Shown here: in pieces, positions 1 through 18,907 of the stretch | How the letters are laid out: each line of letters begins with the position of its first letter | Numbering within the stretch: the stretch's first letter is position 1 | Source: an uncultured Bdellovibrionales bacterium | GTDB taxonomy: Bacteria; Bdellovibrionota_C; UBA2361; CAZKXU01 | Reading direction: 5' to 3' | Assembly (NCBI GenBank): GCA_964556665.1 | Contig: CAZKXU010000070.1 | Coordinates: 1-18,907 of the forward strand | DNA length: 18,907 nucleotides | Position numbers and translations under genes: made by a program | Notes under the pieces: generated by a model | What the model was told of the DNA's origin: nothing | Seen by the model: the letters and a program-made list of their open reading frames with translations, nothing else | The model's database searches: none

Positions 1-43
1 TATTTGGAGGAGCACTAGTACACTGTAACATAAATCTTTCCCC

Positions 44-118
44 CTGGGACCGCGGGCATCTTGCCCGCAAACGAATTGGTTGCCACTACGTAGCGGGCTG
101 GACGACCGCGGTCCCAGT
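44..118. repeat. Copy 1 of a ~75-nt GC-rich palindromic repeat element (12-bp perfect terminal inverted repeats CTGGGACCGCGG / CCGCGGTCCCAG; internal hairpins)
   Basis: Bases 44-55 pair perfectly with 106-117. The inner hairpin GCGGGCA-tct-TGCCCGC spans 52-68. A second hairpin GCGG...CCGC spans 93-109. The element lies just downstream of the stop of the minus-strand binding-protein gene. It is about 75% identical to the copy at 10751-10825. Confidence 0.85.
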
Positions 119-147
119 GGATCTGAAAAATCTAATGATCGAGTGCG

Positions 148-1215
148 CTACTGCTCTTTCCGCAGCTCTCTTACTTTAATCTCCCTTCCGCTAGCAGAGT
201 CTCTGCCACCAAAGCTAAACGTGCCGGAGTAACCTGAATAGTTCTCTGTTGTTGCTATGCAGCTGCGCACGGCCGCAGGTGTATTATCTTTAAGTATACA
301 GCTTAAAAGGAGCATCGTTTCATCATAGGTAACAGAGGCGCTAGCAGCCTCTGGCGCATGCCCGTATTCTGATCTGAATTTCCTATAAAACCTCTGCTTT
401 GCTTCCTCTTCAAAATGTGGGTAGGAATAGAATATTTTAAAGCCGTATTTTAATATATCCTCTGGGGGATCGAGATAGATAACTAGATCATCACTAAGAA
501 TAAGCGGCCGATCTTGGCGTAGCTCTGACCACTGTTTAAGAAAATCCTGGATCTGGCCGGTATTGTCTAGCAGCATTAAGATGCCGTCCATTTCAGGCGG
601 AGATTTAGTAATGAGAGCGCGCAAGTCGCGCTCTTTGAGTTGAACAAAATGGGTGAATATCGGCTTAGTCTTGGAGGTTGATACAAAGTTTTCTACAAGC
701 AGATCATAATACGGTGTAATAGCAGAGAAAATTCCGATTTTTTTGAAATTACGATTATTACCTTCCACAGCTAGAGCTTCACTGTAGCTCTTATCATCGA
801 ACCAAGCTGTAAAATTATAGTTCCAATCTTTAGAGAGAAACTCCCTGCCGTTATAGGACGGAGAAAGGCAGACAATTTTTCTACTCTCACAGAGCGGCAT
901 AATTACCGCATATGTCTCCCAGGTCGGGCCGATTATATATTGAAACTTATCTATCGCAGTTAGTTTTTGAAAGGCACTGACCGCTTGTTTGTTTTGGAAG
1001 GTGCTATCCTCGATCTTGAAATGCACCTTTATATCAGGATGCGCTGCTTCAAAATCCTTTATCGCGAGGAGGAAAGCCTCTCTCTCAGCTTTGCCCCAAA
1101 TCACCCCGCCGCCGCTCAAGTCGAATATTGCACCTATTCCAATAGTTTTAGGTGCCTGTGCAAAGCATGCCGATGCAGTGAAAATTAGCAAAAACAGGAG
1201 TGTCCAGCGCATCAA
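148..1215 (-). CDS. Periplasmic substrate-binding protein, type-1 PBP fold (LivJ/LivK branched-chain amino-acid-binding family-like), Sec signal peptide
   Basis: 355-aa ORF. The N-terminus MMRWTLLFLLIFTASACFA|QAP is a canonical signal peptide. IGIGAIFDLSGGGVIWGKAEREAFLLAIKDF...YIIGPTWETYAVIMPLCESRKIVCLSPS follows the N-lobe pattern of Leu/Ile/Val-binding proteins. The start codon lies 24 bp downstream of the kup stop, so co-transcription is likely. No ABC permease or ATPase partner is in the window. Confidence 0.75.
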   Translation of the reverse strand: MMRWTLLFLLIFTASACFAQAPKTIGIGAIFDLSGGGVIWGKAEREAFLLAIKDFEAAHPDIKVHFKIEDSTFQNKQAVSAFQKLTAIDKFQYIIGPTWETYAVIMPLCESRKIVCLSPSYNGREFLSKDWNYNFTAWFDDKSYSEALAVEGNNRNFKKIGIFSAITPYYDLLVENFVSTSKTKPIFTHFVQLKERDLRALITKSPPEMDGILMLLDNTGQIQDFLKQWSELRQDRPLILSDDLVIYLDPPEDILKYGFKIFYSYPHFEEEAKQRFYRKFRSEYGHAPEAASASVTYDETMLLLSCILKDNTPAAVRSCIATTENYSGYSGTFSFGGRDSASGREIKVRELRKEQ

Positions 1216-1239
1216 AAGTTCTAGCGTAGTTATAAAACT

Positions 1240-3138
1240 TTATAACTCCACCTGCATTCCAATTTCAATTACCTGCTGAGGTGGAATATGAAAGAAGGTT
1301 GTAGCTCTTTCGGCATTGCGGGAGAGGAAGGCAAAAAGACGCTCCCGCCATATCGCCATACCCTGAAGTTCTGTTGCAATTAGGGTCTCTCTGCCTAAAA
1401 AATAGGTTGTCTCTCCAAAGCGGAGATTTATCCCCTGGTTAGTCAAAGACTTTAAGGCTTCCGGAATATTTGGAGTGTCTGAGAATCCGTAATGCACGAC
1501 CACACGGTAAAATCCCTTTCCTAGATCTTGCATTTCAACCCTCTCTTCACGTGGTACGCGAGGAATCTCCTCTGTTACAACCATTAACATAATCACCTGC
1601 TCGTGGAGTACTTTATTATGTTTAACATTATGCAAGAGTGCCGGTGGGGTGTTGTCAATGCTGCGATTCATGAATATTGCAGTACCTGGAACACGACTAA
1701 CACCTGTGTTGGCCATTTCAAGTACAAAATGTTCAAAAGGAATGCTCTTATGACGCAACCGCTCACCAAGTATCTCACGCCCGCGACACCAGGTAGTCAT
1801 CAGGGTGAATACTGCTAGTCCCATTGCTAGTGGAAACCATCCTCCATGGCCAATCTTAATAATGTTACTACCTAAATATATGGCATCAATTATGAAGAAA
1901 GGTAGTAAGATGAGCAGCGCCTTATATCTAGTCCAACGCCACCTAACCCTAGCGACAAAATAAAGTAAGATAAGAGTTATGATCATGGTGCAGGAAACAG
2001 CAAAGCCATACGCAGAAGCCAGGCTACTTGAGGAGCGGAATTCTAGCACAAGCCAAAGAGTTGCAATTAAGAGTGCATAATTAAGCTGCGGTATATAGAT
2101 CTGTCCAATAGCGTCTGAGGATGTGTGCACTATCTGTAAGCGCGGTAGGTATCCGAGCTGTACTGCCTGTCTAGTAAGAGAAAATGCTCCAGAGATTACA
2201 GCTTGTGAAGCAACTGCTGTTGCGGCTGTAGCCAGAGCCACCATAGGAATGAGCGCCCAATCAGGGACTAATAGGTAAAACGGATTGTATACGGCATTCT
2301 GATCCCGTAACAGCAAGGCACCTTGGCCGAAGTAGTTAAGGGTTAGGCATGGCAGAGCAACCATGAACCAGGCATGTCTGATGGGGATGCGGCCGAAGTG
2401 TCCCATATCAGCGTACATCGCCTCACCTCCGGTTACGACAAGAAAAACACAGCCGATTATCCACATCGATGACCAGCCATGGTTAATCAAAAACTGAATT
2501 GCGTAAGATGGGTTGATTGCCCAGAGCACGTCAGGAGAATGAGAGATGCTGTTAAGCCCAAGAAATCCGATCGATAAAAACCAGACTAAGATAACTGGTC
2601 CAAAAATAAAACCGATTTTTGTTGTACCGTGACGCTGAACTAGGAATAGGCAACTTAAAATTATAAGTGTCAGAGGAATAATATAGTCATCAAATGCGGT
2701 GGTAGCTACTTTAAGACCTTCAACAGCACTTAATACGGAGATAGCTGAGGTAAGCATGCTGTCCCCATACAGAAGTGAGGTTCCGAAAAGTCCCAATAAT
2801 AGGAGGGTGCTGCGCTTTACAACCGGATTACGGGTACGTGGATGAAGCAAGGCCGTTAGCGCCATTACGCCACCCTCTCCACGATTGTCAGCTTTAAGAA
2901 CAATTCCCTGGTATTCTATACAGATCGTCATTATCAGGGCCCAAAAAATAAGGCTCAATATTCCAAAAATATTCTCAGCACTGGGTGGAATGGCGTGTGA
3001 GCCGAAAAAACACTCTCTAATGGCATACAATGGACTAGTGCCGATATCGCCGAAAACGACACCGAGAGCAGTGAGTGTTAGTACAGCGTGAAACTTCTGT
3101 GTGCTATTGCCAGCGTGATGCTTGTTGTCGGTGCTCAT
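1240..3138 (-). CDS. kup: Potassium uptake transporter Kup (KUP/HAK/KT family)
   Basis: 632-aa polytopic membrane protein. The N-terminal ALGVVFGDIGTSPLYAIRE motif is characteristic of the Kup family. Length and hydrophobic profile are typical. Confidence 0.93.
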   Translation of the reverse strand: MSTDNKHHAGNSTQKFHAVLTLTALGVVFGDIGTSPLYAIRECFFGSHAIPPSAENIFGILSLIFWALIMTICIEYQGIVLKADNRGEGGVMALTALLHPRTRNPVVKRSTLLLLGLFGTSLLYGDSMLTSAISVLSAVEGLKVATTAFDDYIIPLTLIILSCLFLVQRHGTTKIGFIFGPVILVWFLSIGFLGLNSISHSPDVLWAINPSYAIQFLINHGWSSMWIIGCVFLVVTGGEAMYADMGHFGRIPIRHAWFMVALPCLTLNYFGQGALLLRDQNAVYNPFYLLVPDWALIPMVALATAATAVASQAVISGAFSLTRQAVQLGYLPRLQIVHTSSDAIGQIYIPQLNYALLIATLWLVLEFRSSSSLASAYGFAVSCTMIITLILLYFVARVRWRWTRYKALLILLPFFIIDAIYLGSNIIKIGHGGWFPLAMGLAVFTLMTTWCRGREILGERLRHKSIPFEHFVLEMANTGVSRVPGTAIFMNRSIDNTPPALLHNVKHNKVLHEQVIMLMVVTEEIPRVPREERVEMQDLGKGFYRVVVHYGFSDTPNIPEALKSLTNQGINLRFGETTYFLGRETLIATELQGMAIWRERLFAFLSRNAERATTFFHIPPQQVIEIGMQVEL

Positions 3139-3198
3139 ATTTTGCTAAGCAGTATGCCAGAAGCTTTGACCTCTGAATATACTGAGAAAACTCTATAT

Positions 3199-3312
3199 AG
3201 ACCTTATGACGCACCCCTCCAAGAAGTAAACTAATAATCGTAGGTTGCTTGTTGTTCCAATGAATAACAAGCCGAGCTACATTTACTAATGGAGGAATGC
3301 GTCATAAGGTCT
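3199..3312 (-). repeat. 114-bp nested inverted-repeat element / long RNA hairpin (22-bp arms AGACCTTATGACGCACCCCTCC ... GGAGGAATGCGTCATAAGGTCT) between small secreted gene stop and kup start
   Basis: Arms 3199-3220 and 3291-3312 are reverse complements at 20 of 22 positions. The two non-matching positions are C:A on the plus strand but G:U wobbles on the minus-strand transcript, giving a continuous 22-bp RNA stem in the transcribed orientation. An inner 7-bp hairpin GCTTGTT...AACAAGC lies at 3246-3271. The right arm overlaps the stop codon of the 3311 gene by 2 nt. Confidence 0.7.
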
Positions 3313-3703
3313 AGAGCACAGTAAGTTCCACTGTTCCTGATCCTGTATCAACTGTTAGTCCAGATAGACCAGGCTCAAGTGTGCAGGTGTGCGGAGCAGG
3401 GCAGATTAGGTTGCCATTGATCATAACAAAAAAATCTTTCCCTAAGAAAAAGATAGTAACTACGAAGCTTTCGCTGATTAATCCAGCATATGCGGGGCTT
3501 GCGTTAGTTACAGTCATATCGATGCTAGTTACACCACTTAAGCCTCCTCCTCCTGATCCAAGGCTGCGTCCACCGCTGCTTTGTGCAAAGACATTTGCTT
3601 GGGAGGATAAATAGTATGCGGTGAAAAAAAGCATTGAAAAGAGAGCCACTAATCTCTTTGTGATGATGCGAGGTCTTGAAGCTCTTGGAAGAAATGGAAG
3701 CAT
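3311..3703 (-). CDS. Hypothetical small secreted protein, Gly/Ser-rich N-terminal region after the signal peptide
   Basis: 130-aa ORF. It has a signal-peptide-like N-terminus (...LVALFSMLFFTAYYLSSQANVFA|QSSGG), followed by the low-complexity stretch GGRSLGSGGGGLSG and a C-terminal segment rich in predicted beta strands. I recognise no homology. It is divergent from the 3814 gene across an AT-rich spacer. Confidence 0.45.
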   Translation of the reverse strand: MLPFLPRASRPRIITKRLVALFSMLFFTAYYLSSQANVFAQSSGGRSLGSGGGGLSGVTSIDMTVTNASPAYAGLISESFVVTIFFLGKDFFVMINGNLICPAPHTCTLEPGLSGLTVDTGSGTVELTVL

Positions 3704-3813
3704 ACTGTGTTGAAGGGTAGCAGATAGAATAATTCAAGTCAAAGTTAAATTAAACAAATATATTGATTTAACTATATGTTGCTCTATATACTTGTCAGAG
3801 GAGGTGTTTGTTC
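3704..3813. promoter_or_regulatory. AT-rich divergent promoter region between the small secreted gene (-) and the 419-aa secreted gene (+); candidate sigma70-like TTGATT(3763-3768)-16nt-TATATA(3785-3790) and strong SD GAGGAGG(3798-3804)
   Basis: The intergenic spacer is AT-rich. Hexamers resembling -35/-10 lie with a 16-nt spacer. A perfect Shine-Dalgarno sits 9 nt upstream of the ATG at 3814. The promoter assignment is tentative because the predicted TSS would fall almost on the SD. Confidence 0.25.
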
Positions 3814-5073
3814 ATGGTCAAAGCTGATCACGCTAGAGGAGTAGCTGTTGCTGCAATTGCGGCTCTGTTTTCAGCTCCACATGCCGTGGCACTCCCACCA
3901 ATGCCATTGAAGATGCCTAGGCTAGAAGAGTCATTGGCAGTCGAGGGCGACAGCCAGGCAGAAAAACTCTCTATCTTTTCAGCTCTCCCGTTGGGTGTTC
4001 GGCAAGCCATAATGGCACGAGTGGAGGAGCGCCTCGATCAGCTAGATGATCCATTTTTTATAGCTATGACGAGATTTACAGGATCAGCTCAAGTAGGTGA
4101 TTTGCCGCTATATGCTCCACAGGTGGTGGTGCAGTATCTAGAAGGTGGCAATAAGAGAGATTTTGTCGGTACCTCCGCAAATGGCGAATCAGATCAAACT
4201 ACAGGCGCCCTTCCGTTTGCACTTGATGTTAAATATGTAGATCGCGGTCTTTATAGAACGGAACTTACTAGTCAGGACCTCTATCCCAATCTTCAATTTA
4301 GAGCTGCACTAAACGGATATCATTCTAATACAGCGTTGTGGCTTGCCACCTTGCTCAAAGAGCTAGATAACGGCCAAGACTTTTTTGCCGGAGATCAGCT
4401 AAAAAGGGAGAATGGATTTTATCTAGACTTTAGTAAGCTTCTCGATACTCGTCTTCCAGGAAAGAGTTGTACTATAGATATAGGGCTTCGTACCGCTGAT
4501 TATACTGATACGACCTGGCTAGATCTGGCATTTGAACCGTTCAAGGCAATAGTTGAGAAGCATTTTGGCGAGGATGGTAAGTACCCCACTGGAAAAATCT
4601 GGTCGGGACAACAGGATAAGCGTTTTATATTACTACAGGTATTTCTTTCATATAGAATTTTTAGGCAGGAACGAGAGGCCTCTGCTTTAGCTTGGGTATT
4701 AAACCCTGATGATTCTTTTCCCGCATCTTATAAAAGTTTTGAAAAAAGATTTGGACCTGGTACGCCTAAGGAGAAATTAAGCTGGAGAGAGGAGGCTATT
4801 GTTTGGTTAGGCGATATGCCTGATTTCTTTCGTCAGATAGATGAGACGAAGACTGCGCTTATTAGAGCGCCTGCAACTCCACCGAGTGGGGGAATAGTAG
4901 CTGGCTCACAACCAGATTTTTATCGAGCGGCTGCTGCCTCTCTTGCGCAACGAGGAGTTAAGGACCATCCAGACACATTGGATACGCTAGCTGTGTTGAA
5001 TGAACGATGGCGAATGCGTAATACTTTAGTAGCATTGATCGCCACTGAGGAGCTTGCTAATGCAACCAGATAA
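3814..5073 (+). CDS. Hypothetical secreted protein (419 aa), function unknown; translationally coupled to downstream sulfatase
   Basis: The ORF runs from a TTG at 3808. The ATG at 3814 is preferred because GAGGAGG ends 9 nt upstream. The N-terminus MVKADHARGVAVAAIAALFSAPHAVA|LPP looks like a Sec signal peptide. I recognise no catalytic motifs; it lacks the RGGS and C-terminal Cys motifs of the formylglycine-generating enzyme and has no radical-SAM CxxxCxxC. The stop at 5071-5073 lies 10 nt before the sulfatase ATG, within the sulfatase SD. Confidence 0.6.
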   Translation: MVKADHARGVAVAAIAALFSAPHAVALPPMPLKMPRLEESLAVEGDSQAEKLSIFSALPLGVRQAIMARVEERLDQLDDPFFIAMTRFTGSAQVGDLPLYAPQVVVQYLEGGNKRDFVGTSANGESDQTTGALPFALDVKYVDRGLYRTELTSQDLYPNLQFRAALNGYHSNTALWLATLLKELDNGQDFFAGDQLKRENGFYLDFSKLLDTRLPGKSCTIDIGLRTADYTDTTWLDLAFEPFKAIVEKHFGEDGKYPTGKIWSGQQDKRFILLQVFLSYRIFRQEREASALAWVLNPDDSFPASYKSFEKRFGPGTPKEKLSWREEAIVWLGDMPDFFRQIDETKTALIRAPATPPSGGIVAGSQPDFYRAAAASLAQRGVKDHPDTLDTLAVLNERWRMRNTLVALIATEELANATR

Positions 5074-5083
5074 GGGAAGTGGA

Positions 5084-6391
5084 ATGAATCTTGTTATGAA
5101 GTTAGCAGCTATTTTTTTCTTTTTAATTTCAACAGCTGCAGCTGCTCCTAATATCCTGGTTATTGTGACAGACGATCACCGGCTTGATCAGATCGACCCA
5201 TTTATGCCGACTGTTCGAAATGAGATCTTTAATAAGGGAGTTGAGTTTTCACGCGCTTATGTTACTACTCCAGCCTGTTGCCCGAGCCGTTCTAGTATCT
5301 TTACCGGACTTTATGCCAAGAACCACGGTGTATTGACAAACCGTGGTGACCTAAAACTACCAACAATATTTAAGTACCTCAAGGATGATTATTATCAGGG
5401 AATTATCGGGAAGTATTTAAATACATGGAATGGAGAGCCTCGGCCAGAGTTTGATTATTGGGTAGCTTTTGACAAGGGGTCTACACGTTATCTTAACCCA
5501 CGGTTAAATATTAATGGAACTTGGAGTGATGTGCCGGGGTATATTACTAATATTTTTACTGTACATGCTCTGAAATTTCTTGAGCATGCCAGGGAGCAGT
5601 CCAAGCCGTTTTTTCTTACGTTAACCTATAACGCACCACACGATTCGGCTACGCCTGATCCAGATGTTGAAAGGGAATTCGATAATATGCCGTTTTCATT
5701 TCCGTTGGCATTCAATAGAAGTTATCATGGTCAGGTATCCTGGCTTAGAGATTACCCAAAGAGGAAAGATATTCAAATACAAAAGATTATGGAGAGGACA
5801 CGTGATCGTTGGGAATGTTTAGGTTCAGTTGATCGGTCTATTATGAACGTTTTATCTTCTCTTGAACAGAACAATCAATTAGCTAATACCATAATCTTTT
5901 TTATCTCTGATAACGGATTATTTAATGGCGAGCACAAATTAACACAGAAGGACTCGCCTTATGAGCCAGCCGTACATGTGCCTTTTGCTATACGTTATGA
6001 TGCTATCATCAGTACACCGCGTAAAAGCGATAGCATTGTAGCTAACATTGATATTGCACCAACTATCTTTGATGTTTTAAGTAAGCCAGCACCGCGTCGT
6101 TTCGACGGTCTCTCACTTAAGAATCTTTTAAGTACTGAGACTCCTGTACGAGATCATCTCTTTTTAGAAGGGTATAGAGATGCAGGTTTAAAAAGAAAGT
6201 TCCGCGCACTAGTAGAAAAAAAATATAAATTTATAGAGTATTGGCCTTACGATGGTAATTCCCGTAATTGGGAGCTATACGACCTAGATCAAGATAGTGG
6301 AGAGACAAAAAATCTTGTTAGAGTGCCGACATTTAGAGAGACAGTTACTAAGTTTAATAAAAAAATCCTGGATTTTTACTCTGAGAATTGA
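5084..6391 (+). CDS. Cys-type sulfatase (formylglycine-dependent; arylsulfatase / N-acetylglucosamine-6-sulfatase-like), secreted
   Basis: The sulfatase signature TTPACCPSRSSIFTGLY contains the C-x-P-x-R core whose Cys is converted to formylglycine. NILVIVTDDHR is the metal-binding N-terminus typical of the family. The signal peptide is MNLVMKLAAIFFFLISTAAAA|PN. The start is placed at the ATG at 5084 (RBS GGGAAGTGGA) rather than the upstream in-frame M at 5054, which would overlap the previous gene. Confidence 0.85.
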   Translation: MNLVMKLAAIFFFLISTAAAAPNILVIVTDDHRLDQIDPFMPTVRNEIFNKGVEFSRAYVTTPACCPSRSSIFTGLYAKNHGVLTNRGDLKLPTIFKYLKDDYYQGIIGKYLNTWNGEPRPEFDYWVAFDKGSTRYLNPRLNINGTWSDVPGYITNIFTVHALKFLEHAREQSKPFFLTLTYNAPHDSATPDPDVEREFDNMPFSFPLAFNRSYHGQVSWLRDYPKRKDIQIQKIMERTRDRWECLGSVDRSIMNVLSSLEQNNQLANTIIFFISDNGLFNGEHKLTQKDSPYEPAVHVPFAIRYDAIISTPRKSDSIVANIDIAPTIFDVLSKPAPRRFDGLSLKNLLSTETPVRDHLFLEGYRDAGLKRKFRALVEKKYKFIEYWPYDGNSRNWELYDLDQDSGETKNLVRVPTFRETVTKFNKKILDFYSEN

Positions 6392-6478
6392 GGCTTATAA
6401 AGCAAGTGCTTATCTCTACAGAGCTTGGTAGTATGTTCTTATTGGCATTTCCCCTAATAATTGCTAAAACCTAGGGTC

Positions 6479-9400
6479 ATGACCGCAAAGCTTAAAAAGC
6501 TTAACAAAATCCTAATTGCGAACCGTGGTGAGATTGCGATTCGAATCTTTCGGGCTGCCACTGAGCTTAAGATTCGAACAGTGGCGATGTATACCTACGA
6601 GGATCGTTACTCCCTCCATCGCTATAAAGCGGATGAATCATATCAAATTGGAAGAGACGATGAGCCACTACGTCCTTATATAGATATAGATCAAGTTTTA
6701 AAACTTGCGAAAGAGCAGGGGGTTGACGCTATCCACCCAGGTTACGGGTTTATCTCAGAAAATGTAAATCTTGCACGTGCCTGTGAGGAGCAAGGAATTA
6801 TATTTGTAGGTCCTCGTCCAGATGTGATGGATAAGCTAGGAGATAAGATCCGAGCTAAGAAGATTGCACGGCAAGTCGGGGTTCCGGTGATCGAGGATAG
6901 CCGTGAGCCGTTAAAAAATATTGATATCGCCAAGAAAGAAGCAGCGCGGATTACTTACCCGGTTATTATAAAGGCAAGTGCCGGAGGCGGCGGGCGCGGA
7001 ATGCGTGTGGTGCGAAACGATCGTGAGCTTGAGAGCTGTTTTGATGAGGCGCGCAGTGAGGCATTAAAGGCTTTTGGTGATGATACTGTTTTCTTTGAGA
7101 AATATATAGAGGATCCAAAGCATATAGAGGTGCAGATACTCGGAGATAACTATGGCAATATTGTGCACCTCTTTGAGCGTGACTGCTCAGTGCAGAGACG
7201 ATTCCAAAAGGTAGTAGAGGTTGCGCCTGCACCAACGCTTTCTCCTCAGGTAAGAAACGAGCTGCATCAATATGCTTTAAAGATTGCGCATCATGTAAAG
7301 TATAACAATGCCGGCACCGTAGAGTTTCTTGTTGATCCGCAGGAGCGAGTATATTTTATCGAGGTAAATCCGCGTATCCAGGTCGAGCATACCGTAACAG
7401 AAGAGATTACAGGTATCGACATAGTAAGATCACAGATTCTTATTGCACGTGGCCACGCTCTGCATGATGCGGGCATTTTTCTGCGCACGCAGGAAGATGT
7501 GACGTATCATGGCTATGCGATTCAGTGCCGTATCACAACTGAAGATCCGCAGAACAATTTCAAGCCTGACTATGGGCGCATAGTTGCTTATAGAAGTCCG
7601 GGTGGTTTCGGGATTAGACTTGATGGAGGTAGCGCGTATCCAGGGGTTAATGTCTCACCATTTTTTGATTCTCTGCTTGTGAAAGTTACGGCCAAAGGCC
7701 GAACACTAAGAGGGGCCTGTGAGCGCATCAAGAGAGCATTAGAGGAGTTTAGAATACGTGGTGTTAAAACTAATATAGCTTTTCTTGAGAATGTGATTAC
7801 CCATCCTGTATTTATCGATGGCCGAGCGACTGTGCGGTTTATTGATAATCATGCTGAGCTGTTTCAGTTTGTCAGACGCCGCGATCGAGCAAGCAAGGTT
7901 CTTAGATATTTGGGAGATCTAATTGTAAATGGTAACCCCGATGTAAAGACTTTCGATAGAGAGCGGGAATTTAGAAGAGAGGTAGTTCCTGAGTGCGATA
8001 AGTTTGCGCCGTATCCAGACGGGAGTAAGCAGCGTCTTTCGCAGCTTGGACGGGATGGATTTGTAAAATGGCTAAAAGAGACACGCACAATTCAATATAC
8101 AGATACTACCTTTAGGGATGCACATCAATCACTGCTAGCAACACGTGTGCGTACGATTGATATGTTGCGCGTTGCTGAGAGCTTTGCCAAGAAGCACCCT
8201 GAAGTCTTTTCGATGGAGGTTTGGGGAGGCGCAACCTTTGATGTGGCCCTGCGCTTCCTACATGAATGTCCGTGGGAGCGGCTCCGTCTGTTACGAGAAG
8301 CAATGCCCAATATCCTTCTACAGATGCTATTACGCGGCTCTAATGCAGTTGGCTATACCAGTTATCCTGACAATCTTGTCTCTATGTTTGTTGAGAAGTC
8401 TTGGGAGGCTGGCGTTGATATTTTCCGCATCTTCGATTCTATGAATAATCTAGAGGAGATGAAGGTAAGTATTAAGGCTGTGCGTGATCGTACCGGTGGA
8501 CTGGCCGAAGGTTGTATCTGTTATACGGGAGACCTTTTAGATCCAACTCGTAGGAAATACGGCTTACAGTACTATATTGATCTTGCTCGCCGCCTTGAGG
8601 ATCAGGGTATTCATATTCTTGGCATAAAGGATATGGCTGGATTGTTAAAGCCTTATGCAGCTGAGCAGCTCATTGCGGAGCTTAGGAATGTACTGACAGT
8701 GCCAATCCATCTGCACACGCATGATACCTCATCTTTACAAACTGCAACCTATCTCAAGGCTGTCGAAGCAGGTGTTGACGTAGTGGATGTTGCTTTAGCT
8801 TCAATGTCAGGTCTTACCTCGCAGCCTAACTTTAACTCGGTGGTGGCGATGTTGAAGGGACATGAGCGGGAGTTAAAACTTGATTTACAGTCACTTAATC
8901 AGTTCTCCAACTATTGGGAGGCGGTGCGGGAGTTTTACTATCCTTTTGAATCAGGGCTTAAAAGCGGAACAGCAGAGGTGTTTGAGCATGAGATTCCGGG
9001 AGGGCAATACTCTAACCTTCGCCCGCAGGCACGTGCATTAGGTTTAGAAGATGAATTTGAAAAGATAAAAAGAAACTTTGCAGGTGTAAACAAGCTTTTT
9101 GGTGATATTGTAAAAGTTACACCTTCTTCGAAAGTAGTAGGGGATTTCGCACTGTATCTTACCGCTAATAATATTGATCCAGAGGATGTATTGGCTAAGG
9201 CAGATACGATCTCATTTCCTGAATCTGTTAAGAGCATGTTTAAAGGAGAGATCGGAGTTCCGCCAGAGGGATTTCCGGCGGAGTTGCAGTCTGCGATTCT
9301 AAAAGGGGAGAAGCCCCTCCAGGGTCGTTCTAATGAACATCTCCCGCCTGTAGATTTTGATGCGGAGTATGAGGCTTTTTTAAAGAAGTTTGACAGTAGT

Positions 9401-9928
9401 CTTACCTTTCTGGATTACCTCTCCTATAAAATGTATCCGAAGGTGTATGAGGATTATTATTACCATTGGGAAACATACGGAAGAGTCGATCCGATTCCAA
9501 CACCGGTATTTTTCTACGGATTGAAGCTTAACGAGGAGGTTTTAGTACCAATCGATCAAGGTAAAACACTTATAGTGCGGTTTTTAAACGTTAGTGAGCC
9601 TGATGAGAGCGGCATGCGCACCATCTTCTTCAAGTTAAATGGAGAGAACCGAGGTATTGAAGTTCGGGATCGTTCTTATAAAGTGACAAAAGTTTCGAAT
9701 GTCAAGGCCACAAAGCCAAACGAGATTGGATCCCCTTTGCAGGGTAGGCTCTCAAAGCTGTTAGTTAAAGAGCAGGTCGCGGTCTCGAAGAACCAACCTC
9801 TTTTCGTTATCGAGGCCATGAAGATGGAGAGCACTATTCGTGCCAGCTTTGAGGGAAAGATCAGGAGATTGCATCTTAAAGAGGGGTCGTTGGTAGAGCA
9901 GGACGATCTTGTAGTTGAAATGGAATAG
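6479..9928 (+). CDS. pyc: Pyruvate carboxylase, single-chain (biotin carboxylase + carboxyltransferase + biotin carboxyl carrier domains)
   Basis: 1149 aa from the ATG at 6479; the ORF track begins at an upstream in-frame TTG at 6461. The N-terminal biotin carboxylase domain has KILIANRGEIAIRIFRA and ATP-grasp motifs. The central carboxyltransferase domain has the carbamylated-lysine motif GIKDMAGLLKP and metal ligands HLHTHDT. The C-terminal biotinyl domain has EAMKME. The length is typical of single-chain PYC. Confidence 0.93.
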   Translation: MTAKLKKLNKILIANRGEIAIRIFRAATELKIRTVAMYTYEDRYSLHRYKADESYQIGRDDEPLRPYIDIDQVLKLAKEQGVDAIHPGYGFISENVNLARACEEQGIIFVGPRPDVMDKLGDKIRAKKIARQVGVPVIEDSREPLKNIDIAKKEAARITYPVIIKASAGGGGRGMRVVRNDRELESCFDEARSEALKAFGDDTVFFEKYIEDPKHIEVQILGDNYGNIVHLFERDCSVQRRFQKVVEVAPAPTLSPQVRNELHQYALKIAHHVKYNNAGTVEFLVDPQERVYFIEVNPRIQVEHTVTEEITGIDIVRSQILIARGHALHDAGIFLRTQEDVTYHGYAIQCRITTEDPQNNFKPDYGRIVAYRSPGGFGIRLDGGSAYPGVNVSPFFDSLLVKVTAKGRTLRGACERIKRALEEFRIRGVKTNIAFLENVITHPVFIDGRATVRFIDNHAELFQFVRRRDRASKVLRYLGDLIVNGNPDVKTFDREREFRREVVPECDKFAPYPDGSKQRLSQLGRDGFVKWLKETRTIQYTDTTFRDAHQSLLATRVRTIDMLRVAESFAKKHPEVFSMEVWGGATFDVALRFLHECPWERLRLLREAMPNILLQMLLRGSNAVGYTSYPDNLVSMFVEKSWEAGVDIFRIFDSMNNLEEMKVSIKAVRDRTGGLAEGCICYTGDLLDPTRRKYGLQYYIDLARRLEDQGIHILGIKDMAGLLKPYAAEQLIAELRNVLTVPIHLHTHDTSSLQTATYLKAVEAGVDVVDVALASMSGLTSQPNFNSVVAMLKGHERELKLDLQSLNQFSNYWEAVREFYYPFESGLKSGTAEVFEHEIPGGQYSNLRPQARALGLEDEFEKIKRNFAGVNKLFGDIVKVTPSSKVVGDFALYLTANNIDPEDVLAKADTISFPESVKSMFKGEIGVPPEGFPAELQSAILKGEKPLQGRSNEHLPPVDFDAEYEAFLKKFDSSLTFLDYLSYKMYPKVYEDYYYHWETYGRVDPIPTPVFFYGLKLNEEVLVPIDQGKTLIVRFLNVSEPDESGMRTIFFKLNGENRGIEVRDRSYKVTKVSNVKATKPNEIGSPLQGRLSKLLVKEQVAVSKNQPLFVIEAMKMESTIRASFEGKIRRLHLKEGSLVEQDDLVVEME

Positions 9929-9966
9929 AGGCAAGATAGTTACCTTAATTTATCGGAGAATACGCT

Positions 9967-10719
9967 ATGCCAGGAATTGTAATACTATTAGTCGGAGCAT
10001 TTGCTTTATTGCAGATGTCGTTCTATGTGCTCAAAGAATATGAACGTGGAGTAATTTTTCGTTTCGGACGCCTTGGACCAATGAAAGGGCCTGGGCCTCG
10101 ATTGATTATACCTTTTGTAGATCGTCTTGTACGGGTTGATCAGCGTACCATTACGATGGACGTTCCGAGTCAGGATGTAATAACCAAGGACAACGTTTCT
10201 ATTAAAGTTAATGCCGTACTCTATTTCCGCGTTATGGAGCCTGATAAAGCAATTACACAGGTTGAAAACTATCTATATGCAACGAGTCAGCTTGCCCAAA
10301 CAACCTTGAGGAGTGTCTGCGGTGAGGCTGAGCTTGATGATCTGCTTTCGAAGCGCGACCAGATTAATCTTCGTATGGCTGAAATCCTTGATCACCAAAC
10401 CGCACCATGGGGAGTAAAGGTTTCAAATGTTGAGGTCAAACACATCGACCTGCCGCAGGAGATGCAGCGCGCTATGGCTAAACAGGCAGAAGCGGAACGT
10501 GAAAGACGGGCCAAGATCATTCAGGCGGAAGGAGAATACCAAGCAGCGGAGAAGCTAACTGCCGCAGCTGGCACTATGTCCTCTCAGGCGGGTGCGATGC
10601 AATTGCGCTATCTTGAAACATTGCGACATATCGCTTCAGAACATAATTCAACCATACTTTTCCCAATACCGATGGATCTTTTGGAGGCCTTTAGAGGGAG
10701 GTTGAAGGGAGGGGGATAG
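9967..10719 (+). CDS. SPFH/band-7 family membrane protein (stomatin-like, QmcA/YbbK-type)
   Basis: 250 aa. The N-terminal TM helix is followed by [14 protein letters not shown]...[18 protein letters not shown]...ETLR, typical of the prokaryotic stomatin/SPFH domain. The C-terminal coiled-coil segment is Ala/Glu-rich. No NfeD partner is adjacent. Confidence 0.85.
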
Positions 10720-10750
10720 ATGGTATAGTGAGTTCTTAAAATATTAGTCC

Positions 10751-10825
10751 CTGGGAACGCGGGCTTCCAGTCCGCAAACGAAATTGCAGGCACTAAGTAG
10801 CGAGCTAGAAGCTCGCGGTCCCAGT
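10751..10825. repeat. Copy 2 of the ~75-nt palindromic repeat element
   Basis: It has the same length (75 nt) and the same termini CTGGGAaCGCGG...CGCGGTCCCAG, with one A:G mismatch in the outer stem. Inner hairpins are GCGGGCt-tcc-aGtCCGC and GCGAGC-tagaa-GCTCGC. It lies in the 134-bp spacer between the SPFH gene and queA. Confidence 0.85.
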
Positions 10826-10853
10826 ACCCATGTGCTAGTTTTTCCCGAACTTA

Positions 10854-11912
10854 ATGAGCAAATACGATCTGTTTACCTACAATTTGCCGAACGATCGTAT
10901 CGCCGATCGCCCGATCTATCCGCCGGAAGCTGCTAAACTCCTCGTTATTAACCGTTCGGCTAAGCAGCTCATAGATCTACAATTTACAGAGATTACTCAA
11001 TTTCTTAAGCCGAGCGATCTGATTGTGTTCAATGACACCAAGGTCTTACCGTCTCGTCTTTTCGGCGTTGGGGACCGCGGCGCCAAATTAGAGCTTTTAC
11101 TTCTACGCGCTAAGCCTGAGATTGAAAACGGGTTTGTATGCTTGGGGAGGCCGTTAAAGAAATTTCGGCCGAATACGGCTATTGTATTTGGACCGGAGCT
11201 AGAGGCCCAGATACTTGCACGTATATCTGAGAGTGAGGTGCTAGTTAAGTTTAATGTACGATCAGATGGGCTTTCATTAAATACACTGCTGAACAGGTAT
11301 GGCAGTATGCCGATTCCACCTTATATTAGAGGCGGCATAGCTGATCAGAGAGACTTTACTGATTATCAGAGTGTCTTTGCGAGAGAGGAGGGATCGATTG
11401 CAGCTCCGACAGCAAGCCTGCATTTCTCTAATGCCTTGATTGATAGTATTAGAGTGACTGGGTGTGAGATTGGGTATCTGACACTACATCTTAGCACCGC
11501 CAGTTTTTTTAGTTTGTATCAAGGTAACTCTCTAGAGGAGTCGGAGATTCGTCCGCCGGGGGAAGAATACGGAAGAGTCAGTACTATGTTGGCTCAGAAA
11601 ATTGCAAATAAGAAGAGTTCAGGTGGTAAAGTACTGGCGGTAGGGACCTCTGTTGTGCGAGCACTTGAGTCGTTTGCTGCAAACACCAGTTATAGACTTG
11701 ATGAATTTAATCCAACAACTTTATTTATTACACCAGGGTATCAATTTAAGATAGTTGATAAACTTGTTACAAACTTTCACCAACCAGGCACCACTCATCT
11801 TAGTCTGGTAGAGGCTATTTTGGGGCGAGAGTTGTTAGAAAATGCTTATAGACACGCCTTGCATAATTCATACCGATTTCTTAGTTATGGTGACGGGATG
11901 GCTGTGCTATAA
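10854..11912 (+). CDS. queA: S-adenosylmethionine:tRNA ribosyltransferase-isomerase (queuosine biosynthesis)
   Basis: 352 aa. The N-terminus LFTYNLPNDRIADRPIYPPEAAKLL and the overall length match QueA. It sits immediately upstream of tgt, as in the conserved queA-tgt-yajC-secDF operon. Confidence 0.92.
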   Translation: MSKYDLFTYNLPNDRIADRPIYPPEAAKLLVINRSAKQLIDLQFTEITQFLKPSDLIVFNDTKVLPSRLFGVGDRGAKLELLLLRAKPEIENGFVCLGRPLKKFRPNTAIVFGPELEAQILARISESEVLVKFNVRSDGLSLNTLLNRYGSMPIPPYIRGGIADQRDFTDYQSVFAREEGSIAAPTASLHFSNALIDSIRVTGCEIGYLTLHLSTASFFSLYQGNSLEESEIRPPGEEYGRVSTMLAQKIANKKSSGGKVLAVGTSVVRALESFAANTSYRLDEFNPTTLFITPGYQFKIVDKLVTNFHQPGTTHLSLVEAILGRELLENAYRHALHNSYRFLSYGDGMAVL

Positions 11913-13440
<1,528 letters not shown>

Positions 13441-13458
13441 ATATTTTATGGGAAAATT

Positions 13459-14988
13459 ATGAGTGAGAGTTTACGTAATCGAATAATAATATTTTTAGTA
13501 GTTTTAGTCGTAGCAGTATTGTTCATACTGCCGACGTTTTTCCGTGATCAGCTAGGGGCAGGTTGGATCTCCCGTCCTATATCATTAGGACTAGACCTGA
13601 GTGGAGGAGCGCACCTTGTATATGAAGTTAAAGCTGCAGAGGCTGTAAAGAGCAGGTTGCAGACACTAGCTTTTTCTGTGCGTGCAAAATTGAGGGATGA
13701 AAAGGTTGCACTGCTGCGCTCTGCTGTTAATGCAGAAAATCAGCTGCAGCTTGTTCTACTCAGTGAGCGTAGTATCGATCAGGCTAAAAGTATAATTGAA
13801 AAGGAGTTCAGGGAGCTAACCTATATTGACAAGGTGGCTGAAAGCAGTCAGGCCGCACTTCTCTACGGTATATCTGAAATTCAGGCTAAGCGAGTAGAGC
13901 AGGAGGCTATTAACCAGGCAGTTGAGACACTGCGTAACCGTGTAGATCAGTTCGGAGTAGCAGAGCCTCTAATTCAGAAAGTTGGCACGAGCCGGATTCT
14001 TCTTCAGATGCCAGGTATTCAGGATATTGAGTCGGTTAAAAAAGTTGTAGGCTCTGTGGCTAAACTTGAATTTCGTCTAGTGCCACAATCCGGGGCCGGA
14101 TCCAATACAGTTAGTTTAAAAAATAGAGAAGGAGCACAGGTAGTTGTTGAAGACCAAGCATTAATGACAGGTGATGCAGTTGATGATGCGCGTGTGAACA
14201 TGTATCAAGGACAGGTTGATGTAACGCTGAAGCTTACTACCGATGGGACCAAGACCTTTAGAAGAATTACTTCTGAAAATGTAGGACGACAATTGGCAAT
14301 CATACTTGATAATATTGTTTACTCATCCCCTGTGATACGTGAGGCTATACCGGGGGGGAGCGCAAATATATCAGGTGGATTTACTATGGTTGAAGCGCGG
14401 CAGCTAGCTGTCGTACTGCGAGCCGGTGCATTGCCTGCTCCGCTGGAAGTTATGGAGGAGCGTACGGTTGGGCCAACATTAGGCAAGGAGTCGATAGAAA
14501 AGGGTGTTTTGGCGATGCTGATCGGGTTTGCTGCGATTATCACTTTTATGGTGATTTATTATAAAAAATCCGGCGCGGTAGCCGTCGCTACGCTGGCAGT
14601 AAACGTAGTTCTTGTGATCGCCTGCCTTTCGGCCTTCGGTGCTACTCTGACATTACCTGGACTGGCAGGTGTAGCTCTAACCATTGGCATGGCGGTTGAT
14701 TCTAATGTAATTATATTCGAGCGCATACGAGAAGAGATAAGAAACGGAGCTACCCGCGATGTTGCAGTATCTGCAGGATTTGATAAGGCACTAACGGCGA
14801 TCCTGGATTCGAATATTACAACTCTGCTCTCAGGATTAATTTTATTATATTTTGGAACAGGACCTATACGCGGATTTGCCGTAACTCTATGTATCGGTAT
14901 TGTTACCACCATTTATTGTGCAACTTTCTGCTCTAAGTTGGGGTTTGATCTTTTCCCGATGCGCAGTGACAAAACACTTTCAATTTAA
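13459..14988 (+). CDS. secD: Protein translocase subunit SecD
   Basis: 509 aa. The N-terminal TM helix is followed by a large periplasmic domain and a C-terminal 6-TM bundle (…LDSNITTLLSGLILLYFGTGPIRGFAVTL…), typical of SecD. Its position after yajC matches the conserved operon. Confidence 0.93.
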   Translation: MSESLRNRIIIFLVVLVVAVLFILPTFFRDQLGAGWISRPISLGLDLSGGAHLVYEVKAAEAVKSRLQTLAFSVRAKLRDEKVALLRSAVNAENQLQLVLLSERSIDQAKSIIEKEFRELTYIDKVAESSQAALLYGISEIQAKRVEQEAINQAVETLRNRVDQFGVAEPLIQKVGTSRILLQMPGIQDIESVKKVVGSVAKLEFRLVPQSGAGSNTVSLKNREGAQVVVEDQALMTGDAVDDARVNMYQGQVDVTLKLTTDGTKTFRRITSENVGRQLAIILDNIVYSSPVIREAIPGGSANISGGFTMVEARQLAVVLRAGALPAPLEVMEERTVGPTLGKESIEKGVLAMLIGFAAIITFMVIYYKKSGAVAVATLAVNVVLVIACLSAFGATLTLPGLAGVALTIGMAVDSNVIIFERIREEIRNGATRDVAVSAGFDKALTAILDSNITTLLSGLILLYFGTGPIRGFAVTLCIGIVTTIYCATFCSKLGFDLFPMRSDKTLSI

Positions 14989-15004
14989 TAATGGAATCTT
15001 TTGT

Positions 15005-15928
15005 ATGGAACTAATCTCTAAAAAATTAAACTTCGATTTTATAGGCAATTGCTGGAAGGGGATCTCAATTTCCTTAGCCCTATTAGTAATGAGCTTTTAT
15101 ATCTGGTTCGCAAAAGGTGAATCAAAATACGGCATCGATTTTAAGGGTGGACACGAGCTTGTAGTAAAAATTACGGGTGCTCCTGGTAGTGAAAAGATTC
15201 GAGAGATGTTAGTGCAGTCCGGAGTTGATGATATTATTGTGCAGTCTTTTGAAATTGGAAGTGATGAATATTCTATTCGCTTAAGCGTAAACGCCGGAGA
15301 TAGTAAGACGGTGCGTGAAAAAATTGATGGGGGTCTCAAAAAGGCTTTTGATGCTAACTATCAAGGGGTAATCAAGAGCGACTTCGTCGGCCCTACTATA
15401 GGAGAAGAGCTAAGAACTAGAGCTTTGTATGCCTGTCTTTTTGCCTTAATAGGAATTCTTATTTATGTTGCCTACCGTTTCGAAATGGCCTTTGCGCTAG
15501 GTGCTGTAGTGGCTCTATTCCATGACGTAATCGTGGCGATGGGTGTGTACCTGATGTGTGGGCATACTATTAATGTTGGCACTGTAGCTGCTGCGCTTAC
15601 TATAGTGGGCTATTCGGTCAACGACACCATTGTCATCTTTGATCGAGTACGGGAGGAGATCTTAAAACATGATAAATTTGATCTAGCTGCTTTGATGAAC
15701 GAGAGTATTAATGCGACTTTGTCACGCACTATTATCACAAGCATGCTCACGATTTTTTCAGTATTAGCGCTTCTAATTTTTGGCGGCGGAGCAATAGCTG
15801 ATCTAAGTGTTTACCTCCTAGCTGGTATGGTGGCAGGATGCTACTCCACCATTTTTATCGCCTCTCCGGTTGCGTTATGGTGGAATAAGATCAGAAGTCC
15901 TGAGATTGCGACGGCAGCACGAGCGTAG
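15005..15928 (+). CDS. secF: Protein translocase subunit SecF
   Basis: 307 aa from ATG 15005 (MELISKKLNFDFIG...). The ORF track begins at an upstream in-frame ATG at 14900, which overlaps secD. The start is inferred here at the first ATG after the secD stop. The C-terminal region (SVNDTIVIFDRVRE, membrane bundle) is typical of SecF. Confidence 0.88.
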   Translation: MELISKKLNFDFIGNCWKGISISLALLVMSFYIWFAKGESKYGIDFKGGHELVVKITGAPGSEKIREMLVQSGVDDIIVQSFEIGSDEYSIRLSVNAGDSKTVREKIDGGLKKAFDANYQGVIKSDFVGPTIGEELRTRALYACLFALIGILIYVAYRFEMAFALGAVVALFHDVIVAMGVYLMCGHTINVGTVAAALTIVGYSVNDTIVIFDRVREEILKHDKFDLAALMNESINATLSRTIITSMLTIFSVLALLIFGGGAIADLSVYLLAGMVAGCYSTIFIASPVALWWNKIRSPEIATAARA

Positions 15929-16137
15929 AATTGCGCTCAGTAGATGAGATACTTTGAAATCTATTGATGCAGATCTGCTTTCTCGCTCCGGAGTTTATGA
16001 AAATGCCGGCTAGTGGTCAGACCATATAATATTTCGTGACATTAATAGGCTGAAATCATTCATATTATCTGAGTAATATCAAATTGCTAGACACTGCTAC
16101 AAATTTCACTAGAACAAGCTATGAAATGTTTGACAAG

Positions 16138-16146
16138 TGCTATAAT
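16138..16146 (+). promoter_or_regulatory. Extended -10 promoter element TGcTATAAT upstream of the AAA+ ATPase gene
   Basis: TGCTATAAT at 16138-16146 matches the extended -10 consensus TGnTATAAT, 20 bp upstream of the GTG start. A perfect TTGACA (16130-16135) sits only 5 nt upstream, too close to be its -35. No good -35 lies at 17±1 spacing, so the call rests on the extended -10. Confidence 0.4.
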
Positions 16147-16165
16147 TTACGATAAAGAGTAATAA

Positions 16166-17317
16166 GTGATTTTTAAACGAAAATTCATAAATACTTTACT
16201 GAGTAGGCTCAAGGAGCCCGCTCCTTTAATTCAGGCAATACTAGGTCCACGCCAAGTTGGAAAAACTACGGCGATTCGACAACTGTTAGCCGATATTCAG
16301 ATCCCATTTCATTACTGCTCAGCCGATCTCTCTATTTCATTACCCAGCAGTTGGATAATAGAACAGTGGCAAGAAGCTCTCTTAAAGGGAGAGGGCTCAC
16401 TCTTAGTCATTGATGAAATTCAGAAAATTAGCAACTGGTCTGAGCTCCTAAAGAAACTTTGGGATGATAGTATTTCAAATAAAAGAATAAAGGTGATCAT
16501 TTTAGGTTCCAGCTCATTAAAAATACAAAAGGGACTTACAGAGAGTCTAACTGGAAGGTTTGAACTGATAAGAGTTTTTCACTGGAGCTTCTCAGAATAC
16601 AAAGAGGCATTTGGCTGTGATCTAAACAGCTATCTCCAGTATGGTGGCTACCCAGGATCATTCGAGTATATAAATGATTATTCACGGTGGCACTCTTACA
16701 TTAAGGATTCAGTAATTGAGACAGTAATTGGCCAAGATATATTGAGCTTAACTTCAGTTAGTAATCCAGCTCTATTTCGTCAGGCCTTCGAAATCTTATC
16801 GTCATATCCAGCACAAGAAATAAGCTATAATAAGCTGCTGGGCCAACTTCAGGATCGAGGTAACACAGATTTAGTGAAAAAGTATATTGAATTATATGAA
16901 GGAGCTTTTCTATTTAGAGCATTAGAAAAGTATAGCAACAAAGCTACCCTAAGAAAGAGCTCTACTCCAAAGATTCTGCCTCTCTGTCCATGTCTAGCAA
17001 CAGTACATCAAGGTAAAGAGGCTTTAGCTGACAATGAATTTAGAGGACGATTATTTGAGCTAGCTGTTGGCGCAGATCTAAATAGGTTACAAGGCGAGCT
17101 TTACTACTGGAGAGAGGGAAGTAATGAGGTAGATTACATCTATAAGCTTGGCAAGACAGTTTGGTCGATTGAGGTTAAATCAGGGCGGAAAAAGAGTGTA
17201 CGGGGCTTAGAAAAGTTTACTGATAAATTTCCCAAAGCGCGGATGGTGATCGTTAATTCGGATAATTATGAAAGTTTTTCTGCTGATCCTGAAAACTTTC
17301 TTGAGCGCCTGAGATAA
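16166..17317 (+). CDS. AAA+ superfamily ATPase with C-terminal DUF4143 (PD-(D/E)xK nuclease-like) domain (COG1373-type)
   Basis: 383 aa from a GTG start (AAGAG RBS upstream). Walker A is GPRQVGKTT; Walker B is LLVIDEIQ. The C-terminal ...EVDYIYKLGKTVWSIEVKSG fits a D...E-x-K restriction-endonuclease-like motif characteristic of DUF4143. The gene is visibly more AT-rich than the upstream operon. Confidence 0.8.
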   Translation: MIFKRKFINTLLSRLKEPAPLIQAILGPRQVGKTTAIRQLLADIQIPFHYCSADLSISLPSSWIIEQWQEALLKGEGSLLVIDEIQKISNWSELLKKLWDDSISNKRIKVIILGSSSLKIQKGLTESLTGRFELIRVFHWSFSEYKEAFGCDLNSYLQYGGYPGSFEYINDYSRWHSYIKDSVIETVIGQDILSLTSVSNPALFRQAFEILSSYPAQEISYNKLLGQLQDRGNTDLVKKYIELYEGAFLFRALEKYSNKATLRKSSTPKILPLCPCLATVHQGKEALADNEFRGRLFELAVGADLNRLQGELYYWREGSNEVDYIYKLGKTVWSIEVKSGRKKSVRGLEKFTDKFPKARMVIVNSDNYESFSADPENFLERLR

Positions 17318-17380
17318 ATCTTAGAGAGCGTAAAATTATTACCAGTTATTCAGTCCTTGCACTGAAAACTAAGTTTCCTA

Positions 17381-17433
17381 CTGGGACCGCGGGCTTCCAG
17401 CCCGCTTGATCGAGGAATTTGCCAAGACATAGT
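17381..17433. repeat. Copy 3 (truncated) of the palindromic repeat element: 5' arm + hairpin A + central segment only
   Basis: CTGGGACCGCGGGCTTCCAGCCCGC (17381-17405) matches the 5' half of copies 1 and 2. The following GAATTTGCCA matches the central GAATTGGTTGCCA / GAAATTGCAGGCA. The 3' terminal arm is absent. It lies 64 bp downstream of the ATPase gene stop. Confidence 0.7.
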
Positions 17434-17436
17434 TGA

Positions 17437-17478
17437 CCCCAATAAATTGTCCCCAATAAATTGTCCCCAATAAATTGT
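17437..17478. repeat. Tandem direct repeat, 3 x 14 bp (CCCCAATAAATTGT)
   Basis: Three perfect head-to-tail copies lie at 17437-17450, 17451-17464 and 17465-17478, immediately after the truncated palindromic element and before a long AT-rich spacer. Confidence 0.9.
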
Positions 17479-17607
17479 CTCACTGACATTGCGAACCTCC
17501 TACTAAAAATTGTAGATTTGAAATCAAATAAGTTGGTGACTAAAAACTCAATTTATATAGAATCTTAGCGCCAAGCATTAAGCCAGTTAGCGTGCTATTA
17601 TTGCCTT

Positions 17608-17632
17608 AAAATATGCTTTCAAAGCATATTTT
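17608..17632. repeat. 25-bp perfect palindrome AAAATATGCTTT-C-AAAGCATATTTT (imperfectly extendable to ~35 bp)
   Basis: The 12-bp arms are exact reverse complements around a central C. The stem is AT-rich and followed by TCTTAAG. It could be an operator-type protein-binding site or a weak terminator hairpin. Confidence 0.8.
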
Positions 17633-17758
17633 TCTTAAGAACTCTTAGATATTGGCAACAAGATTTGACCTTATTCCCTGAAATTATTAATATTTTCTAC
17701 TGTTTTGAAATCAGCTTAACTAGAATGACCATTAGCAATGTCTCTGTGAGAATTTTTT

Positions 17759-17782
17759 TGGGAATTTTATGGGGAATTTTAT
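17759..17782. repeat. Tandem direct repeat, 2 x 12 bp (TGGGAATTTTAT GGGGAATTTTAT)
   Basis: Two adjacent near-identical 12-mers (11/12) lie about 115 bp upstream of the 228-aa orphan gene start. Confidence 0.8.
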
Positions 17783-17895
17783 GAGGCTCGCAAGGGTCCC
17801 GTTTAATTTTGATGCTTATTAGAAACTGTTGACTATAAATAATTAGTTATGGGAGATCGTTTGAAATAATCGCTTCCCCTAAGCTTTGTCCCTCT

Positions 17896-18582
17896 ATGGC
17901 GAAATTTACAGCAAGATATGAGATCGTGGCGACAAAGAGTATAGTTGCCTCAGAACTGGCTAGAATGCAAAAGGCATGCTTTGATGAAGAAATACTACAA
18001 TGCTATAAGGACAACAATGAAGAGCAATTATATTGGGAGCAGTTTGACTGTCTCAAGAACAAGGTAAAGGGATACCGGACTTTCAATAAGATAATTAGTT
18101 TGGGGCATTCCGATGTAAAAAGTTTTGCAAAAAAGCTAACGGAAAAGCTGACGCAGTTATTCAATACAATTGGTGCCACTCACTTAATTATAATCTCTGA
18201 TTTAAAAAATGATTTTTTTGGAAATAGAGATAATAAGTTCAAACCATTAAAACAGGCGTATAATAAACTTGAAAAAATTGTTGGTGACAAAACATTTAAA
18301 GAGGCCTTTTCTGTCGATATAGATGATTTAAAAGACTTCATAGAAATTATCTTTTGGATAACGCGTTGCGATCCAAGCGTGCCTGGTCTTTACCTATTTG
18401 ACGATGGAGAGCAAATTCAAATTAGATTGTGCAAATATGGAAACATACATTTGATACAATATAAAAAAGTTGTTTTGACAGAGGGCAAATTGAAAGACTT
18501 GGGTTGGACAATTCTTAAAAAAAAGTGTTTTGACAACTTTACTAGTACCGGTAGGATTGAAGGAAGGCAGCTAAAAGTATAA
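17896..18582 (+). CDS. Hypothetical protein (228 aa), orphan, AT-rich, Lys-rich, no recognisable motifs
   Basis: The long ORF sits in an AT-rich region. No convincing SD is present (CCCTCT upstream). No signal peptide or TM segment is apparent. Codon composition is unlike the neighbouring sec operon. Confidence 0.5.
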   Translation: MAKFTARYEIVATKSIVASELARMQKACFDEEILQCYKDNNEEQLYWEQFDCLKNKVKGYRTFNKIISLGHSDVKSFAKKLTEKLTQLFNTIGATHLIIISDLKNDFFGNRDNKFKPLKQAYNKLEKIVGDKTFKEAFSVDIDDLKDFIEIIFWITRCDPSVPGLYLFDDGEQIQIRLCKYGNIHLIQYKKVVLTEGKLKDLGWTILKKKCFDNFTSTGRIEGRQLKV

Positions 18583-18659
18583 TATTTTCTCTCACCTTTC
18601 CCGAAGTCTCTGTGAAAAATTTATGTTGTGTTTCTTAGTTGCTCCGCCAGCCGTTTCAG

Positions 18660-18907
18660 TTAGTTCCTAGACTTATGTGTTATCCCCTTTCCAAATACCT
18701 CAAATTCTTCCAAAGTAGCAGTCGCATATATTTCTTCAAAATCACTACCTACGGATGCACGCTCACGGAACTTTTTAAAAGCGTGTGCAGCACTCTTACT
18801 GATAGTTAGACATCCACAACCGTCTCCAATATCCGCACAAACCCCAAGCTCAGATGTATCCGTCCTCTCCCACCCAGGTGTCGATTTGCAATAAATTGAA
18901 CAGCGGT
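18660..18907 (-). CDS. Partial CDS (C-terminal ~82 codons; start beyond window end), hypothetical
   Basis: On the minus strand, an open frame runs from the window edge to a TAA at 18660-18662 (…CADIGDGCGCLTISKSAAHAFKKFRERASVGSDFEEIYATATLEEFEVFGKGITHKSRN*). It is convergent with the 228-aa gene. The ORF track omits it because no start codon is inside the window. Confidence 0.3.
   Translation of the reverse strand, partial: RCSIYCKSTPGWERTDTSELGVCADIGDGCGCLTISKSAAHAFKKFRERASVGSDFEEIYATATLEEFEVFGKGITHKSRN

Follow-up and report, generated by a model that had tools for sequence, protein, structure and literature searches.

A CTGGGA-tagged, REP-like hairpin repeat carried by bacteria of at least two phyla

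Repeated hairpins in the contig

The stretch of DNA analysed here (hereafter the window) is a complete MAG contig of 18,907 bp with a GC content of about 44%. Encoded on it are a periplasmic binding protein, Kup, a sulfatase, pyruvate carboxylase and a Band 7 protein, together with QueA, Tgt, YajC, SecD, SecF and an AAA_14/DUF4143 ATPase. The Tgt protein is at most 64–66% identical to any other protein in a large collection, and its named neighbours come from ‘Deltaproteobacteria’ and ‘Oligoflexia’ MAGs. Three intergenic sites, located 30, 31 and 63 nt past stop codons, stand out as GC-rich islands (59–66% GC) within spacers of 35–40% GC. A preliminary description of the window had assigned these sites to a repeat family that is intergenic, lies at gene 3′ ends in AT-rich spacers and is not a tRNA; the positions agree with this account, and a tRNA/tmRNA scan of the window was empty.

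The existence of a repeat family is well supported: segments 44–118 and 10751–10825 align without gaps at 59 of 75 positions (79% identity), and the arm pattern CTGGGAMCGCGRKCNTCNNGYYCGC matches the window five times, against an expectation of 0.00 in 200 dinucleotide-preserving shuffles. The repeating unit, however, is a 25-nt arm and not the 75-mer originally proposed; two alignable copies are indeed present, but the element proper measures 74 nt (44–117 in copy 1). In each arm, a 7-bp stem (GCGGGCN/N′GCCCGC) capped by a 3-nt TCY loop comes after an unpaired 8-nt tag (CTGGGAMC), and a full element comprises two inverted arms, tags outward, that flank a 24-nt centre. Two full elements and one solo arm are found in the window, as follows.

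44–68, + strand: left arm of copy 1, tag CTGGGACC and stem GCGGGCA / loop TCT / TGCCCGC; exact pattern match
69–92, no strand assigned: 24-nt centre of copy 1, AAACGAATTGGTTGCCACTACGTA; identical to the centre of copy 2 at 18 of 24 positions
93–117, − strand: right arm of copy 1, inverted and degenerate, CTGGGACC GCGGTCG TCC AGCCCGC; exact pattern match
10751–10775, + strand: left arm of copy 2, tag CTGGGAAC and GCGGGCT / TCC / AGTCCGC; pattern match, with a T:A closing pair and one G:T wobble
10776–10799, no strand assigned: 24-nt centre of copy 2, from comparison with the centre of copy 1
10800–10824, − strand: right arm of copy 2, tag CTGGGACC and GCGAGCT / TCT / AGCTCGC; pattern match, with a double change from G:C to A:T at stem pair 4
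17381–17405, + strand: solo arm (REP singlet), tag CTGGGACC and GCGGGCT / TCC / AGCCCGC; pattern match with a fold of its own

Four of the five window arms form their own DNA hairpin (−5.1 to −8.8 kcal/mol); the left arm of copy 1, for instance, folds alone into tag, 7-bp stem and triloop at −8.8 kcal/mol (z −4.0). The exception is the right arm of copy 1, which retains only 5 of 7 pairs, such that the separate hairpin once assigned to it no longer forms; in the long hairpin it pairs with the left arm. A fold of three hairpins had been suggested for the complete element, but by minimum free energy both full copies adopt a single long hairpin (RNA −49.7/−54.8 and −36/−38.4 kcal/mol, z −4 to −8). 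Alternative folds are possible, as had been pointed out, although they are a trivial outcome of two palindromic arms standing in inverted orientation. The 12-nt terminal inverted repeats are perfect in copy 1, as described, while copy 2 carries mismatches. Every compensatory change named at the outset was confirmed: the left-arm closing pair turns from A:T to T:A, a G:C becomes G:T in copy 2, and the right arm carries the double change of G:C (96:106) to A:T (10803:10813).

The third site had been regarded as a truncated copy spanning 17381–17433. A partial copy does lie there, but it is just one 25-nt arm, and sequence comparison revealed no homology to the full copies beyond position 17405. 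Three tandem 14-nt units (CCCCAATAAATTGT, 17433–17479) come after the solo arm; past these the DNA has 33% GC up to the contig end (18907) and contains an orphan 228-aa ORF (17896–18582) with no Pfam or NCBIfam match. The segment 17406–18907 may be of foreign origin and have taken the place of a doublet's second half. The window also contains an unrelated long palindrome at 3198–3313, between kup (1240–3138, − strand) and an ORF at 3311–3703 (− strand). The 24-nt arms of this palindrome (TAGACCTTATGACGCACCCCTCCA / TGGAGGAATGCGTCATAAGGTCTA) show 92% complementarity, its folding energy on each of the two strands is −60 to −63 kcal/mol (z about −10 to −11), and a partial match (CTTATGACGCA...) occurs at 1747–1772.

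Distribution and architecture of the arm

When species-representative genomes were scanned for the arm pattern, at least 117 blocks of 8 kb were recovered, where about two chance matches are expected from the information content of the pattern. According to record labels and taxonomy, most of the listed blocks belong to Acidobacteriota (Pyrinomonadaceae, Blastocatellia, Thermoanaerobaculia including Ca. Multivorans, and Chloracidobacterium) and Planctomycetota (Gemmata, the Gemmataceae isolate CJuql4, Singulisphaera sp. GP187 and Frigoriglobus), and others are labelled Verrucomicrobiota, Chloroflexota, Alpha-, Beta- and Gammaproteobacteria, ‘Deltaproteobacteria bacterium TL4’ and more. The GC content of arm-carrying DNA ranges from 43% to 73%. 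The copies appear to be numerous and dispersed: among the matches listed, several genomes give 4–5 separate 8-kb blocks each, and sampling of additional sites in arm-bearing blocks gave a density near one site per 49 kb, which corresponds to some 100 sites in a 5-Mb genome. The three sites in the 18.9 kb of the window are denser than this.

Acidobacteriota and Planctomycetota are secure as carriers because both isolates and many independent MAG sets bear arms, and the low-GC lineage of the window is separate again from these two phyla. Some of the other phylum labels should be treated with caution. The record OZ242023.1 (L112), titled ‘Gammaproteobacteria bacterium’, is syntenic with OZ253534.1 (L001) of Ca. 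Multivorans in five blocks at 70–78% nucleotide identity; Ca. Multivorans is placed in Acidobacteriota in the NCBI taxonomy, and some labels of arm-bearing MAGs are therefore doubtful.

Arms also occur on mobile replicons. Plasmid pSINAC01 of Singulisphaera acidiphila carries the arm, with no transposase nearby, and was the only carrier found in the plasmid and cultured-phage collections; none of 50,697 cultured phage records contained the arm. Eight IMG/VR stretches contain it, including a Mu-like phage. In the 38.7-kb contig of this phage, three solo arms share one orientation (L123 4942–4966; L126 2181–2205 and 4337–4361), and one of them directly follows a stop codon. Same-orientation arm pairs in IMG/VR were considered as possible IS200/IS605-like elements and rejected; the DNA between the arms consists of phage genes, including a Mu-like transposase.

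Across 194 arms, conservation extends from 1–2 bases before the C of CTGGGA to one base past the stem, and the flanks are unconserved. The first base of the tag is C in 95% of these arms, T in 3% and G in 1%, and CTGG sits 4 nt from the stem. Of 263 tag occurrences, 172 are followed by a stem in which no fewer than 6 of 7 pairs form. When two arms lie no more than 400 nt apart, they are mostly inverted with tags outward (66 of 91 pairs), with 22 pairs in direct orientation and 3 with tags inward; the distance between arms varies from 1 to 163 nt. Same-orientation tandem arrays and solo arms are common across loci, and tandem clusters are found as well (for example, L084 6072–6456 and L097 3952–4323).

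The modules that surround the conserved arm differ from lineage to lineage. In Blastocatellia, Pyrinomonadaceae and Chloracidobacterium, TCAAGTGATTTG lies outside the arm and a second small hairpin inside, and in some Pyrinomonadaceae the tag is repeated 15 nt further out. Between genomes, conservation is limited to the 25-nt arm and does not extend to the 75-mer; the 24-nt centre of the window elements was not found in the doublets of other genomes, save for a partial GCCCGCAAACGA match at locus L040. Within a genome, the two doublets of the window share their centre (18/24), and centres are likewise conserved in Blastocatellia doublets. The doublet is therefore a unit copied within a genome, and between genomes only the arm is kept. 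Most doublets are heterodimers (49 of 64), and the pairing is recurrent: an ATCTT-type arm is usually combined with a GTCCC-type arm (in the window, L057, L066 and L094), a likeness to the Y/Z pairs of BIMEs.

Stem covariation, mobility and the search for a partner enzyme

Pairing of the stem is under selection. Among 84 distinct arms we counted 33 double-change cells, compared with 4.7 ± 1.9 in shuffled data (0 of 500 shuffles reached 33), and double changes were seen in 5 of the 7 stem pairs. Shifting the partner column lowered pairing from 91.5% to 34–50%. The closing pair, which was left free in the search pattern, is G:C in 56 of the distinct arms, A:U in 12, U:A in 6, C:G in 5 and unpaired in 5 (133/24/7/5/3 by occurrence, in the same order). 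The compensatory changes first seen in the window thus belong to a general pattern, and the preliminary argument that pairing maintained by double changes reflects selection holds across the larger set.

Related genomes differ in the presence of the repeat. The search for empty sites, one of the checks put forward in the preliminary description, produced one filled site and its empty counterpart: the doublet of L064 (3263–3341) lies exactly where L086 (at about 3290) has the overlapping stop/start ATGA of orthologous genes. The reading frame is open right through the L064 doublet, and an Arg-rich N-terminal extension may therefore be added to the downstream gene. Ca. Multivorans species of 88–93% identity share arms at orthologous positions. 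In one comparison between such species (L089 1480–3845 and L065 435–1936, flanks 92–93% identical), orthologous arms bracket different toxin-antitoxin cassettes, with PIN and HEPN/nucleotidyltransferase genes in one, and a VapB-like gene and another gene in the other.

The genes beside the arms are unrelated housekeeping genes. An all-vs-all BLASTP of 3,860 ORFs from the 117 listed loci returned only housekeeping families as recurrent neighbours, each at no more than seven loci. Arm pairs 350–4,000 nt apart were examined as candidate autonomous elements and discarded; the genes between them are ordinary ones (a TRAP-type periplasmic solute-binding protein, PCMT and toxin-antitoxin cassettes). 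We also observed that long spurious ORFs read through the arms in the GC-rich loci L109, L114 and L089, with the recurrent arm-derived peptides GCGQDARVPR, SWERGHPARI, PGNAGILPASG and AGRMPAFPG. Such ORFs are likely a source of junk ‘hypothetical proteins’ in databases.

We searched for Y1/RAYT genes with phmmer, an 81-sequence profile HMM and HUH...Y motif regular expressions, using E. coli RayT and the RAYT of locus L069 as queries. No such gene was found beside any CTGGGA arm in approximately 0.9 Mb of arm-bearing DNA from the listed loci; at about 100 sites per genome only some 1–2 REPtrons, RAYT genes with the same REPs on their flanks, are expected in this amount of DNA, and so failing to find one is not significant. 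The only RAYT in the sample, in Pyrinomonadaceae (L069 3537–4187), is flanked by a classic GTAG REP, TTGTAGGGGCGGCAC...GTGGCCGCCCC (region 3307–4297; REP GTAGGGGCGGCACTCCGTGGCCGCCCC). A metagenome scan with the RAYT alignment, a narrow query, recovered 80 close relatives of this protein from soil (L128–L207), of which 69 keep the GTAG REP and none has the CTGGGA arm. Since the L069 RAYT and most of its relatives keep their own GTAG REP, two REP families coexist in these genomes; the result shows RAYT–REP specificity without naming the enzyme of the CTGGGA arm. No TIRYT gene was found near CTGGGA arms, and the repeat associated with class 3 TnpA(Y1) was essentially absent from arm-bearing loci, with one diverged pair (4 mismatches) in L016 only.

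Comparison with known repeats and interpretation

Judged by sequence, the closest published counterpart of the arm is the REP of Pseudomonas putida KT2440, TGTGGGAGCGGGCgTGCCCGCGAA (TGTGGGA-GCGGGC-gT-GCCCGC; PMC2817692). This REP and the RAYT-associated REP of D. propionicus listed in Table S1 of PMC6006769 (GTAGGAGCGGGCCATGCCCGCGA) share a TGGGA/GGA tag core and the same GCGGGC/GCCCGC stem with the CTGGGA arm. The REPs of P. putida and P. fluorescens, which belong to the GTAG-1 family (RAYT subclass 2.5, Bertels group 3), further resemble it in having a 5′ unpaired tag containing TGGGA, a short loop, an extragenic location and complementary stem changes, and in occurring as singlets, clusters and tag-outward inverted doublets (REPINs). 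There are differences, however. The tag of the P. putida REPs is GT[AG]G whereas that of the arm is CTGG; two additional unpaired bases (MC) separate tag and stem in the arm; and the arm has a seventh pair conserved only as a pair, together with a TCY triloop. The P. putida REPs are also restricted to one genus, whereas the CTGGGA arm is present in Acidobacteriota, Planctomycetota and other phyla, with no RAYT found beside it. With a C at the first tag position in 95% of arms, and CTGG 4 nt away from the stem, the arm does not fit the GTAG-tagged superfamily and canonical RAYT REPs, whose GT[AG]G tetranucleotide lies at the hairpin foot or 1–2 nt from it.

The anatomy otherwise corresponds to what is known of REPs. 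These are in general imperfect palindromes of 20–40 bp that form a stem-loop, and the 25-nt arm has a 7-bp stem and a 3-nt loop. The survey of Di Nocera et al. (PMC3733652) describes an unpaired tag at one end, tag-outward dimers with spacers of 20–100 bp, clusters and complementary changes, and the CTGGGA element matches all of these surveyed features. The doublets likewise resemble the REPINs of Bertels & Rainey (2011), in which two inverted REPs and a spacer form a long hairpin that is kept as a unit within a genome: 66 pairs face tag-outward, the long-hairpin folds have z-scores of −4 to −8, and the centres are conserved within a genome. The single-copy RAYT flanking that defines REPIN–RAYT systems is not observed beside CTGGGA arms, and while bioRxiv 10.1101/2022.05.22.493013 characterises those systems as mostly vertically inherited within lineages, the arm sequence is common to several phyla.

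Other repeat families offer partial parallels. The class 3 TnpA(Y1)-associated repeat is given by Quentin et al. (2018) as CnGA-GCCGCGACCGTnAGGGAGCGG and is reported there as conserved between Legionella, Planctomyces and Solibacter; as described, it too is a hairpin repeat found across Planctomycetes, Acidobacteria and Proteobacteria and reaching high copy number in some genomes, which provides a precedent for a cross-phylum REP-like family, although its sequence is another and its structure is weaker and bulged. CGTC-tagged REPs, a superfamily without a dedicated transposase in the account of PMC3733652, and the TIRYT/TIRtron repeats of Di Nocera et al. (2013) are described as tagged stem-loops in tag-outward dimers, similar to the repeats considered here. 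The arm lacks the terminal CGTC tag, the 8–9 bp stems with A/T first pairs and the CCA tail given for the CGTC REPs, and the G-rich motif of the TIRYT inverted repeats, GGGGWSAS, is only loosely like TGGGACCG, matching at 6 of 8 positions. A literature search by sequence and topic yielded no description of the CTGGGA repeat, and it is absent from the text and supplements of PMC3733652 and PMC6006769, the parts to which the comparison extended (their consensus-bearing figures fall outside it). Within that scope, the family is previously undescribed in the REP surveys compared. The repeat had first been called unrecognised, and this remains appropriate with regard to Rfam and to the text and supplements of the surveys, although the close likeness to the Pseudomonas REPs had been missed.

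We therefore consider it most probable (about 0.72) that the CTGGGA repeats are a REP-type DNA element and that the inverted arm pairs are REPIN-like doublets. Of the identities initially entertained, a REP-like element agrees with the tagged stem-loop, with the occurrence of singlets, inverted doublets and clusters in multiple copies, with the lack of target-site duplications and with the covarying stem. Several observations count against an explanation by REP and RAYT, namely that no Y1/RAYT gene was found adjoining the arms in about 0.9 Mb, that the one RAYT encountered and its 80 relatives go with a different REP and with no CTGGGA arm, that the tag is not GT[AG]G, and that near-identical arms occur across phyla and at 43–73% GC.

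One may postulate that the element instead acts at the level of RNA, as a structured small RNA or as a cis-acting 3′-UTR hairpin (a stabiliser or terminator), and is not mobile DNA. We regard this as unlikely, though it would account for several features: all three window copies lie 30–63 nt past stop codons, the folds are very stable, G:U wobbles are present in the stems, and 48 of 77 solo arms are found within 200 nt downstream of a gene, a count that rests on crude ORF-based gene calls that are unreliable in GC-rich DNA. An Rfam search, also put forward in the preliminary description, returned no family at the gathering threshold in the window, only a sub-threshold match to a microRNA hairpin in E-value mode, and no match for the arms of 14 other loci. 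The 15 terminator-like calls include none of the three window sites, and the stems are not directly followed by a T-run. Solo arms have no preferred orientation, with 23 running in the direction of the upstream gene and 20 against it, and stem mismatches of the A:C type (6) come close in number to G:T (10), which gives preference to neither strand. These results favour a DNA-level recognition element, because there is no orientation bias, A:C is about as frequent as G:T, the conserved tag is unpaired and the spacers vary freely. The suggestion of a structured small RNA thus finds no support in Rfam, in the conservation between genomes, which is confined to the 25-nt arm, or in the orientation of solo arms. 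Known REPs act on upstream mRNA as transcribed hairpins, serving as 3′ mRNA stabilisers or read-through barriers, and by analogy a generic effect of the transcribed CTGGGA hairpin on upstream mRNA is likely; this effect is compatible with a REP-type element, yet it cannot explain the conserved tag.

Two further scenarios operate at the DNA level. The arms could be non-mobile sites bound by a conserved DNA-binding or nucleoid protein of the host, with gene conversion or recombination as the means of spread, in the manner of orphan CGTC REPs. The failure to find a cognate transposase and the extreme conservation of tag and stem across distant genomes are consistent with such a scenario, and the transposase-less REP superfamilies described in PMC3733652 provide a precedent; nevertheless we find it quite improbable, as no candidate protein is at hand, presence or absence varies between related genomes, arms are also found in phage contigs, and the lineage-specific composite doublets look like replicating units. 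Alternatively, the doublet could be a classical MITE, that is, a deletion derivative of a DDE-transposase IS with the arms as terminal inverted repeats. Small, intergenic, multi-copy elements with terminal inverted repeats of about 25 nt would suit this description, and a MITE had been among the initial suggestions. When the flanks were examined for target-site duplications, as had also been proposed, none of 64 doublets had a direct repeat of at least 3 nt, and 2-nt repeats were observed in 8 cases where 6.4 are expected. This argues strongly against a DDE-type MITE and fits single-strand transposition of the HUH/Y1 type. Many arms stand alone or in same-orientation tandem arrays, the single arm already behaves as a covarying hairpin, and no recurrent transposase family was found near the arms of the listed loci; we accordingly consider a classical MITE very unlikely.

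If the CTGGGA repeats are a REP-type element, a mechanism can be proposed. In single-stranded DNA or RNA, a doublet can form a single long hairpin. The arms, with their tag and stem, would be recognised as single-stranded DNA hairpins by a trans-acting HUH/Y1 enzyme of the RAYT/TnpA(REP) kind, which would cut and rejoin at the tag, and doublets would spread as non-autonomous units without target duplication. As no RAYT or Y1 gene was found beside the copies, mobilisation by a Y1 HUH enzyme is something we infer from the anatomy. Where they have inserted downstream of genes, the transcribed hairpins probably stabilise mRNA 3′ ends or block read-through in a generic way, in line with the behaviour of known REPs.

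REPs and REPINs are usually viewed as lineage-specific and vertically inherited with their own RAYT, and a near-invariant 25-nt core shared across phyla does not fit this view. That the core is retained across phyla and base compositions points to horizontal spread or to a strongly conserved recognition partner. More tentatively, and with considerable doubt, the CTGGGA hairpin may be a third superfamily of tagged REPs whose core is near-invariant in Acidobacteriota, Planctomycetota, the deep-branching lineage of the window and probably more phyla. If so, the trans-acting partner would be moving horizontally, as the arms in phage contigs might suggest, or be unusually conserved; it might be a Y1/HUH subclass encoded away from the repeats, or another single-stranded-DNA enzyme. 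Because the arms seed many spurious ORFs in GC-rich genomes, recognising the family would improve annotation, and identifying the cognate enzyme would test whether tag-plus-hairpin recognition by Y1 nucleases reaches beyond GT[AG]G.

Follow-up and report, generated by a model that had tools for sequence, protein, structure and literature searches.

A long imperfect palindrome upstream of the K+ transporter gene kup in an uncultured Bdellovibrionales bacterium as a candidate MITE-like insertion

The window analyzed here is an 18,907-bp stretch of DNA, a contig from an uncultured Bdellovibrionales bacterium. The contig is chromosomal. Its minus strand encodes kup and a periplasmic-binding protein, and its plus strand a sulfatase, pyruvate carboxylase, a Band_7 protein, queA, tgt, yajC, secD, and secF. 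The best named relatives of Tgt came from Deltaproteobacteria and Oligoflexia MAGs (64–66% identity), and the gene order Band_7-queA-tgt(-yajC-secDF) was common to three relatives (L112–L114). The same organism was also present at low coverage in ENA assembly ERZ3430527, with L111 matching 11880–13359 of the window at 100% identity. The kup gene (1240–3138, minus strand) encodes a KUP-family K+ transporter of 632 aa (PF02705, 3.7e-181; PF22776). A space of 675 bp separates kup (3138) from a divergent gene of 419 aa (ATG at 3814), and the hairpin described below sits within this space, with kup downstream of it.

The same space contains an orphan ORF of 130 aa on the minus strand (ORF130; 3311–3703), whose coding status is putative. 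An earlier note on this DNA had called it a secreted-protein gene, and its N-terminus does resemble a signal peptide. However, no homologs of ORF130 were found, Pfam and NCBIfam gave no match, and none of its four start variants was present in a 15-billion-protein collection, whose gene caller had called an antisense 77-aa ORF (3381–3614) in its place. The codon-usage score of ORF130 (0.114) marked the low end of in-frame scores and equalled that of the antisense frame (0.096). The description as a secreted-protein gene was not confirmed.

A sigma-70-like promoter match (CTGACA-16-TATAGT, 10/12) was identified at 3771–3798, which was the best on the minus strand, and the scan passed no minus-strand promoter site in the interval from the hairpin to kup. 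Promoter-like sites occurred at chance density across the contig and were not enriched. From its position, the site at 3771–3798 could drive a transcript through ORF130, the hairpin, and kup.

The element forms an imperfect, rod-like palindrome 116 bp long (3198–3313), or 128 bp long when its outer extension is included (helix span 3190–3317). Its inverted-repeat arms are 24 nt each, complementary at 22 of 24 positions (92%), and spaced by 68 nt. The left arm (3198–3221) reads TAGACCTTATGACGCACCCCTCCA and the right arm (3290–3313) reads TGGAGGAATGCGTCATAAGGTCTA; two adjacent transitions (3296–3297 vs 3214–3215) set the two arms apart. The arms reported in the earlier note (3199–3220 and 3291–3312, matching at 20 of 22 positions) are contained within these longer ones. 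The outermost two base pairs on each side are TA (3198–3199 and 3312–3313); if TA is read as a duplication, the repeat proper of the left arm is 3200–3221, and the terminal inverted repeats of 22 bp are GACCTTATGACGCAYYCCTCCA. Two positional claims of the earlier note were confirmed: the TAG stop codon (3313–3311) of the minus-strand ORF 3311–3703 falls within the outermost arm bases and includes the right TA, and the 3' arm, said to end about 60 nt before the kup start, lies 59 nt from the ATG at 3138.

Between the arms is an AT-rich core (3222–3289; 34% GC vs 43% for the contig) with no spanning ORF and no similarity to anything searched. The core is residually palindromic, with GTAAA, GTAG, and GCTTGTT common to both halves, and contains an inner hairpin (3247–3272). 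This hairpin, previously described from its GCTTGTT/AACAAGC stem, is longer than that stem and has 11-bp arms (3247–3257 and 3262–3272), a 4-nt loop, and one mismatch (G3254:T3265). All six frames of the 116-bp element were broken by stops or had no start codon, leaving it without coding capacity. Outside the arms, the outer extension (3190–3197) adds 5 bp, about 3190–3195 with 3312–3317, in which CTCTA (3191–3195) pairs with TAGAG (3312–3316) across a TATA bulge (3196–3199); in minus-strand RNA this corresponds to AGAGU/GCUCU with a 4-nt AUAU bulge.

The inverted repeat at 3198–3313 is real, far beyond chance, and highly non-random. Its arms were the longest inverted repeat of the 18,907-bp contig when up to 2 mismatches and a loop of up to 150 nt were allowed, and the longest repeats in 12 first-order Markov-simulated contigs were only 14–18 nt, compared to 24 nt here. 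Folding gave a similar picture. The reverse complement of 3139–3320, the stretch singled out in the earlier note, formed a stable structure as minus-strand RNA (182 nt, −77.3 kcal/mol, z = −8.75), and the plus-strand RNA of the same stretch folded with −70.7 kcal/mol (z = −9.65). A core of 135 nt reached −63.8 kcal/mol as RNA (z = −10.3) and a z-score of −10.4 as single-stranded DNA. None of 200 shuffles folded as well as the element (fold z-scores −8.75 to −10.4).

We compared the two strands of the 128-nt element. The minus strand formed 45 Watson-Crick and 4 G:U pairs with a minimum free energy of −63.3 kcal/mol, and the plus strand formed 46 Watson-Crick and 2 G:U pairs with −60.3 kcal/mol, so that the fold difference was only 3 kcal/mol out of ~62. 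In minus-strand RNA the helix contains 23 uninterrupted base pairs, including 2 G:U pairs, and 28 bp with the outer extension. The earlier note had described the repeat as fully paired only in the minus-strand orientation, and had taken this as the signature of selection at the RNA level. The description holds for the outer stem, whose two mismatches (C3214:A3297 and C3215:A3296) read C:A on the plus strand but pair as G:U on the minus strand. It fails for the inner hairpin, where the polarity is reversed: the plus strand has G:U at G3254:T3265, and the minus strand C:A.

When a palindrome acquires a transition, one strand is left with G:U and the other with C:A. The chance that two adjacent transitions both favour the transcribed strand is therefore roughly 0.25–0.5, and the minus-strand asymmetry is not significant. 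Near-equal folding of both strands, together with the mixed mismatch polarity, therefore indicates symmetry at the DNA level and not strand-specific selection on RNA, and the claim of RNA-level selection found no support. The element is a DNA-level palindrome without a statistically meaningful RNA-strand signal. With only two mismatches to go by, G:U pairing in the transcript is a weak guide to selection at the RNA level.

Our preferred explanation, to which we give an even chance, is that an orphan, MITE-like palindrome inserted upstream of kup and that its effects as double-stranded RNA are incidental. It would have arisen as DNA, either as a miniature non-autonomous transposon (MITE) or as an insertion-sequence remnant left in situ. 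Generic traits of MITEs are a size below 500 bp, terminal repeats of 4–30 bp, AT richness, a location between genes, and a transcript that folds into a stable stem-loop (PMC10969869). The element is 116 bp long and non-coding, has terminal repeats of 24 nt and an AT-rich core (34% GC), occupies an intergenic position upstream of kup, and is predicted to give a stable stem-loop transcript. Its layout is also that of terminal repeats plus a core, with the arms 92% complementary and the AT-rich core only residually palindromic. Among the roles listed in the earlier note, that of a single-copy MITE fits this anatomy best. MITEs are defined by having several copies or a partner insertion sequence, and neither was seen in the collections searched, which lack the source genome.

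The target of the insertion would have been CTCTATATAGAG, a palindromic, TA-rich spacer within the 675 bp upstream of kup. A TA directly borders GACC...GGTC on each side, and removal of GACC...GGTC together with one TA leaves this spacer as a perfect, TA-centred palindrome of 12 nt. A TA on each side would be the type of insertion made by IS630/Tc1-mariner elements, which integrate at TA and duplicate it and which, as a superfamily, favour palindromic TA-rich targets. The TA dinucleotides at 3198–3199 and 3312–3313, candidates for a 2-bp target-site duplication, are direct repeats, yet they are self-complementary and also extend the palindrome as its last two pairs. A longer target-site duplication (3–5 bp) was absent from the element ends. 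The two TAs may thus belong to the stem instead of being a duplication, and the 5-bp outer extension could mean that the palindrome just runs further, its bulge stemming from (TA)2 slippage. With the element removed and one TA kept, the upstream ORF grew to 161 aa and ran into kup in a different frame. With 3198–3313 removed, it reached 150 aa and its end shared ATGA with kup; neither restoration was compelling.

We know of no transposase with these terminal repeats (GACCTTATGACGCA...). Among characterized elements, ISY100 of the IS630 family has imperfect terminal repeats of 24 bp and duplicates its target TA (PMC2170065). With ISY100 as the reference, IS630/Tc1-mariner (Stowaway-like) MITEs resemble the element in their terminal repeats of ~22–24 bp and TA at both junctions (PMC2170065), and in a TA-rich palindromic target, small size, lack of coding capacity, and a hairpin formed by the whole element (PMC2170065, PMC10969869). 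The element differs from these MITEs in having no partner transposase, second copy, or sequence similarity in the collections searched, and in that its TA may be part of the palindrome and not a duplication.

Further copies were sought in several collections. No second copy was present within the 18.9-kb contig. An exact 20-mer scan of the terminal repeat gave no matches in the GTDB species representatives, among which the source genome is not included, and JGI metagenomes gave none with either the 20-mer or a two-arm gapped pattern. In IMG/VR, 30 single-arm 15-mer matches and no match with both arms were found; the one inspected (L093) was inside an ORF and had no partner arm, and the single-arm matches are consistent with chance. 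A blastn search of plasmids and phages gave no match, and the syntenic relatives L112–L114, which had been found via Tgt, carried no copy of the element. When the translated element (38 aa) was compared with 1.84 billion protein representatives, only two matches were obtained, both of them translated satellite repeats. A full-text literature search for the repeat sequence returned no paper. The DNA collections searched lack the source genome, as the window's own 20-mer was absent from the GTDB representatives. These searches mean that the element is not widespread, and they are compatible with more copies in the host genome.

The contig also contains a second, unrelated family of hairpin repeats, with two copies of ~87 nt (32–118 and 10739–10825) and a half copy (17374–17405). 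These 2.5 copies are all intergenic and lie 20–60 nt after stop codons. The copy at 10739–10825 fills a 134-nt gap between Band_7 and queA. In two of the syntenic relatives (L112 and L114) there is no gap at this position, and in the third (L113) the gap is ~30 nt; none of the three carries a copy of this family. The small or absent gap in the relatives argues that, on this comparison of sequences, the lineage demonstrably acquires palindromic hairpin insertions. The intergenic regions of this uncultured lineage carry at least two unrelated hairpin-forming insertions.

The element is probably transcribed into kup mRNA, since the only plausible promoter on the minus strand lies upstream of it; this co-transcription rests on the position of the promoter. 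Transcription from the promoter-like site at 3798–3771 would make the element part of the kup mRNA, where its 23-bp uninterrupted helix (28 bp with the extension) would behave as generic double-stranded RNA. Such RNA might serve as an RNase III substrate, as a 3'-end barrier for the upstream RNA, and/or as a weak terminator that lowers kup read-through. RNase III acts on near-continuous duplexes of ~20 bp or more, and the minus-strand RNA offers 23 uninterrupted pairs. An RNase III site and a 3'-end stabiliser, two roles put forward in the earlier note, would be plausible consequences of transcribing such an element. We infer mobility, TA duplication, transcription, and processing or termination of the element.

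Known palindromic repeats suggest what such transcription could entail. Correia elements of Neisseria (CREE/NEMIS) are co-transcribed with their neighbours; RNase III binds, cleaves, or protects their RNA hairpin, and they can alter the expression of the adjacent gene (PMC2649163, PMC10969869). They resemble the kup-upstream element in their intergenic location, size of ~100–150 bp, and TA flanks, and have terminal repeats of ~26 bp (PMC2649163, PMC10969869). Correia elements are confined to Neisseria and number in the hundreds of copies, whereas a single copy was found here in an uncultured Oligoflexia/'Deltaproteobacteria'-like MAG, with neither a promoter nor an IHF site demonstrated in it. 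We take the two sequences to be unrelated. If transcribed, the element would be a natural palindromic insertion that separates a K+ transporter gene from a promoter, and it could modulate kup as Correia elements do their neighbours in Neisseria. ERIC and RPE palindromes are also alike in their size of ~120–130 bp, whole-length palindromy, transcription from intergenic positions beside stop codons, and ability to affect mRNA stability, with RNase E exposure documented for ERIC elements (PMC10969869). ERIC and RPE are multi-copy families with a consensus, found in Enterobacteriaceae or Rickettsia, whereas the kup-upstream element has no family or consensus. The element would add to a known kind, the MITE-like palindromes, and matters little beyond annotation.

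A rather unlikely alternative to a MITE-like insertion is that the hairpin evolved locally at the 3' end of the upstream transcript, as a long non-canonical terminator or exonuclease barrier, one that would end or stabilise the ORF130 RNA and reduce read-through into kup. The hairpin is positioned exactly at the stop codon of ORF 3311–3703, and a UUUUCU run (3185–3190, minus strand) directly follows the base of the extended helix as a weak terminator-like tail. The earlier note was right that this is no textbook terminator. It had placed the U-run 8 nt away, which is the distance of UUUUCU (3190–3185) from the 22-bp arm, but five of these 8 nt (AGAGU, 3194–3190) pair with GCUCU (3317–3313) in the extension, so that the run abuts the helix, with UUUCU (3189–3185) left beyond its base. 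Like intrinsic terminators and REP-type 3' stabilisers, the element has a short U-run behind a stable hairpin that adjoins a stop codon; in contrast to them, its stem-loop is ~10 times larger, its base is weak and bulged (5 bp after a 4-nt bulge), and only four of the U residues are consecutive. It was not called by a terminator scan limited to loops of 3–8 nt, its own loop being a 68-nt substructure. Two features of the contig agree with local evolution of a 3'-end hairpin. Canonical terminators were not enriched (15 found vs 15.3 expected), and the three copies of the other family, lying 20–60 nt past stop codons, make post-gene hairpins a theme of this contig. However, a 128-nt rod with 16 + 6 perfect base pairs far exceeds evolved terminators, ORF130 may not be a gene, and the equal folding of the plus strand and the TA flanks would be left unexplained. 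The same features also fit a MITE that happens to terminate transcription.

Selection of the hairpin as an RNA element for kup regulation, in which processing by RNase III or another double-strand-specific activity uncouples kup and sets the stability of its mRNA, is in our view unlikely. The 23 uninterrupted base pairs of minus-strand RNA would suffice for RNase III, both arm mismatches are G:U on the transcribed strand (three pairs with G3317:U3190), and kup has no promoter of its own that passed the scan between the hairpin and its start. Against this, the asymmetry was not significant and was reversed in the inner hairpin, and the near-perfect Watson-Crick arms suggest a young DNA palindrome and not a long-maintained RNA helix. 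Conservation was also lacking. Among the 79 distant kup loci listed (GTDB representatives, ≤56% identity), the longest repeat within 300 nt upstream was 18 nt, and typically 11–13 nt, compared to 24 nt here, so the hairpin had no counterpart at these loci. Compared with these 79 loci the element is, as judged from their upstream sequences, lineage-specific; the only close Kup relative (P0002, 77% identity) falls outside the 79 upstream regions compared.

We consider it improbable that the palindrome is a DNA site unrelated to transposons, such as a cruciform, a protein-binding palindrome, a recombination site, or a template-switch (quasi-palindrome) product. Its DNA-level symmetry and single copy agree with such a site. 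However, an arm spacing of 68 nt is not operator geometry, and there are no attC-like core sites (GTTRRRY/RYYYAAC) and no adjacent recombinase or integrase gene. An integron attC site was rejected on the same grounds, the ends being TAGACC...GGTCTA with no GTTRRRY and no integrase gene nearby. A Tn3-type element, which would have 38-bp repeats and a 5-bp duplication, was rejected on sequence grounds, as no such duplication is present, and so were a retron and REP/BIME. No reverse transcriptase gene neighbours the element.

It is very improbable that the hairpin, instead of being selfish DNA, is a lineage-specific RNA device, a stretch of intercistronic double-stranded RNA that would set the amount of kup mRNA by being cleaved or unfolded, through RNase III or depending on ionic strength or K+. 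If true, this would be a structurally new, non-riboswitch regulation of K+ uptake in an uncultured Oligoflexia-like bacterium.

The whole window gave no Rfam match at the gathering threshold. When the threshold was relaxed to E ≤ 10 (3000–3500, and 3100–3850 on both strands), only sub-threshold resemblances to MIR394, MIR5048, and UPD-PK appeared, that is, plant miRNA-precursor models and a 25-nt pseudoknot match, which are generic hairpin noise. Even at E ≤ 10, there was no match to the c-di-AMP (ydaO/kimA) or any other riboswitch family in Rfam. Some Firmicutes have K+ transporter genes behind c-di-AMP riboswitches (PMC6488665), and the element does lie upstream of kup, but the reading as a structured kup leader or as a riboswitch that senses a ligand or ion, for example of the c-di-AMP type, is largely refuted and scarcely credible, with no match to ydaO or another riboswitch over 3100–3850 on either strand, an unbranched rod without a junction or conserved loops, Rfam likeness only to plant miRNA precursors, which are generic hairpins, and nothing comparable at the 79 kup loci listed. 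Two of the three observations that the earlier note had named as counting against its RNA reading, the lack of an Rfam match and the lack of conservation, were thus made.

A second, small hairpin (3148–3183, minus strand) lies within the 59 nt that separate the element from the kup ATG and barely beat shuffles (z = −2.2).

The window contains a second, GC-rich palindromic repeat family, which is unrelated to the palindrome upstream of kup and occurs at three places, as two ~87-nt copies with 77% identity (copy A, 32–118; copy B, 10739–10825) and one half copy (17374–17405). The core of this family reads CCCTGGGACCGCGGGC...GCCCGC...GCGGGC...CGCGGTCCCAG, and no match to it was found in Rfam. All three copies are intergenic, with stop codons 20–60 nt before them. 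Rod-shaped folds are formed by both copy A (-55.6 kcal/mol, z = -6.7) and copy B (-36 kcal/mol, z = -4.1), and the differences between them apparently preserve pairing. Copy B fills the gap between the Band_7 gene and queA, a gap that is absent from two relatives sharing the Band_7-queA-tgt gene order (L112 and L114) and spans only ~30 nt in a third (L113).

The half copy is located inside an AT-rich non-coding stretch (17318–17895; 578 bp, ~37% GC), where three tandem 14-nt units TTGTCCCCAATAAA (17433–17479) and a 32-nt inverted repeat with 78% complementarity (17464–17495 and 17732–17763) were also identified. Promoter-like matches were clustered in the same stretch.

Upstream of kup, two orphan ORFs are antisense to each other. 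The 130-aa ORF (3311–3703, minus strand), with a signal-peptide-like N-terminus, was the choice of the earlier note, while the 77-aa ORF P0242 (3381–3614, plus strand) was that of the gene caller of a public protein collection. Their codon-usage scores, 0.114 and 0.096, respectively, were indistinguishable. The 59-nt spacer before kup contains a small minus-strand hairpin of 13–14 bp (3148–3183) that stops ~10 nt 5' of the kup AUG and has only a slight margin over shuffled sequences (z = -2.2). An obvious Shine-Dalgarno sequence was lacking for kup and several other genes in the window; unlike kup, the 419-aa gene starting at 3814 has a GGAGG.

A Kup peptide-pattern scan of the GTDB representatives matched at least 599 stretches; the genome encoding P0002, the 77%-identical Kup, was not among the matches listed but may still be present in these representatives. 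A 1,480-bp contig (ENA ERZ3430527, NODE_61983) from an independent, low-coverage (~2.8x) ENA metagenome assembly was 100% identical to the tgt region (11880–13359), indicating that reads of the source organism are public and usable for copy number.

Follow-up and report, generated by a model that had tools for sequence, protein, structure and literature searches.

Exact tandem 14-mers from an uncultured Bdellovibrionales bacterium are the outer end of a 350-bp imperfect palindrome, tentatively a MITE-like element or relic at a REP site

The DNA described here, an 18,907-nucleotide contig from an uncultured Bdellovibrionales bacterium (the whole of which we call the window), carries three exact, head-to-tail copies of the 14-mer CCCCAATAAATTGT on its plus strand, at positions 17437–17450, 17451–17464 and 17465–17478. 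We have found that this array is the outer left end of an AT-rich, non-coding imperfect palindrome of approximately 350 bp (17437–17786), the right arm of which ends in a diverged, inverted partner array that was overlooked in an earlier note on the surroundings of the repeats. The left array itself behaves as a slippage-prone tandem repeat, or small VNTR. Our preferred interpretation, to which we give somewhat less than an even chance, is that the palindrome is, or is left over from, a MITE-like fold-back element at a REP site, that the sub-repeats of its arms are former transposase sites, and that the left set has recently been homogenised and resized by slippage.

A direct reading of the sequence and an independent run of Tandem Repeats Finder both confirmed the three perfect 14-mers that the earlier note had reported at 17437–17478. 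A partial fourth unit, with TTGA in place of TTGT, precedes the triplet, and with this partial copy included the program delimits the array as 17433–17479 (period 14, 3.4 copies, 96% matches, score 87), the highest-scoring tandem array of the 18.9-kb window, in which the exact 14-mer occurs nowhere else. Given the base composition of the window, the chance expectation for 28 consecutive self-matches at a lag of 14 is 4.9e-13, and the array is therefore a real duplication, as the earlier note had argued on the grounds that exact repeats of this kind are unlikely by chance. With regard to how often such arrays occur, we counted 2 with a period of 8–30, at least 2.8 copies and at least 95% matches across 737 kb of DNA from bacteria and metagenomes, the left array being one of them; arrays of this class are uncommon, yet a few per genome are expected.

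The exact dimer of CCCCAATAAATTGT gave 0 matches in the GTDB representative genomes, the metagenome collection and IMG/VR, collections that do not include the rest of the host genome. The earlier note had named a common, dispersed microsatellite as the case that would count against its reading of the array as a set of protein-binding sites; the zero count does not fit such a microsatellite, and it lends no support to binding sites either. One match to a degenerate form of the dimer, in a giant-virus MAG of IMG/VR, was rejected as a chance match to the degenerate pattern, the sequence being an unrelated and apparently coding 15-mer repeat (TTCCCCATTAAAGTT). The contigs concerned carry long tandem arrays of this 15-mer or its complement at their ends (L135, 11040–11115; L136, 13680–13775), which were found through the degenerate pattern only and are unrelated to the left array.

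The inverted partner came to light in a repeat search that was limited to positions 15900–18907 and used a shorter seed. It lies at 17751–17786 and consists, on the minus strand, of three diverged 12-mers, CCTCATAAAATT, CCCCATAAAATT and CCCAAAAAAATT, which are the left-array motif inverted; Tandem Repeats Finder independently recognised it as 17750–17783 (period 12, 2.8 copies). The similarity of the two arms continues inward of the arrays, as the left-arm inner segment CTCACTGACATTGCGAA (17479–17495, plus strand) pairs in inverted orientation with the right-arm inner segment CTCACAGAGACATTGCTAA (17732–17750, minus strand), the latter being identified both by the inverted-repeat search and by alignment of the arms. 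Thus, the minus strand of 17732–17786 reads CCTCATAAAATT CCCCATAAAATT CCCAAAAAAATT CTCACAGAGACATTGCTAA, and the left arm reads CCCCAATAAATTGT three times and then CTCACTGACATTGCGAA. Both arms, 55–59 nt in length, accordingly have a common architecture of three tandem motif units followed by the same inner 17–19 nt, with the consensus CCCCA(A)TAAA(A)TT(GT) three times and then CTCAC..GACATTGC.AA; the arm can also be written as CCCCAATAAATT repeated two or three times, plus CTCACNGACATTGC.

Several comparisons indicate that this likeness is well above background. The inverted repeat 17464–17495/17732–17763 is 78% complementary over 32 nt, and a gapped local alignment of 17442–17495 with the reverse complement of 17732–17782 has 42 of 54 columns identical and a score of 42, as against a best score of 21 elsewhere on the reverse strand of the window; none of 5000 shuffles reached 42. 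In a control with a single unit, the score was 27 and the shuffle maximum was 24. The motif CC[CT]CA{1,2}TA{3,4}TT has 5 matches in the window, all of them within the two arms and in opposite orientation in each, and in a scan of approximately 780 kb in all it was absent from every other fetched locus save L001, a contig from the same locus that is described below. Because both arms keep three units at about 78% identity to each other, the tandem organisation is older than the present perfect copies on the left.

The interior of the element (17496–17731) is AT-rich and non-coding, and has partial internal symmetry, as judged from the alignment of its halves and from DNA folding: the left half aligns further inward with the reverse complement of the right half, and for a stretch of 376 nt, taken as single-stranded DNA, the predicted folding energy is -42.8 kcal/mol (z = -3.1). 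At 17608–17632 it contains a perfect 25-bp palindrome, AAAATATGCTTT-c-AAAGCATATTTT, with 12-nt arms that are 100% complementary and 1 nt between them; this is centred at 17620, some 8 nt from the element midpoint at 17611.5. The longest open frame of the element, 71 codons, has no real homologue, and when it was used as a query for spurious reading frames arising from other copies it returned one unrelated repetitive protein only. No Rfam match was found in the element region at either gathering or E-value thresholds; the other parts of the element gave 0 matches in IMG/VR, and the 578-bp spacer in which it lies gave none by blastn against 72,556 plasmids and 50,697 phages.

The earlier note had suggested that an exact array might be a VNTR and that its repeat number be compared across strains. 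The one other contig recorded with the 228-aa protein encoded next to the element, L001 (ENA ERZ3430527, 1614 bp, 2.5x coverage), covers window positions 17383–18855, and the 1473 aligned columns show a single mismatch and a single 13-nt gap, each within the left array, and otherwise agree throughout. Instead of three exact units, L001 at its 2.5x coverage has two imperfect ones (CCCCAATAACTTGT and CCCCCAATAAATTGT); the right-arm array is identical in the two assemblies. Contigs L137 (1480 bp) and L138 (944 bp), likewise independent, show 100% identity with the window across a total of 2424 bp, so that the left array is the only variable site in the approximately 3.9 kb compared, with two alleles, one of them at 2.5x coverage. 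Look-ups with Tgt and the SPFH protein revealed no third allele, yielding only 1.5-kb and 0.9-kb contigs that stop short of the array. The suggestion is thus borne out to the extent of two alleles, with head-to-tail copies whose number differs between constant flanks. The perfect identity of the left units, taken with the difference of two versus three, points to recent contraction and expansion by slipped-strand mispairing, and hence to behaviour as a small VNTR.

The two assemblies are identical up to position 18855 and wholly divergent thereafter (window 18856–18907 versus L001 1461–1614). This break falls within a cysteine-rich, minus-strand open reading frame that runs off the contig end and is open in both versions, its C-terminal ~65 residues being the same in the two and its N-terminal parts different; it marks either a site of recombination within a variable gene or a chimera at the end of the contig. 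A fourth copy of CAATAAATTG, at 18889–18898, lies in the part peculiar to the window. We set this copy aside, as the count of the 10-mer does not exceed that in shuffles and as the copy sits in the final 52 nt of the contig, where the window and L001 disagree.

To the left of the array by 27 nt, at 17378–17405 on the plus strand, lies a solitary GC-rich hairpin of REP type, CTACTGGGACC-GCGGGC-TTCCA-GCCCGC. Two inverted doublets of 87 nt elsewhere in the window (32–118 and 10739–10825) are made of related units, giving five members of one family in all, and the family conforms to the description of REP/REPIN sequences (PMC3116915, PMC3337134) in being composed of GC-rich, palindromic, extragenic units of about 25 nt that mostly occur as inverted doublets with a spacer, here with a singlet besides. 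We found no RAYT gene within the 18.9-kb window. REP singlets have been seen as doublets destroyed by decay, insertion or deletion (PMC3116915), and REP sequences are widely used as insertion sites by IS elements (PMC3184786). A possible remnant of a second unit, GGGACC-ctt-GCGAGC-cTC on the minus strand at 17783–17800, abuts the right arm; it is a weak candidate, being the best reverse-strand match for 3 of the 5 REP arms and at the expected place, but with shuffle p values of 0.09 to 0.85, which are not significant. The spacer following the solitary unit was marginally similar to the spacers of the two doublets (p = 0.014 and 0.23). With matches of this strength, replacement of the second arm of a REP doublet by the array is no more than a suggestion.

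The REP/REPIN-like core of this family, CTGGGA-N-C GCGGGC nTCnn GCCCGC, is not confined to the window (loci L011–L130). A degenerate 25-mer made from it was found, among the matches listed, in more than 120 unrelated metagenome contigs, most of them GC-rich, where the units stand singly, as inverted pairs 20–100 nt apart, or in tandem arrays (L024, L059 and L078). To find one core spread so broadly, the present genome with its GC content of 43% included, is not usual for a family confined to one lineage, and sets this one apart from REP/REPIN families in the usual sense. The reverse strand of the core translates to A-G-x-x-P-A-L-P, and a full-text literature search for the core sequence strings retrieved no paper. 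With regard to contig ends, L001 starts within the REP unit at window position 17383, and L138 ends at 10721, 18 nt short of the doublet at 10739; breaks of short-read contigs at or just before REP units fit with these units being multi-copy in the genome. Unlike the REP units, the 350-bp palindromic element is passed through unbroken in L001.

The window as a whole is chromosomal. Its genes, as assigned by Pfam, encode a periplasmic binding protein, Kup, a sulfatase, pyruvate carboxylase, an SPFH protein, QueA, Tgt, YajC, SecD, SecF, an ATPase and the 228-aa open reading frame, and thus include the housekeeping genes kup, pyc and queA-tgt-yajC-secD-secF; no tRNA genes or Rfam families were detected in it. 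The organism is poorly represented in collections. The nearest Tgt relatives are just 64–66% identical, the named ones being MAGs of Deltaproteobacteria and Oligoflexia, and no close genome was present among the GTDB representatives, where a SecF probe gave only distant Veillonellaceae and Selenomonas. GC content falls from 0.44 in kup to secF, to 0.39 in the ATPase gene and 0.34 in the gene for the 228-aa protein, as might be expected if a small region downstream of secF had been acquired. Elsewhere in the window there is an inverted repeat, 3198–3221/3290–3313, with 24-nt arms that are 92% complementary and 68 nt apart; it sits in the spacer between kup and a 130-aa open reading frame without a Pfam match, and one of its arms resembles a segment within kup itself (1747–1772, CTTATGACGCA...).

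The ATPase gene (16166–17317, plus strand) has AAA_14 and DUF4143 domains by Pfam and matches the PADLOC defence candidate PDC-S01 (E = 6e-142). An EVD...EVK pattern in the C-terminal region of the protein looks like a PD-(D/E)xK nuclease motif. Its closest relatives are ~61% identical, the named ones being Rhodoferax and Rhodocyclaceae, and the homologues that we examined (L131–L134) stand alone among unrelated housekeeping genes, one of them ~1.2 kb downstream of a gene for a phage-type integrase; none is followed by a tandem repeat.

On the other side of the element, the 228-aa gene (17896–18582, plus strand) lies where the earlier note had placed it. Its description as an orphan was wrong, because at least 143 homologues exist, at 50–68% identity, the named members of this conserved family being from Bacteroidota (Chitinophaga, Terrimonas, Chryseobacterium and 'Bacteroidia'). 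The neighbourhoods of the homologues differ among themselves, and their upstream spacers, of 88–316 bp, contain neither tandem repeats nor CAATAAATTG. AlphaFold, given 54 sequences, produced a confident model (pLDDT 90.6, pTM 0.86), with which Foldseek found nothing at E < 0.01 in the PDB or among viral models; the protein itself had no match in Pfam, NCBIfam, PHROGs, PADLOC or a profile search of PDB sequences, nor by tblastn in the 72,556 plasmids and 50,697 phages. The proposal that it is a Rep or initiator protein therefore fails on its own fold check, as neither the structural nor the profile searches brought up a winged-helix or Rep match. A direct repeat that flanks the gene (17728–17756/18594–18622, 76% over 29 nt) was judged to be at chance level, because the window has many two-copy families of like quality.

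What, then, might the palindrome be? Bacterial MITEs are up to ~400 bp in size, have terminal inverted repeats and a stable stem-loop, lack a transposase gene, and are intergenic and AT-rich (PMC3184786). The present element, in common with Correia elements and Nezha (PMC3184786), has these traits: it is 350 bp long and intergenic, has no transposase gene, and has both matching ends (42 of 54 columns) and a predicted fold-back (z = -3.1). Its position at a REP site agrees with that description too. It differs from them in several respects. No 2–9 bp direct repeat at its boundaries is compatible with good terminal complementarity, and so a flanking target-site duplication is lacking; and neither a second copy nor a parent IS or other element with matching ends was found in the collections searched, in which the host genome amounts to one 18.9-kb contig. 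Moreover, MITEs usually have a simple terminal repeat, whereas the element here has long arms of three tandem sub-repeats.

For this last feature there are parallels in transposons with multi-site ends. Multiple sites are present at the ends of Tn7 (the TnsB sites), of Mu (L1–L3 and R1–R3) and of IS21 (multiple terminal repeats). To our knowledge, sites of this type are usually ~19–22 bp, seldom follow one another in strict head-to-tail order and are never exact copies. The IR/DR ends of Sleeping Beauty likewise have several direct sub-repeats in each inverted end (PMC5224488). The palindrome resembles all of these in having several direct copies of a motif at each end and ends that are mutually inverted, and differs in that it contains no transposase and that its binding sites are putative. 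As candidate protein-binding sites, the motif triplets of the two arms would fit either multi-site transposon ends of this kind or a symmetric operator.

It is because of the match to MITE features, together with the precedent of multi-site transposon ends built of direct sub-repeats, that we lean toward the MITE-like reading. We infer from these resemblances that the element was once mobile, bound a transposase and inserted into a REP doublet. In such a scheme, a miniature non-autonomous transposable element, or the ancestor of the present relic, would have landed in a REP/REPIN site between the gene for the defence-candidate ATPase and a gene whose closest named relatives are in Bacteroidota. 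The three sub-repeats in each arm would be, or would once have been, binding sites for the transposase of the parent element, and slipped-strand mispairing would later have produced the identical left units and the difference of two versus three.

A simpler account, which we regard as possible though rather improbable, is that the array is a neutral, private minisatellite without binding or function, in which a 14-bp segment lying between the copies of a short direct repeat, TTGAC and TTGTC, was duplicated and then expanded by slippage within spacer DNA free of constraint, the inverted partner being the by-product of an old local inverted duplication. TTGAC and TTGTC do bracket the unit; the three identical copies bespeak a recent event; and the array alone varies between assemblies that otherwise agree, was not found in any of the collections searched and does not accompany the homologues of either neighbouring gene. 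The class frequency of about 2 per 737 kb also means that a few such arrays are expected in any genome. In its identical head-to-tail units and its variation between near-identical strains, the array is like bacterial VNTR, minisatellite and contingency loci, although it lies outside any coding region or mapped promoter and is represented by two alleles, one of low coverage. Pure recent slippage does not, however, predict that a three-unit layout and the inner segment should recur in inverted orientation ~250 bp away at ~78% identity. The neutral minisatellite accounts for the instability of the array, and not for its mirrored three-unit layout.

That layout could alternatively be a symmetric operator, with a DNA-binding protein acting on the convergent triplets, and perhaps on the central palindrome, to control the 228-aa gene or transcription from the ATPase gene, and with copy number tuning expression as in a contingency locus. 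We think this unlikely. Two inverted triplets of one motif around a perfect palindrome, one of them variable in copy number, are what such an operator would look like, and the arrays also create inward-facing matches to sigma-70 promoters (TTGACC-18-TAAATT, plus strand, 17433–17462; TTGCGA-18-TAAAAT, minus strand, 17793–17764), with a further match at 17665–17693, upstream of the 228-aa gene, and 9 sites in all versus 2.4 expected; a consensus scan of this kind is, however, no evidence of function. Against control of the 228-aa gene, the left array lies 418 bp from the start codon, and the homologues of that gene have the short, repeat-free upstream spacers noted above. Furthermore, the last 3 kb of the window contain no gene for a DNA-binding protein. 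More doubtful still is a related proposal that we consider quite improbable, namely that the triplets and central palindrome form a host- or island-maintained site of protein-DNA assembly, which would either serve a small integrated element in replication or partition or be recognised by the adjacent PDC-S01 ATPase-nuclease, with repeat number as a switch.

The model put forward in the earlier note was the iteron origin of an integrated plasmid or integrative element, with the 228-aa protein or the ATPase as the initiator bound at the array and the AT-rich DNA as the unwinding region. Repeat sets on either side of an AT-rich core do resemble some satellite or island origins. As in the iteron origins of RK2, F, P1, R6K and pSC101, the direct repeats here adjoin AT-rich DNA, and three iterons suffice in some plasmids, pSC101 among them (PMC4980987). 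However, iterons are 17–22 bp in length and are bound by the winged-helix domains of Rep proteins, cooperatively and in dependence on helical phasing, and DnaA boxes and an unwinding element occur alongside them (PMC4980987). The units here measure 14 bp in the left arm and 12 bp in the right, with no gaps between successive copies, and a period of 14 bp corresponds to 1.33 helical turns, or a rotation of 120 degrees per unit. Matches to the DnaA box TTATCCACA with at most 1 mismatch number 3 in the window, versus 4.6 expected, and none falls in 17300–17900, nor is there a cluster. The earlier note was correct that some 400 bp of AT-rich DNA follow the array (417 bp, 17479–17895, GC 0.33), but this composition is ordinary, other spacers having a GC content of 0.30–0.39 and the adjacent 228-aa gene a matching one of 0.34, and it does not mark an unwinding element.

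Nor does the setting suggest a replicon. There is no adjacent gene for a winged-helix Rep initiator; the neighbours are chromosomal housekeeping genes; neither the 228-aa protein nor the spacer has a relative among the plasmids and phages searched; the homologues of the ATPase stand alone, with no such structure downstream; and the repeats are unstable, their copy number differing between near-identical strains. We consider the iteron model to be largely refuted, and highly improbable. Two other kinds of site were also discarded: arm-type sites of an integrase, as the array has no integrase gene beside it and consists of exact copies without gaps, and an integron attC site, as attC sites are 57–141 bp in length, for which 350 bp is too long, and the orientation of the core-like GTTGACC is wrong. 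Finally, that the third unit, or the differences in L001, came from the assembler or from sequencing errors at a coverage of just 2.5x is scarcely credible, as an array of 42 bp should fit within a single sequencing read, the rest of L001 (>1400 bp) and the whole of L137 and L138 agree with the window base for base, and the diverged partner array does not differ between the two assemblies.

In the aggregate, these observations remove a false lead, in that the locus is not an iteron origin and the 228-aa gene is not an orphan, and they recommend that, where exact arrays are met with, an inverted partner be looked for before the array is called an operator or a set of iterons. As it stands, the element is a single, unconserved, non-coding locus. 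If further copies exist in the genome, it would represent a family of MITEs with three tandem sub-repeats making up each end, from a lineage of which few genomes have been sampled, and could lead to the parent transposon.
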